A stretch of 64,000 nucleotides of DNA, from IMG/VR virus record IMGVR_UViG_3300009149_000012, positions 1 through 64,000 of that record; one strand, written 5' to 3'. Under the pieces are notes generated by a model. It made no database searches, was not told where the DNA came from, and worked only from the letters and a program-made list of their open reading frames with translations. The position numbers and the translations under genes were made by a program. How positions within the stretch are numbered: position 1 is the stretch's first letter; the number at the start of each line of letters is the position of its first letter. This stretch comes from a virus. This document shows positions 1 to 64,000 of this stretch, in pieces.

Positions 1-875
1 AGGCCCAACGTTTGGGTGGGCATCAAGATCCCAGACCGAACCAGAACGCCATCATAGTAGACGGGCTTGTCGACATAGGTCGTGATGTCGCCCGAGTGAA
101 ACTTGAGCCGACCCGTGTCGAGCGCCCACTCAACCGAGCCAGCGGGAGGGTCAGGGGAGAAGGCGCCCTCGTTGGGAACCTCAGTTGAAACAAGGTATTC
201 CCGGTACCCAATTCGAAGCCGGGGGTTTTGCAGCGTGGCTGGAATCGGGTTGAGCGCCAACGAGTTGTTGCCGATGGTCCCCAGATTGCCGTTGGATTCG
301 CTGAACGTAAAGAATGTCTGCTGTTGGAACCAGACCGTTTGGCCCACGAAGCTCCCGGCAAGATCGACGGGTGACCAATTGAGGTTGCCGGTCGCCATCG
401 AGATCTCAACCTGACCAGTGAGCAACGCTGGGTTGAAGTCCAAGTCCGTGAGGACGACGGAGGCTATGAACGTCGTCGAGGCAATCGAGACCCGAAGCGG
501 GAACGCTGCCAAGTCCGCTGACAGCGGTTTTGAAACAGAGATCCGGTTCGTGTTCGAATCCGTTGCGAGAACGCCCGCCTCTGTGGGAGACGACCCGGGC
601 AAGAGCTTGAACCGCTGGTCTTGGCCCCCGTAGTCGAATCGGATGACGACTTCGTTCTTGGTCCACCCGAAAAAGGTGTCGATCAGACTCCCGCTAACTC
701 GGTCGTCCTCTACCAACACCATGAACTCGACCCGGGGGTTGCCCGAAGCCGGGTCGAAATGAGCGTCGTAGGTGACCTGGTTGTAGACGTAGTTGTTCGG
801 CGTCGCCGTGAACGGCGAATTTGCTGAACCTACCCTCGGTGGCTCCAGGACGTAGCCTTCGAATTCCAATCCCAT
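1..875 (-). CDS. 5' part of a large virion (baseplate or fibre-type) protein; runs off the left edge
   Basis: Manual translation from ATG at 875 (MGLEFEGYVLEPPRVGSANSPFTATP...) is open to base 1. Absent from the ORF track because it has no stop in the window. Follows the spike genes on the same strand. Confidence 0.8.
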   Translation of the reverse strand, partial: MGLEFEGYVLEPPRVGSANSPFTATPNNYVYNQVTYDAHFDPASGNPRVEFMVLVEDDRVSGSLIDTFFGWTKNEVVIRFDYGGQDQRFKLLPGSSPTEAGVLATDSNTNRISVSKPLSADLAAFPLRVSIASTTFIASVVLTDLDFNPALLTGQVEISMATGNLNWSPVDLAGSFVGQTVWFQQQTFFTFSESNGNLGTIGNNSLALNPIPATLQNPRLRIGYREYLVSTEVPNEGAFSPDPPAGSVEWALDTGRLKFHSGDITTYVDKPVYYDGVLVRSGILMPTQTLG

Positions 876-951
876 GTCGTATCCACATTTTCATTAGATG
901 ATTGGCGACTACCTGGTGTAAACATCCCTAATTGCTCAGTGCGCTGAGACA

Positions 952-1521
952 TTAGATGATTCCGCCTGATCCTAGCCCACTCGACCCAGAGGTGGAAGCG
1001 GATCCGACGATTGGCATTGGCAATGTCAGTGCAGCGAAGGTCTTGCTCAAAGCAAGCCCAATCGCCGTCGCAAACTTCACAGGACCACTCCCAACCATCC
1101 CCACCATCGAGAACCCTTGAACCATGGGTACGCTAGCCGGGGGAGCAAAGAATCTAGCGACAGCAGATCCAGTCCCAACGGAAGGATGCGTGGTCAGAAT
1201 GAGGCCTTGAACGAAAGCAGCCACCAGTCCATTGGCAAGCCCTAACTGAAAGAGGGGACCGAGAGGCCCAAGCTGCGCTGTAGCAGCCATGGATTCGATC
1301 AGGAAACCGTACAGAGCGGGTTGAGGCACGACAAGAGGAAGGCTACCAACGCCCACCCCAGCGGTGCCCACATCCACCGTGGCGACCCGGATAGTGGGGG
1401 TCCACAAGCTCAAACCGGTCCCGATGCCCGTGGCAAGTTGCGGCATTCCTGTCCCAATGTTCCCGGTTGAAGCTAGATTCGGGATGAGGACAGATGCCGA
1501 GCCAGGACCCGTGATCGGCAT
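952..1521 (-). CDS. Gly/Ala-rich small baseplate- or spike-associated protein
   Basis: Likely start MPITGPG at 1521 overlaps the upstream stop (TGATG coupling). Hydrophobic and Gly-rich. Confidence 0.65.
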   Translation of the reverse strand: MPITGPGSASVLIPNLASTGNIGTGMPQLATGIGTGLSLWTPTIRVATVDVGTAGVGVGSLPLVVPQPALYGFLIESMAATAQLGPLGPLFQLGLANGLVAAFVQGLILTTHPSVGTGSAVARFFAPPASVPMVQGFSMVGMVGSGPVKFATAIGLALSKTFAALTLPMPIVGSASTSGSSGLGSGGII

Positions 1522-3728
1522 CAAATGCTCCTCACGATGACGCCACCCTGAAGAGGATTGCCCGTGGTCCAATCCAAGCTCGGACCTGGAGTCATTGGGT
1601 AGCCCCGGGACACGCCGTAGACCGCTGCGGGCCCGCCAAGCAGGATCTGAGGTGCCACTGCCGAAACAGCAACCGCCGCCGCCAGGTTGACCGCCAAGCT
1701 CGCAGCGATGCTCACGGCTCCCGCACCGGCTGCCACACTCACGGCTCCCGCCGCTGCATTGAGCGTGACAGCACCCGCCGCTGCGCTCATGGCGATGCCG
1801 CCGACGCCAACCGCCACGTTGAAAGCACCACCGGCACAGTTGAACGTCGTCACGCCGCCGAGCACCGTGGTGGAATATGCGCCCGCTGCAATGTTTTGCA
1901 GCAAACCACCCGCAAGAACGGTTGAGGACTTACCACCGGTCACGATCGTCTCAAGGACCGCCATGGCATGATGGTATTGGGACTTGCCCGACACCATCTT
2001 GTTGTCCTCACCACAGTTCAGTGCATGACCATTTATGGCGTTGACGACCTTCCGATCAACTTGCTCGGTCTTCAAACCCGAAACAATGCACGATTCGGAG
2101 CCGTTGACCGTGTTGATGTAGTTGCCCTGGCAGACCATCCCCATGTTGCCGTTGATGCTCTCACGGCGTACGAAGCCGTCGTCATCCGGGTTGCCTTCCC
2201 AAACTGACTCCGTCGAGGACCCATAGCTGACATGAACCGACTCACCGCTGGCGAAGTGGCCGAACTTGGCTCGAATCCCGCCATCGGCCACAAGATGGAC
2301 CGATGTGTTGCTTGGGCTCGTAGCTCCCAGCCGGACTTTGATGCCGCCGCCGCAGTTGATCTCGGCGCTGACATTCTTCTCACGAGTCGTTGCGTAGTTC
2401 TCGACTCGGCTTCCCGGGATGTTAGCGAAGAACTTCCCTTGCTTCGAAACGGCGACAGCGAACTCTTGGTCGCCCGCTGAGACGATCGGGTTGATCCGGA
2501 AGAGAAAGGCGCCGGCCGTCTGGTTGACCAAGCTGTCGTCGGTGGGAGACCGATCGACCGTGTTGAGCATGAACCGACCCGGCGTTTCTTGCTCGAAGTC
2601 CTTGAACATCTGTGGCTGAAGAGGGCGAGCGTACTGTCGCATCCCCATGAGCGAGTACGGGTCGTTACCCACGACAGTGCCATAGACCAACTCGATGTAC
2701 CGACGCCTGTTGCGTGCGCTCGCGCCGAAGCCATCGATCTCATCCAAAACGTTCGTCTGGAGATCCGACGTGTGCGAAAGCTCCATTCGGCTCTCAGTGA
2801 ACACCTCACTCCCAAGCCCGTTCTCCGATTCGAAGGAAACGCCCGGAAGATTCACCACATAGTGGGTTCGCTTGCCGTTGGCGTATGTCGTAGGCGGAAA
2901 GTCCACGGGGTTATTGATGAAGCCCGGCTGAGCCCACCCATCCTCATCCGCCCAGTTCTTGGTTGCCTTCGTGCTGTTGTCAGGCCCCGTGGATCGAAGC
3001 TCGTCGATGCCAAAGTAGCCGTCGTCCTCATCCTTGAAGAACTCGGTGACGTTGCCGTCGACATCGGTCTTGAACAGGTCCGGTGGGAAAAAGAAGGCGC
3101 TGCGCCGGATGGGACCGGAGATGTGTCGAAGGCCGCTTGCCGCCTCGACCCGGTGAATCGCTTGTGTAACAAGAGTGCGCTCGTTGTCACGAAGTTCGAT
3201 GAGATCCCCAGCCCGGTTGGAAATCAGAACGTCCTTGGTCAAAGCGAACTCGGCGCCGGCTGCGCTCATGCCGCCAACGTCGCCTGCCCGGAGCTTCAGC
3301 CTCTTGAGTCGGTAGGTCGGCCCAAAGAAGTCCTGGACGTCTTCCGCTTCCGCCGCCGCAACCTCATTGGGGTCGACCGGGGAGAATGGGTCGAATCGGA
3401 TGGCGGCTCGGTTGCCTTGGGGAATGTATCCGAGGATGACCGGCATCCACAACCGACGCTTGAGTTGCCGGTAGCCCAGCAAGACCAAGCTGTTGTTTTC
3501 AGGGATCCCACCCCAAAAGCTTCGAGGACCCATCTGAGCTTGGGTCAGGTCGACTTCGACGGCATCCTCACCACCACCCGTGATGATCTTGAGCGTCGCC
3601 TTCATGTTGACGTCGTCGACGTCGGTGATGAGCGCGACCTTGATCCCGTGGTCACCGATAGAAAACTGTTCACCCCGGGAGTGCCCAAGACCCGCTACGT
3701 ACCCGGGAGCATGTTTCCTACCGCCCAT
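1521..3728 (-). CDS. Baseplate central spike (gp5/VgrG/gpV-like)
   Basis: N-terminal OB-fold-like segment (KVALITDVD...WGGIPENNSLVLLGY...PVILGYIP) and a C-terminal Gly/Ala/Val beta-helix-like repeat region. Adjacent to the hub gene. Confidence 0.7.
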   Translation of the reverse strand: MGGRKHAPGYVAGLGHSRGEQFSIGDHGIKVALITDVDDVNMKATLKIITGGGEDAVEVDLTQAQMGPRSFWGGIPENNSLVLLGYRQLKRRLWMPVILGYIPQGNRAAIRFDPFSPVDPNEVAAAEAEDVQDFFGPTYRLKRLKLRAGDVGGMSAAGAEFALTKDVLISNRAGDLIELRDNERTLVTQAIHRVEAASGLRHISGPIRRSAFFFPPDLFKTDVDGNVTEFFKDEDDGYFGIDELRSTGPDNSTKATKNWADEDGWAQPGFINNPVDFPPTTYANGKRTHYVVNLPGVSFESENGLGSEVFTESRMELSHTSDLQTNVLDEIDGFGASARNRRRYIELVYGTVVGNDPYSLMGMRQYARPLQPQMFKDFEQETPGRFMLNTVDRSPTDDSLVNQTAGAFLFRINPIVSAGDQEFAVAVSKQGKFFANIPGSRVENYATTREKNVSAEINCGGGIKVRLGATSPSNTSVHLVADGGIRAKFGHFASGESVHVSYGSSTESVWEGNPDDDGFVRRESINGNMGMVCQGNYINTVNGSESCIVSGLKTEQVDRKVVNAINGHALNCGEDNKMVSGKSQYHHAMAVLETIVTGGKSSTVLAGGLLQNIAAGAYSTTVLGGVTTFNCAGGAFNVAVGVGGIAMSAAAGAVTLNAAAGAVSVAAGAGAVSIAASLAVNLAAAVAVSAVAPQILLGGPAAVYGVSRGYPMTPGPSLDWTTGNPLQGGVIVRSI

Positions 3729-3730
3729 AC

Positions 3731-6700
3731 TCAGACCTGTGCCCTCTTGTCGGCGATCTCTTTGTCGAGACGATCAAGGTTTTTCTGTGTCTCGTTGATC
3801 CGGTCATCCACGTTGCCTTGAGCTACGCCCCGGTTCTTCTCACCAATGAGCGTGTCAAGTTCCGCCTGAGTTTGCCTTCGCTGTTGGTTAAGGCGAGCTA
3901 GCTCGGACGTGGTTTTCGTTCGATTTACAGTTTCGTTCAAAGAGTTTCCAAACGCACTGTAAGCATCCTTGATGTCGCCCACTGCATTGGAGGCTACCAC
4001 GGCAGTGGCTCTTGGGTCACCCAATGCCGCTCGGTTCGAAGCCGAATATGGAGGCGCAAGCTCTGGGGACGAAGGAAGTGGATCCGCCAGGGCTTCCCCC
4101 TCGACGAAGACAGGACCCACAACCTCAGTTTTCCCTCCCCGGATCGCCTTCTCGTACTCGTAATGCGGTTCGTCGAGAGCGGAGTACAGCGTGAACATAA
4201 ACTGGTCTGCCCTGGCGATCGTTTCGTCGAGGCTTTTGGTAAGCAGGTTGGGGCTAACAGGCCTATTCTCCGCAAACGCTTGCTCGTAGGTGTAGCGGCG
4301 CTGCGCATCAACTTGACCGACAAGATCCTGACCGGTGATTGCTGATTGTGCTTCCAAACCAGCTTGGGTATCAGCATCAAGCCCAACCCCAGTGATGGGG
4401 TCGACGTCTTGACCGAACGCTCCGAAGAATGTCGAACCGCCACCGGCAGAGGATGGCAAGGCGCTCAAGTCCGACGACGCCTGCGTAATCGTCTTGACCT
4501 GATAGCCGACGTTCATGAACGCCAAGTCGCTTCGAGCCATGAGGCACGAACAATCACCACCCTCATCTTGAATGGACATTTCCTTGACGTGCATTTCCGC
4601 CAGGGTGAGCGCCCGGCTCAACTGCGAAGCCTCAGCACTTGCCGGAAGGTTCTGATCAGTTGGGGCGCCGATGATGGTCGACTGATTGTTGACGAAGTTG
4701 TTGCCCGGATCCAAGATGGTCGGAAGTCCGGTGTCGGGGTGAATGATTGCTGCCGTCTCGGTGTCATCCGGGGTTAGGTTCGCCACCGCCCATGCTGGGT
4801 TGGGGTACGGAGACGTGATGGTCGTCAACCCTGCCGACTGCGACCGCAGAATGCTCAAGAGGTTGCCCGAGAGCGCAAGCTGTGTGTCGATATTGGCTGC
4901 CGTGAACTTCCCATCTTCGATAGGAATAAGCATTCCATCCCGTAGTGAGATCCCACGTCCGTAGCGGAAGTGGCCGACGACTTCGAAGCCCCGCTCGTCC
5001 GAGACCGGCTGGATCAAAGCTGATCCGTGCTGGCTCTTGGCAATGGAGATGAGGGTGTCGTCCTTGTAGGCCAAAAGACGCTTGCGAGGAAGTAGGAGCG
5101 TTTCCAGGATCTTGCCGGACGCGTCGTGGGCGTAAGTGTAAACGCCCGCCGAGTTGAGTCCGTAGGAGTAGCGGTTGATGATGTACTTTTCTCGCAGATC
5201 GTCCGAGAAGTTGTGAACGTACCGCTCATCCATCTCAGCGATCTGCTGTTTACCCGCCGATTCGATGGCCCCTTGTTGTTTCTTCCGCTTGTCGAGTTGC
5301 TTTTCCAAACCGGCTGGATTCCGACCCGCCACGCCTTGGAGTGCTTCTGGCGACGGTGTAAAGGGGCGAGTGTAGACCAAAGCCACATTCGGGTAGCCCA
5401 TGACCCGGCCCGTCTTGGGGTGCCGAAGCACGAGAGGGGCGTAGGGCGACTCGTTGTTGATCACCAAGTCGGGGGAAGCCGATGGGATCGTTGCCGCTCG
5501 CCCAACGTCGAGGCGGAAGGATGCGTTATTTGCCAGGTCTCTCGACGTGAACAGCCCTTCGTCAACCGCATCCTCACCGGAAGTGCCCACGTTGACCGCT
5601 GAGGAGCCCTTGTAGCTCGCCATCCGAAGCTTACCGATCCCTTGAGGGGCGATATACTTCTGGCGCTTCGCCGTGAGCGTAAGGGTCGTGGTTGCTCGCC
5701 CACCCATTTGGATGTTGTGCGAGATGCCTTGGATGTACCACATCTGGTCCTTGCTCCCGATGTAGATCGGGAAGCCAAGCCGAAGCTCTGGGCGGCAAGG
5801 AATCGTGACGTTGCACCTATGGCGTTTCGAATTGATGCGGTCGAGATGGTCCATCCCGACGTAGAACATGAGTTGGGTCGAACCGAGAAACTCGCTTGAC
5901 AGTGTTTGGGGTCGCCAGCCGTACTTTCGGAGCAGATGGTAGTCGGTGACCGAAGTGAACGGCGTGCATTCCTCTGGCATGCCGTAGTCGACGTTGCCTC
6001 CGAACGCACCTTGAATGGTCAACTGGGTAACCACCTCAGCTTCAGACTCCGAGAAGTCCCAGTCAATGACGTCGATGTCCTGGATCCACGAGACAGGCTT
6101 GTTCGCGAGCACGTCCATATTGAAGAACGGAGGCTTAAAGACGATGTCCCCGGTCACATCCATGAAGAATTCGAAGCCGATCGCTTCTTTCGCCGAGTTT
6201 GCAAGCTCTAGCTTCGTTTGGTACTCGCTCTGCCAGAAGTTGACCTGACCCGCCTGACTGAATTGTGTGCGGAAGGCCGTTACATTCGGGTCCGTGGGGT
6301 CATATACCTGTTGACCACCGTACTTGCCGCCGTTGGCCTTACGGACGGCGCTAGACGCAAAGGGCTGCCCGCTTCGAACCCGGCTGTGCTTGCGGAAAAT
6401 CTCATAAAGCGTGTCGCCCCGTACCGCTTTACCATGGCTGCCATACAGCAAGAGGTTGGACCGCATCCGCTTGAAACGTTGCTCCCAGTAAATCATGATG
6501 TCGGTCAGAGCCACATTGAAGGTCGCTTTTTGCTGGGCTTCCTTGTAGAGGCTCACGAGCGACCCACTCCCGACCACGATGTCCCCGAAGCTCACCTGAG
6601 CAAGTGTCCAGATGATGTCGTAGGGGTTCATCCCGAAGAACACGTTGCCGAAGATGCTTCGACCTTGCTGGCCGGTTGCCTGCGTGAACGCCGGGTTGAT

Positions 6701-7147
6701 GTTCATGCGGCACAGTTCCCACCACTTGAGGATGTCCTCGCAGTTGATGTTCACCGTGTGCTCACCACCCGAGTAGCTGTCCCCCACCTCGGTGACGAGT
6801 CCCCAAAAGATCGGGTAATACTGCGGAAGCCCTTCCATGAGGAAGTAGCCCTTCGCATAGATCTCGATCTCCATCATGGGGGTGACGATGGGATTGCCGT
6901 CGAAGTAGAACTCATCGACCGTGTGCCGGGGGACAGACATCGAGATGCTTGCCGAACCGGGAGCATTCTCGACGTTCAGATCGACGGAGACGCTCGTGAT
7001 GTAGCGGTTGAAGTCAAACCGACGCTGGCAGTTTGGGCAGCCCAGAACGTCGGTCTCGCCGTTGATGTACACGAGCGCGTCGGGCCCGTGCATGACGGTG
7101 GGGCGCTGGCCTGGGTTCCAGGTGCCTTGGAAGGGGCTGCGAGCCAT
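3731..7147 (-). CDS. Baseplate hub protein (gp27/Mu gp44-like) with a long C-terminal extension
   Basis: Hub-type motifs ITSVSVD...GSASISM, FEFFMDVTGDIVFKPP and RPELRLGFPIYI...WYIQGISHNI...TTTLTL. Position downstream of the tape measure. Confidence 0.75.
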   Translation of the reverse strand: MARSPFQGTWNPGQRPTVMHGPDALVYINGETDVLGCPNCQRRFDFNRYITSVSVDLNVENAPGSASISMSVPRHTVDEFYFDGNPIVTPMMEIEIYAKGYFLMEGLPQYYPIFWGLVTEVGDSYSGGEHTVNINCEDILKWWELCRMNINPAFTQATGQQGRSIFGNVFFGMNPYDIIWTLAQVSFGDIVVGSGSLVSLYKEAQQKATFNVALTDIMIYWEQRFKRMRSNLLLYGSHGKAVRGDTLYEIFRKHSRVRSGQPFASSAVRKANGGKYGGQQVYDPTDPNVTAFRTQFSQAGQVNFWQSEYQTKLELANSAKEAIGFEFFMDVTGDIVFKPPFFNMDVLANKPVSWIQDIDVIDWDFSESEAEVVTQLTIQGAFGGNVDYGMPEECTPFTSVTDYHLLRKYGWRPQTLSSEFLGSTQLMFYVGMDHLDRINSKRHRCNVTIPCRPELRLGFPIYIGSKDQMWYIQGISHNIQMGGRATTTLTLTAKRQKYIAPQGIGKLRMASYKGSSAVNVGTSGEDAVDEGLFTSRDLANNASFRLDVGRAATIPSASPDLVINNESPYAPLVLRHPKTGRVMGYPNVALVYTRPFTPSPEALQGVAGRNPAGLEKQLDKRKKQQGAIESAGKQQIAEMDERYVHNFSDDLREKYIINRYSYGLNSAGVYTYAHDASGKILETLLLPRKRLLAYKDDTLISIAKSQHGSALIQPVSDERGFEVVGHFRYGRGISLRDGMLIPIEDGKFTAANIDTQLALSGNLLSILRSQSAGLTTITSPYPNPAWAVANLTPDDTETAAIIHPDTGLPTILDPGNNFVNNQSTIIGAPTDQNLPASAEASQLSRALTLAEMHVKEMSIQDEGGDCSCLMARSDLAFMNVGYQVKTITQASSDLSALPSSAGGGSTFFGAFGQDVDPITGVGLDADTQAGLEAQSAITGQDLVGQVDAQRRYTYEQAFAENRPVSPNLLTKSLDETIARADQFMFTLYSALDEPHYEYEKAIRGGKTEVVGPVFVEGEALADPLPSSPELAPPYSASNRAALGDPRATAVVASNAVGDIKDAYSAFGNSLNETVNRTKTTSELARLNQQRRQTQAELDTLIGEKNRGVAQGNVDDRINETQKNLDRLDKEIADKRAQV

Positions 7148-9249
7148 TAGAGGTTGAACCCCCCGATTCCGGTTCCGGCTGTGAGGCCACCTTCACGAGC
7201 GGGGGCAACGGTTGCTGGCGCTGGCGGCGTCACTGCCGGCACGGACTTTCCACCCTTGGGTGTTGGGACTGTTCCCGGCTTTGGCCCCCTGGAAGCGGCT
7301 CGGCGTCCGGAAGGTGTCTTTGAGGCTGAAAGAGCCGCTTCATCTGCTGTGGCGACTTCGAGCATCCCCCGAGCTTGACGTGCGGTGGGGCTGTCCGGAT
7401 CTATCGGGTTATTTGTGGGCGGCGCGAAGGGGGCTGCCGGAAGCTCGTTCGGGTTTGCACCCACGAGGTACTTCGAGTTGTAGTTCATCCCTGGGTCAGC
7501 GACTCGATCAAGCACGAACGACGCTCGCACCGTGAAACTGAAGTTGTATTCCAGCGTGAACGGAGCCGTGTCCGTCTCGGTGATGCTGAAGCTGTCGAAC
7601 GAGCCAAAGTAGATGATGTTGTCGTAATAGATCCAAATGGACCCCACAGCCGAAAGGTTCTGGTACTTCTGGCTAGTCGAGAAGCTCTCAAATTCGAGCC
7701 ACAAGCCACCGTTGTTCCGATACAGAAGCCACAAGGACATGAAGTTCTGGTAGCTCTGCGAGAAGTTGCGAATCGTTCGGCTCAAGCCGGGCCCACCAAG
7801 CCCGGTCGTCTCCGTGTAGCCCAGGTTCGCTACGCTCGCATTGTACTGAGGACCACCGTACTTGTCGACAGCATAGAAGCCTGCAATCTTGCCGCTCGCC
7901 TCGATCTTGCCTTGGTTGTCACCCCAATGCTCGACGATGGGCCCGTAGCGACCGTAGTTTCCATCGGCAACGATCTTCTCATCTGAGACCGAAAACTTCT
8001 GTGGCGCGATGAGCATCCGGAGGGGCGGCGTGTTTTTCATCCGCTCAAGCTCGGCTCGCGTCTTTTTGATCATCTGGGTTTGAGCCGCAGTGAACATGGA
8101 AGCGATCTGCTTGCCGGACAGAATCCCCGTGTCTGCTAGGCTGTTCTGGAGACTCCGGATGTAGTTGGCTTCGGCGCTGCCATCCTGCCAGTTGGATGTG
8201 CCATCCTCCTCAGCTTGGTTGCAGGGAAGCGCGTCGGTCGGGTTAGAGCCGGCTCCAGAGTATGCCCCTTCCTCACTGCGCTTTTGGGCAGCTTGGATCT
8301 TCGCTGTCACGCCAAAGGGCGGTAATCCAGCTACGGCTGCTCCCAAATCCTCCAACCCAATATAGCCTTTAGCATACGAGTTTTTGCCACAAACAACACC
8401 GCCAATCTTGCCGCCTGTAGCCAATTTCGAGTGCAACCCATCTGCGCCACAGTTCTGGTCATATGCCCTCGCATTGAGAGCACGCTCACCAGGTTTCAGG
8501 TCTTTGAAGTCATCTGGGTTCGCGTCCATGTATCCTTGCGATGCGTATAGGATCCCCTCTGGGTTGCCTCGAACATATCCGAAATGCCCTACGTACAGGT
8601 CTTGCTTGCCTTTACCTCGAACCCGAGACTTTTTGAGAAACTGTTCCCAGTAGGGTAGCTGTTCCTCCCCAGAAAGGTCTTGGAAATTGTACCAGTCGTC
8701 TTCGCTCACACAGGCGATGTGGGCGACGGACTTGATGAGCATCCCAAGTCCTCGTGCCACAATCCGATTCGGGTCGTTAGCAGGACCGGCTGCCTCATAG
8801 GGATTGAACTGCGATTCATTGTAGAAAATCGCCGCCATAGCATCGGGCTCGACCCCAAGCCGTTCACACATCTCGACCCAACGAAGCCAGAAGTCGTCAG
8901 ACAAGTCCGTCCATTTGAAGTTTTCCTTGTCGAGTTGCTTCTCATGGCTCCGATTGCCCGTAGTGATGTCTGTGAAATTTGCACCAACAATTGCAGCCAC
9001 ACTGTTCGACCGGTCGAGAAGCCGGCCGGTGACATTGGACGAAGGGGGAAGAATCCCCACAACGAACTTCTTTACCTCTTGCCCACCTCGAAGCACGGCG
9101 GGGGACACCGGCACAAAGTCCTCCCCAATTGGGTCGTCTTCCAAGAGGAAGGCGTCCGATCCGCCCAGAATAGAATAGACGCTTGGCTCGTAGTAATCCG
9201 CCGTGGCGTCAATTTGCTGGTAGATGCGATCGAATTTGGGATCTGTCAT
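7147..9249 (-). CDS. Lytic transglycosylase/lysozyme-like domain fused to a baseplate tube-fold domain
   Basis: SLT-like LGVEPDAMAAIFYNESQFNP...ARGLGML. The C-terminal half aligns by eye to 9260..10252. Confidence 0.65.
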   Translation of the reverse strand: MTDPKFDRIYQQIDATADYYEPSVYSILGGSDAFLLEDDPIGEDFVPVSPAVLRGGQEVKKFVVGILPPSSNVTGRLLDRSNSVAAIVGANFTDITTGNRSHEKQLDKENFKWTDLSDDFWLRWVEMCERLGVEPDAMAAIFYNESQFNPYEAAGPANDPNRIVARGLGMLIKSVAHIACVSEDDWYNFQDLSGEEQLPYWEQFLKKSRVRGKGKQDLYVGHFGYVRGNPEGILYASQGYMDANPDDFKDLKPGERALNARAYDQNCGADGLHSKLATGGKIGGVVCGKNSYAKGYIGLEDLGAAVAGLPPFGVTAKIQAAQKRSEEGAYSGAGSNPTDALPCNQAEEDGTSNWQDGSAEANYIRSLQNSLADTGILSGKQIASMFTAAQTQMIKKTRAELERMKNTPPLRMLIAPQKFSVSDEKIVADGNYGRYGPIVEHWGDNQGKIEASGKIAGFYAVDKYGGPQYNASVANLGYTETTGLGGPGLSRTIRNFSQSYQNFMSLWLLYRNNGGLWLEFESFSTSQKYQNLSAVGSIWIYYDNIIYFGSFDSFSITETDTAPFTLEYNFSFTVRASFVLDRVADPGMNYNSKYLVGANPNELPAAPFAPPTNNPIDPDSPTARQARGMLEVATADEAALSASKTPSGRRAASRGPKPGTVPTPKGGKSVPAVTPPAPATVAPAREGGLTAGTGIGGFNL

Positions 9250-9259
9250 GATCGAACCC

Positions 9260-10252
9260 CTAGAACTGCGTGCCTCGGAAACGAATGTTTCCGAAGTTCC
9301 CGCTTGTTGCTTCTCCTAGAAGGCTATCACTTGGGATGTCAGTCTTTGGCTTGGGCACCGAGCCCTTTGCAGGTCCACGACTTGCCGCACGACTTGCTGA
9401 GGTGGCTGGTTGCTGTTGCTCGGCTGCGATACCTTCCCGAGCGGGGAAGGTTTGGTCACCAAGCTGAATGTCGGGCAGGGGCACGCCAGCACCCTCGTGA
9501 GCATCGGGATCCGGGATGTTGAACAGGTCTTCTTCCCGAGCTTGCTGATCCGGGGTCCGGCTCGTGGTTGCTTGGGCCTCTATGTTGGAAGCCATCTCGT
9601 TCTGGTGTTGGAACATCGGAACCCTGGGCTTGGGTCCGTAGAGCGACGAGCCAGAACGAGCGCCTGGGATCATCTGGATGATGTGCTCGACCTTGAATGT
9701 CCAATTGAGCGTGAAGGCATAGGGCGACTCATCAATTTCCTCGAAGGCGAACGTCCTGAAGGTGCCAAGAAACGTCCCACGGTCATACATGAGCATGATC
9801 TGACCTTGAAGGACGATGTTGCCCGTAGGGTCGTGAATAGAGCCGTTGTTGTGGAAAAGGTCATAAAGGTCCCGAAACCGGTCCCATGCGATGGTTCGAT
9901 GTCGGAGCAAGCTCGCCAACCCCGTGTAGATGTTCATGAAGGCGCCGGTCGACCCGTCGGCGCTGATCTCGGTCAGGTCATCCGGCCAGTGTTGCTCAAC
10001 GAAACCCCCACGAGTCTGAAATCGCTCGATCCGCTTGTTGAAGTTCTCAGAGAAGGTTGCCGGGTTCACATGGAGCACGAGAGCGTGCGGAAGCAAAACC
10101 CGACGCCTATCGAAAGGGCTCGTCACCTGGAACGCCATCGGAATCAGCGGTGACTTCCGAAGCGCTGCACCGTGGACGTAATTCGTCTCATTCGACGGTG
10201 CGTCGATCCGCTTGAAGTCAGGGCTCGCCGACCTGATATAGGCGTTTCCCAT
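9260..10252 (-). CDS. Baseplate tail-tube initiator-like protein
   Basis: LHVNPATFS...QTRGGFVEQHW...GTFRTFAFEE...PYAFTLNWTFKVE; lies immediately after the tape measure. Confidence 0.6.
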   Translation of the reverse strand: MGNAYIRSASPDFKRIDAPSNETNYVHGAALRKSPLIPMAFQVTSPFDRRRVLLPHALVLHVNPATFSENFNKRIERFQTRGGFVEQHWPDDLTEISADGSTGAFMNIYTGLASLLRHRTIAWDRFRDLYDLFHNNGSIHDPTGNIVLQGQIMLMYDRGTFLGTFRTFAFEEIDESPYAFTLNWTFKVEHIIQMIPGARSGSSLYGPKPRVPMFQHQNEMASNIEAQATTSRTPDQQAREEDLFNIPDPDAHEGAGVPLPDIQLGDQTFPAREGIAAEQQQPATSASRAASRGPAKGSVPKPKTDIPSDSLLGEATSGNFGNIRFRGTQF

Positions 10253-13200
10253 TAGCGCACCGTCTTAAGGTGTTCGTGGTCCTGGATCCACTTGGTCACG
10301 TGGCTCTTGAGGTACCGCTGGAAGTCGGATCCGAAGATGTCGCCACCACCGCCCGAGACGTTGACACCAATGCTCACGTTGTTGCCACCACCTCGACCGA
10401 CCGGTGAGATGGTCTCACCAGGCCCAATCGGTGCCCACCCCTCGTTGTTCGGGGTCCGAGCAATGCTTGCAACGCCGGAAGGGCCAACGAACATTGCGGT
10501 GCCGCCAATGGCATTTTTCTCTTTCTTTGGGTTGCCAAGGAAGTCCATGAGCCCCTTTTCACCCTTCTTTTGGGTGACGCTCATGACGTCCCTGCCGAAT
10601 TCCTTCGGATCAGCCCCTGCACGGATCTTCTCGATGATCCCAGCCGGGTCATCACCAGCAAGCGCCGAGTACAGGAAGTATTCCAGCAAAGCAACCCGGG
10701 CGGCGTTGAGGGTTGAATCTTCGATGACCTTGGAAACATCGTTGTCGAGTTGGGACTTGTCGAGCTTGACCCCTCGGTTGCGCAGATCCTTGTGAAGCTC
10801 TTCCAGCTTCATGGAAGCGGTCATCGTCTGGACGTGGATGCCGTTGAGCATGTCCTCTGCCGGGCTCTTGCGACTTGACCCTGTGGGCGCCACAGCCCCA
10901 AGTGGTGTAGCAGGGGGGACCGTGACAGCACCGCTTGGTTGCCCGCTTGGAGCGGCTCCGGGTGACCCGGCTGGGGATCCCGCTGGGGCTGTTGGTGCCG
11001 AAGGATTCGCCGCTGTCGCTGCCGCTGCCGCTGGACCCGGCGCTCCAGCGCCACCAGGGGGCCCCATCTTGGTGGTGTCACCGATGATACCCGTAATCTG
11101 ACGAGCCGACATATTTCCGAAAAGAGCCGACATAAACGCGCCACGCTGTTCGTCTGTCAACCCTGCTCCCGACATAGCACTCTCGATCCCAGCACTCTCG
11201 CCTTCCTCTGTGGAAATTCCTGTCACTAGCTTTTTTAGTTGGTCGCCGCCGATTCCTGAAGCCTGTCCAGCGGTCCGAATCCGTTGTTGACCTTCAAGAG
11301 TGACACCGCTTTCACCCCCTAACAAACCCACGCCAGTAAGCGTGCTGTCAATATCTGTACTCACAGCCTTGTAAATGTTGCGATATTGATCCTGCAAAGT
11401 TTGCTTTTCAAGCTGAACTGCCTTTAGCTCGGCTTCCAACTTTGCTTTTGCTTCAGGGGTTTGAGCGTTCCCGATGGCCGTCCCAAGCTCTGCTTCCCGA
11501 GCATTCAACCCCTCTACCTTTGAGGATGTCCCTCGGAGTGTTGATCGAACAGCCACACCGCCCCCGCTCTCGATAGCAGCCTTTTTGTACTTCTCGACGT
11601 CGCCCCCGGAAGCCTTCCACAAATCGATCAAGTCTTTGCGACCAGATTTCCTAACCTCAAGACCTGTTCGGTCGGCCTCATCGCCCACCGTCTGTAGAAT
11701 AGCGTCCCAAATGCCCATCATAGCGTTGTAGATTTGGTTCATCATGAAGTCGACGATGATCCCGAGCTTGTCGAGCATCGAAGTCATCAAGTCCCCTTGC
11801 TTCTCGGCTGCCGACCTTGTATCCCCCATTTCCTCGATGACCTTCTTTTGGTCAGGCTCCATCCGGTCGAAAAGCTCATCGTATGCCATCGTCTGGATTT
11901 TTTTGGCTTCCTCAGGATTGTTTTTCATCTCCTGAGTACGGAAGTCCTCCATCACCTGTTCGAAGATGACCATCTGATCAAGCTGTTCCTCGGAGATGCC
12001 CAGGTTTTCAGCCATCATCTCAGCGCCGATGCTACCCCGGGCATCCATGAGCGTCTTAGCACCCCCAGCGAACCGACTAAGAGCATCCTGCATGACTTCC
12101 AAGGACGCACCTGGTCCCAAAGTCCGTGCTGCCATCGCCGTGGCGAACGGACCGCCCTTGCTAGCCATCGAATCTTGCGTTCGGGTATGGATGATTGCTT
12201 CCGTAAGCTCACCAACCATCGCTTCAGGCACACCTTTGAGAATCTCAGAGGTGCTTACCTTTCGGTCCCGAATCTGTGCCTCCAAGGCTCCTGTATCACC
12301 ACCAGTCACACCAGCAATCTTGCCTGCGATTCCGGAAGTCTTGCGCTTGATATCCCTCTGGACCGCACCAGCGACCTTTTTCGGACCCGCCAGCAAAGTC
12401 AGACGAAGTCGTTCGAGCCGCCCCATCCCCTTGAGGCCCTTCATAGCCGTGTTGAAGAATTCTTGAGCTGTTCGGGGGCTCATGGCCTTACCGATCTTGC
12501 CGAGAAGCTTCACGGCATCGCCCATGCGCACGTTCCACAAAGCAAGGTCGGAGCTAATGCCTCGAATCATCCCGAAAAACTTGTTAAAGGCAATCCCCGA
12601 ATCACCAGCCGCCATCTTCATCTTCTCGAACTCGAAGCCGACTTCCCCGGCGCTCATCGCCATGTTCGACATCAAATCCGCCTGAAAGCTACCGATCTCG
12701 TTGAGGGACACGCCGAAAGCCCGAGAGTAGGCGACCGCCGACATGGTCGCTTGCTGGAAATTCATCACTGTTCGGGTCGCCGCACCGGCACTCTTCTGAT
12801 ACGACTTGAATTCCTCTGACAAGTCGTATAGCTCGACACCCTCTTGCGTAAGAACGTTGGTGAAGGCGATATGTTCGGCCTTCGAGATGCCCATTTTGAG
12901 GTTGGAAAGACTGAAGGCATCATCCCTCAGACTTTTCATTGTCCCGTCAAGCTTCGCAAACGCTATGTCGGCGTTGTTCGCATTGGCTGTAAGAAACTTG
13001 CCCGTTGATGCTGAAGTCAAAATCTGCTTGTTGAAGTCTTTCGCTGCCGCTTCGGCATCGAGCATGAGCTTCACAACCCCGACCAAGGCTGAAGCCAAGC
13101 CAGCAACAAGGGGGCCGATTTTCGCTAGAACACCCGCCACCTTGGAAAACTTACCCATCATCTTTGAAAGGCCAACAATCCCCTTAGCGCCTGCGAATTG

Positions 13201-13857
13201 GACAGCCCCGGCCGCACCTTTACGTTGCTTACCTGCAAGCGCCTGTCTTCCAGCGAACTTTCGCATCGCCTTTCCGACGCCCGGGCCTGTCCCAGCACTG
13301 AGGCTACGCATGCTGCCCTCAATGATGGTCCCCATGAGCTTACCGCCAGCCTGAAAAGCCCCAGCGATGTCCTTTTGCAGTAGCTTGCCGAAGACGTTCG
13401 TTCCCTCGAAAGCCTTTTTGATGTCGCCAGCGAACGCCACGAACTTGAGCTTGATTGTCTTCTTTGCCAGCTTCTCGGTCTCGTTTCGGACCCGATTGAG
13501 GGCCTTGATCCGAGCCTGCGTGGACTTCATTTCCTGTCGAGCTTTGGTTTGCTCGGCAGTGCTTCCCTTTTTCGCTGTGTCTTGTGCCTGCTGATAGGTC
13601 CGGTTGAGATGCTTGATCTCATTGTCGACCATCTTGATGGCGTGCTTGCTGGCTTGCACTTCCTGACGCCACGCACTCCACCCCTTGCGTGCACCCTCGA
13701 CGCCCGCCATGGTCGCCTTGTCCATCCCTCGCATGGCCTTGGTGATGTCCTTGGCACTGCGCATGAACTCCTTGTCGACAGCCTGAAGCCCTCGGATGGC
13801 ACCCTTGGTGTCATACTCAATCTGAAATTTGAGGACTTCAGTAATTGAATCGACCAT
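10252..13857 (-). CDS. Tail tape measure protein
   Basis: 1201 aa, helical, Ala/Gly/Lys-rich, with a hydrophobic stretch (GPLVAGLASALVGVV). Canonical order tube-chaperones-TMP-baseplate. Confidence 0.8.
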   Translation of the reverse strand: MVDSITEVLKFQIEYDTKGAIRGLQAVDKEFMRSAKDITKAMRGMDKATMAGVEGARKGWSAWRQEVQASKHAIKMVDNEIKHLNRTYQQAQDTAKKGSTAEQTKARQEMKSTQARIKALNRVRNETEKLAKKTIKLKFVAFAGDIKKAFEGTNVFGKLLQKDIAGAFQAGGKLMGTIIEGSMRSLSAGTGPGVGKAMRKFAGRQALAGKQRKGAAGAVQFAGAKGIVGLSKMMGKFSKVAGVLAKIGPLVAGLASALVGVVKLMLDAEAAAKDFNKQILTSASTGKFLTANANNADIAFAKLDGTMKSLRDDAFSLSNLKMGISKAEHIAFTNVLTQEGVELYDLSEEFKSYQKSAGAATRTVMNFQQATMSAVAYSRAFGVSLNEIGSFQADLMSNMAMSAGEVGFEFEKMKMAAGDSGIAFNKFFGMIRGISSDLALWNVRMGDAVKLLGKIGKAMSPRTAQEFFNTAMKGLKGMGRLERLRLTLLAGPKKVAGAVQRDIKRKTSGIAGKIAGVTGGDTGALEAQIRDRKVSTSEILKGVPEAMVGELTEAIIHTRTQDSMASKGGPFATAMAARTLGPGASLEVMQDALSRFAGGAKTLMDARGSIGAEMMAENLGISEEQLDQMVIFEQVMEDFRTQEMKNNPEEAKKIQTMAYDELFDRMEPDQKKVIEEMGDTRSAAEKQGDLMTSMLDKLGIIVDFMMNQIYNAMMGIWDAILQTVGDEADRTGLEVRKSGRKDLIDLWKASGGDVEKYKKAAIESGGGVAVRSTLRGTSSKVEGLNAREAELGTAIGNAQTPEAKAKLEAELKAVQLEKQTLQDQYRNIYKAVSTDIDSTLTGVGLLGGESGVTLEGQQRIRTAGQASGIGGDQLKKLVTGISTEEGESAGIESAMSGAGLTDEQRGAFMSALFGNMSARQITGIIGDTTKMGPPGGAGAPGPAAAAATAANPSAPTAPAGSPAGSPGAAPSGQPSGAVTVPPATPLGAVAPTGSSRKSPAEDMLNGIHVQTMTASMKLEELHKDLRNRGVKLDKSQLDNDVSKVIEDSTLNAARVALLEYFLYSALAGDDPAGIIEKIRAGADPKEFGRDVMSVTQKKGEKGLMDFLGNPKKEKNAIGGTAMFVGPSGVASIARTPNNEGWAPIGPGETISPVGRGGGNNVSIGVNVSGGGGDIFGSDFQRYLKSHVTKWIQDHEHLKTVR

Positions 13858-13860
13858 CGA

Positions 13861-15054
13861 CTATCTCCGGGCCTTTCTAACAGGGATCGGCATGATGGGG
13901 GCTTGGGGTTTAAGCCCCCACTTATCCATGAAGTTATCAGTCTTTTCGGGGTCTTGTTGTGGCATCTCCGCAACCCCTTGTTTTTTCCCTCTTTTCATGA
14001 GTCGACGTTGAACCTGTAGTGCGGTCAGTCCTTCGAAGTCGGTTGCTCCGGTCGTCTGACGGTTGCCCCACTCTTGGTCTCGGGCCTTAGCAAGCTCGGC
14101 GAGCCGAGCTTGCTGCTTCTGTTGACCGTCACGCACACGTTGCTCGTGCTGTTCAATGACCGTGTCGTGCCAGTCCTTCTCGCCACGAAGACTCTTCTCA
14201 AGCTGTTCGGCCAACTCTTCCGTCGTCTTGGCCGTGACCATCACAGCGCTGCCCTTCTGGGTCTTCTTATCGTTGAGATCCTCGCCGAACAGAACGTGGC
14301 GTAGGATCCGGTCACGGCGGGAGATCTTCTCTTCCTTGATCTTGCGGCGCCGATCGTTGTCCTGCGAGTAGACCTTGGAAATTCCTTTGCCAGCGAAACA
14401 GGAGCCTACGAACTTGGCGTTGTCCCACTCACGTTCGATCAAGTCCTGTTGGTCCTCGTAGAAGTTGAGCGCTCGCCACACCAACTGAGACCAGTTGAGC
14501 CCAAGATGCTCGGAACCCGAAACCCCTGTGACAGCCGGGCTCGTCATGTCCATGCCCTGAAGCTGTGCCCACCGAAACCGGCTCGAAGGCTCCATCACGA
14601 ACGCTTCTGTAAGCGTCACGGCATCCGCCGCCCGCCGATTCACTTCCCCCACATGCCGTACAACCTTCTGCCGGACCCGGCGAGGTAGCCCGTGGAACAT
14701 GCTCGCCATCTCCGAGAGCCATTGGTGCCTGTCTGGCAGGATGTTCTGTCCGTCCACCATGAATATGTTGTATGCCAAGAAAAGGTCTTGGAACTTGGCC
14801 TTACCAGCACCGAGGTTGGCCGCTTCGAACTCATGGTGGTTGATGGACTTGAACACGAAGTGGACGCCGTTGATCTCACCGGGGAAGGTGAGGAAGCCCC
14901 GTGTGAGTATGGGCTCGACGTCCTTGAAGATGGCTTGGTTGACTTCCGGAGGCGTAGGCGCTTTGATGCGGATGTCATCCGGATCGGGCTCCCCGGATTG
15001 TTGACGAGCTAGCTTTTGCTGCTCCTTTGCATAGCGCTCTTCCTCCTTGTCCAT
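13861..15054 (-). CDS. Putative tail assembly chaperone 2
   Basis: Lies between the tube/chaperone genes and the TMP; charged helical protein. Confidence 0.5.
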   Translation of the reverse strand: MDKEEERYAKEQQKLARQQSGEPDPDDIRIKAPTPPEVNQAIFKDVEPILTRGFLTFPGEINGVHFVFKSINHHEFEAANLGAGKAKFQDLFLAYNIFMVDGQNILPDRHQWLSEMASMFHGLPRRVRQKVVRHVGEVNRRAADAVTLTEAFVMEPSSRFRWAQLQGMDMTSPAVTGVSGSEHLGLNWSQLVWRALNFYEDQQDLIEREWDNAKFVGSCFAGKGISKVYSQDNDRRRKIKEEKISRRDRILRHVLFGEDLNDKKTQKGSAVMVTAKTTEELAEQLEKSLRGEKDWHDTVIEQHEQRVRDGQQKQQARLAELAKARDQEWGNRQTTGATDFEGLTALQVQRRLMKRGKKQGVAEMPQQDPEKTDNFMDKWGLKPQAPIMPIPVRKARR

Positions 15055-15057
15055 GGC

Positions 15058-16182
15058 CTACGTTGCCGGTGGCTTCCACTTGGGGTTGAGCCCACCGGTT
15101 GGAGGCTGGTCCAAGATGTTGCGAACCTCTTGTGGGTTCACGGGGATAGGCCGGATTTCAGCAGCCGGTCGGCGGGGCCGGGGGCGGTTCGGATCGGGGG
15201 GCTGAACGGCTTCCGGAACCGGAGCCCCAACACCCACAGCGTCTTCCTGTGCTGCGATCTCCTCCGAACGTTTTGAGCGAACCGCCATTGACGTGGGGGG
15301 AGCCACTTGAGCGGGAGGAGCGCCCGGGCCTGTCGGGACCATCTGGTTCGGTTGCGGCTGCGGGGGGGCCGGGGGCTGTACCTCTTCAGGTGGGGGCGCT
15401 GCCCGATTGAGAGGCTGCCGGTCCCTCATGAGTTGCTGAGGATCTGGCGTGGTCTCGGCTGCCTGTGGAACGACCTTGTCGAGGCGTTCGACCGCCGCTT
15501 GCGCATCTTCCTTCTCACGGGCGCTCTTGTGGGCGTAGCCCGCTTCATCCAAGATGTTGGCGAACATCTCTTTCTGAGCTTCGACTTCGACTTCCTTCAA
15601 CTCCGCAATGAGCCGACGGGCCTTCTCCTCAATCGTCTCATCCGGGATGGTGAAGGTGACGCCCTTGGTCGCTTCCTCATCGGCCTTGACCAAGTTCTCT
15701 GCAAACTTCCGATATGATGTGGAGATGATTTCCCGGCTCCACGTGTTCACAACGTTCCGGCGCACCCACTCATGAAGCTCCAAAGAGACTTCACGAGGCT
15801 CGCCCGTGGGGGGCTTGATCGTTGCTTGGCATCGAGAAGTAAGCGCCGAGTCCTTGACTTGCTTCGCCGTCGACTCGTCAGGGGCAAGCACCTCGACGAT
15901 CCAAGCACCGGAAGGCGCCTCATCCTCGATAAACTCGACCCCTCGAAGGTCAACTTCGTTGATTTGTAGAAGCGCCCGGCAGATGTGGGACTTCTGGAAT
16001 TCGAAAAGATATTCGGCGTCGTCGAGCCCTTCAACCTCTTGAACGATTGCCTCAAGCTCGTTCGGCCGCATATTTCGAAGGACAAGTTTCATCCCCATGA
16101 GGGTGAACTCATCCTCGATCAACCCGATGTTCTGCGCCTTTCGAAGCGCCTCTTGAATCTTACTCGCTCGAATCGTTGTCAT
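15058..16182 (-). CDS. Putative tail assembly chaperone 1 with a Pro-rich tail
   Basis: Directly downstream of the tube gene; FTLMGMKLVLRNMRPNE...ICRALLQINEVDL resembles chaperones. Confidence 0.55.
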   Translation of the reverse strand: MTTIRASKIQEALRKAQNIGLIEDEFTLMGMKLVLRNMRPNELEAIVQEVEGLDDAEYLFEFQKSHICRALLQINEVDLRGVEFIEDEAPSGAWIVEVLAPDESTAKQVKDSALTSRCQATIKPPTGEPREVSLELHEWVRRNVVNTWSREIISTSYRKFAENLVKADEEATKGVTFTIPDETIEEKARRLIAELKEVEVEAQKEMFANILDEAGYAHKSAREKEDAQAAVERLDKVVPQAAETTPDPQQLMRDRQPLNRAAPPPEEVQPPAPPQPQPNQMVPTGPGAPPAQVAPPTSMAVRSKRSEEIAAQEDAVGVGAPVPEAVQPPDPNRPRPRRPAAEIRPIPVNPQEVRNILDQPPTGGLNPKWKPPAT

Positions 16183-16293
16183 CCCAATTTCCTTTCGGGA
16201 CGACTACGGAGCGATGGGCCCCATCTAGGTTTTTATCTGATCCCTGCTAGGGGTGAACCTTACTGATCCCATCTATATCTCCATTGTCGTCGA

Positions 16294-17031
16294 CTAGAGG
16301 CCAGCGGCGAGCGTTTCAGCGCCCGTGTTCACGTTCCGTGAACCACTGTACCTCAAGCTGTATCCGAGACCCGGCTCAGCGCCAACGTCCGAAGCGTAGG
16401 GCGAAAGACCGGTGTCCACGAATTCTCCGTACGCACTCGTGCCGTCGATGACGTCTGTGACGGTCACGGACGAGTTTTCGGTCACGATCGCCGCATCCGA
16501 CGTGTAGGAAGCGCTGTAGCTGTTGAGCCAGCACCCCTCGTAGAACGTCAACAGAGCGTACACGGTGGGCAGAACGCCGGCCGCATTCGTGCTTCGTGCG
16601 ATCACGTTGTTGCCAGCGGTGCCATCCATGTCCTGTTCGCTCGTGATCTCGGAGAACACAAGCTCTTGGCGGATGTCGAAGGCCCAACGGTGATGCTTGA
16701 GTGACCGAACGAGCCCCTCGACGCCACCACGATACCCTAACGTTTGGAAGAGGTTCACGGCGTACATCAAGGTCTTGTTCAAAGTCAGGGTCATCGGCTC
16801 CGTCACGCCAGGCACAAGTTCGGCGATTTGATCACCAAAACCCACGCCCCTGACGGACTCAACGCCTCGCGACTCGTCATGGCCGAACTCGTTCACAGCC
16901 CCAATTTGCTGGAACTGTTTCTTGCCGACCATGTAGCCGTAGACTTTGTTCTTCTGGGAAATAGCCGAACGAGTGTTGGGCGCAGTCCCCATGCGGTAGA
17001 TGTAATTTGAGGTATCGGAAGGCGCACCCAT
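16294..17031 (-). CDS. Tail tube protein
   Basis: IGAVNEF...ESRGVESVRGVGFGDQIAELVPG...TLTLNK...FDIRQE...YEGCWLNSYS...IVTEN, typical of myophage tubes. Confidence 0.75.
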   Translation of the reverse strand: MGAPSDTSNYIYRMGTAPNTRSAISQKNKVYGYMVGKKQFQQIGAVNEFGHDESRGVESVRGVGFGDQIAELVPGVTEPMTLTLNKTLMYAVNLFQTLGYRGGVEGLVRSLKHHRWAFDIRQELVFSEITSEQDMDGTAGNNVIARSTNAAGVLPTVYALLTFYEGCWLNSYSASYTSDAAIVTENSSVTVTDVIDGTSAYGEFVDTGLSPYASDVGAEPGLGYSLRYSGSRNVNTGAETLAAGL

Positions 17032-17034
17032 TTG

Positions 17035-17748
17035 TCACTTCTCCGGTGGGAAGAACAGACCGTGAATGCGGCTCGCTTCCTGGTCGAGTTGGGCCAGGCG
17101 GTCCGTCGCATCGGACAATTTGTTCTCCAGCAGCACATCGTTGAGGGTCGACGTGACGGTGTACAAGTCTTCACGGGCTTTCGACGCATTGAACTTGCGG
17201 CCCGCCGTCATCAACTCGTCAATCTTTTGGCCCGTTGCCTGGACCTTCTGAAGAATGTCGGTTGCCGTGAGAGTGTTGGTCTCGACAAGGTCAGGACACC
17301 CCTGACCTTGTGCGCTTTCGCACAAGCCCGCCAAAGCATCCGTAAACGCCTTGCGCTTGTCGGCAGACACCTCACCATTGGCAGCTTCAACCTGAACTGC
17401 CGCCATGGTCTGCTCTACCGTTGCCAGCTTCGATCCGATCTCTTTGAGGTTCGGCATTCTTCGTTCTCCAGTCGTAGATCCACAACCAAGTGTTCGGATA
17501 AGTGGACTAGCAGCCCACCGGGAACGGCGAGGTGCGAGAACCTCCCACATCTGGTCGATGTCCACAGAAAGCATGGCACTTCCAGATTTGAGGAACTCAT
17601 CGAGCGCACGCCGGGCAAAGGACGTCGACAGCGCAAGCTTACGCACGAAATCCAGAGCGCTCACAGGCCCTAGATTCAGCTTCTGTCCACCTGGTAGCTG
17701 GACAAAGGCAACATTCCCGTCTGTGGAAATGTCAACGAGACTTCGCAT
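17035..17748 (-). CDS. Hypothetical protein
   Basis: 237-aa ORF tightly packed upstream of the tube gene. Confidence 0.65.
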   Translation of the reverse strand: MRSLVDISTDGNVAFVQLPGGQKLNLGPVSALDFVRKLALSTSFARRALDEFLKSGSAMLSVDIDQMWEVLAPRRSRWAASPLIRTLGCGSTTGERRMPNLKEIGSKLATVEQTMAAVQVEAANGEVSADKRKAFTDALAGLCESAQGQGCPDLVETNTLTATDILQKVQATGQKIDELMTAGRKFNASKAREDLYTVTSTLNDVLLENKLSDATDRLAQLDQEASRIHGLFFPPEK

Positions 17749-17771
17749 GCCTTACATACCCCACAAGAGGA

Positions 17772-18581
17772 TCACACACGAACGAAGACTTCCATGAGAT
17801 CTTTTTGCTCAATCAGGGTCCCTTCACTGGGTCCGAAAAGCCAGTTTTTCTCGGCTTTCCACGAGGTTCGAAGCCCCATGGCGGTTTCCATTTCGTTCAA
17901 GATGGCGGCGGCGTTCCAAAGATCGAAGCCCACCAACTCGCTCTTGCGCGCTGCCACAACCGTCAACCGGTCCTCCTTAGCATAAAACAAGAACCCTCGA
18001 AGGTGCCCCTCCCGGAAAAGTTCAATCCAATCCGCCAGCAAGAGACCCGTTTCCGACTTCCCAATCACAAAACCGTTGGTTCCGACGTCCAGGACCCTGG
18101 GAGGCGGCGGTTCTGAGGGAAGGGAAGGGAGCGACCCGGTGTGAACATAGGTGTGGATCCAATCGACCGCCGTTCTGACCCGCTCCCCCAACTGAGCTTC
18201 ACTACCAGCGCCATGCACATAACGGCGCAAAAACTCCACGAATCGGGCAAAGTCTCGATCCACATGCGCTAAGGCAATGAGCCCTAGTCGATGAACTAGA
18301 TCCACCTCGTAGACAAGACCTGGCATCCGAGGGTGGATCGCCAAGTCCCTCTTGAGAAACAGGGCGATGGCAAACAATGTGTCCACATCCCTGATCTCAG
18401 ATGTAGCAAACACGGTGAAAAAGGGCGTCCCTATGATGAGATCTTCGAAAAACCTAGGAAGGCTCTCGTAGGAATTCAAAGCATGGACATCCATACCAAA
18501 CAAAACAGCATGGGAGGCGTCTTCAGAGTCTTCAGAAAACCGATGATCTATGCGGACGGAAAGCTCAATGGGCTCGACCAT
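17772..18581 (-). CDS. Hypothetical protein (weak DHH-phosphoesterase-like resemblance)
   Basis: 269-aa ORF; DVDTLFAIALF resembles a DxD motif only weakly. Confidence 0.55.
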   Translation of the reverse strand: MVEPIELSVRIDHRFSEDSEDASHAVLFGMDVHALNSYESLPRFFEDLIIGTPFFTVFATSEIRDVDTLFAIALFLKRDLAIHPRMPGLVYEVDLVHRLGLIALAHVDRDFARFVEFLRRYVHGAGSEAQLGERVRTAVDWIHTYVHTGSLPSLPSEPPPPRVLDVGTNGFVIGKSETGLLLADWIELFREGHLRGFLFYAKEDRLTVVAARKSELVGFDLWNAAAILNEMETAMGLRTSWKAEKNWLFGPSEGTLIEQKDLMEVFVRV

Positions 18582-18593
18582 CCGCCAAGGGTA

Positions 18594-19373
18594 TCACGGG
18601 TTCCCGCTGTGTGGAATGACAAGAGAGGGGCTGGCACCAGGGAGTCCTTTCGCCCCGGCCGGACCCTTGTCTCCCGGGGGGCCTTTGTCGCCAGGCGAGC
18701 CTTTGTCACCCGGGGGACCTTTGGGACCGACTTTACCCACCGAGCCCTTGTCGCCAGCGGGTCCCTTGTCGCCCTGGTGGCCTTTATCGCCCGGTGACCC
18801 CTTGGGTCCTTTGGCTCCGGTCGGGCCCCGCTTGCCTTCAAGCTGAGCAAGGATGCGGGGGTCATCTCGAATGGCATCGGCCAACGCAGACCGCAGCGCC
18901 TCATCATTCCGCAATTTGTCGACCAACAAAACCCGAAGCGCGTCATTGTCGGCAATCTTTTTGATGAGCATCGAGATGCGCTCTTCGTCAGATTGATTGA
19001 CGACGTCCTTGGCCTTGGATTCTGACCACCCCTCGACCTGGTTTCGATACTCGTTGGAGTCAGCGATCTGACTTACCATCTGCTGTCGGAAGTCATGGTT
19101 GTCGACGACGTTGGCCTTGACCACCTCAAGTGACCACGTTCTTACCAAGTCCTCAGCTTTGAATGCCCCGACCACCCCCAATCCGATCGTTGCGAGCATG
19201 AACCACACGAAGCTCTTTTCCAAGATCTTGCTGCGGTCGCCAATGACCTTCTCGATTTGACCCCACCAGTTCGGAGGGGGTTCGGGGACCTGAGTCACCC
19301 GGGTCGGGGGTGAGGGCGAAACTTCAGAAAGCCGGCTTGGCTCTTGACTGTTCGGGGGTGTGGAGTCTGGCAT
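18594..19373 (-). CDS. Membrane-anchored collagen-like protein
   Basis: TM segment [17 protein letters not shown] followed by 23 uninterrupted G-X-Y triplets. Confidence 0.85.
18630..18836 (-). repeat. Collagen G-X-Y repeat (23 triplets)
   Basis: [24 protein letters not shown] ... GLP GAS. Confidence 0.9.
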
Positions 19374-19393
19374 CGGATCCTCCCACGAATAGC

Positions 19394-19407
19394 CCTTCTA
19401 TAGAAGG
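19394..19407. promoter_or_regulatory. Perfect 14-bp palindrome between divergent genes
   Basis: CCTTCTATAGAAGG between starts at 19373 (-) and 19417 (+). Confidence 0.5.
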
Positions 19408-19416
19408 TTCAAGGGT

Positions 19417-19713
19417 ATGGACCACGAGATAGCTCAACGTGTTGCCTCCCGGTTCCTTGACCAAAAGGAAGCCGGGCGCATGGACAATATCGCGAAAGAC
19501 ATCGCGAAGGAAATCTCTCGTCTGACTGGCATCGGCATCGACAAGGCTCGGTCCATTGCCAAGGCGGTTCTCAAAAAGGCGAAGAACCCCAGCGCTCGGG
19601 ACCCTCTCGACTACGCTCGCCAACTGGGCTTCGAGGTTGAGCGGGATGTGATCGTCGGCCCCCGGGGCAAGATGAAGGTCGACGCTATCTTGGAACTCGT
19701 CCCGACCTACTGA
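19417..19713 (+). CDS. Small protein with N-terminal IAQRVASRF motif
   Basis: 98-aa ORF; motif shared with other proteins in the window. Confidence 0.7.
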   Translation: MDHEIAQRVASRFLDQKEAGRMDNIAKDIAKEISRLTGIGIDKARSIAKAVLKKAKNPSARDPLDYARQLGFEVERDVIVGPRGKMKVDAILELVPTY

Positions 19714-19789
19714 TATCAGAAAGAATCTTCTGCCCCCACAAGGGATCTTCTCCCCCGAAGGGGCCCAAGCACAAAGTTACCCCTGAAAG

Positions 19790-19823
19790 TTGACTGGCAT
19801 GCCCTTCGCACCTTAGGGGGAGC
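19790..19823 (+). promoter_or_regulatory. Class A promoter motif (TTGAYY-N15-CCTTAS-N7-ATG)
   Basis: TTGACT GGCATGCCCTTCGCA CCTTAG GGGGAGC ATG; the same spacing recurs at four other sites. Confidence 0.75.
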
Positions 19824-20081
19824 ATGGTCCTCAACATCGTCCGCTATGACTGCGGCTGCATCGGCATTCACGGGTTCGCCAAAACCCTTCTCCTCAAACC
19901 CTGTGACGGGGGGAGGGAGGACCCTACCCTCAATCCCCACTGGCGAAACATGCTCGACAAGACCCACGAGCCGGTCTCTGACGTGGTTGCTCATGACCTT
20001 CTGGACGAGCTTACGGATCTCGTCCACCTTGGGCACCGCTTCAAAGACCTGAAAAGGCTACTCGACTTCCCGATCAAGTAG
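19824..20081 (+). CDS. Small hypothetical protein
   Basis: ATG sits exactly at the class A motif start position. Confidence 0.7.
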   Translation: MVLNIVRYDCGCIGIHGFAKTLLLKPCDGGREDPTLNPHWRNMLDKTHEPVSDVVAHDLLDELTDLVHLGHRFKDLKRLLDFPIK

Positions 20082-20366
20082 CCGGTCCCAAAGTGTTGGG
20101 GGCAACGGACGGACGAGATCCCGGCAGTAGACGTCGTCTTCCGACCACTGCCAGCCACCTGAATCCCGGTGTGCATCCCAATGGTTTTTGGTGAGCACGC
20201 AGGTCTCCCCATTGGGCAAATCGATCTTGCAAGTCACCCGTGGTACCAAAAGCTCGGTCCAGGGGGGCCCCTCATTGACCCGGTGCAGCCCTTGGTGGTT
20301 TTCTTCCAGGGTGCAGTAAATCGGGTGGGTTGTGCTCGTGGGGTGGGTGGCTGGGCATTGGGGCAT
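20058..20366 (-). CDS. Small protein with two Cys/His zinc-finger-like repeats and C-terminal PTLWDRL
   Basis: C...CTLEENHQGLH and C...CVLTKNHWDAH; GGTGTAG motif upstream. Confidence 0.7.
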   Translation of the reverse strand: MPQCPATHPTSTTHPIYCTLEENHQGLHRVNEGPPWTELLVPRVTCKIDLPNGETCVLTKNHWDAHRDSGGWQWSEDDVYCRDLVRPLPPTLWDRLLDREVE

Positions 20367-20385
20367 CCCCCTTACCCTACACCAG

Positions 20386-20419
20386 TTGATCGAAGCCAGC
20401 CTAGTGCCTTAGAGGTACC
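20386..20419 (+). promoter_or_regulatory. Class A promoter motif
   Basis: TTGATC GAAGCCAGCCTAGTG CCTTAG AGGTACC ATG. Confidence 0.75.
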
Positions 20420-20713
20420 ATGAGCCCTTCCGACACCCACAACGCATTCAAAGCCGTTGCCCGCCTCGCCGTTGCCGCCGCCGCCGAGCATGTCGACCAT
20501 GCACGATTCAGTGGTGAGGATCCTGACCCGGAGATGTGCATGGGGTTGTGGCAGACCTTCCAGGACACCTTCTCCAAGAACACCTTCCCTGGCGACTATG
20601 ACTTGGCTGTGACGGTCTTCAGTGAGACCTTCAAGCACACGGTTCGAGCCGTCGCATCGGCGCTAGAGACGGCCGATGCGGCTCACGAACAGATGGAAGC
20701 TGAAGGGTTCTAG
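20420..20713 (+). CDS. Small hypothetical protein
   Basis: 97-aa ORF starting at the class A motif. Confidence 0.7.
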   Translation: MSPSDTHNAFKAVARLAVAAAAEHVDHARFSGEDPDPEMCMGLWQTFQDTFSKNTFPGDYDLAVTVFSETFKHTVRAVASALETADAAHEQMEAEGF

Positions 20714-21123
20714 GGTTCGTTTTCTTCAAGAATCTGCATGATATCATCGATATTAACAATATTGGTCTTCGTAGACCCTTGGGATCGCTCCCGGGGAAGG
20801 GCGCAGCACCACACCCAAGCATCCTTGGTATGAGCCTCCTCATCTGTGGGGTGGTTCACCAGATGCCGCAAAGATCCGAAGTCCAAGTTGCCCTGCTTTC
20901 GGCAGTCCCAAAGGTGCTTTTCAGCGCGACTTCGGGTCCAGTAGGGTTTGGGGTAACGGATGTAGAGCTTGCCCTCATCGAGACAGACAACTCGCTCCCG
21001 CACCCGGTCTTGGATTTCCCTCCGAACTTCCTTGACTGGTCTTTCAGTAAGATCCGACACCCATTCGAGCAAAAGATTCATTGCCCGCAACTGATCTCGC
21101 GCTGCGATCTCGCTCTTGGTCAT
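20710..21123 (-). CDS. Hypothetical protein
   Basis: ORF track 20710..21129; likely ATG at 21123 just after a GGTGTAG motif. Confidence 0.6.
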   Translation of the reverse strand: MTKSEIAARDQLRAMNLLLEWVSDLTERPVKEVRREIQDRVRERVVCLDEGKLYIRYPKPYWTRSRAEKHLWDCRKQGNLDFGSLRHLVNHPTDEEAHTKDAWVWCCALPRERSQGSTKTNIVNIDDIMQILEENEP

Positions 21124-21131
21124 CCACACCC

Positions 21132-21323
21132 CTACACCAGGACGTCCAAGAGCCGCTCCCGAAGATAGGCCACGTCCGTGTAAGGTTCGTCCTCCCGGAT
21201 GACGAGGATGCGCAGCCCAGCATCTTGCGCCAGCTTCAGTTTCATAGCATCACGAGCTTGAAGGTCTTCGAACTGTTCTTCCGACTCGATGTAGTAGGAC
21301 GGGAACGTCCAATGTTGGTACCC
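21132..21323 (-). pseudogene. C-terminal remnant of a DUF559/Vsr-like endonuclease
   Basis: Manual translation GYQHWTFPSYYIESEEQFEDLQARDAMKLKLAQDAGLRILVIREDEPYTDVAYLRERLLDVLV*; no N-terminal catalytic half. Confidence 0.6.
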
Positions 21324-21340
21324 AGTTGACCTGAAAGACG

Positions 21341-21383
21341 CTGGAACCGAAAAGGCTTGTTTTCAAGGGGTTTTCGGTTCCAG
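21341..21383. terminator. Strong hairpin just downstream of the sheath gene
   Basis: CTGGAACCGAAAA...TTTTCGGTTCCAG, a 13-bp perfect inverted repeat with an inner CTTG/CAAG stem. Confidence 0.6.
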
Positions 21384-21395
21384 GTTTTCCAGAAA

Positions 21396-24300
21396 TCACA
21401 GCCTTGCGCGAAGGTTGAAAGTCACGACCAAGTACAAAAGCGGGAAGATCGGCTGGTAGTAGGCTTCTGCCCGGAGAATCGTGGGATCCTCCTCATCGAC
21501 TTCGGCCGAGAAGCCCGTGTATGCGGCAACGATCTCGGCGTCAATCTGCGCCTTGAAGAAACTCGACATCGTGATGACGACATCGTTCGTGCGCTGGTTG
21601 AGGAACTTGATACCGACGAAGGCATCGAGCACTGACCGGCTTCCTTGCTGCACGTAGTCGGCGATCTGTGTGATCGTGGGCAGCCGGGTCAGGATTGTCG
21701 ACATGTTGGTCGTGAAGCCCTGACGGATGCGGACGATGGGGTCCAGATCTTCGAGGATCGTGACACCCGCCACAGCGGTCTGGTTGGCCTCGACCGTGTC
21801 GAGAATCCGAGAAATCCGGGTGAAGCCCAGGATCCGGCGCCGGGTGTACGGAGTCGCCACGTCGATCGACGGGTTGACAACCGCTCCCGCTACAGCCGCT
21901 GCGAAGAACGTTCCGTCCACGAGTTGCTCGTAGCTCTCACCAAGCTCGTTGGTCAGGGTGATGACCGACGAATCCGGGTAGAAGGCGACGATGCGGTTCG
22001 ACACCAGGTTGCGAGCCACGGTCTGAGCCGAAGTGGGCTCGGTGCCCGAAGCGAATCCGATGAAGCCCATCCGCTCGCCCTGGTTGCGGATGTTGCTCAT
22101 CTGCTCACAGTGCTGCATGAGGTAGGCGTACACCGTCGAACTCGTTGCCAGGGGCACGAGAATGTCGGGCCGGATGTTGCCTGGAAGCGGGGTTTCCAAT
22201 TCCTTGATTGCGTTCAGGAAGTCGGAATCCGAAGCCTGGTTGGTATTGGTCACCTTCAGGACTTGCTTCATGCCGACCAAAAGGGCGCCGTTCAAGAGCG
22301 ATAGGTAAGCTGCGAGGCTCAACCGGTTCTCGCTGTTGACCGGTCCGTAGTTGGCCTCGATGCTCTTCCATTTGCGGTAGATGCGCGTCGTGAAGTCTTG
22401 CTTCAGGTAGCGGTAGGAGATGTAGTAGAAGTCGCCTACGGCTGGCTCCAACCCGCCCGGGTTGAACGTTTGGAGCGTTGCGGTGTCATCCACGCCCACG
22501 TTGATCGTGTTGGCGACGACGGTCTCCAACCCGCCCATGGCGTAGGTGGGAACTGCCGAGTTGACCACGAAGGTCGGGCTCACATGAAGTTGGAACCAAC
22601 CACCGGTTGCGTACGAGCCGTCCGTTGCCGGAAGAATCGAGAAACGCAGACCCGTGTTGCTGTCCGTGTACGTCTGGCCTGGGATGCCAGTGCCACCGGA
22701 GCCGCTCGCGTTGTTGCTCGACACGGTGTACATGTCGTAAGCGTCTTCGCCGATGTCGCCGCTGGTTCCTGCGATGATCTCGGTCCCCGTGGTCGTGTTG
22801 AACGCCGACGACGTGGTGAAAGCAACGCTGGAAGTCGTGGCGCCCGTGGTGAGCGACTCGATCGTGAGGTAAACCTGTCCGTCGATCATGCTGGAGTAGG
22901 CCAAGCCATCGACCGTCAAGCCTGCCGTCGCCATCAACGAGTTGACAACTTCCTCGATATCGACCCGGGTCTGGCTGGCGCTGTCGTTCTGGTTGAAGCC
23001 CAGGACCGTGTTGCACGAGCCGCCAAGAATCACGAGCGACGATACTTCCGTGTTGATCGTGCTCGTCAGACGAAGCATGTTGAGGTTTGCCAGGGTGCCG
23101 GCGCTTGCCACACCGGTAAGGCCCGGATAGGCATTGACAACGATCGCGATGGCAGCCGTCGTCACAGCGGCACCGCTCGGGAGCGTGACCGTGTAATCGA
23201 CACCGTCGAGACGGAAGCTCAACTCGTCATTGAGCCCGGCTGTGATGTTGAACGGACCAGCGTTCGAACTGATCATCGTAGCCGGCTTGTTGATGGCGCC
23301 GGTCGTTCCGTCCACCCGGTTGAAGGTCGACAGACCCAAGGTGGCTTCTGCCGTGCCCTGCATGACCCGAACGTAGCTGTTCGCGTCGAAGCCGCCTGGA
23401 ATGGCTGCCGGGACCGAGTAGCTCTGAATGGTGAAGAACACGTCGCCCGTACCAGCACCACCCACTTGGAGGGCTGCGCACAGGTTGTTGGGGGCCGTTC
23501 CGGCGAAAGCTGGGACGACATCGATCACGGCGTTGATCTCGGCCGCAATGAAAGCCGGCGTCTGGTTGCCGAGCGTCAGGGTGACGCTCACCGTCTCGCC
23601 GTCAATCTCCAATTCCAATTGCTCAGCACCAGCGATGACGCTGATATCGCCCAGGTCGACACCGGTCTGGATCGGAGTAACGGCAGTTCCGACCATGGTG
23701 CCTCGAACCGCCGTCAAGAGGTTCGTTGCATGGGCGTTGCCGTTGAGGGTCGTGTTCCAGGTCGCGCTCGCCAGGTAGAAGGACCAAGGCTGCGCACCCG
23801 TGGTCGTGTACAGAGCGTTCTTCGGGGTCGACTGACCGAACGTGACTGTCGTGATCTCGCTGACAGGCGTTCCACCATCGTGGAAGGCATCCGGGATTTG
23901 CTCGACGCCACGGGGCCAATTGATCGTCTCGGTGAGCCCGCCGCCCTTGGTGCCCAAAGTCACCTGAAGCAAGTTGCGGTCGAGAGCGTTGCTGTACACT
24001 TCGTACTGACCAGCGCCCACAGGACCGGCGACCTTGTTGGTCAACAGGAAGCTGTCGTCCTGAATCCGGTTGTAGTAGAAGGTCGCGAACGCCAGGAAGT
24101 CCGGTCGAACCGAATCTTTCAAGGTGATGGTCCGAGTCTCGGCGTCCACGGCAACAACCGTAGCGGGGTTGCGGTTGAGAGCATCCCGGAGATCATGACC
24201 AACACGAACGACCACCAGGTCAGGCCGGTTCGATTCGAGAGCGTACCGGTTGTTGGCGATCTGGTTGTACAAGGTCTGGCCGAGAGGCGTATCCCTGCCG

Positions 24301-25667
24301 TTGCCCAAGGTGGGCACTGCCGGCAAGAGGAACTGATTCGGCGACTGCACAGCGGGGATCGCTGTGGTGTCAACCACACGGTCGCATTCGGCGAGGTACC
24401 ACTTGTCATCCACGAGGGTCGGGATGATCTGAGTCTCGTCGAAGGGCTCGGCTCCCGCTGAACGGGTTGTCGAACTGACGGTGTAGCTCGTGCCCCAGTT
24501 GATGATGCTGACATCCGGGCTCGGGTTGCTCACCACGAAGTCTTGACCTTCGAGGTAATCGTTCCGGCTCGGGCTGATTCCGCAACGAAGCACGTTGGTG
24601 ACCAGCGTGTTCGGGAGGTAATCAAACGTGTCCTGCCAGGTGTTCGCCCAGTACGTGAGGACGACCGTCGCGCCGGGGGCGGGAGGCGATGCCAGAGTCA
24701 CAACTCCGTTTCGGCCGTCGACGGCCGTGGGGATAACCTGCACACCGTTGACCTTGGCGACCACCTTGGAGGGGTCCGTGGTCGTGATGCCGCCAGAGGA
24801 ACCATCCACGATCGGGATGTTGAAAACCCGGAAGTTGACGTTGCGGTTGGTCTTCTGTCCCGACGTGAATCCGAGCGGGCCGTTGGCCGATCCATCACCG
24901 ATCTCGATCTCACTCGTGGCACTGAAGGTGATGTGGTTTTTGCCGTCGTTGTCCGCAAAGACCGTCGTAGAGAGCCCTGTGATCAGAGACGCATCGATGA
25001 CGCTCTTGAGACTCGCCGCCGTGTACGCTCCGGTCGGGAAGGTGACCGTCCACGTCGCACCATTGACCAAGATGATCAGGGTGTCGATGCTGCCAGACGT
25101 CATGTTGAACGGTTCGAAGCCAGGGCTTGTAAGCGAAGCGAAGTCGCTCGTGACCTGTGCCGAAACGTCATCCGTGAAGCTCGTATCCGACCGGTGGAAG
25201 AAATACGTGCACCGAATGTCCGACGTCGCTTGAGGCGGAACCTGCAAGGTGACGTAGCCATCCTGCCCTTGGACCGAGCCAACCGAAACCGGAACGCCAT
25301 CCACCGTACAGGACACCGTCCGAGTGTCGTTTGTCACCCGTCCAATCCCTTGGCCGTCCACGATTGGGAAGTGACGTACCCGGAACTTGGCGCGAGTCGA
25401 CCCATCCGGTGGCCCTAGTACGGGATTCGCCGGATTCGTGTCGTCCACGACAAAGCTCTGCGATACGTCCTCAGAGACAATTTGTTGATCTTGCGTGGAG
25501 CTTGAGCCTCGGACCACTTCGAGATCAAGTTGCTCCAACTCCTCCTGTCCCACACCGATGTAGACCGGTAGCCGCACAGTACCAACCAGGTTGGTAACAG
25601 CAGCGTCAGTCAGCGTCTTCGTGTAAGGGCCAGGCGGCGCGTAGGTGATGAACGGTCCCAGAGTCAT
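21396..25667 (-). CDS. Contractile tail sheath protein with multiple inserted domains
   Basis: N-terminal YAPPGPYTKT and sheath C-terminal domain (IEANYG, ERMGFIG, NRIVAFYP, VAGVTILE, IRQGFTT, ITQIADYV, YYQPIFPLLYLVVTF). Confidence 0.9.
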   Translation of the reverse strand: MTLGPFITYAPPGPYTKTLTDAAVTNLVGTVRLPVYIGVGQEELEQLDLEVVRGSSSTQDQQIVSEDVSQSFVVDDTNPANPVLGPPDGSTRAKFRVRHFPIVDGQGIGRVTNDTRTVSCTVDGVPVSVGSVQGQDGYVTLQVPPQATSDIRCTYFFHRSDTSFTDDVSAQVTSDFASLTSPGFEPFNMTSGSIDTLIILVNGATWTVTFPTGAYTAASLKSVIDASLITGLSTTVFADNDGKNHITFSATSEIEIGDGSANGPLGFTSGQKTNRNVNFRVFNIPIVDGSSGGITTTDPSKVVAKVNGVQVIPTAVDGRNGVVTLASPPAPGATVVLTYWANTWQDTFDYLPNTLVTNVLRCGISPSRNDYLEGQDFVVSNPSPDVSIINWGTSYTVSSTTRSAGAEPFDETQIIPTLVDDKWYLAECDRVVDTTAIPAVQSPNQFLLPAVPTLGNGRDTPLGQTLYNQIANNRYALESNRPDLVVVRVGHDLRDALNRNPATVVAVDAETRTITLKDSVRPDFLAFATFYYNRIQDDSFLLTNKVAGPVGAGQYEVYSNALDRNLLQVTLGTKGGGLTETINWPRGVEQIPDAFHDGGTPVSEITTVTFGQSTPKNALYTTTGAQPWSFYLASATWNTTLNGNAHATNLLTAVRGTMVGTAVTPIQTGVDLGDISVIAGAEQLELEIDGETVSVTLTLGNQTPAFIAAEINAVIDVVPAFAGTAPNNLCAALQVGGAGTGDVFFTIQSYSVPAAIPGGFDANSYVRVMQGTAEATLGLSTFNRVDGTTGAINKPATMISSNAGPFNITAGLNDELSFRLDGVDYTVTLPSGAAVTTAAIAIVVNAYPGLTGVASAGTLANLNMLRLTSTINTEVSSLVILGGSCNTVLGFNQNDSASQTRVDIEEVVNSLMATAGLTVDGLAYSSMIDGQVYLTIESLTTGATTSSVAFTTSSAFNTTTGTEIIAGTSGDIGEDAYDMYTVSSNNASGSGGTGIPGQTYTDSNTGLRFSILPATDGSYATGGWFQLHVSPTFVVNSAVPTYAMGGLETVVANTINVGVDDTATLQTFNPGGLEPAVGDFYYISYRYLKQDFTTRIYRKWKSIEANYGPVNSENRLSLAAYLSLLNGALLVGMKQVLKVTNTNQASDSDFLNAIKELETPLPGNIRPDILVPLATSSTVYAYLMQHCEQMSNIRNQGERMGFIGFASGTEPTSAQTVARNLVSNRIVAFYPDSSVITLTNELGESYEQLVDGTFFAAAVAGAVVNPSIDVATPYTRRRILGFTRISRILDTVEANQTAVAGVTILEDLDPIVRIRQGFTTNMSTILTRLPTITQIADYVQQGSRSVLDAFVGIKFLNQRTNDVVITMSSFFKAQIDAEIVAAYTGFSAEVDEEDPTILRAEAYYQPIFPLLYLVVTFNLRARL

Positions 25668-25793
25668 TCCCGACTCTCCTTAGTTATCTCGGTCAGTTCA
25701 ATCTGGATTCGGGTGCCAGCGTTCTTGGATCCGATCTGCATCCGCTTCTCGCGCTCACAAGCAGCGCCTACGAAGGGCATGGTCAACGATACT

Positions 25794-26252
25794 TTAACGA
25801 CCGGTCATCCTCAGGTCCCCAAGAGGGGCTCCGATTTCGTTGGCGACATCATTGTGTTTGCGCAACGTGTTCTTTCGCGCTTCGACTCCCTCATCGCTCA
25901 GACCCTCGTAATCAATGTAATTTCCGTCAGGGTCGTCCCGCCGAGTGAGTTTATCGGTGCCGGAAGCGTCCCGCACCTTTTTCTTGGTAGCTTGGCGAGC
26001 ATGGATCTCGGCCCACTTTTGCTGGGCATCCTGCCCGACGCCATGATCTGCCGTGGGGTAGTCGTCTTTGTGGACCCCGGTGTTTCCTGGTGCCCCATTC
26101 CCACTAGAAAATGCAAATCCAAAAGACGAATCCCACAATCGAGGGGCGGTTGCTGAACAGCGGGGGCAGGCATGAGATGGGTGCTCGCCCATTTTCAGGT
26201 TGCGGTTGAACCGAAGTGTACAGTCTTGGCACTCGAATTCGTAGCGAGGCAT
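25794..26252 (-). CDS. FmdB-family zinc-ribbon protein
   Basis: MPRYEFECQDC...CPRC; start taken at 26252. Confidence 0.8.
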   Translation of the reverse strand: MPRYEFECQDCTLRFNRNLKMGEHPSHACPRCSATAPRLWDSSFGFAFSSGNGAPGNTGVHKDDYPTADHGVGQDAQQKWAEIHARQATKKKVRDASGTDKLTRRDDPDGNYIDYEGLSDEGVEARKNTLRKHNDVANEIGAPLGDLRMTGR

Positions 26253-26253
26253 T

Positions 26254-27441
26254 TTATGTGATCCTTTCGTAATCTGCATTCCGCCCGACCACAATGGGCG
26301 ACGTCTGGAAGAACAAATCGCTGAAAACTTCTCGAATTTGGTCTTCCGTGGGGGTACAGGGACTTGCCGCAGCATCTTGCTCCGGTGTGGTGGGCGTCAC
26401 CTGGCTGATCGTCAGAGGTAGCGGGATATGCATTTCCCAATCTGAACGAAGTTGAATTGACATAGAAGCGGTGAAATAAACAGAATCGGCCGTCTCGTCA
26501 TATGTATCCTCAGCTTCGCCGCCGATGGAAACGTCAACGATTTCAATGCCTTCAGCCTCAAGCCGGTTCTTTTTCTCGCCCCACAAATACATGAGGGTCA
26601 GGTCGGCCATCTCTTCCATCTGAAGCGGGTCTCGGGAGATGATATCGAAGTCAAAGTTCACTTCGTACTTGCCGCCGAAGGCTTGGGCGGTATCGACCCG
26701 GTCTGGGGTGACCACGATCGCGACCTTGTCCCCTGCCTCTGCCCGCTTTCCGAAAGCCATGATGACCCCGGGCAGCGTTGTGAAATCGGCCGTGTTCCAT
26801 GCAAACTCGACAGGCCCGATGCTTGGGACAGCGTATCGGTAGTCGGCGGTCAAAACCGAGTTTGGCCCCGACCTGTACGTCAACTCGATCGCCCCGTTGT
26901 CGTAATTGACCGTGTAGTCCTTGCCCTCACGCAAAAGAACGCTTCGGTTTTCCCAGAGTCGGAGCGTCCCCTGCGCTGGGACCCGTTGAAGCTGGGCATG
27001 ACGTTCGATCCCGGAGACGAACCGGAGCACGGCCTCATCCCATTCAGTCAGGAGAGGGTCGACCGCAAAATGCCCTTTTCCTTGAGCCGTGGTGGGGGCG
27101 TCAAGGATCTCGACATAGTAGACCCCCGCAGCCAAGGGAAAGTGCCCCACGTCTTTGATCCGGCCACTGTCCTCCCGCACCCACTCGATCGGGTGTGCTG
27201 CCTTTCCCACGTAGGCCAACATGGCATGGCTCACGACCGTGCCGATGTAGTTGTCGCCAGAAAGCTGTACCTTGTTGGCGCTGCTTCCCTTGATCACGAT
27301 GCCAAACTGAGGACGTGACTTGAACTCGTACCGGTTCTGAATGTGCGGCACGATCTTCCGGTAAATAGGATGACGCGAGAAGCTGTCTCGTAGCTCATTG
27401 ATGAGCCGACGTTTTAGAGATCCGATGAGGTAGTAGTACAC
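26254..27441 (-). CDS. Putative tail terminator/completion protein
   Basis: Upstream of the sheath; QFGIVIK and FDFDIISRDPLQMEEMADL...ASMSIQLRSDWE; inserted module EGKDYTVNYDNG. Confidence 0.55.
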   Translation of the reverse strand: MYYYLIGSLKRRLINELRDSFSRHPIYRKIVPHIQNRYEFKSRPQFGIVIKGSSANKVQLSGDNYIGTVVSHAMLAYVGKAAHPIEWVREDSGRIKDVGHFPLAAGVYYVEILDAPTTAQGKGHFAVDPLLTEWDEAVLRFVSGIERHAQLQRVPAQGTLRLWENRSVLLREGKDYTVNYDNGAIELTYRSGPNSVLTADYRYAVPSIGPVEFAWNTADFTTLPGVIMAFGKRAEAGDKVAIVVTPDRVDTAQAFGGKYEVNFDFDIISRDPLQMEEMADLTLMYLWGEKKNRLEAEGIEIVDVSIGGEAEDTYDETADSVYFTASMSIQLRSDWEMHIPLPLTISQVTPTTPEQDAAASPCTPTEDQIREVFSDLFFQTSPIVVGRNADYERIT

Positions 27442-27444
27442 GGG

Positions 27445-28452
27445 CTACTCCGCATGTTCCTCCATGGCGAGAACGAGCAAGCCAGAAGCGACGGCTGTCA
27501 TGGGATCATCCGCATGCCGAACCTCGCTGATCTCGATCGGGAAGCGCTTTCGAAGGTGTTCGAACTCATCGTTGAACACATCCATGAAGCCGCCCGCCAA
27601 GCTGGTGCCGCCACTCACCACGAGCGGAATTGCTGTTGGAAGATCCATGGTTCCACGCACGGCCTTGAATTGGGTCGCGACGTGTTCCAACACATAACGG
27701 ATCAAGCTGCGGACGTACAAGGCGAGTGCTTCGGCCTCCCGGTTGGACGCATTCGCCAAATCGATGCCCTTTTCCTTGATCGAACACATGCGGGCCGAAG
27801 TCGACCCCATCGCTCTTGCCGCCTGACTGTCGACCCAGTCGCCACCACGAGCAACCGAGAAGCTCATCCCCTCGATCGTCTGGAAGCTCAAAGCCACGTT
27901 CGCCATGCCAGCGCCGAAGCTGATTCCCAAGCCGGAAAAGTTCGTATCCGAACATTGGGAGAAAATGATCGCCATCGCCTCGTTGGAAGCGTGAGGGGTG
28001 TAGCCCAACTCTTGCGTGATCTTGCGGAAAATCTCCGTGTGGTAGATGACATCCTGCGTGGGATCGTCTACCGGGGCTGCCGGCACGCTGAAAAAGCAAT
28101 GCTCGTTCTCGACCACGGGCTCCCCAAGGACGTGCTCGACCAGCAAGCTCAACACTTGCTGCGCGTCCAACTCACCGGGGGCGATGACGCCCCTGGATAG
28201 TGGGCGGCGAGCCTCACGCTTAAACAAGTTCGCCATGCTCAAAGCTGAATCGCCGATGACGATGAGTTGGTCCTCCCGCTCGACGTAGCTCACCTTCGAC
28301 AGACGAAGCGTCCGCTTGGCCTCGATGTCCAAGTCAATGAAGGCGTCCCGCACACGCTTGAAGTACGCACGCTTGCCCTTCTGCCGGGCCGAAACAACAT
28401 TCATGGTCCCGATATCGAGACCGACCCCTGGATCCTTGTTCTCTGTTTCCAT
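27445..28452 (-). CDS. Actin-fold ATPase (MreB/MamK/ParM-like)
   Basis: Phosphate-1 GLDIGTMN, connect NEAMA, phosphate-2 ISFGAGMAN, RGGDWVD, adenosine VVSGGTS. RBS AAGGA before ATG 28452. Confidence 0.85.
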   Translation of the reverse strand: METENKDPGVGLDIGTMNVVSARQKGKRAYFKRVRDAFIDLDIEAKRTLRLSKVSYVEREDQLIVIGDSALSMANLFKREARRPLSRGVIAPGELDAQQVLSLLVEHVLGEPVVENEHCFFSVPAAPVDDPTQDVIYHTEIFRKITQELGYTPHASNEAMAIIFSQCSDTNFSGLGISFGAGMANVALSFQTIEGMSFSVARGGDWVDSQAARAMGSTSARMCSIKEKGIDLANASNREAEALALYVRSLIRYVLEHVATQFKAVRGTMDLPTAIPLVVSGGTSLAGGFMDVFNDEFEHLRKRFPIEISEVRHADDPMTAVASGLLVLAMEEHAE

Positions 28453-28474
28453 TTTCATCCTTATTTGCCCGTGG

Positions 28475-29062
28475 CTACAACTTCCACGGGTCGTTCTGCT
28501 CACCGCCGACACGTTGCTTGAGCAAGTAGACGAATTCCTCATGCTTGGAAGCAATGGCTTGGAGCAAGTCGTCCACACCCATGGTCAAGGTGCCGGCTTT
28601 GTCGAGCATATCATACGACGCACGCATGAATTCGAGCAATTGTTCCTCTGCCTTCAGGGAAAGCCCTGGCATCATATCCGGGCTCACATCGGCCGAAACG
28701 TCCAAATAGAGGTGCTCGATGAGTTGGTTCAGTAAGCTGAGTTGGGTCCCCACAGCGACCTTCTCAGGTCCACCGAGGCCCACCGCTCGCTCTGCCAACT
28801 GATCCACGAGGGGGACGATCCCTTCGTAGATCCGCATGAACAGCAAGTGGTCGCCATAGTAGTTGCTGCCACGGGTCTGCCAGTGGTGCGCCTGGTGGAT
28901 GAAAGCGAGCGCCTTGTGCCAAACAACCAAGAGCGCCAGGTGGTCGGCGGGGTTGCTTGCGTCCGCAGCGAGCTTGGCGATCCCGGAGCCCGGCAGGGGC
29001 AGGTAGGGAGGGCCATCCGTCATCCCATCATAGACCGAGGGGTCTTTCCAGATGTCTTTCAC
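28475..29062 (-). CDS. dps: Dps/ferritin-like protein
   Basis: HQAHHWQTRGSNYYGDHLLF...VDQLAERAVGLGG. Confidence 0.75.
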   Translation of the reverse strand: MKDIWKDPSVYDGMTDGPPYLPLPGSGIAKLAADASNPADHLALLVVWHKALAFIHQAHHWQTRGSNYYGDHLLFMRIYEGIVPLVDQLAERAVGLGGPEKVAVGTQLSLLNQLIEHLYLDVSADVSPDMMPGLSLKAEEQLLEFMRASYDMLDKAGTLTMGVDDLLQAIASKHEEFVYLLKQRVGGEQNDPWKL

Positions 29063-29256
29063 AGCGTCACCTTCTGTGGCTCGGCAATGAACCCCTTGCC
29101 TGTGTACGGGCTAATGATCGAAGTCAGCCGTTCGCCCGTAAAGAACTTCTTTTGGGTGTCAGGACAGATGTACATCCACATGGGTGTATCCGTCGCTGCC
29201 TGGTGTTGCTCGAACCGCTTGACCACGGCTTTTGCGATCTCTCGTGTGTCGGCCAT
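29059..29256 (-). CDS. Small protein with IAKAVVKRF motif and Cys-Pro knuckle-like motifs
   Basis: YICPDTQKKF...ISPYTGKGF; stop overlaps the dps start. Confidence 0.6.
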   Translation of the reverse strand: MADTREIAKAVVKRFEQHQAATDTPMWMYICPDTQKKFFTGERLTSIISPYTGKGFIAEPQKVTL

Positions 29257-29282
29257 AACACCCAACTGAATTCTTGAAAGGA

Positions 29283-29861
29283 TTAACTCTTTCCCTTACG
29301 AAGCTCTCGGAGCCGAGTAGAGGCATCCGCAACGCCTACGCCCTCATCTTCCTTGACTTCGATCCGAGCTTCCACATTCTCATCTCGAATTTGCGCTGGG
29401 ATGAAAAGGGGCGCATCGGAAAGAGGGCGCTGTGCGGGTTTCTCGGCGGGCGGGAACTGGGCTTGCCCTTGAACCGGGGCGGGAGCCCCTCCTGAAGCCA
29501 GCATCCCCATGATCTGTTGGAGCATGACGGTTTGCTCGGCAAGTTGACTATCCTGCTTTTGCTTGGCTGAAATGAGTGCCTCGACTCGCTCGCTCTGCTC
29601 TGCGAGCGATTGACGAAGCTCTGTATTCTGTTCTTCAACCCGCTTGAGCTTCGTTTGGTCCTCACTCGGAATCACTCGGGGCTTCGAGGGGCCATGCTTG
29701 AGTTGGAAAAGCTGCCCTTGGCTGATACCAAGCCACAAGTCTTTCGACTGGTAAGCCTTTTCCGCTGGAATCGTAACCGTCTCGTTGAGCACCACTCTCA
29801 CGGCAATGTCCTTGATGACAAAAGAAGGGGGCACCCGCCCTAAAACCGTGATGTCGCTCAT
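29283..29861 (-). CDS. Hypothetical coiled-coil protein
   Basis: 192-aa ORF within the operon. Confidence 0.65.
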   Translation of the reverse strand: MSDITVLGRVPPSFVIKDIAVRVVLNETVTIPAEKAYQSKDLWLGISQGQLFQLKHGPSKPRVIPSEDQTKLKRVEEQNTELRQSLAEQSERVEALISAKQKQDSQLAEQTVMLQQIMGMLASGGAPAPVQGQAQFPPAEKPAQRPLSDAPLFIPAQIRDENVEARIEVKEDEGVGVADASTRLRELRKGKS

Positions 29862-30397
29862 CGTTTCCTCATTCCAGCAAGAATCTGATCTCTGATCTCC
29901 TGAGCAACCCGTTTTCGGACCTTCTCACGAGCCTCTTTCCTTGCTCGATCAAACAAGGGGAGCTTGGCTCTGCCAGGATGGATCCACCGACCATCTTCCA
30001 TACTTCGAGGTGTGGCCGACCGAAAGACAATTCGCCCATCGTCCGTTACGATTGGAATCGGAGCACGCGCCTTGGTGAGCCAAGTCATTTGCTGCCGCTT
30101 CTGCCCGTACACCAAAGGCTTGAACCCCGGGTGACTGACGGTGACCACAAGTGTCTTGGGTTTGACTTCGATCTGCAACGCCTTTGCGAACGCTATCTTC
30201 GCACGAGGGGAAAGTGCACTACCTAGAAGCTCCTGCTTGAACTGCTTGAAAAGCTCACGCCGCAGCTTTTCGAGGATCGTGGACAAGCGTACCCGGCTCA
30301 CCGCTTCGGGTGGGATGAGGGGGGTCGCCCTGATCGCTGTCAGACGCCACGCCTTACCGTTGTACAGGACTTGTTTCAATAGACGATGTTCTCCCAC
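29858..30397 (-). CDS. Putative tail-completion/morphogenesis protein (basic)
   Basis: Arg/Lys-rich; FRSATPRSMEDGRWIHPG; follows the neck gene. Confidence 0.5.
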   Translation of the reverse strand: MGEHRLLKQVLYNGKAWRLTAIRATPLIPPEAVSRVRLSTILEKLRRELFKQFKQELLGSALSPRAKIAFAKALQIEVKPKTLVVTVSHPGFKPLVYGQKRQQMTWLTKARAPIPIVTDDGRIVFRSATPRSMEDGRWIHPGRAKLPLFDRARKEAREKVRKRVAQEIRDQILAGMRKR

Positions 30398-31740
30398 GTG
30401 ATGGTGCGACCACGAAGCTCGCGCTCATCCGGGATGCCAACCTTGTCTGTGATCTGAGCCGGCGCCGCTCGCTCGGGACCGATCTTCCGAATCTGATTGG
30501 CGGCGTGAAGCATTGGGTTGTCCACCGGAACACGGTATTTAACATCTAGCTCGTCAAGAAGCCCGACGGAGAAGTGTTGCTGCAACACCATACCCCGATT
30601 GGTCGGCATCCGCACGGGCCCAACCGAGTAGCGCTCACCATTGACCTTGACCACGAAGTCTCGCTGACTGACCAGCGGGCTTGGGCCTGTCCACACCTCA
30701 TAGGCGTGCTCTGTGGTGCGACCAACGTCCTTCTGTGCGATCCGACGTTCTGCGTCGTCAGGAGCGATGATGATGTCGTAGGGGCCCTCGTAGCCGCCCA
30801 CATAGCCCGTTCCAAAGCACGCCTCACAGTCATTGGCTGGACGTTGGATGCCACCACCGAGGGGAATGCAAGGACAGGGCACGCCCGTGTTCTTCCGAAG
30901 GAAGATCTTGACCCGCTCACCACCTTGAGCCAGCACCCACCGATTCCGACGAACTGACTCCCGCCAGATGTAATCGAGCTTCTCGATCTCTCGATTGCTC
31001 GTGGCTGCCGCATTCTCCAACGGGGTTTCCAGCAAGTCCTGTGGCATGACTGGCCGGTCGAGATCCACCCGGTAGCCCACGGCAGTCGCCCGATAGAATA
31101 CTCGCTGGCTCAAGTCCGTCCGAAGAAATGATCGGTTGTACCGGTAGGTACAGGTCACCACGCTGTTGGGGCCTGGGACCACAGGGCCATCGTTCTTCTG
31201 AGTCCCCACATTGGGGAAAGGAATGTTCACAAGCTCGACGGTTCCCTCACGTCCCTCCACACGAGCAACCGTGGCCTCAACCCCATCGACGAACACTTGG
31301 ACGTCCCGGGGATCCGTCGTGGGCACATTCTGGGAGGCGGGTATGACGATGGGGGTCTTCTGAACCCGAAAAACGTACCGACGTGGACCGCCCGCTGCCG
31401 CCGACCCTTGATCTGGGCACCCCATGACGAACTGGTCTGTCACATCCTCATCGAGTTGGAGGACGTTGTCCGTTTGGTCACGCCAGAAGAGTGACCCAAT
31501 TGGCATCTCGTTGATTCGCCAGAAGGGGCCGTACTCGCTATCGAACGACCGGTAGAGGTTCACCCCTGTCAGGATGAAATTACCGTTGACCGCTAGCTGA
31601 GCCGGGTCGTCCCAACGCAGGTCAAATACACCAGGTTGGTAACCGCTGGTTACAAACAGGTTGAGAGGCGCCAGGGGCCACGGAGACTCCTGGATCTCTA
31701 GGGGGTGTGGGGTTCGATCCCGTTGTGACGCGTAGGGCAT
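30376..31740 (-). CDS. Neck/head-closure protein
   Basis: GGERVKIFLRK...CPC...CEACFGTGYVGGY...WTGPSPLVSQRDFVV...RYSV; Fn3-like N-terminus. Confidence 0.6.
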   Translation of the reverse strand: MPYASQRDRTPHPLEIQESPWPLAPLNLFVTSGYQPGVFDLRWDDPAQLAVNGNFILTGVNLYRSFDSEYGPFWRINEMPIGSLFWRDQTDNVLQLDEDVTDQFVMGCPDQGSAAAGGPRRYVFRVQKTPIVIPASQNVPTTDPRDVQVFVDGVEATVARVEGREGTVELVNIPFPNVGTQKNDGPVVPGPNSVVTCTYRYNRSFLRTDLSQRVFYRATAVGYRVDLDRPVMPQDLLETPLENAAATSNREIEKLDYIWRESVRRNRWVLAQGGERVKIFLRKNTGVPCPCIPLGGGIQRPANDCEACFGTGYVGGYEGPYDIIIAPDDAERRIAQKDVGRTTEHAYEVWTGPSPLVSQRDFVVKVNGERYSVGPVRMPTNRGMVLQQHFSVGLLDELDVKYRVPVDNPMLHAANQIRKIGPERAAPAQITDKVGIPDERELRGRTITWENIVY

Positions 31741-31766
31741 GCCTTAAACGCGTCGTGATGAAAGCT

Positions 31767-32138
31767 TTAAGCTTTTGGGGCTGCGGCCGGGGCGGGAGCA
31801 CCGGCTTGAGGCTGCGGAGTCGGCATGGGGCCTTGCGGCTGGAGAGGCGACACGTTCCCGGTCTCGGCGTCGATCTTGATGGGCAGGTTTGGTGGAAGCC
31901 CACGCTCGGTGAGGATCTTGTCGAACATCTGCGTTTTCTCAGCGTCAATCCGGTTCGCCATCGCCATGAGTCGAACTTTTTCCTGTTCGACGTCGAGAAT
32001 GTTGCTACCGACCTGAAGCCGAGCTTCCTGGATCTGACGCAAACGGACGAGAGTGTCCTTGTCGATCGGATCCTTGATCGTGAGCCGGGGTTCAGTCGAC
32101 TCTTGTGCCTCTTGGGTCGTGTTCTGGTCTTCAGGCAT
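31767..32138 (-). CDS. Hypothetical coiled-coil protein
   Basis: GGAG RBS before ATG 32138. Confidence 0.6.
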   Translation of the reverse strand: MPEDQNTTQEAQESTEPRLTIKDPIDKDTLVRLRQIQEARLQVGSNILDVEQEKVRLMAMANRIDAEKTQMFDKILTERGLPPNLPIKIDAETGNVSPLQPQGPMPTPQPQAGAPAPAAAPKA

Positions 32139-32195
32139 GTTCATCTCCATTTGATCGGGGATTTTGAGGGTACCGGGCTGGCACCCTCGTGTCAA

Positions 32196-33158
32196 TCAGG
32201 ATGCGTCGGCGAACGTCTTGTTCATCTTGGTCGTGACTTCACCGATGCTGGAGGCCCACTCTTTAAAGTCCTCCCAAGCACCGCTGATCACGTCCCAGAC
32301 CTTGCGCATGAAGCCCCAAGCTTTATCGAGTGTCTCGGCGAGACCACCCTGCTTGTCGGCCGAAGCACTCTTGTACTTCGCCATTTGCTCGGCGCTGTAT
32401 TGGAAGTCACCGCCCGGGATGTCCATTCCCTCGACGAAACGCTCCTCAGCCTTGCGAAGATGCTCGATGACTTTCTTGACATCACCAAGCTCACGCAGTG
32501 CGAGCATCATGAGGAACTGGGCTTCCTTTTCGAACTCGACGGCCAAGATCTTCGACTTGTTGTACTTGTCGGAAGCCTCAACGAGATCTTCGAGCTTGTT
32601 GCTCGCGACTTCCATCTGCTTGAGGTACGTCGCGTGCTTGCCTTGGGCGGTCTTGAGCCACCGCTGCCGGTTCTTGCCCGCTCGGTCGGAAGGCGCTGCC
32701 ATCGCCGCCAAGTGCTGTTCGATCTTCTTCTGGGCGTCGTCGACCAACCGGTGAAGATGTCCGATGTCGAGTTGGACATCGTGGGTGGTTTGCTTCAGGT
32801 CGTCATGGAGCCCTTCGGAGACGAGTCGTTCCTTGACCCAATCCTCAATCACCTCACCGCTCGTGACACGCCACCGACCAGCGGTGCCAGTTCCGCCGCC
32901 ACCCTTCAGCATCTCGGGTGGGATCACAACGCCTTGGCGTTTGCACTTGTTGCGCCAGTGCTGAACCGCTGCCGCCCAAGACTTGCCGTTCTTGGGATCG
33001 AACCGATCCCCGGCTTTGGTGACGACGTACTTCCAGACGTTAAGTGTCTCGGGTGGAATTTCACCTTCGTCGACGCCCGCAACCATCCACTTGGGAGGTA
33101 CGAAGCGCGCATCGTAGGTATTCAGGAAGCGACCGGCAACTCTTTCAGCAAGTCCCAT
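32196..33158 (-). CDS. Hypothetical protein with N-terminal LAERVAGRF motif
   Basis: GGAG RBS before ATG 33158; helical. Confidence 0.7.
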   Translation of the reverse strand: MGLAERVAGRFLNTYDARFVPPKWMVAGVDEGEIPPETLNVWKYVVTKAGDRFDPKNGKSWAAAVQHWRNKCKRQGVVIPPEMLKGGGGTGTAGRWRVTSGEVIEDWVKERLVSEGLHDDLKQTTHDVQLDIGHLHRLVDDAQKKIEQHLAAMAAPSDRAGKNRQRWLKTAQGKHATYLKQMEVASNKLEDLVEASDKYNKSKILAVEFEKEAQFLMMLALRELGDVKKVIEHLRKAEERFVEGMDIPGGDFQYSAEQMAKYKSASADKQGGLAETLDKAWGFMRKVWDVISGAWEDFKEWASSIGEVTTKMNKTFADAS

Positions 33159-33214
33159 GTGACATCTCCATGCCCTGAACCAATGCATAAGAGCCTTATG
33201 AGATACCTTGGGGC

Positions 33215-33685
33215 ATGAATTCGAAAGCCGTGGCCGCTCGTCTTCGGGCCCTTGCTGTAAGCTTGGACCAAGGGGCGATCGTTCCTAAACAACATGTCGT
33301 GTCTGTCCTAGCCGAGCTTCGAAATGACTTGGGGACCACCCGAACGGCGGCAAGTTCGGTCAAGCTCGACCGCTCGACTCTCCGAGACGTCAACCGGAAG
33401 CTTGACCGTGAAGGGCTGGACGGTCGAAAGCCCTTCCGTAGCTTCGGACTCGGGCTCGGTGAAATCGTCGACGTGCTGGGTCGGGAAGGCATCTTCATTG
33501 ATGACGTCATCCAAAAGCCCAGGTCGCCCGGGGGACAAAACACCTTCCCCTTGCGCCGTAAGTGGCCCTTGGAGAACTTCGGTGCTTTTGACCCAGGAGA
33601 TATCGTGGGCAACTCAATGCTCACGCTCTCATGGCACCAGTTCGAAGAGACCGGCAATTGGGAGATGATTGCCTACCTCAGCTAG
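33215..33685 (+). CDS. Hypothetical protein
   Basis: 156 aa, divergent from 33158; N-terminus SKAVAARLRALA. Confidence 0.65.
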   Translation: MNSKAVAARLRALAVSLDQGAIVPKQHVVSVLAELRNDLGTTRTAASSVKLDRSTLRDVNRKLDREGLDGRKPFRSFGLGLGEIVDVLGREGIFIDDVIQKPRSPGGQNTFPLRRKWPLENFGAFDPGDIVGNSMLTLSWHQFEETGNWEMIAYLS

Positions 33686-34310
33686 GGTCCTTGGGCGGCA
33701 ACGTCTTTCCCTCTGGAAGAGTCGGTGGCTCTTCCGACCACACAGCATTCATAGACTGACGGGGGCGCCGAACGATGTCGTCCACCGCTTTCCAATACCA
33801 GTCGTCCATTGGCTTGAGAAACGGCCACATCCACCCGTAACGACCCGTCGTGAACTGCTTGAGGAAGTGCTGCCGGTACGTCTCGGAGTACAAGATGCTC
33901 TGTCCGTGCCGGACATATGCCAAACGCATCGTCTCCGTGTACGCCTCCTTTTCGAACTTGGCCCGGTAGTAGGCGAGCCCAAGCGAGAAGAGCACGAGCA
34001 AGTACAGGACCATGTACAGGGGAAAGGTGTACTTATCGCTCTGGCGCATGTGGATCCGTTCATGCCGCAAAAGCGATTCTTTCGAATAGACCGGCCACAG
34101 GTCCCAAGCCTCAGGGGTGTAGACCGTGTAGCGGATCACCGTGGTGTAGTCCGACATGAAGGACTTTTGACTGCCGAACGTCAGGACGAGCAAGATCTTG
34201 CTGAGAAGCCACATGAAACGGCTGTCAGCCTTGCGAACGAGCTTGAACTTGGGGAACTCTTGCAAGATCTCGTCAAGCAAAAGCTGGAATTTCTCACTGT
34301 CAGTAGGCAT
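33678..34310 (-). CDS. Putative membrane-associated HExxH metallopeptidase-like protein
   Basis: LLRHERIHMRQ...FEKEAY with hydrophobic segments. Confidence 0.6.
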   Translation of the reverse strand: MPTDSEKFQLLLDEILQEFPKFKLVRKADSRFMWLLSKILLVLTFGSQKSFMSDYTTVIRYTVYTPEAWDLWPVYSKESLLRHERIHMRQSDKYTFPLYMVLYLLVLFSLGLAYYRAKFEKEAYTETMRLAYVRHGQSILYSETYRQHFLKQFTTGRYGWMWPFLKPMDDWYWKAVDDIVRRPRQSMNAVWSEEPPTLPEGKTLPPKDPS

Positions 34311-34373
34311 GATGCACCTCACTTAAGCGGTCCGAAAAGTGGATCCAAGCAAGGACATTCCAGGAAAGTCTGA

Positions 34374-34607
34374 GTGACCATGATTCACGTCGAGTTGCGC
34401 AGCTACTTCGAAGGGCCCACCATCGGAATGGCGGAAATGGAGTCGCTCCCAGTCCCCCCGATGGTGGGAGACATCATCACCTTGCCAAAAGTCCATGGGC
34501 AATTCCGTGTGGATTGTCGGTGGCTCGATATCCGACACGGGATGACCAATCTCGTCCTGGCGGTCACGGAGATCAAGCGCAAAGGAATTTCTTGGGACAT
34601 CGATTGA
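34374..34607 (+). CDS. Small hypothetical protein
   Basis: 77 aa, beta-rich (PVPPMVGDII...FRV). Confidence 0.5.
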   Translation: MTMIHVELRSYFEGPTIGMAEMESLPVPPMVGDIITLPKVHGQFRVDCRWLDIRHGMTNLVLAVTEIKRKGISWDID

Positions 34608-34637
34608 TTGAGACCAAGCTCACGCCTTAGAGGGTGC
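34604..34637 (+). promoter_or_regulatory. Class A promoter motif
   Basis: TTGATT GAGACCAAGCTCACG CCTTAG AGGGTGC ATG. Confidence 0.75.
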
Positions 34638-34802
34638 ATGCAGACCGGAACCAAAGCCCTTCGCCAGACCGACACCAAAGCATGGGTTCAGCGTCATGGA
34701 GGCGGGTCGGCCAAGCGCCGTCGGTCGGCCGCTCGCTGCGAGAAGGCAATCGAGACCGCTACTCGTCGGGCTGGTAAGGCCGCTTGCAAGGAGACCTTCT
34801 GA
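34638..34802 (+). CDS. Small basic protein
   Basis: ATG at the class A motif position (MQTGTKALRQ...). Confidence 0.6.
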   Translation: MQTGTKALRQTDTKAWVQRHGGGSAKRRRSAARCEKAIETATRRAGKAACKETF

Positions 34803-34803
34803 G

Positions 34804-35088
34804 ATGGCTGCGACCCTCACCCAAGCCCAACGCAACGACATCTGGCGGCTGGCGCAGCCGGAAGCTGAGAAGAACGGCCTGTTCTTCTACGAACAAAATG
34901 GGACAGACGAGCACCTTGAGGCTCTCGAATCCCTTGGGCTGATCACGTTCCGGTCGGCCACGCACTACTTTGCCTTCTCCAATGGCGAGCTTGGCGAAGA
35001 GGACGGCTTCCTGGTCAACATCACCGAAAAGGGCCGCAAATCCTATGAGCTTGCTGCCGCCGCTGGGCTGCACTCAGCTAGCACCTGA
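34804..35088 (+). CDS. Small hypothetical protein
   Basis: GGAG RBS, then MAATLTQAQRNDIW. Confidence 0.6.
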   Translation: MAATLTQAQRNDIWRLAQPEAEKNGLFFYEQNGTDEHLEALESLGLITFRSATHYFAFSNGELGEEDGFLVNITEKGRKSYELAAAAGLHSAST

Positions 35089-35955
35089 AGCTCCAATGAA
35101 CGCCCGGGGGGTCAAAACCCCTCGACCCACGTAAGGTCCGAACGCCGACCTGATCCCGATGCCGTACTTCGGTTGCTGTACGCCTCGGATGATCTTCACG
35201 GTCTGCTTGGCCTTTTCGAGCATGTCGTTGAACTGATCGTTGGCCGAGTTGGCAGCGGCTTCGTATTTGCTGCTCCGCTCGATCGACAAGGAAATGCCGC
35301 CAATCGAGTAGTCGAATTCGTCGGCGATCCAGTTGATTTGGAGCGCTCGAAGGGCCCAGATCATGCCGCCCGTCAAAACGAGCGTGCGCCATTCGGGCCG
35401 AGACTGCATGAGGTGGTCGAGCGATCCGAACGGCGTGCGAGGGGGCGCAGCAATCGCCATGTCGAGCCCACGTTGGATGTACTCCAGAAGCTCTTCGTCC
35501 TCCCAGATGAACCCAAAGACCCTGTTGTATTGCTGGATCGTCTCTTCATGACTCGGCGGGCGGAAATGGTAGTTTCGGTCAGGGCAATTTGAGACGAGCA
35601 TCCCTGACTTATGAAGATAGAAATTGTGCCAATCCTCAGCCGTCAAGTCGTACATATACCGCCTTGGAGCCAAGGGCTTGATAGACATCACCTTTGCCCC
35701 CACGACGTCCGCACCAGAAGCCAACTTCCCAGCTTCAACCTTGGAAGTAGGGGACGTGAAAACCCGGTGACCCCATGTCAGAACGGAAGCCCCTCGGGTT
35801 GTGGTCACCTCAACAATGGTCTCTGGGCCAACTTCAACTCGATGTACATCGAGCACCCGCTTCCAATCTTCTGACCCTTCAGGAGACTTGGAACGAACCC
35901 TCAATGTACCAGCTTGAAAAGCCGCCTTGATCTTATCCTTCTGTGCCGTGTCCAA
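35074..35955 (-). CDS. C-terminal half of a split gene: IntC (about 123 aa) plus C-extein of a putative neck/adaptor protein
   Basis: Intein block B TWGHRVF, block F MYDLTAEDWHNF, block G LVSN/C (Asn 35589-35587). TTG start at 35955 after GGAGAAGGA. Confidence 0.8.
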   Translation of the reverse strand: MDTAQKDKIKAAFQAGTLRVRSKSPEGSEDWKRVLDVHRVEVGPETIVEVTTTRGASVLTWGHRVFTSPTSKVEAGKLASGADVVGAKVMSIKPLAPRRYMYDLTAEDWHNFYLHKSGMLVSNCPDRNYHFRPPSHEETIQQYNRVFGFIWEDEELLEYIQRGLDMAIAAPPRTPFGSLDHLMQSRPEWRTLVLTGGMIWALRALQINWIADEFDYSIGGISLSIERSSKYEAAANSANDQFNDMLEKAKQTVKIIRGVQQPKYGIGIRSAFGPYVGRGVLTPRAFIGASGAS

Positions 35956-36865
35956 AATCCTTCTCCGTCCAGACCAGGAAGTCCCACCCCATTGTGGATG
36001 CATAAGAGGAAGCCTCACGAAGCCTGTGTTGAACCTTGTGTGTTTCAGGCAAATCCAGCACCCAACTAGCCTTAACCTCAAGTAAAACCAAGTGATCATC
36101 CGTGTAGGTCACAACAAAGTCAGGCAGAATCCATCGCCCTGACGGAAGTTTGACCCTTGGCTCGAACACATAGGTTTTCACGTCAGGGTCTTCATCGAGA
36201 AGCGTGACCACGATACGTTCGTAACTACTACGGGTCCAGATCCTTGGCTTTGAACACTTCAGAGGTTCCACCCAAGCTCCTCGCCCCCTAGACCATTTCA
36301 CTGGGTCTTCGATCATGCGACGAGATTGAGCCTTGGACCTTCTCAGCCGCTCTTCTTCAGAACGATGGAAAGCCAGCAAATGGGCTCTTTCTTCTGGCCG
36401 CTGCCACCGACGAAGAGCCGACATGCGGCGACGCTCACGAACTTCGGGTCTTTGGTTCGCCAGCCGAAGAGTCTCTCGTTCCTCTGGAGACCGAATTTTT
36501 CCTCTATGGAAGTCGAATTTACCGTCTGCCCAATCTGCCCGAAGACTTTCCGACAACCAGGGCTTCTTCCGACCACGCCCCGCTCTACCCACACGAGCGG
36601 CATTTTCAACACGATTTGCTTGGGAAGCAGGGTTCCCGGTGGCCTGGGTGAGACGCTGGATCCCCATCAAGGAGAGACCCGTCAACCTGGACATTTCAAG
36701 CCAAGGCATACCGGCCTCATGTAGCTCGGTCACCAAGGCCCTACGTTTTTCGGCCACACCTTTGGGAGGACGACCCTTTTTCTGAAGTATCTCCCAAGAC
36801 AGTCCGTGTTTTTCAAGCAGGGGTGCCAGTTCAGGGGGTGCCGTGGATGGTTTCCCAGAGGTCAC
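35933..36865 (-). CDS. Free-standing homing-type endonuclease (HTH, basic linker, TnsA-like PD-(D/E)xK)
   Basis: RSSYERIVVTLLDEDPDV...EP...ILPDFVVTY...LLEVKASW...WTE; lies between the intein halves. Confidence 0.75.
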   Translation of the reverse strand: MTSGKPSTAPPELAPLLEKHGLSWEILQKKGRPPKGVAEKRRALVTELHEAGMPWLEMSRLTGLSLMGIQRLTQATGNPASQANRVENAARVGRAGRGRKKPWLSESLRADWADGKFDFHRGKIRSPEERETLRLANQRPEVRERRRMSALRRWQRPEERAHLLAFHRSEEERLRRSKAQSRRMIEDPVKWSRGRGAWVEPLKCSKPRIWTRSSYERIVVTLLDEDPDVKTYVFEPRVKLPSGRWILPDFVVTYTDDHLVLLEVKASWVLDLPETHKVQHRLREASSYASTMGWDFLVWTEKDFGHGTEG

Positions 36866-37319
36866 GGATAGTGGTTACCATTTTCTCACCATCCACGTCA
36901 AGCTCGACGGTCTCTTCTCCACCCACACAGTTATCCCTCAAAAGGATCCGGAGCCGGCGAATGAAGTCCTCTTCCACGCACGACATGGCGGTCACGCATT
37001 CAATCGTGCGGTCCACCACTTCAAATTCTTGAACAACCTGTTGGATCGGGCCGTTGACGAACTCTCGGAAGCTCCACCGAATCCGGTACTCGCCGATGTT
37101 GGCGTCGAGGGGGACCACAATGCTGGAGTAGTATTCTCCCACAGCAGGATGAGCCGGGGTGCGCCGGGGAACCCCAAGCAACACCTCTTGCCCTGCCGTG
37201 AAGTCATACAGGGCGTACGTGATCTCGGCAGCGTCGATGGGATGGTTCTGTGCGCTTTCGAGGAAGATGTTGAGGTCTTCCCGGCCTAGCTGCTGTCCTC
37301 GGTAGTACGCTGTTCCCAT
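36831..37319 (-). CDS. N-terminal half of a split gene: 130-aa N-extein plus 32-aa IntN
   Basis: ...LRILLRDN/CVGGEETVELDVDGEKMVTTIRDLWE (intein block A, Cys1 at 36929-36927), then stop. Confidence 0.8.
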   Translation of the reverse strand: MGTAYYRGQQLGREDLNIFLESAQNHPIDAAEITYALYDFTAGQEVLLGVPRRTPAHPAVGEYYSSIVVPLDANIGEYRIRWSFREFVNGPIQQVVQEFEVVDRTIECVTAMSCVEEDFIRRLRILLRDNCVGGEETVELDVDGEKMVTTIRDLWETIHGTP

Positions 37320-37320
37320 T

Positions 37321-37965
37321 CTAGTCGTCCAACGCTTCTTCTTCTTTGCGCAGACCCTTCAGGCGATTGTCGAAGCCATTGAACGCCTTTTCGGTGGCCT
37401 TCTGCATCTTTTTGGCCTTCTCACGGGTCTTCGAGATCAGTTCCGTGTAGTCGGATGGAACGCGTCCATTGGTCTGATCCTTGTTGTCCTTCATGACCTG
37501 CTCAAGCTCGTTCAATTCCTTGAGCAGGCCACTGTAGAACGAATCAGCTTCTTTTTCCTGGTGGTTGCCAAACTCGGGCCAGCCCTGTTCATTCTGCATC
37601 TTGCCAATGTTGGGCATTTTGTCTGACAGATCACGAATGTACTTGTTGGGGAGATCCTTCAGATCCTCAACCTCGTTCGACCACAAAGCATGGTCCCCCC
37701 GGGCCTCGGACAGTTCGTCTTTGAACTCCCAATCACTGGCGCTGTGAGCGTCGTCAATTTCGCTCCGGGTGCGAGGCTTCTTTTTCTCGGCAGGCTTGTC
37801 CTCACCCTTGGGCTCGTCCCCGCCCTGTTCCTTGACATGGTGCTTGGACTTATCAGCGTCAGGATGCTCGTGAAGATACTTTTTGAGCGCTTCAGGATTC
37901 GCGTGCTCCATAGACAAACCAAGGAAGCGAGCTACAACGCGTCGCGCAATTTTCTCATCACTCAT
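37321..37965 (-). CDS. Charged protein with N-terminal IARRVVARF motif
   Basis: Highly charged ORF within the operon. Confidence 0.7.
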   Translation of the reverse strand: MSDEKIARRVVARFLGLSMEHANPEALKKYLHEHPDADKSKHHVKEQGGDEPKGEDKPAEKKKPRTRSEIDDAHSASDWEFKDELSEARGDHALWSNEVEDLKDLPNKYIRDLSDKMPNIGKMQNEQGWPEFGNHQEKEADSFYSGLLKELNELEQVMKDNKDQTNGRVPSDYTELISKTREKAKKMQKATEKAFNGFDNRLKGLRKEEEALDD

Positions 37966-39170
37966 AACCAACCATACTTTCGGGTTCGGGGCAAGCCGTC
38001 ACTGAGATCGGAACACAAGGTTGCATCACAGACTCGGAACGGCATCATCTTCTCAAAGGCGGGGCTACAAGAGGATTTGCGGTACTTCCATGTGATACGC
38101 CAGTTGCCAGGCTGACTCTCCCAGCCTGCAAACCCGGCGACATGGAATTCCCCGTTGCCATCCCGAACCGGGATCTGGTTGCCAGGGCCCACGCAGACCC
38201 ATCCGCCGTGGTGCTGCATGCACAAGGTGTAGGTCACCTCGTAGGGCTCGACGTTGCCATCGAACCAGATCGCCAAATCCCCACGCTGCAAAAGCTGCCC
38301 GTAGCGAAAGCCTTCCGGGATCAACGAACAGATCGGCGTCAGGTCATCCACCACCATGTGGGCCGAAACGTTCGAAGTGCCGTGGACAATGCCGGGGACC
38401 GATAGGATCGCGCTGCTGTGGCCAACCACCTGACCGGAGGCGAGAATGAACATCGAGACGTCGCCTGTGAGCATCGACGATCCGAAGATCAATCCACCCA
38501 CAGCCAATTGGTTTTCGATGACAGCCGTGCCGGTGCCGTAGAGGTGTCCACCCACGAGCAAGTCTACCCAGATGGTACCTGCTATCGAAGAGGTTCCGCT
38601 TGCGGTCCCTCCCGCTGCAAGGGTCATCCGGTCGGCCACCATAGCAACGGCATCCCCAAGCGACACGCCATGAGCCGAGATCTGGGTCGTGATTGGCGCT
38701 GACAGGGAACTGTTGCCCACCATGAAGGCGTAAACCTTGGCGGGTGACCCAAGATATGCTGCAAGGGCCGAGTTGCCTTGGAGGGGCTGTGGGAGCGACA
38801 GGAGCCATGTTCCGGCGAGGGGTGCCGAAAGCGATCCGTCCCCAGCTAGGTCTGCCCGGGCTCCGAACGTCGCTGACAGGGTTGTCTCCGTGGTGGCTTC
38901 CCCTTCGAGAGACGTGGACAGCCCTCGGAGTCTGACCCCTCCCGCTGCAACCCCTGAATTGCCCCCCAACGCAGCGCCCACAGAGTGCAGTTTTCCCAGA
39001 AAGGGCGTGAGGGTGGACCCGCCCGCCATCCCCACTGCAATTGGAGTTACCGCCGCCGCTTGGGCTACAAGTTCACTCCCCCCACTCAAATCCGCCGACG
39101 CCGCTCGCACCCCAACGATTGACCCGAGAAGGGTCGCACCGTTCACAGAGATGCCAGTTACGTCAACCAC
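37962..39170 (-). CDS. Gly/Ser/Ala-repeat virion protein with a C-terminal beta-sandwich domain
   Basis: About 20-aa L-x-G-x-S-x-L repeats; the C-terminus resembles the N-extein of 36831..37319. Confidence 0.6.
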   Translation of the reverse strand: MVDVTGISVNGATLLGSIVGVRAASADLSGGSELVAQAAAVTPIAVGMAGGSTLTPFLGKLHSVGAALGGNSGVAAGGVRLRGLSTSLEGEATTETTLSATFGARADLAGDGSLSAPLAGTWLLSLPQPLQGNSALAAYLGSPAKVYAFMVGNSSLSAPITTQISAHGVSLGDAVAMVADRMTLAAGGTASGTSSIAGTIWVDLLVGGHLYGTGTAVIENQLAVGGLIFGSSMLTGDVSMFILASGQVVGHSSAILSVPGIVHGTSNVSAHMVVDDLTPICSLIPEGFRYGQLLQRGDLAIWFDGNVEPYEVTYTLCMQHHGGWVCVGPGNQIPVRDGNGEFHVAGFAGWESQPGNWRITWKYRKSSCSPAFEKMMPFRVCDATLCSDLSDGLPRTRKYGWL

Positions 39171-39185
39171 ACTTTACTTTCCAGA

Positions 39186-39569
39186 CTAGTCTTCCTGGAC
39201 AATTAACTGTCCTACCGGGAATTTGATCTGATCGTTGATCTGCACGTCCCGGGTTGCCGTGAGATTGCCGTAATACAACATGTTCCCCGCCGCAGCGGCA
39301 TCCATGATGGCGAAGGCAACAACGATCCCCCATGGAGCCGATGCGACAGGAAAGATCAAGTCTGCGCTGTTGGAAACGGTGCCACCACTCGGAACGGAGA
39401 AAACCACCGTCTGGCGTGTGTAGCCACCACCGGTAACTTCGGTGCCGCCGCCCGTCTCGGTTGGAGCAACCGTGAACAGGGCGATATACACCGCAGCCGG
39501 GGACGAATACGAGATGGCACGGAGGACGTGGTTGAGGAGAACCTCTTCGAGGTAGTTCGTCTTGGACAT
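39186..39569 (-). CDS. Small tail-fibre-associated protein
   Basis: YLEEVLLNH...YIALFTVAP...GTEVTGGGYTRQ...FP...WG...DAAAAGNMLYYG; paralog of 40703..41125. Confidence 0.7.
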   Translation of the reverse strand: MSKTNYLEEVLLNHVLRAISYSSPAAVYIALFTVAPTETGGGTEVTGGGYTRQTVVFSVPSGGTVSNSADLIFPVASAPWGIVVAFAIMDAAAAGNMLYYGNLTATRDVQINDQIKFPVGQLIVQED

Positions 39570-39570
39570 G

Positions 39571-39969
39571 TCACGTCCTCGGATGAATGAAAGTCGATCG
39601 AATACCTGGCTGACAGTTCTCGGCCTTCAGAACGATGTCGTAATCCTGAGCCACGATCTGCTTGCCAACGGGGTAGTTTATGAGCAGACGCCAAAATCCG
39701 AGAGCGTTTGGGCGAAAACGAACGCTGTAGACGCCACCGGACCCTGGAATCTCGCTCCAATAGACGTTGCCCGACGCCACTTGGCTATCAAGCAACGCCG
39801 TTCCATCGAGCAACGACCAGGGTTGCTCGGAGTTGTTGAAGAACAGTTGAGACGTCACATTGGCAGTCGTCAAGCCAGCTTGGCGCGTGTACCCGTCGGA
39901 CTGAAAGAAGTCCGCTTGGTCCACAACCGCTTGATTGATCTCGACAATCCTGCCATGTGTCGTGCTCAT
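39571..39969 (-). CDS. Small beta-sandwich virion protein
   Basis: EIPGSGGVYSVRFRPNALGFWRL. Confidence 0.6.
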   Translation of the reverse strand: MSTTHGRIVEINQAVVDQADFFQSDGYTRQAGLTTANVTSQLFFNNSEQPWSLLDGTALLDSQVASGNVYWSEIPGSGGVYSVRFRPNALGFWRLLINYPVGKQIVAQDYDIVLKAENCQPGIRSTFIHPRT

Positions 39970-40694
39970 GGGAAGCGACGTCTCCTAGTCGTGGTGGACA
40001 CGGAGTTGCTTGGGGACGAGGGCGGGTTCGGGTTTGAGCGCATCCCCACCTGGACCACGATATCAGTCGTGGATCCAGATGAAGGCTGCGTTACCACCGC
40101 CTTGTGGACGATCATCGTGGCCGTCAGGATGGTTTCCCCTGAAAGATTGGCGAACAGACCTTCGATGAGGTATCCGGTGAGATCCGAATCGCCCGTCATC
40201 AAGTCTGCTGCCACGGGAACTGCCACGAGAAGGTCAGATGTCAGGTTGGAATCACCTACGAGGGTGTCTGCCGCCATGATTTCAGCGAGGGTCGCACTGA
40301 GACCCCCTTCGCCGTCCATGGTTGCAGCCGCACTGTAAGCGACTCCTGCTGCCCCAGTTAGGTCCGCATCTCCATCCATGGAGGTAGCAAACGCGTATGC
40401 AAGATCGGAAGTGAGGGTTCCATCCCCGTCGATTGCAGTTGCAGCGGATCGAATGACCGCCGCACCACTGGTGAGATCAGCATCGCCATCGAGGGTTGCC
40501 CCGATCGCAAAGGCGAAGTCACCCGAAAGGTCCCCGTCACCGTCCATAGCGGAAGCGAGGCCCCTGGTTCGACTCATCGCCGAAACCAGGTCACCGTCGC
40601 CATCCATGGACAGTCCGAACGCATATGTGGCGTTCGCGCCACCGGTTAGGGTGCCGTCGCCATCCAAAGTCGCAGCGACATTATGGATAGCCAC
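39966..40694 (-). CDS. Repeat protein (about 10 copies of x-[LM]-DGDG-x-L)
   Basis: AATLDGDGTLT, GLSMDGDGDLV, ASAMDGDGDLS, GATLDGDADLT and further copies. Confidence 0.7.
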   Translation of the reverse strand: MAIHNVAATLDGDGTLTGGANATYAFGLSMDGDGDLVSAMSRTRGLASAMDGDGDLSGDFAFAIGATLDGDADLTSGAAVIRSAATAIDGDGTLTSDLAYAFATSMDGDADLTGAAGVAYSAAATMDGEGGLSATLAEIMAADTLVGDSNLTSDLLVAVPVAADLMTGDSDLTGYLIEGLFANLSGETILTATMIVHKAVVTQPSSGSTTDIVVQVGMRSNPNPPSSPSNSVSTTTRRRRFP

Positions 40695-40702
40695 TGATTA
40701 CC

Positions 40703-41125
40703 CTACTGCTCTTGCGCCGTGATCGAACTGACCGGGAAGGTGACCGTATCACCCGGGTCGACCGTCTTCGAGGCGGTGAGCGCACCGTAGTACAGCATGT
40801 TGCCGGCCGTGGCTGCGTCGAGAAGCGCCATGTGCGTGACGGTGCCCCAGGACAAGGTTGCCGTGGGGAAGGTCACTGCGCCACCCGAGTTGGTGGTCTG
40901 GCGGGGGGTACCAGCGGGGGCACCGAACAGACCTGTGGCTGCAACCCGTGCGTAGGCTGTGCCGACCGTGGTCACTTCCGCAACCTGGCTACCGGCGTTG
41001 CCGGGATCTGCCGTGAACAGGGCCACGTAGACCGCTGCCGGGCTGGTGGCGGTGAAGTTGGCGTTCTGGCAAAGCCAGAAGTCCAGGGTTCGTTCTTCAG
41101 CGTAGTACGTCTTGTTGTCGGCCAT
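40703..41125 (-). CDS. Small tail-fibre-associated protein (paralog of 39186..39569)
   Basis: SPAAVYVALFTADPG...YARV...FPTATLSWGTVTH...DAATAGNMLYYG. Confidence 0.7.
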   Translation of the reverse strand: MADNKTYYAEERTLDFWLCQNANFTATSPAAVYVALFTADPGNAGSQVAEVTTVGTAYARVAATGLFGAPAGTPRQTTNSGGAVTFPTATLSWGTVTHMALLDAATAGNMLYYGALTASKTVDPGDTVTFPVSSITAQEQ

Positions 41126-41705
41126 GAGTCAGTTCCTTGTTAGGAGGTTGGTCACCTGTAGATGCCTTATGAACAGAAAACCGATCATCCCACTCATCAA
41201 GAAACGCCGCCGCCGCCCGAAGCAGCGAAGCATCGTCTTTGGCATACCCAAGAACCAGGTTGCAATTTCGGTGGATCAACCCCCGCACACACTTGCCGCA
41301 AGACTTTTTCCCCGAACAGCACGTCCGGTCGTGATCCACACAAACGGAGAGAGGGTCCTTGCCCTCTTTGAGCATGGGCTTATGGCAAACAGCGCACAAA
41401 CCATCCTGAGCTTGCCAAAGGGCTTCGAAATCGACGTTGTACCTTCCTCGATACACGATGGCCTTGAACTGCTTGGGGTGTCGTAGCTGCCAATCCCGAG
41501 AAATCTGGGACGCACGGCCAGGATTCTTAGCTCGCCAAGCCGTTGTTCGTGCGTTGTACTTTTGAGGGTCGGCTGCTTGCCGAGCCGTGTTGTCTTTATT
41601 GGTGCAGACTTTACACTGGGCTCGGCGTTTGGTGGGATCGTTTCGTCGACACAGATGAAAGTCGTCTTCGTCTTTGTCTAGGCCACACTTGGTGCATCGC
41701 TTCAT
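41097..41705 (-). CDS. Endonuclease VII-family homing endonuclease
   Basis: CTKC...CKVC, then QDGLCAVC...CVDHDR...VRGLIHRNCNLVLG. Confidence 0.85.
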   Translation of the reverse strand: MKRCTKCGLDKDEDDFHLCRRNDPTKRRAQCKVCTNKDNTARQAADPQKYNARTTAWRAKNPGRASQISRDWQLRHPKQFKAIVYRGRYNVDFEALWQAQDGLCAVCHKPMLKEGKDPLSVCVDHDRTCCSGKKSCGKCVRGLIHRNCNLVLGYAKDDASLLRAAAAFLDEWDDRFSVHKASTGDQPPNKELTHGRQQDVLR

Positions 41706-41744
41706 GGGATGAGTCTAGCACCCCGCTTCGCATATGACAAAGTT

Positions 41745-42008
41745 TTAGCCCATGTGGCATATCGATTTCAACGATTTAATTGCGTGGGCATATGGGAGGG
41801 CAGGCACTTTCCCGTTGTGGTTGAACCACGCTTTTTTCAACTCCGGGATGTTCGCAATGCTGTCGTCGAAGACGAACAACACCCGATTCTTGTGATCCCG
41901 TTCCGTCGTGGTCATCTGCACACCAGCCACCTGAAGGTAGGCGGCGAAGTACAAGTCGTTGGTTTTGAAACCCCCATTAGGGTCAGTGCTTACCATTTGG
42001 TTTCCCAT
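41745..42008 (-). CDS. DUF5659-like small protein
   Basis: FKTNDLYFAAYL...RVLFVF. Confidence 0.6.
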   Translation of the reverse strand: MGNQMVSTDPNGGFKTNDLYFAAYLQVAGVQMTTTERDHKNRVLFVFDDSIANIPELKKAWFNHNGKVPALPYAHAIKSLKSICHMG

Positions 42009-42085
42009 CTTATCTCGCGCCCTCGAAAGGCGGTTTAGCTGTCACATCCCAATCCCGTTTACATCTCAGGCCAAGGGGCCTCCGG

Positions 42086-43213
42086 TCATACCAGAACGAA
42101 CGTGTTGCTCGCCAAGCTGGTGAACCGAACCTGAACAGAAGTCGTGGTTGCTGCAACGCCCGGGATGAGCGCTGCCGGAATCACGATGCTCGTTGCTGTG
42201 ATCGTGCCGCCCGCAGCGGTGATGATCTCGTGCGGAAGAACCTTGGGGCCCGAACCGGTGAACTTCACCTGGGTGGCGTAGATTTCCTCGTTGCCGAGTC
42301 CGACGCCCGTGATGGTGACGTCACCCGCTGCGGGAACGTTCACCTGGGCGTTCGTGATGTTGGGCACCGGAGCGACGAAAGCGGTAACGCCGTCGTCCTG
42401 AACCACTGAAAGGGCCGCACCACTCACCAGGGGCGGGTGACGACGGGGATCCGGGTTGTACGTTGCGCTCAAGCCTTCGGAGATCATGCCGACCTGGAAG
42501 CTCTTGGTTGCGACGTCGGTGTCAACGAACTTCGGAGCGATGGCGTTTGCAACGCCGGCCACGGTACCCCGGGTTGTCGGGATGTACAGAAGTGCGTTGG
42601 GTGCGGTGCCGGCGCCTGTGCCGCCAATCGTTGCTGGGCTCACGTCGAGGGGTCCACCAACCGGGAGACATGCCGTGATATATTCGGTCGCTGCGGGCAT
42701 CGTGCGAACCACACCGATAGCTGGCAAACCTCCCGGAGTGTTGAAGGTCGAGCCACCCGCAACGGTGTCCAACTCGAAGTAGGAGGCAACACCATACGTC
42801 GACGATTCGAGGTGCAGATGTTCCGCCGCAACGACAACGGAGCCGTAAGCGACAACGCCCGTGTTCGACAGCGCTGCGTTGACTGCGGCGACGAAGGTCG
42901 TCAGATCCGCATAGACGCCGGCTGCAACCAAAACGGTGGTGAAAGCCGCCGCCGCACTGGTCTTGAACTTGAGCGTCTGGTTACCAGCGTTGATGGTGAG
43001 AGGGAACGTGGCTGCGATGTCCACGCCCCGAAAACTGGCCCCGGCTCCCTCGGTCGAAGACGCGAGGACTGCCTCGATTTCGGCGACCGTTGGTCGGGAA
43101 ACGTAACGTTCCTGACCGGAAGGCTCGATGGCCGGATCATGTTTCGAAACGGGTTCAAGGTCGGCCAGAAAGATCGGGCCTGACAGGTCCCCACGAATGA
43201 CTCCGACGTGCAT
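42086..43213 (-). CDS. Virion structural or decoration protein with a C-terminal IPT/TIG-like domain
   Basis: Ala/Thr/Val-rich; C-terminal domain shared with 43596..44198. Confidence 0.6.
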   Translation of the reverse strand: MHVGVIRGDLSGPIFLADLEPVSKHDPAIEPSGQERYVSRPTVAEIEAVLASSTEGAGASFRGVDIAATFPLTINAGNQTLKFKTSAAAAFTTVLVAAGVYADLTTFVAAVNAALSNTGVVAYGSVVVAAEHLHLESSTYGVASYFELDTVAGGSTFNTPGGLPAIGVVRTMPAATEYITACLPVGGPLDVSPATIGGTGAGTAPNALLYIPTTRGTVAGVANAIAPKFVDTDVATKSFQVGMISEGLSATYNPDPRRHPPLVSGAALSVVQDDGVTAFVAPVPNITNAQVNVPAAGDVTITGVGLGNEEIYATQVKFTGSGPKVLPHEIITAAGGTITATSIVIPAALIPGVAATTTSVQVRFTSLASNTFVLV

Positions 43214-43224
43214 GGTTTAACTCC

Positions 43225-43584
43225 CTATTCGTTGCGTGGAAGCCTGCCCCGTGCCTGGTCGATCTTGAGCAAGCGCAGAATGGCCCCATAATCCGTGTAG
43301 AATCCCGAAATCGCCTGAAGGAACGTCATGTCGTCGAACCTCCAAGCAAATTTGGCCTGGCGAACCCAGACCCGTAGGTTCCGCAAACTACGGAGATAGA
43401 ATTCCGCACGGTCGAGCGTCTTGAATTCCGATTCCGCAGCACTGATTTCTTTGTGCAGTCCTTCGATGGTCGTGAGCATTTGACGGCGATAGGGCTCCAC
43501 GAGAAGATTCGTGGGGCGCCACCGCCGATCAATTTGCTGGAATTGACCATCGGTCTTGTCCAAGAGGGAAGGAAGGACTGCCAC
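43225..43584 (-). CDS. Hypothetical protein
   Basis: 119-aa ORF within the operon. Confidence 0.6.
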   Translation of the reverse strand: MAVLPSLLDKTDGQFQQIDRRWRPTNLLVEPYRRQMLTTIEGLHKEISAAESEFKTLDRAEFYLRSLRNLRVWVRQAKFAWRFDDMTFLQAISGFYTDYGAILRLLKIDQARGRLPRNE

Positions 43585-43595
43585 ACGTTCAACCC

Positions 43596-44198
43596 TTAGA
43601 CCACCGCCACCGGGGTACCAGACGTTTGCGCATCGGCCTCGACCACAGCGAACGTCGTCGCCGCAGCGATACCGGGAATGAGCGCCGCAAGGATCACGAT
43701 GCTCGTGTCAGTAACCGTCCCACCGCCTGCGACGATCTGGGCTGCCGTGAGCGTCACGGCTCCTGTCCCCGTGAGAACTACCGAGGTGATCTCCGGTTGA
43801 ATGGACAGGAAGTCCGTTCCCGTGATTGTCAAGTCGCCAGCGGCCGGGGCGTTGAGCGTCGGGGCAGTGACGACCGGCGCAGTCAGGTCTCCAGGCGTAA
43901 ACGTCACGACCTGAACGAAACCAGTTTGCTGCCACTTGAAGATCTTGCCCTTGCCAGCGGACAATTCGACTCGCTGGGTCTCTCGCAAGTCGATGTACCC
44001 TGCGATGGTCGACGAGCCCGTCTTCCAGAAGGGCACGTACATGGGCTGCTTGGGGTCATTGGCGTACCCGTCGCGCTTGTAGGCCTTGGGGTCCGCAGTG
44101 CTCCCAAGGCGATGAGCCGACTTGTTGGGCATCCCATCATCGATGTCATCAATACGGATGGGACCCTGTGTGGTCTGATTGTGGATGAGACGGTACAT
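43596..44198 (-). CDS. Virion structural or decoration protein with an IPT/TIG-like domain
   Basis: GAGGA RBS before MYRLIHN; PAAGDLTITG...AALIPG. Confidence 0.6.
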   Translation of the reverse strand: MYRLIHNQTTQGPIRIDDIDDGMPNKSAHRLGSTADPKAYKRDGYANDPKQPMYVPFWKTGSSTIAGYIDLRETQRVELSAGKGKIFKWQQTGFVQVVTFTPGDLTAPVVTAPTLNAPAAGDLTITGTDFLSIQPEITSVVLTGTGAVTLTAAQIVAGGGTVTDTSIVILAALIPGIAAATTFAVVEADAQTSGTPVAVV

Positions 44199-44267
44199 GT
44201 AGTCGTTCCTCGGGTCTGTAGGGATTCCCTTCGAACAGGGCAGAGCATAAAAAGAAACGTGCAAACC

Positions 44268-45128
44268 TCACAAGAGAATGGGGCTCGCAGAATCCTCGTA
44301 GCCCATTTCAATCAGTTCTTGGATCTCCTTTTGGCCGAAATCCAAGGAATTCGTCGGATATGGTCTTGAAGGCCAGACAAGGCGCACCTTCACGTGCTTG
44401 TACTTGCCGCCGAGCTTGGAAATCTGGTTCTTGAGTCCACACACCTGAAGATCGTTGCGAATGATCTCCATGGACATGAGATCCACCGCCCTCATCGCGT
44501 AGGGAAGCGTCGTTTTGCCTTTTGAGTCCCACTCGTCCGGCAGATCTGGATTTGAACAAACCACGACGTCGATTTCGTCGCAGCCTGCTTTAATGGCTTG
44601 CCCAAGAGGGGTCACGGTGCGCACGCCGCCATCGGTCCACATCTTACCATTGATCTCGATCGGCGTGAGGAAGACCGGGAAGCTGGCCGAAGCGTAAACC
44701 CAATCAACCACTTCGGGGTCATCTTCGGTCGCGACGCCAATTTCTCCGTCATCCCAGCACACGGCCAGAACACGCAAAAGCCGATCAGATTCTGCAATCA
44801 GCTTCGGGTCGATGTTTTTCTTGAGCCGGTCGTACAGGGGGGCCGAGTTGTACACGGAGGGCTTCCACAGAGCAGAGGCAAGGTACCACCCGAACCAATG
44901 CTTCCAGACGCCGTCGTTGCCAATCTCGTCCCAGAACCGGCGAAGCTCTAGGAACTTTTCTTTCAACTCGCCCCGCTTTGCTTCGGCGAGCTTGGCTGTG
45001 TCAATTGCACCGACCGAGACGCCGGCCATCAAATCGTAATCCTGGTCCTCTTCCATGATCCAGCGAAGCAAGACACCGATTTGATACGCGCCCTTCTTAC
45101 CGCCACCACTTAGAACTAAGCCTTTCAT
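44268..45128 (-). CDS. Patatin-like phospholipase
   Basis: LVLSGGGKKG, GVSVG nucleophile elbow, ASASFP, DGG. Confidence 0.9.
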   Translation of the reverse strand: MKGLVLSGGGKKGAYQIGVLLRWIMEEDQDYDLMAGVSVGAIDTAKLAEAKRGELKEKFLELRRFWDEIGNDGVWKHWFGWYLASALWKPSVYNSAPLYDRLKKNIDPKLIAESDRLLRVLAVCWDDGEIGVATEDDPEVVDWVYASASFPVFLTPIEINGKMWTDGGVRTVTPLGQAIKAGCDEIDVVVCSNPDLPDEWDSKGKTTLPYAMRAVDLMSMEIIRNDLQVCGLKNQISKLGGKYKHVKVRLVWPSRPYPTNSLDFGQKEIQELIEMGYEDSASPILL

Positions 45129-46540
45129 CCTGCATCCTCGCTCACGCTCGTGCAGTAGAACGTGATGGTTAGACCTTCGCCCTCGGTGCAGACGTCATCC
45201 TCGGTGATGACGTGAAGCTGCATGCCCGCAGATGAATAAAGGTCCCGGGCCGTGGCGTAGTTGAACGGGATGGCCTGGACGTCGTTTTTCATACCACGGC
45301 TTTTCATCCTGAAAAGCTTGAGATCCGAGATCGCTTTTTCCTCAGCGCTCGCCCCAATTGCCTGAACAGGCGGCAGCGCTCCACGAGCTTCCGTGACGAT
45401 TTGACTCACCCGGTGGTACATATCCCGTTGCAAGTCGATTCGATCGCCGGAAGCATAAGGAGTCGGATTCCAATTCGAGTTTCGAAACGTGAAGTACATG
45501 GGCATTATCACAACCAACACGCACATCTCGTCCGAAGGCGCTGTCACATTCCAACCCGTCCCAGACCACTCGACAATTGTCCCATCCAGGCCTAGCCAAT
45601 CGCCCGTGCCCCCTGCGTTGACAAGATACCGATCTCCTGTCCCCGGAGAGGCGGGGGGATCCGAAAGCAGGTTGATGACAGGGGACACAGAGTTGGCTCC
45701 CTGCACATATTCAGGAGCAAAGGCGTCGACGAAGCCCATGACCACGTAGCCAAAGCTCGTGTTGAGCACGGCGTCCGCTGAGAAGTCGGCTTCCGCATCC
45801 TCGATCCGAAGCGTTCTGCCAGCGCTGGGCTCGATGACGAAAGAAGATCCGTTGGCATAGCTGTAGGAAGCCGTGACCGTGTGGCCTTCCTGGTTTTCGA
45901 AGAACACCACGTGACCGTTGTCATAGTCGATGTAGTAGTCACCATCTGCCGAAGTCCACTTGAAAATCGCGCACTGGGTTTTCTCGACACCATCGACCTT
46001 CACGACAATTTGATAGCCATGCTCAACGAGCGCTGCCCAATGCTCTTGGTTGTGCATCCGGCCGGAACGCAGATCGATCCAATTGATGCGGTCGGCCGGG
46101 GACTTCCACTTGAGCCCGCTCTCACCAAGGACCGCTTCCAACGACTCATCTGTGACCCGGGCCGACGACATGAACCACGTGGTCTGATCGCTGTAGTTGT
46201 GGCTTCCGATGACGATTTCACTACCGGTCCGGGGGCTCCCTGCCAAAAGAGAGGTGCCGTCGTCCTGCACCTTGTAAAGCTGAACGGTCTCACTGGGAAC
46301 GGGCTCGCCATTGTGTGCTGCGACAATGGCAGTCAGAGCCGTGATCTCCACCTCACCAAGCTCAACGTAGAATGAGATCCGAATGGTTGTGCCGTCAACC
46401 CCAACCGGAGACGTAGGAATCTGCTTGGTGGTGATGTCGACGGAGTTGTCAACCTCTGACCGAAGCCGATTACGATCCCACTTGCCGTACCGGGTCTGGG
46501 TCGCGATGTTGAAATCGTAGTCTTTCGAGGTCTTAGCCAT
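45125..46540 (-). CDS. Virion protein with a DUF2793-like domain
   Basis: LSDPPASPGTGDRYLVNAGGTGDWLGLDGTIVEWSGTGW. Confidence 0.6.
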   Translation of the reverse strand: MAKTSKDYDFNIATQTRYGKWDRNRLRSEVDNSVDITTKQIPTSPVGVDGTTIRISFYVELGEVEITALTAIVAAHNGEPVPSETVQLYKVQDDGTSLLAGSPRTGSEIVIGSHNYSDQTTWFMSSARVTDESLEAVLGESGLKWKSPADRINWIDLRSGRMHNQEHWAALVEHGYQIVVKVDGVEKTQCAIFKWTSADGDYYIDYDNGHVVFFENQEGHTVTASYSYANGSSFVIEPSAGRTLRIEDAEADFSADAVLNTSFGYVVMGFVDAFAPEYVQGANSVSPVINLLSDPPASPGTGDRYLVNAGGTGDWLGLDGTIVEWSGTGWNVTAPSDEMCVLVVIMPMYFTFRNSNWNPTPYASGDRIDLQRDMYHRVSQIVTEARGALPPVQAIGASAEEKAISDLKLFRMKSRGMKNDVQAIPFNYATARDLYSSAGMQLHVITEDDVCTEGEGLTITFYCTSVSEDAG

Positions 46541-46550
46541 CGTTCACGCC

Positions 46551-49500
46551 TCAACTAGGTGCCCAGGTCAAAGAGAAGTCTGTCATATTCGCCAGAAGAA
46601 CCACCGTGCCTGTCGTGGTCACTAGAGCTTGAATTCGGAACTTGTCCCCCACCGCAACCTGGAAGTTCTTGGTCAACTGGGTCGACGAATAGGCACCATC
46701 GGTACTGTTTCTCGTGTACATACTTCGGACGGTCTGAGTAGCGTAGACCCCAGCGTTCGGCTGGTAGTCTAGACGAATAGCTGAGGTTGAACGGCCGTTG
46801 CCCGCCGTTTGCTGTACCGTCGTGCCTGCCGAAACGCTCACATAACCCGCCTGAAGAATCGTGACTTCATCAATTCCATCCCACGAAAACGTCGCAGCAT
46901 GCGTGACGTTCGGGGTTGCGTTGAAGGTGACGTTGGTGGCTGTAGCTGTGAGCGTTTGGCTTGTCGCCTTGCTGACATCGAACATTTTGACGTCAGTGGT
47001 AGACACAGCCGCCAAAGAGACCGTTGCCTGCCCACTTCCGTCGTTCGTGACCGTGAAGTCTGGGGTCGCGAAGTTGAGAGCCGAGTGTGGGGTATCTGTG
47101 ACGTTGGTGCCGCCCGAGCGAATGATGAGGGTCGATCCCGAGCCAGTCGGACCCGTTGCCCCGTCGAGCTTGAGAACCGAGAAGGTAGCGTTGGTCGCCA
47201 TCGTCCCAGCGGTTGTCAACTGGTTCTGCACCTCAAGGTAGTCGTTGACTGCCAAAACTGTCTGAGTGCTGATCGAGATGATGTCCGACTCGTTGGTGTA
47301 TGTGATGCTTCCCTGATTTGAACCAGGAATAACCGTCGCACCATTTTTCAGAACTCGACCATCAAACTCGCCCGTGCTCGTTGGGGCGACTTCGAACTGA
47401 TACTTGACTTCGTATGTGCCAGCTTCTTTGACAGTGATCCGAGAAGGGTTGATCGACGTCTCATGTTCAACGATACCGGAATCCGTCTGGACGTCCGTGG
47501 TATCGAATGAAAGGGTCTGCCACGTCGTTGCCATCGTCAGAGTTGTCGTTCTACGAGCCTGGGTGACCGCAAGAGTTGATAGAGCGCCAGGGAGGTTGCT
47601 TACCTTGACCCGTCGCTTGGCAAAGCTCGCAGCCGAATCCTCAAGAATCAGAATGTCTTCGTTGGTGAGACTTGTTTTCTCTGTGAACGGAATCCAATCG
47701 TTGTTGCCACGCCCCAGACCTGCATGCGTGTGGTCAAGCCGGGGGGCTGAAGAGCTTGTGCCCGCAGCATTCGCCTGACCCACGGCTCCCGGGGTGCCGG
47801 TACCAATTCCGTGCTGGTGATCGCTTCGAGAGAAGCTAGAATTCGTCCCCTCTGCCGCCGTAGCGCCAACAAGAACCGCATCCGGAACCGCTGTGGACAG
47901 GGGATCACTATTGCCGGGAGCGTGCCTAGACGCATGGGCCGAGACGTTCACACCATCGACTGTGGCAACATTCCCGATGTCGTTGCCACCCATGTCGATA
48001 TCGCCTGACATGGCCCGTGTGCCATCAACCAAGAATGCCCAAGTGTGGTCGGTGGGCTTGTCAAGATTGGTCAGGGAACTATGGTCGCCGCTGCCACCAC
48101 CCCCGCCCCCGCCTGCTGTCGCCGCATTGGGGTCAGGTCGAATGTCGACAATTGTGTCGATCCCCACACCTTCCTCGACCACGATGAGTGCTGCGTAGCA
48201 CCCAGTGTCGCTCATGAACGTGGGGATGGTTGCCTTGTTTGCGGTGTCTTGAGCCAGCACTGACGTGGCAAACTCAGCGGTGCCATAAATAACCGAGAAC
48301 CGGCCATCGCTGGTCACGATGAGCGTGTCGGCTCGAAAGTACCCGCTGGTCATGTTGGTGAGTGTGCCCGAGCTATCGTACTGCGTGGTGGACAGGTCGG
48401 TTTGGCTTGTCACCTCAGTCGCACCATTCGAACCGTAAAAATAGCTGAACGTGACGTCTGTATCCCCAGTGACGTTGATTGTGTCGAGCCCTCGGTACCA
48501 AGCCCCTGTGGATACATCGAACTGGGTAGCTGTTGATCCCTCGACGACAGCCAAACCAGAGGTCCACGCGATCTTCCGGGTTTGAATCAGGTAGTTGTTG
48601 AGAAGATGTTGCTGATCGTGAACCAGGTTCCGGGTTTGATGTAGGAACCGGATGCTTGTCGCATCCGTGACCACCGTGGCTAGAAGGATCTGAAGAGTGC
48701 TTGGTGCTCCAGTCTGGGCAATGATCGCATCCGAAGCCGAGTCGTAGACGATGTAGTTGGTTGCGCTTGCTGTAAGGGCCACGTCCGTTTCAGCATCCCA
48801 CTCAACATTCCAACTGTCGTGATAAGGCGTATGCCTGGAGATCCAACCATCACCCGCTGCCACATCAACATTGAGACCTGTTGCGGCTGTAACCTCGCCA
48901 CCCCAGTTGAGCCCGGTGCTAGTTTGATCGTGGAAGAAGCTCTGAAAGTCGCAGACCTTTTGCGTAACAAATTGATAGCCAGCATTACCTGCGATGTAGG
49001 TGTAGGCTTCGCTGATGACCTGGATCAAACCAGACAAGACTGTTCCGGGTACGGCTTGGAAGCCAAGCGACCCTGATGAGGCTGACACCAGGAACACGCC
49101 TGTGGCCGAGTCGCTCTTGCCATTCAGGTAATTGCCAACCCAAACTCCTGCTTGAGCGACAATGGTCGTTCCTGTCCCGCTGGATCCGATGTAGGTGCCA
49201 ATGCCGCTATCACGCACCTCACAGGACATAACAGTGCAGCTAGAGCCACCGTCTGCGTATAGGACAGTGGCGTCATTGGTCTTGTAGGCAACGCTCGCCG
49301 TGGCCCCGACAATGGTGAAGCGGGCCGAGTCTGCCACTCGGAACACGGTCTGAACCGGGTTGGTAGCGTATGCCGGGAGAACAGCACTTGGAACTGAGAA
49401 GAATCCACCACTGATACCGAGATACGAACCAGATCCGGTGACCGTCAGACCTGTGGTCACTCCAATACCCACACCGTCGATGTTGATGGCTGGGTTGGTG

Positions 49501-50555
49501 CAGATACAAGATGCTCCATTGGAGACAACAAGTCCGTTTGAACAGCCTCTGTAGGCAACGCCGTGCAAAATCGTCAACGAAGATGCTGTGGCGCATCGAA
49601 CCAAACACTTGGTTGCGTCCGTCACCCCTTGTAGCTCAAGACCACCGAGGTAACTGCCACCTGTCATTGTGAACAGGTCTTCCGAGGCGTTGCTGGCGGT
49701 AACCAGAACAGTGTCTGTTCGGTCCGTAGAAGCAACCGCCATGATGCGGATGCCAGCGGGCACCGTCATGGGAGCTTCGGTGTAATTGCCTGGGTATACC
49801 GAGAGTACCCACGGAGTAGACGCGCTTGGAGAGCCGTTGGCTACGATCCAATCCAGGCCAGCTTTGATGCCATTGAAGTTGACATCGCCAGCCGTGCCCA
49901 CCGTTCGGTGCTGCGTGATGATCTGATCGTTGACCCCCATCGAACCCGAGTCAGATCCGTTGGCCTTGAACACATAGTTCTCAGACACACCATTCCCAAG
50001 AATCGAGGCGGTTGTCGAGAACGAAAGGTTGTGCTGGTGGTTTGCAAGAGCAACGCCGGTTCCGCTTCCAGGCTCATTGGACGTACTGACGTCAATTGGG
50101 CTGCCAGTCTCGATGTTGTGCTTGTGATCCTGCCGAGCCGCCGAGCCGCTTGTTCCGATCTGTGCTGCCGCTACCGTAACGTTGACCGGGTTGACCGTCG
50201 CCAGAGGCGTGTTCGTGGCCCCGGTCTCAACCCCTTCAATCTTCAAAGCCAACGCCGCTGGCATGTAGCCAGGGTTCGTCCCTGAAGCTGGCTTCTGAAG
50301 GTCGACCGTTGTCGCAACAGCTACCAGAAACTGAAGGCTCTCGGCCTGGTTCAAGTCGTCGATGCCGTCGTTCAGAACTACATCGCCACTCGTCACCAAA
50401 GCACGAAGTTGGACGTCGTTCTGGATCTCGAAGGTGTAACAGAAGTCCGAAAGAATCAGCGTCCCGCTTGCCGGGAGCACAGCACCAGCGCCGAGTTTGG
50501 TAAGGACGATGGGCGAAGCGGTCTGGTTGACCGCAATCATAGTTGGAGATCCCAT
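46551..50555 (-). CDS. Large tail fibre or tailspike
   Basis: 1334 aa; AARQDHKH/SRSDHQH fibre repeats, beta-helix-like region (VYPGNYTE), C1q-like C-terminal modules. Confidence 0.7.
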   Translation of the reverse strand: MGSPTMIAVNQTASPIVLTKLGAGAVLPASGTLILSDFCYTFEIQNDVQLRALVTSGDVVLNDGIDDLNQAESLQFLVAVATTVDLQKPASGTNPGYMPAALALKIEGVETGATNTPLATVNPVNVTVAAAQIGTSGSAARQDHKHNIETGSPIDVSTSNEPGSGTGVALANHQHNLSFSTTASILGNGVSENYVFKANGSDSGSMGVNDQIITQHRTVGTAGDVNFNGIKAGLDWIVANGSPSASTPWVLSVYPGNYTEAPMTVPAGIRIMAVASTDRTDTVLVTASNASEDLFTMTGGSYLGGLELQGVTDATKCLVRCATASSLTILHGVAYRGCSNGLVVSNGASCICTNPAINIDGVGIGVTTGLTVTGSGSYLGISGGFFSVPSAVLPAYATNPVQTVFRVADSARFTIVGATASVAYKTNDATVLYADGGSSCTVMSCEVRDSGIGTYIGSSGTGTTIVAQAGVWVGNYLNGKSDSATGVFLVSASSGSLGFQAVPGTVLSGLIQVISEAYTYIAGNAGYQFVTQKVCDFQSFFHDQTSTGLNWGGEVTAATGLNVDVAAGDGWISRHTPYHDSWNVEWDAETDVALTASATNYIVYDSASDAIIAQTGAPSTLQILLATVVTDATSIRFLHQTRNLVHDQQHLLNNYLIQTRKIAWTSGLAVVEGSTATQFDVSTGAWYRGLDTINVTGDTDVTFSYFYGSNGATEVTSQTDLSTTQYDSSGTLTNMTSGYFRADTLIVTSDGRFSVIYGTAEFATSVLAQDTANKATIPTFMSDTGCYAALIVVEEGVGIDTIVDIRPDPNAATAGGGGGGGSGDHSSLTNLDKPTDHTWAFLVDGTRAMSGDIDMGGNDIGNVATVDGVNVSAHASRHAPGNSDPLSTAVPDAVLVGATAAEGTNSSFSRSDHQHGIGTGTPGAVGQANAAGTSSSAPRLDHTHAGLGRGNNDWIPFTEKTSLTNEDILILEDSAASFAKRRVKVSNLPGALSTLAVTQARRTTTLTMATTWQTLSFDTTDVQTDSGIVEHETSINPSRITVKEAGTYEVKYQFEVAPTSTGEFDGRVLKNGATVIPGSNQGSITYTNESDIISISTQTVLAVNDYLEVQNQLTTAGTMATNATFSVLKLDGATGPTGSGSTLIIRSGGTNVTDTPHSALNFATPDFTVTNDGSGQATVSLAAVSTTDVKMFDVSKATSQTLTATATNVTFNATPNVTHAATFSWDGIDEVTILQAGYVSVSAGTTVQQTAGNGRSTSAIRLDYQPNAGVYATQTVRSMYTRNSTDGAYSSTQLTKNFQVAVGDKFRIQALVTTTGTVVLLANMTDFSLTWAPS

Positions 50556-51349
50556 CAGATCCTCCGTTTCAGCAAGGCTGTAATCTGAACGTCAGTGGTC
50601 GTGTTGCCGGTCGAAAGGTTTCGGAACTGTAAAAGTCCCTCATTGAAGTCTGCGTTCACAGACCAATTGTAAACCGGCCCTGCCACCCCAGAAGCCAAGG
50701 TAGCGACCACCGACCCACCAACGAGAACTTCCAAAGTGGCGGCGTCTGAATCCACCCGAGTCCAAGCGATCCCTACAAGGGTGCCCTTTGGCACGGGGTA
50801 GCCGATGTTTGTCCCGCCTGGGAGCCCATCCATGAACCGATAGTAGGACCCTGCCAAAGTCAAACCGTCTCGACCTGCATGACACGTTTGCTGAGCGATG
50901 CTGAGCCACTTGGTACGACCCCCGTCGTACTGCATCATCTCGTGCAAGACGGTGTTGAAGTACAAGTCCCCATCGGTCGGGGTTGGCGAGGATGGGTCCG
51001 TCGCTGAGGTGCCCCAAAACCGGGAGCCGTTGACGCTGATCGGATGGCTGAAAACGAAAGCGGCCTCGCTCTCATCCCACAAAACGGATGGAAGTGTCGG
51101 GTCGCCGTTGTTGAAGTACAGATACTTGTCACCCGCAGAACCATTTCCAATCGAAAACGTGTTCGAACTCGTCCCCGTGTCGGTGTTCTGAAGGTGAAGC
51201 CCCTTCGTGACGCCCTCATCCCGAAACTGAAAGCCAGTGCCGGTGATGTATCGAACCGTTCCATTTACAGTAGGCGATACCGTATCCGGATCAAGGATGA
51301 GCCCCTCATCCTCTCGCTCACCTGGGAATCGGTCGGGGGTCCGAGCCAT
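50555..51349 (-). CDS. Tail-fibre-associated protein
   Basis: PSSPTPTDGDLYFNT...YDGGRTKWLS. Confidence 0.6.
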   Translation of the reverse strand: MARTPDRFPGEREDEGLILDPDTVSPTVNGTVRYITGTGFQFRDEGVTKGLHLQNTDTGTSSNTFSIGNGSAGDKYLYFNNGDPTLPSVLWDESEAAFVFSHPISVNGSRFWGTSATDPSSPTPTDGDLYFNTVLHEMMQYDGGRTKWLSIAQQTCHAGRDGLTLAGSYYRFMDGLPGGTNIGYPVPKGTLVGIAWTRVDSDAATLEVLVGGSVVATLASGVAGPVYNWSVNADFNEGLLQFRNLSTGNTTTDVQITALLKRRI

Positions 51350-51837
51350 TAGTCACCCTGGTTCTCCATGACTTCACGAATCGGGAGGGGTCGACCACCC
51401 TCATCCGTCTCGTCTCGATCGTGGTCGTTGGCTCGCCGCAGACCCTTGGCAGCTTCCTGCTTGAACAGGGTTTCACAGAGATTCGCTGAGCGCTTGATCC
51501 CCTCGATGATCCCGTCTTGCTTCGCATGTTCCGTGTTGTTGATCTGGGCAGACTCCAGGATCGAAGCACGAGCCGCCGCCAACCAATGCAGGATGGGCTT
51601 GGCGTCTTCCCCCGTAAAGTCGTTTTCCTCATCGTCGATCTTGGTCTGCACTTCTTGCATGACCTTATGCACAAGGGCAGCGGCCGACGTCATGCCGCTG
51701 ATAACTCCCTTGCGCACGAGTAGATCACGCTTCACGGGCTCCATAGCCTGTTCGATGTGCAACCCGACGCCGTTGATTGTCTTCAGACGAATTTCCATCT
51801 TCGGGTCTTGTTCGACCTTCTCATTTACATCTTCCAT
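51349..51837 (-). CDS. Hypothetical helical protein
   Basis: 162-aa ORF, translationally coupled. Confidence 0.6.
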   Translation of the reverse strand: MEDVNEKVEQDPKMEIRLKTINGVGLHIEQAMEPVKRDLLVRKGVISGMTSAAALVHKVMQEVQTKIDDEENDFTGEDAKPILHWLAAARASILESAQINNTEHAKQDGIIEGIKRSANLCETLFKQEAAKGLRRANDHDRDETDEGGRPLPIREVMENQGD

Positions 51838-51853
51838 ATTTTACCGCCTGCTA

Positions 51854-53383
51854 TCAGCCGGACTTCCAGGACAGGGCGATGAACACGTCACCGCTCTTGA
51901 CACCCTTGGGGAAGTCGACCTTGATGTCGCCGCTTGCCGGTGTGTCACCAGCATACACGTCGTTGTTCGTGGTTCCGTTACCACCAATGAGGACCCGACC
52001 GTTGAGGATGATGATTGTATCCACACCCGTTGGGGTGTTCATGTCGATGCTGCGAGTCGACAGATCGAGCGCCGGGGACCAACCACCGGGGATGTTCGCA
52101 TCCTGAGCGTAGTTCGAACCCAATGTCTCGATGAAGATGTCCAGGTCGGCCGAAGTGATGGCCGAACGAATGGCTGCCGAGATCGAGGTGTAGGGTCCAC
52201 CCGGAAGGGCGCTGATCGCACCGGCCGTTGCATCCGTGAAGGGCAACGCTGTCGTTTCCCGAGTATCTCGGTAGGTGACTTCGCCGCTGTTCGAATGCAG
52301 GGCGACGTTGCCGGTCGTACCACGAAGGGTGATGCCGGTGGCATCAATCTGACCCGCTGTCGAACCGACGTTGATGGTCGTGCCGCCCGTGTCGAACTGA
52401 GCGCCGTCGTTGAACTCGGCATCCTGCGTAGTGTTGACGAAGAACCGATCCGTATCGAACTGAATCAGGTCGCCAAGCGTGTCGTCACGAGTGAACGTGG
52501 CGAAAGCTGCACCATTGCGCTGAACCAGGAAGTCTGTTCCGTCGTCGGACAGGTTGAAGGTCAGGTCACCTTCGGATGTCTGCACGGTGATGGTGTTTCC
52601 AGCGATGTACGCTTGATTCAACGTCGTGGTGGTTGCCGCCTGCGGATCGCTGAATGCGCCGAACAGGAAGTCCTGTTCGTTCATTGAGTTGAACGCCGCT
52701 CGACTGACGTAGGCGTAGTTGATGCCCTTACCAGCGATGTCAGCCGCTGGGCAAGCTTCCAAGTCGTCACCCGCTGCGTTCTGACGAACGAACGAGATCT
52801 GAGCCTGAGCGGTGGTGTCGTTGAAGGTAGTTCCGTCGACAACGCCGTTTTCGGCCTGAAGCAAGCCGTAGACCTCTCGACCGCTCGACAGGATGGGGTC
52901 GAACGTCGTCGAATCCCGGATGACGAGCAAGTTCTTCGGACTGATGTTGTTCAGACCTGAAACCTCATTGAGGCTGTGGCTGCCAACGTCGCCTGCCAAG
53001 GTGGCGCAAACGGCACCCAAGGCGCTGCCTGCGTCGACCGCCGCCGTCTCGCTCGGCGTCTCAGAGCTTGCCGCCACGAGCACGACCCAGTTCTGGAGGG
53101 CCGGAACGGAAACGTCAGTCAGAACCGTGTAGCGACGCAGAAGGGTCTTGAAGTAGACATCGTCCGTGAGGGTCTTCAGGTTTCGAGGATCGGTTGAGCC
53201 GTCCTGGACCGGGTCAAACCAGTTGGTCTCACCAATAATCTTGTTGAACTGAGAGAGCATACCTCCCAGGAAATCTTCGTGGTCGACCGCAGAAGCCTCA
53301 ATTCCTTGAATCTGCGCAGCGGTCAGGGTGTCGTCGAAGAGATCCGACTTTCGGATCTGGTACAATCGGATGTAGGTTGACAT
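51854..53383 (-). CDS. Virion structural protein
   Basis: 509 aa, Thr/Asp/Gly-rich; TLNQAYIAGNTI motif. Confidence 0.65.
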   Translation of the reverse strand: MSTYIRLYQIRKSDLFDDTLTAAQIQGIEASAVDHEDFLGGMLSQFNKIIGETNWFDPVQDGSTDPRNLKTLTDDVYFKTLLRRYTVLTDVSVPALQNWVVLVAASSETPSETAAVDAGSALGAVCATLAGDVGSHSLNEVSGLNNISPKNLLVIRDSTTFDPILSSGREVYGLLQAENGVVDGTTFNDTTAQAQISFVRQNAAGDDLEACPAADIAGKGINYAYVSRAAFNSMNEQDFLFGAFSDPQAATTTTLNQAYIAGNTITVQTSEGDLTFNLSDDGTDFLVQRNGAAFATFTRDDTLGDLIQFDTDRFFVNTTQDAEFNDGAQFDTGGTTINVGSTAGQIDATGITLRGTTGNVALHSNSGEVTYRDTRETTALPFTDATAGAISALPGGPYTSISAAIRSAITSADLDIFIETLGSNYAQDANIPGGWSPALDLSTRSIDMNTPTGVDTIIILNGRVLIGGNGTTNNDVYAGDTPASGDIKVDFPKGVKSGDVFIALSWKSG

Positions 53384-53428
53384 CGCACTACCTTTCTGGG
53401 CTCACCATGGGCTTTTTCATAAGTTCAT

Positions 53429-53752
53429 TCACGACCCAACGATGACGTAATCCGCCAATAGAGAGTCGTCTGGGTAAGGGGCTCGACTTAGCATCACCGT
53501 GTCGAACCCGGTGCCCACCCCCCCACTCTCAAAAACCAAGTAGTCTTCCAAGAATGTCTGCCGCACGCCGTTGTAAAAAACGCATACGGTCAGGTAGGGA
53601 AGCTCATGAACGAATTTCTTGCCCGCTGGGATCTGGAAAGTCGTGTTGACGGCATCCTTGACTCCAACCAACTCCTGCCCAGTTCGGAAGCGATCGGCGG
53701 CGATGAACGTCGCCAACGCCTCCTGCATACTGAACGGATTGATAGGGTACAC
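53429..53752 (-). CDS. Small virion module protein
   Basis: LVGVKDAVNTTF...VFYNGVRQ...DY...APYPDDSLLADY; the start may be TTG at 53716 after GGAGG. Confidence 0.6.
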   Translation of the reverse strand: MYPINPFSMQEALATFIAADRFRTGQELVGVKDAVNTTFQIPAGKKFVHELPYLTVCVFYNGVRQTFLEDYLVFESGGVGTGFDTVMLSRAPYPDDSLLADYVIVGS

Positions 53753-53761
53753 GTGATGCCC

Positions 53762-54394
53762 CTAGACGGCTTGTGTCATGATGGCCGAGAACGCACAAGC
53801 CGCACCACCCCCACGAACCCAAATCGAAGGTGCGCCCGCAACAACCGGCAGATTCAGTTCCTGTGCGGTTGGAAGCTCGTACTCTGGACCGTTCGCATCT
53901 GTCGCAATGAACAGACTTACGATATCGTTGTTGCGGAGCGTGATGGCGAACATGGCGGCGGGCAGATCGATCTGTTGTGAGCCCGTGATGGTCAAAGCGC
54001 TGGGAGCCGACCCGGCGATCGTGATGGGCATGTTGCCCATCATGGTAGCGAATGGGAGCACGAGAGCGGGCGCTGAGGGAACTTGCTCAACGCCACCAAT
54101 CACTGGCACCCCGATCATCCAAAACGCCGTTGTGTCTGGGATCGTGAAGGATGCTGGGTCGAATACGATCCGACAGTAGCGCTCCCCAATATTCAAAACC
54201 CCCAACTTGCGGTAGTCGACGTTCGGGTCCTTCCAGCCACCCGGGAGCGCCGTCGTGATCGTCACAAAAGCTGCCGGGAGGATATCGAAGTTGGTTCCCC
54301 ACTTGAGACGGTACTGAGTAGCCCCCGTCCGATACATCAAAACATCGAGGATGTTGGGGACTCTACGGTTTACAGTGAACGTTCGTGCAGCCAT
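53762..54394 (-). CDS. Hypothetical structural protein
   Basis: 210-aa ORF within the operon. Confidence 0.6.
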   Translation of the reverse strand: MAARTFTVNRRVPNILDVLMYRTGATQYRLKWGTNFDILPAAFVTITTALPGGWKDPNVDYRKLGVLNIGERYCRIVFDPASFTIPDTTAFWMIGVPVIGGVEQVPSAPALVLPFATMMGNMPITIAGSAPSALTITGSQQIDLPAAMFAITLRNNDIVSLFIATDANGPEYELPTAQELNLPVVAGAPSIWVRGGGAACAFSAIMTQAV

Positions 54395-54397
54395 TGA

Positions 54398-54796
54398 TCA
54401 CTCCTGAACGACCTTCTCGATGTACGTCGTAGCAGCGGACTCACCAAGGTCTGCCCGAGCCGCTTCCTGGGCTTCCTTCCAGGTGCCTGCCTCTTGCCCT
54501 TTGTAGTTCGGGACAAGTTGGGGCTTGAACACATGGTCCCGCTCCCGCCGTTTCATTTCCTCGGTGCGGGCTTTGCGGTACTGGTGTTCCTTGCCAGCCT
54601 TGGAGACCCAGCCACCTGAAGGGCCGTCCTTGAGGGAGAACTGAACGTCACCCGGACGGAAGTCGAGCGACATGGGGGTCTCGCAGATGCATGGAACGAT
54701 CTTAGCGGCGGCTTTCACCTCTCGGTACTCCGAGAAGGTCATCCGAAGCTCACACATCGTCCCACACTCATCACATCGGAAGCTGTATGTAGGCAC
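54398..54796 (-). CDS. FmdB-family zinc-ribbon protein
   Basis: MPTYSFRCDECG...PCICE. Confidence 0.75.
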   Translation of the reverse strand: MPTYSFRCDECGTMCELRMTFSEYREVKAAAKIVPCICETPMSLDFRPGDVQFSLKDGPSGGWVSKAGKEHQYRKARTEEMKRRERDHVFKPQLVPNYKGQEAGTWKEAQEAARADLGESAATTYIEKVVQE

Positions 54797-55647
54797 TACT
54801 CATCTCCATTTTCATCTGACGCCTGCTTGACCGGGATGCGCCACTTGCGCACCAAGCTCATGGCAGACGCTACGTGTTTGCAGACGCGATTGACTCGATT
54901 GGGATCCCGCACGGTCGGCATTGTAGCAGTCCCCTTGGGTCGTCCGTCGAGATATCCATCGCGTTTGGCGTAGTATTCGGGCCCCTGCCAACGCCAGGCC
55001 GGGCAAGAGCACGCAAAGAACACGTTCATCTTGGACAGATCGACCATCCCCTTCGAGGGGCGCTCGGCCTTCATTCGAACAACCTTGGCTCCGTTGCCAC
55101 AGTTGACCGTGAGGATCCACCGAAGATTCTTGACATCCGCCCGCTTGAGCGACGCCGTGCACTTGCGACTGTTGGTTTCGATCTCTCGATTGAGCCCTCG
55201 ACCCACCTCTGAAAGGGTAACCGCCACCCTCGGTGGGGCCCCCAAGTCCACTTGGACGTCAGGGAGATCTCTCAGAAGCCACATTCCCGCCACATACTCG
55301 CCCATGGACGCGTTGTGGGTATTCGGGTAGCCATCCCGGTAGGGGTACTTGGTCTTGGGCGTCACATCCTTGCCCCCGGGCTCCCAGCGGGGCTTGAACT
55401 TGCTGTGGTCCCGCTCGTCTTGAGGGGTTGTATTCTGATCCTTCGTCAGATCGTTAGGTCCGTCCACCTTGTGGATCGACTCATCGTTGTTCTCAGGCTC
55501 TCGGATGTCGTCGACCGGCTTGGCGTAGGTTTTCTCCCCTGGAATGCTCTCATCCAAGGGCAAACCCTTCCGTGCAGGATCCCCTTGAGGGAGTCCCGAT
55601 TCCGAATGAACCCCATAAGGGGGACGAAGGACCAGGGGTTGCGTCAT
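54796..55647 (-). CDS. SWIM zinc-finger protein
   Basis: FACSCPAWRWQG...VCKHV; ATGA overlap start at 55647. Confidence 0.7.
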   Translation of the reverse strand: MTQPLVLRPPYGVHSESGLPQGDPARKGLPLDESIPGEKTYAKPVDDIREPENNDESIHKVDGPNDLTKDQNTTPQDERDHSKFKPRWEPGGKDVTPKTKYPYRDGYPNTHNASMGEYVAGMWLLRDLPDVQVDLGAPPRVAVTLSEVGRGLNREIETNSRKCTASLKRADVKNLRWILTVNCGNGAKVVRMKAERPSKGMVDLSKMNVFFACSCPAWRWQGPEYYAKRDGYLDGRPKGTATMPTVRDPNRVNRVCKHVASAMSLVRKWRIPVKQASDENGDE

Positions 55648-56507
55648 ACCTTCCAAGCTGACTTGAACTTGTCCCTGTTCTTGTCGTTTTCGGACTTCCA
55701 CTTGGCCGCATCCTCCGGGGACATGTCCTTGGTGGGGTCGACGGACTTGCCCTTTTCGTGGCGGGACTCTTTGTCCTCTTCCGCCGTCTCTGACGCAGTG
55801 CGCCATTCCTTTGCCAACATATCGTCGACTTGCTTTGAAGCCGTGCGCATGAGGGCGATGGAATCGAGAACCTTGCCAATCGTGTTGAGTTGGAGCTTGT
55901 AAAGCTCTGGGCTCTCGGTTCGACGAACCTTGTTGAAGGCGTTGTGAGCCTTGCCAGCGACATCTTCGAGGCGCTTGGCGACGACATGGATGGTCCGCTG
56001 CAACGCCTGGTATTCGCCTTGAGTCGATACGGCGACCTTCGGAGAAGGGGCCAACGAACTCATGATCTCGGTGACCTGGGCGACGACTTCATTCGGCGAA
56101 ACCGGCGTGTCTGATTCCAGATTGGCAGCGATAGCGTGAAGCTTGGCAGCGGTGTCTTTGGTCGTGGGCATTGGGTTTCCTCGACGACGGAGCAAGCGTA
56201 GTCGAGCTTCCTCCATGACTTGTTCCAAGTCCTCGACCTTCTCAGGCTTGAGAACCAGTTTCAACTCTTCGTAGTCCATCTTCGACGCAGCCAAGGCTGT
56301 GGCTTGGAGAGACTTTTCAAGCAAAAATAGAGTTTTGGGGATTCCCTCAATGAGATGGCCTGCCACCTCAATAAAGTGATCCCGTGCGGGAGACTTGGCG
56401 ATGAGCTTGGTTGCCTGATCAACGTATCGTTTCAGTTAATCGCAACGCAAACGGGCATCCGACAACTCTTCCATGAGGTAGAGGGTCAACCCGGCATCCT
56501 TGTCCAC
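55644..56507 (-). pseudogene. Gene interrupted by one in-frame TAA (codon 24)
   Basis: AAAGGAG RBS and GTG at 56507 read DKDAGLTLYLMEELSDARLRCD*LKRYVDQATKLIAK and continue in frame into ORF 55644..56366. Confidence 0.6.
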
Positions 56508-56586
56508 GGCGAAGTCTCCTTTGCAAGAGCACGCCGAACAAGTAGAAAACGAACCGGGAGCTAGTCGGGGTGCGTCAGGGGTCGAT

Positions 56587-57699
56587 CTAGAATACTTCGG
56601 GGAAGTCGCGCTTGATCGCAGCCTTCATGTCGTCAGACTCGGCTGCGAATGCTGCACGAATGACTTGGGGCTGATCTTCGAAGTCGAGCGACAACCGAGC
56701 GAGGCGCTTACGAGGGGGGGCATTGAAATCGTAGGCGGGCGGGAAATCCGGGCAAACCATCTTGGCGACCATGACCTTGTGGTCCATGGCTGCGCCTGTG
56801 GGAAGGGCCGATGCGGGCGCCGGCTGAACCGCCTGTGCGGCATCACGCTTTGGGCCGTTCGTCTGTTGGAACGTGATTCCCTCGGATGACACAACCTGGG
56901 TTGGCGCCACACCACCGGTTCCGCCCAAGTCGGTAATGGCGGTTCCACCACCAACGGACGGGGTCAGGGCAATGCCTTCCCTCGACACTGGGGCGGCTTT
57001 CTTGACGGTGCCCACGACCACAGGCTCCTGTGCGTCAACAACCGTCGGCTCCACGTACTGGGAACGCAGTGCGGCTTTCTTGGCGAGGTACTCATCCCGC
57101 TGCTCAGCGGGCATGGCAGCGAGCATCTCGGCTTCCGAGCGTCCTTGGCCAGGGTCGATCGTGACCTTGGTCTGACGCATGGCAGCGCTCAAGGTGTTGT
57201 CCGTCACCTCGATGTTTTGAACGGCAGAAGTCTTGATTGTTCGAACCGGGATTCCATCTTGAGCTTCAACCTCGACAGGCATGCCCTGCGAGTTGATGAA
57301 ACTGCCACCACGGCGTGCCGCTGCCGTCTCCCCAACCTTCTGGACATGCCCGCTCCGGGTGCCGACGATCCGCTCGTCCTCTTCCACCGTATCAATCCCC
57401 ATCTTCGTCGGGGGCTGGTTGGGGTTGCCGTGGATAGTCGGATGCCGAACCTGAATCCCGGCTGACTGAGGCTGGACAGGGGGCAAGCCGGAAGCATACT
57501 CCTCGAAGGGAACGATCCAACCAGTCCTCGCAGCGCCTCGAAGTCCAACACACGGCATCGACTGGCCGTTGATGGTGGCGTTCGTACCGTCGAACTCTAG
57601 CTCCATCCCCTCAACAAGCTGCATACCGGTCGTGCCCAAAGTGAAGGAACGACGTGCGACGAACTTGACCGGCGACCCGAATACGAATTTGATCTCCAT
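56587..57699 (-). CDS. Hypothetical protein
   Basis: 370 aa; AAGGAG RBS. Confidence 0.7.
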   Translation of the reverse strand: MEIKFVFGSPVKFVARRSFTLGTTGMQLVEGMELEFDGTNATINGQSMPCVGLRGAARTGWIVPFEEYASGLPPVQPQSAGIQVRHPTIHGNPNQPPTKMGIDTVEEDERIVGTRSGHVQKVGETAAARRGGSFINSQGMPVEVEAQDGIPVRTIKTSAVQNIEVTDNTLSAAMRQTKVTIDPGQGRSEAEMLAAMPAEQRDEYLAKKAALRSQYVEPTVVDAQEPVVVGTVKKAAPVSREGIALTPSVGGGTAITDLGGTGGVAPTQVVSSEGITFQQTNGPKRDAAQAVQPAPASALPTGAAMDHKVMVAKMVCPDFPPAYDFNAPPRKRLARLSLDFEDQPQVIRAAFAAESDDMKAAIKRDFPEVF

Positions 57700-57755
57700 C
57701 CGATTATCTCCTTTTTGGGAACAAGATCCCCATAAGACAAAAGGACATCAATAGA

Positions 57756-58361
57756 TTATTCGTTTTCGGGAGGACTTTCTACAGCGGCTTCCCGTCCCGC
57801 TTCGTATGCTTCCATCTCTGCGGGGCTCATTTGCTTAAGTTGCTCCATTTCATCGGCCGCAATTTGCTCAAGGTCGACTGGGGCTTGGAATTGAGCCAAG
57901 AGTTGTTCTCGATCGGCCTCGAATTGAGCACGCTGTTCCGGGCTCATTTGAGCCAAAACCTCAGCGTCGGCCACTTCCTCATCATAAGTCGGGGTCATGA
58001 CTTCGTTCATGTCGACTTTTTGAGCGAGAAGTTCAGAAGCAAAGTCGAGCCCCCCGATCTGACCTTTCAAGACCTGACTTCGCCCAAGTAAAAAGGCACG
58101 GACACTTTTGCCCAACTCATCGTACGTGTCGTCGAACGATGCGAGCACGCACCACTCATGTTCCTCGACGATGGTGGGTTCACCGTCAATGCCGATGTCA
58201 CCAAACCCCTGGAACACGACCTTGGACGCCCACGAAGATGGGTCCGGGAGATCAGAGATCTGAGGTTCGATTTCGAATTTGACTTTGATAACGGCAACGC
58301 CGGGAAGGCACTTGCCGTAGGCGGTCAACGCATCCGTGATGCCTTGGATCGTGTGGCTCAT
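57756..58361 (-). CDS. Hypothetical acidic protein with short C-terminal repeats
   Basis: LAQMSPEQRAQFEADRE and LKQMSPAEMEAYEAGRE; a similar LAAMPAEQRDEY occurs in 56587..57699. Confidence 0.65.
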   Translation of the reverse strand: MSHTIQGITDALTAYGKCLPGVAVIKVKFEIEPQISDLPDPSSWASKVVFQGFGDIGIDGEPTIVEEHEWCVLASFDDTYDELGKSVRAFLLGRSQVLKGQIGGLDFASELLAQKVDMNEVMTPTYDEEVADAEVLAQMSPEQRAQFEADREQLLAQFQAPVDLEQIAADEMEQLKQMSPAEMEAYEAGREAAVESPPENE

Positions 58362-58419
58362 GGTCCGAGCGTACACGCACGCCAGGTATGGCGTCAACCA
58401 CCTGTAGGGGGGAGGATCT

Positions 58420-64000: not shown

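Follow-up and report, generated by a model that had tools for sequence, protein, structure and literature searches.

A fractured gene with an atypically split intein, probably encoding a virion protein, in an uncultured huge phage

How can one protein be obtained from a gene whose two halves lie in different reading frames, are divided by a stop codon and are separated by a third open reading frame? The question is raised by a locus in IMG/VR record IMGVR_UViG_3300009149_000012, an entry of 148,881 bp with a CheckV completeness estimate of 31%, whose source is an uncultured huge phage. The stretch analysed, called the window, comprises 64,000 nucleotides (positions 1 to 64,000 of the record), and every part of the split-intein locus lies on its minus strand. 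[quoted passage not shown]

Layout of the locus and of its relatives

The upstream ORF (37319..36831, minus strand) encodes 162 aa, of which 130 are extein and 32 are intein residues. The N-extein (36930..37319) ends in ...LRILLRDN and is mostly an Ig/macroglobulin-like beta-sandwich domain; IntN (36834..36929) runs for 32 aa from Cys1, carries block A/N1 only and is closed by a TGA stop at 36833-36831. After a spacer of 875 nt, counted from this stop to TTG 35955, an ORF of 293 aa (123 + 170) begins in a different frame. In it, IntC (35587..35955), with an N-terminal helix and blocks B, F and G, is followed by the C-extein (35074..35586), which is mainly helical, starts at Cys+1-PDRNYHF and reaches its stop at 35076-35074. 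Joined, the exteins come to 130 + 170 = 300 aa. An earlier, sequence-only reading had proposed these coordinates and the split-intein anatomy, and all were re-derived and confirmed. The split layout of that reading stands, but what it took for a gap is filled by an ORF it had overlooked. This ORF (35933..36865, minus strand; 310 aa, in the third frame, with a tentative GTG start at 36865) is a free-standing, putative homing endonuclease gene that overlaps the 3' end of IntN and the 5' end of IntC.

With a free-standing endonuclease in the gap, the locus fits what Dassa 2009 (PMC2677866) called a fractured gene. Fractured genes are described there as consisting of ExtN-IntN, a free-standing endonuclease gene and IntC-ExtC, as occurring mainly in phages and as including loci that lack the endonuclease; the window has the same three-part order on one strand. 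Atypically split inteins have a short IntN (15-37 aa) with motif N1 only and all other motifs in IntC (PMC13014065), and the window pair is of this kind, with an IntN of 32 aa and blocks B, F and G all in the 123-aa IntC. The locus is an atypically split intein, probably of the S2-site type, within a fractured gene, an already known arrangement. One probable transcript would give ExtN-IntN (162 aa), the endonuclease (310 aa) and IntC-ExtC (293 aa). A promoter and terminator scan of the locus found no promoter and no convincing terminator, one weak terminator-like site lying within the endonuclease gene.

The same split arrangement is present in 14 distinct IMG/VR loci and in GenBank LR745208.1 (485 kb), which has the same three ORFs and a single extein copy. 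ExtN-IntN proteins form 25 clusters of 117-168 aa in the database, one of them being the window's own shorter call, and at 50% identity about 35 clusters begin with IntC as against about nine contiguous forms. The intein also occurs unsplit at this site, in P0121, and P0002 (297 aa) is an intein-less homologue about 90-92% identical to the window exteins (92% for the N-extein over P0002 residues 1-130, and 92% also for the C-extein). A search with the C-extein returned 1339 homologues, most of them 296-306 aa long and intein-less, and intein-less forms run across the junction in many IMG/VR loci. The contiguity that the sequence-only reading had predicted for such homologues was borne out by RDGKPDRNY in P0002 and by RDNNPDRNY and RDNKPDRNY in others. 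The insertion site, RD-N/x-PDRNY (the slash marking the insertion), is the most conserved motif of the host protein. No second intact extein copy was found in the contig, which represents about 31% of the genome.

Since the endonuclease ORF extends into both halves of the intein, frameshifts introduced by assembly or sequencing might be thought to mask a single ORF for a maxi-intein in which the endonuclease is a nested domain. The stop after IntN, however, recurs in 14 independent assemblies and in LR745208.1, with IntN-to-IntC frame offsets of 0, 1 or 2 among the loci, and alleles from which the endonuclease is deleted keep both the stop and a separate ATG. Furthermore, three unrelated endonuclease families occupy the split position (TnsA-like and HNH, with a DUF559/Vsr-like enzyme at the corresponding point in a second intein). 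A split conserved over independent assemblies, with an IntN stop and a separate IntC start, rules out the frameshift artefact, an explanation held to be extremely improbable, and it was rejected on these grounds.

Conservation and predicted assembly of the intein halves

Cys1 directly follows ...RDN and is invariant in the alignment of 14 loci, in every one of which IntN, 29-39 aa long, has a stop at its end. IntC identity among these loci is 35-64%. Within it, block B (T60-x-x-H63) has an invariant Thr and His and reads TWGH in the window versus TGGH in 11 of the 13 relatives; block F (YDLT...HNF) contains the invariant D103; and block G ends in VSN, whose terminal N123 is invariant as well. 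The +1 residue is Cys in the window and Ser in 13 loci. The penultimate residue is Ser in the window and in most relatives, without the usual His, which is kept in L011, L015, P0081 and LR745208.1; in class 1 inteins a penultimate His is common and not obligatory. Nonsynonymous divergence is far below synonymous divergence in both halves, with pN of 0.05-0.20 against pS of 0.55-0.78 for IntN.

As a single-sequence query against the PDB, IntC reached a best E of only 0.3, and a profile was required for intein matches. The IntC family profile found the Mja KlbA intein (E 4.8e-9), the Spl DnaX mini-intein (3.1e-5) and the Pho RadA intein (4.5e-5), so that the likeness to inteins is beyond chance; Pfam Intein_splicing (PF14890) was matched at E 2.1e-5 and 24.8 bits, under the family cut-off of 35.8 bits. 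The break appears to lie after helix alpha1, as read from the beta1, beta2 and DLWE-helix pattern before the stop and from model contacts. By sequence and model, the intein would be a class 1 mini-intein split after its first helix, at the 'S2' site. The predicted IntN-IntC complex scored an ipSAE of 0.88 versus 0.01 for the best control, a mark that 58 of 80 solved complexes attained, as did two of 110 mismatched pairs; HINT folds having already been solved, this score shows intein likeness and is no proof of binding. The prediction runs share at least 93% of contacts, the pLDDT of the partner is at least 79, and the extra N-terminal helix of IntC touches IntN in the model.

Conservation together with the predicted complex suggests trans-splicing. 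The 32-residue IntN would dock on the near-complete IntC to build the HINT fold, in which Cys1, Thr60/His63, Asp103, Asn123 and Cys+1 would perform protein trans-splicing, yielding a 300-aa protein, ...LRILLRDN-CPDRNY..., and setting both intein pieces free. Alternatively, the halves might merely associate through the intein fragments, which would then serve as non-covalent dimerisation domains with no ligation taking place, as the intein pieces of a fragmented phage ribonucleotide reductase are described (PMC3045599). The predicted complex speaks for docking rather than for chemistry, the penultimate His is absent, and block B has Trp in place of the Gly of most relatives, all of which would agree with association without ligation. 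Against it, all residues of the splicing chemistry (Cys1, block B Thr and His, block F Asp, the terminal Asn and Ser/Cys +1) are invariant in 14 diverged loci, while the intein-less alleles have Lys, Asn and occasionally Ser at the +1 position. Such a pattern is unexpected if binding alone was selected, and association without ligation is considered unlikely.

The endonuclease in the break and the start of IntC

The endonuclease is present as a single copy in the contig and combines an N-terminal helix-turn-helix-like region with a C-terminal TnsA-like PD-(D/E)XK nuclease domain. The window enzyme matched PF08722 at E 1.7e-5 and 25.7 bits (cut-off 26.5), and all eight full-length relatives matched it too, with a best E of 2.2e-8; the putative catalytic residues E216, D249, E263 and K265 are invariant among the relatives. 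Single-sequence and profile searches of the enzyme against the PDB gave no meaningful match. It shares the E...PD...ExK signature with the N-terminal nuclease domain of Tn7 TnsA (PF08722), from which it differs in being a stand-alone protein with the helix-turn-helix-like region and in residing inside intein-coding sequence instead of a transposon.

Presence, absence and replacement of the enzyme across loci make up a pattern typical of homing. L007 matches L006 but for a clean loss of 771 bp (flanks 100% and 99.4% identical), only decayed endonuclease remnants are left in L005, L011, L012 and L015, and the spacer is down to 116-119 nt in L007 and L010 (119 nt in L010); the split is kept in every one of these. 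In L009 an HNH enzyme takes the endonuclease slot. This turnover suggests that the TnsA-like enzyme is a homing endonuclease, which by its presumed activity and target would be a mobility engine that is not needed for splicing.

Free-standing endonucleases of similar kind are also found in group I introns (PMC2677866), and the gene could be imagined to sit in a self-splicing RNA intron whose removal repairs the mRNA to encode a contiguous intein. An Rfam scan of 34500-38000 at E <= 1, however, gave no match, the end of IntN and the beginning of IntC are conserved at the protein level, along with the stop and the start that bound them, and the split persists in the two relatives with 116-119-nt spacers. 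A spacer of this length seems too small to hold a group I intron. The lack of an Rfam intron match and the short spacers argue against RNA splicing, and the RNA intron, thought to have scarcely any chance of being correct, was rejected.

IntC starts with ATG in all 13 relatives, one codon upstream of the position homologous to the window's TTG. The window has ATT-TTG instead, and its start must be TTG 35955 or the ATT one codon upstream. The Shine-Dalgarno-like sequence GGAGAAGGA (35958..35966, minus strand) lies 2 nt upstream of TTG 35955, its GGAG core 7 nt before the TTG, and is formed by conserved C-terminal codons of the endonuclease (WTEKDF), so the 3' end of the endonuclease gene would provide the ribosome-binding site of IntC. 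In most relatives the IntC ATG follows the same motif, also in most of the loci in which the endonuclease is otherwise decayed or deleted; L009 and L018 have no clear copy. Its role in starting the translation of IntC may explain why the 3' remnant of the endonuclease gene is retained.

The loss of the ATG in the window only, along with TWGH in place of TGGH, might indicate a decaying locus, whose C half is poorly made or whose intein is inactive. On the other hand, none of the three ORFs is broken, and the TTG, a frequent start codon in bacteria and phages, is preceded by a strong GGAGAAGGA. The exteins share about 90% identity with the intact homologue P0002, and the contig offers no second extein copy. 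Decay is therefore improbable, and a pseudogene was rejected in view of the intact ORFs and the identity to P0002.

The host protein, known split inteins and a second insertion site

The sequence-only reading had called the host a virion neck gene, and this is upheld only weakly. In its favor, phrog_17327 ('head-tail connector') was matched by the C-ORF of the window at E 0.0065, by P0002 at E 7.9e-4 and by 25 of 40 homologues, with a best E of 9.9e-8, and a homologue of 30% identity in Tunturiibacter phage Tunturi_5 is annotated as a head-tail connector. The AF2 model of P0002 has a mean pLDDT of 68; its residues 1-104 resemble MG domains (Z 9.8), and its C-terminal domain bears a faint likeness to the phage P1 connector 9ums_E (Z 7.4, rmsd 8.3, 122 residues), which is below the trusted level for helical proteins. 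Foldseek of the extein model against the PDB gave no match at E <= 0.001, and an ESM Atlas search returned unnamed viral clusters only. Of about 30 neighboring ORFs scanned against PHROG and Pfam, most gave no match, so that synteny does not decide the assignment. By sequence and model, the protein of about 300 aa is probably a head-tail connector.

Several differences set the locus apart from the fractured genes of Dassa 2009 (PMC2677866). Their hosts are eight DNA synthesis or repair enzymes and terminase, versus a probable virion connector protein here; their endonucleases are GIY-YIG or Vsr-like, versus TnsA-like PD-(D/E)XK, or HNH in L009; and a spacer of 27-51 nt precedes their endonuclease gene, whereas here the ORF extends into both intein pieces and would give the IntC ribosome-binding site. 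The AceL TerL and GOS TerL inteins (Thiel 2014; Bachmann and Mootz 2015) are described in PMC13014065 and PMC11766414 as naturally split after the first alpha-helix (S2 site), with an IntN of 25-37 aa and an IntC of 104-115 aa; the window, with 32 and 123 aa, has a similar early split. AceL TerL has Cys1/Cys+1, as in the window, while GOS TerL has Ser1/Cys+1. Their host is the terminase large subunit, and the window differs further in its penultimate Ser and the extra N-terminal helix of its IntC; the likeness is to those descriptions, and no structure of an intein of this type was matched in the PDB searches with IntC. VidaL and PolB16 OarG are likewise natural short-IntN split inteins from metagenomes, divided earlier, right after beta-strand 2 (S1 site), with an IntN of 15-16 aa, and PolB16, in a PolB polymerase, has Ser1/Ser+1, unlike the window (PMC10189870, PMC13014065).

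The connector gene family contains two homologous mini-inteins at two sites, RDN/xPDRNY and ADEF/SYSIGG. For each there are contiguous alleles, alleles broken at the same early point and alleles whose endonuclease is decayed. The fracturing endonucleases across both sites are unrelated (TnsA-like, HNH, DUF559/Vsr-like), and many relatives have both inteins split at once. On balance, the family may be seen as a natural laboratory for endonuclease-driven gene breaking, in which the double-split relatives would need three polypeptides and two orthogonal trans-splicing reactions. To our knowledge, no natural case of such an assembly has been described. A literature search on inteins in phage structural proteins, which was not exhaustive, found no paper on this family, and a prior description is possible.

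A 2026 paper (PMC13014065) cites no more than four natural inteins with an atypical split, namely AceL TerL, GOS TerL, VidaL and PolB16. The connector-gene locus would add a fifth family with dozens of diverged natural variants. These have Cys1 and an IntN core of about 28 aa, vary at +1 (Ser or Cys) and at the penultimate position (His or another residue), and can be compared with matched contiguous alleles. Atypically split inteins are of value for protein semisynthesis and labelling, since an IntN of so few residues is accessible to peptide synthesis, and the locus family would be a new source of such short-fragment split inteins. With it, fractured genes, known from enzymes of replication and packaging, would reach a probable virion protein of huge phages, and a TnsA-like enzyme would join the endonucleases of such loci. 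In conclusion, the set of intein-less, contiguous, fractured, endonuclease-deleted and endonuclease-replaced alleles directly supports the gene-breaking model of 2009 for the origin of split inteins.

A fractured gene with an overlapping endonuclease ORF

The ExtN-IntN ORF (N-extein plus N-terminal intein piece, 162 aa, 37319..36831, minus strand) starts with 130 extein residues ending ...LRILLRDN, followed by Cys and 31 more residues resembling intein block A, and then TGA. The IntC-ExtC ORF, also on the minus strand, lies in a different frame and holds block B (TWGH), block F (YDLT...HNF) and block G; IntC ends in Val-Ser-Asn, after which the C-extein runs from Cys-PDRNYHF... for 170 residues to the stop at 35076-35074 (-). 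A spacer of 875 nt separates the IntN stop from the proposed IntC start, TTG 35955, with GGAGAAGGA upstream of it (35966-35958, -). Since the window has ATT where relatives have the homologous ATG, IntC must start at this adjacent TTG. Checked against the window ORFs, the sequence-only reading was right on coordinates and residue counts, on the Ser-Asn/Cys junction and on the 300-aa product, and its two ORFs about 870 bp apart were found as described, but it lacked a 310-aa ORF (36865..35933, minus strand) that fills the gap in the third frame and overlaps the IntN end by 35 nt and the IntC start by 23 nt. Such a locus is a "fractured gene" as Dassa et al. 2009 use the term (PMC2677866). We infer co-transcription of the three ORFs; a scan inside the locus found no promoter and no convincing terminator, and Rfam gave no match in 34500-38000, even at E <= 1.

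The source record is a single IMG/VR entry of 148,881 bp with a CheckV completeness of 31%, of which the window covers the first 64 kb, and the phage is therefore huge. It also encodes an actin-like protein, as a 377-aa ORF (27445-28578, -) matches the Pfam Volactin family of actin homologues at full length (E 2.8e-75). Scanning IMG/VR with the IntC-extein alignment gave 254 loci of the gene family, and the intein was present in 16 (14 distinct) of the best 80. In all intein-carrying loci among these, IntN is 29-39 aa long and ends in a stop; IntC has its own ATG at the homologous position in the relatives, and the N and C pieces differ in relative frame from locus to locus. The protein database holds 25 ExtN-IntN clusters (117-168 aa), among them a shorter call from the window itself, and at 50% identity about 35 clusters start with IntC versus about 9 with IntN and IntC contiguous. 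The same three ORFs, with a single extein copy, were found in LR745208.1, an unannotated 485-kb uncultured phage in GenBank (354707-357078; locus L089:934-3308), with an IntN of 35 aa and an endonuclease of 347 aa. A sequencing or assembly artefact is excluded by the stop after IntN, the separate IntC start and the frames shifting across many loci, because the split recurs in IMG/VR loci, protein clusters and LR745208.1.

Identity of the intein and its probable mode of splicing

Pfam Intein_splicing matches the C piece with an E of 2.1e-5, under the family cut-off, while a profile from 14 IntC sequences matches the solved inteins Mja KlbA (4.8e-9), Spl DnaX mini-intein (3.1e-5) and Pho RadA (4.5e-5). 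The database homologue P0121, a contiguous allele, carries this intein unsplit at the same site, so IntN and IntC are halves of one HINT domain. Loci with IntC 35-64% identical to the window all keep Cys1, the block B Thr and His, the block F Asp, the terminal Asn and the +1 nucleophile. One block B position is Trp in the window and Gly in 11 of 13 relatives. The penultimate residue is Ser in the window and most relatives; LR745208.1 keeps the penultimate His (Gly-His-Asn, then Cys). In IntN and IntC alike, non-synonymous differences are much less frequent than synonymous ones (pN 0.05-0.20 versus pS 0.55-0.78 in IntN; 0.20-0.34 versus 0.61-0.88 in IntC), the exteins are similar, and dN/dS is 0.05-0.29 wherever dS is unsaturated.

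The predicted complex of IntC and IntN, each given as a 14-row alignment, had an ipSAE of 0.88, against 0.01 for the best control, and across runs the contacts agreed at least 93% with a partner pLDDT of at least 79; 58 of 80 solved complexes reach this ipSAE mark, as do 2 of 110 mismatched pairs. Because intein structures have already been solved, the modeled score shows that the pair resembles an intein, rather than proving that the window copy binds. By analogy with other split inteins, the mechanism is most likely protein trans-splicing. Following established intein chemistry, IntN would thread onto an almost complete IntC, after which an N-S acyl shift at Cys1 would precede trans-thioesterification to Cys+1, and Asn cyclisation with an S-N shift would release the 300-aa protein. 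A 2026 paper cites four natural atypically split inteins: AceL TerL and GOS TerL, in which the split follows helix alpha1 (S2 site; IntN 25-37 aa), and VidaL and PolB16, in which it follows strand beta2 (S1 site; IntN 15-16 aa) (PMC13014065). The sequence pattern and model contacts point to an S2 type by position for the window intein, like AceL and GOS TerL.

A probable connector protein as host

The C-extein has 1339 database homologues, mostly 296-306 aa long, and the contigs that encode them reach 470 kb. The closest is the intein-less P0002 (297 aa), with 92% C-extein identity in the homologue search, and 92% (N-extein) and 89% (C-extein) in a separate comparison. A contiguous RDN-x-PDRNY had been expected in intein-less homologues and was seen: P0002 is uninterrupted across the junction (...LRILLRDGKPDRNY...), and others have RDNNPDRNY or RDNKPDRNY there. 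This places the intein in the family's most conserved motif. At +1, empty alleles have Lys, Asn or, occasionally, Ser; occupied alleles have Ser or Cys.

The proposal of a virion neck gene stands only as a probable identity. The "head-tail connector" family phrog_17327 is matched weakly by the window ORF (E 0.0065) and P0002 (E 7.9e-4), and by 25 of 40 homologues (best E 9.9e-8); a Tunturiibacter phage Tunturi_5 protein, 30% identical, is annotated as a head-tail connector. The AF2 model of P0002 (mean pLDDT 68) has a confident N-terminal macroglobulin/Ig-type beta-sandwich (Z 9.8, rmsd 2.4, 89 residues aligned), and the sole suggestive match of its helical C-terminal part is a phage P1 connector chain (Z 7.4, rmsd 8.3, 122 residues aligned), under the trust level for helical proteins. 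Foldseek and ESM Atlas gave no further assignment of the extein. One tail-fibre-like protein and large unannotated proteins are encoded nearby, fitting a virion module. A connector or neck protein is thus probable, not established. Two genes upstream (37962-39170, -), a 402-aa protein combines a Gly/Ser/Ala-rich N-terminal repeat region with a C-terminal domain that is a paralogue of the N-extein beta-sandwich (27% identity over 99 aa, E 1e-9).

Endonuclease turnover and a second break

The middle ORF matches the Pfam TnsA-like endonuclease N-terminal domain (E 1.7e-5; 25.7 bits versus a cut-off of 26.5), as do all eight full-length relatives (best E 2.2e-8), and the signature E...PD...ExK (E216, D249, E263, K265) is invariant. 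We read the ORF as a putative free-standing homing endonuclease of the PD-(D/E)XK type whose N-terminal region is DNA-binding-like. Another free-standing gene in the same structural module (41097-41705, -), endonuclease VII/HNH-like (PHROG E 1.6e-18), is likely another selfish endonuclease.

Among related loci, the halves flank a full-length TnsA-like gene in L001, L002, L004, L006, L008, L018 and L070, only fragments in L005, L011, L012 and L015, and nothing but a 119-nt spacer in L010. L007 is L006 minus a clean 771-bp deletion (L006:3120-3890) that removes most of the endonuclease gene, with flanks 100% and 99.4% identical; it spares IntN and the stop that ends it, as well as the ribosome-binding site and start of IntC. 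In L009, an unrelated HNH endonuclease (L009:3172-4008; Pfam HNH E 1.6e-9) takes the place of the TnsA-like gene between the split-intein halves, an endonuclease replacement at one split site. The split intein is retained in every one of these states. The last endonuclease codons, WTEKDF (DNA ...GGAGAAGGA...), directly precede the IntC start in most loci, including most with a decayed endonuclease, and double as its Shine-Dalgarno sequence; L009 and L018 are without a clear copy. This remnant may be kept because IntC translation depends on it.

In relatives, the same gene has a second intein site, after ADEF and before SYSIGG (L001:4652-6276; L012:4646-5500; L018:4643-5119; the P0121 C-terminus), with an intein there that shows homology to the first one (27% identity, E 1e-10). 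L018 has this second intein in contiguous form. In L001 it is atypically split and accompanied by a DUF559/Vsr-like endonuclease gene, and the split copy in L012 keeps a remnant of an endonuclease. The middle piece in L001, L012 and many database proteins (for example P0154-P0160) is IntC-a/extein/IntN-b. Judged from this organization, doubly split relatives would need two trans-splicing reactions, joining three polypeptides into one protein, and a gene broken twice is a more striking finding than the window locus. The same phage apparently has contiguous inteins as well: outside the window, two intein-like matches on its full contig (G000:C1:69058-69903 and 80872-82185, -) sit within continuous ORFs of 946 and 1101 aa.

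Dassa et al. 2009 describe 26 fractured loci whose hosts are DNA synthesis and repair enzymes and a terminase and whose endonucleases are GIY-YIG or Vsr-like; they also note one terminase intein with an unusual break point whose 122-residue C part lacks motif N1 only (PMC2677866). Relative to known fractured genes, the new features are the host, probably a virion protein of huge phages, the TnsA-like endonuclease family, the overlapping genes with an endonuclease-supplied IntC ribosome-binding site, and the rich natural allele series. Literature searches, of incomplete coverage, found no description of this split-intein family. In conclusion, the observation is confirmed and the trans-splicing interpretation is supported. 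The intein family has practical value for split-intein engineering, and its alleles give the gene-breaking model a clear evolutionary series.
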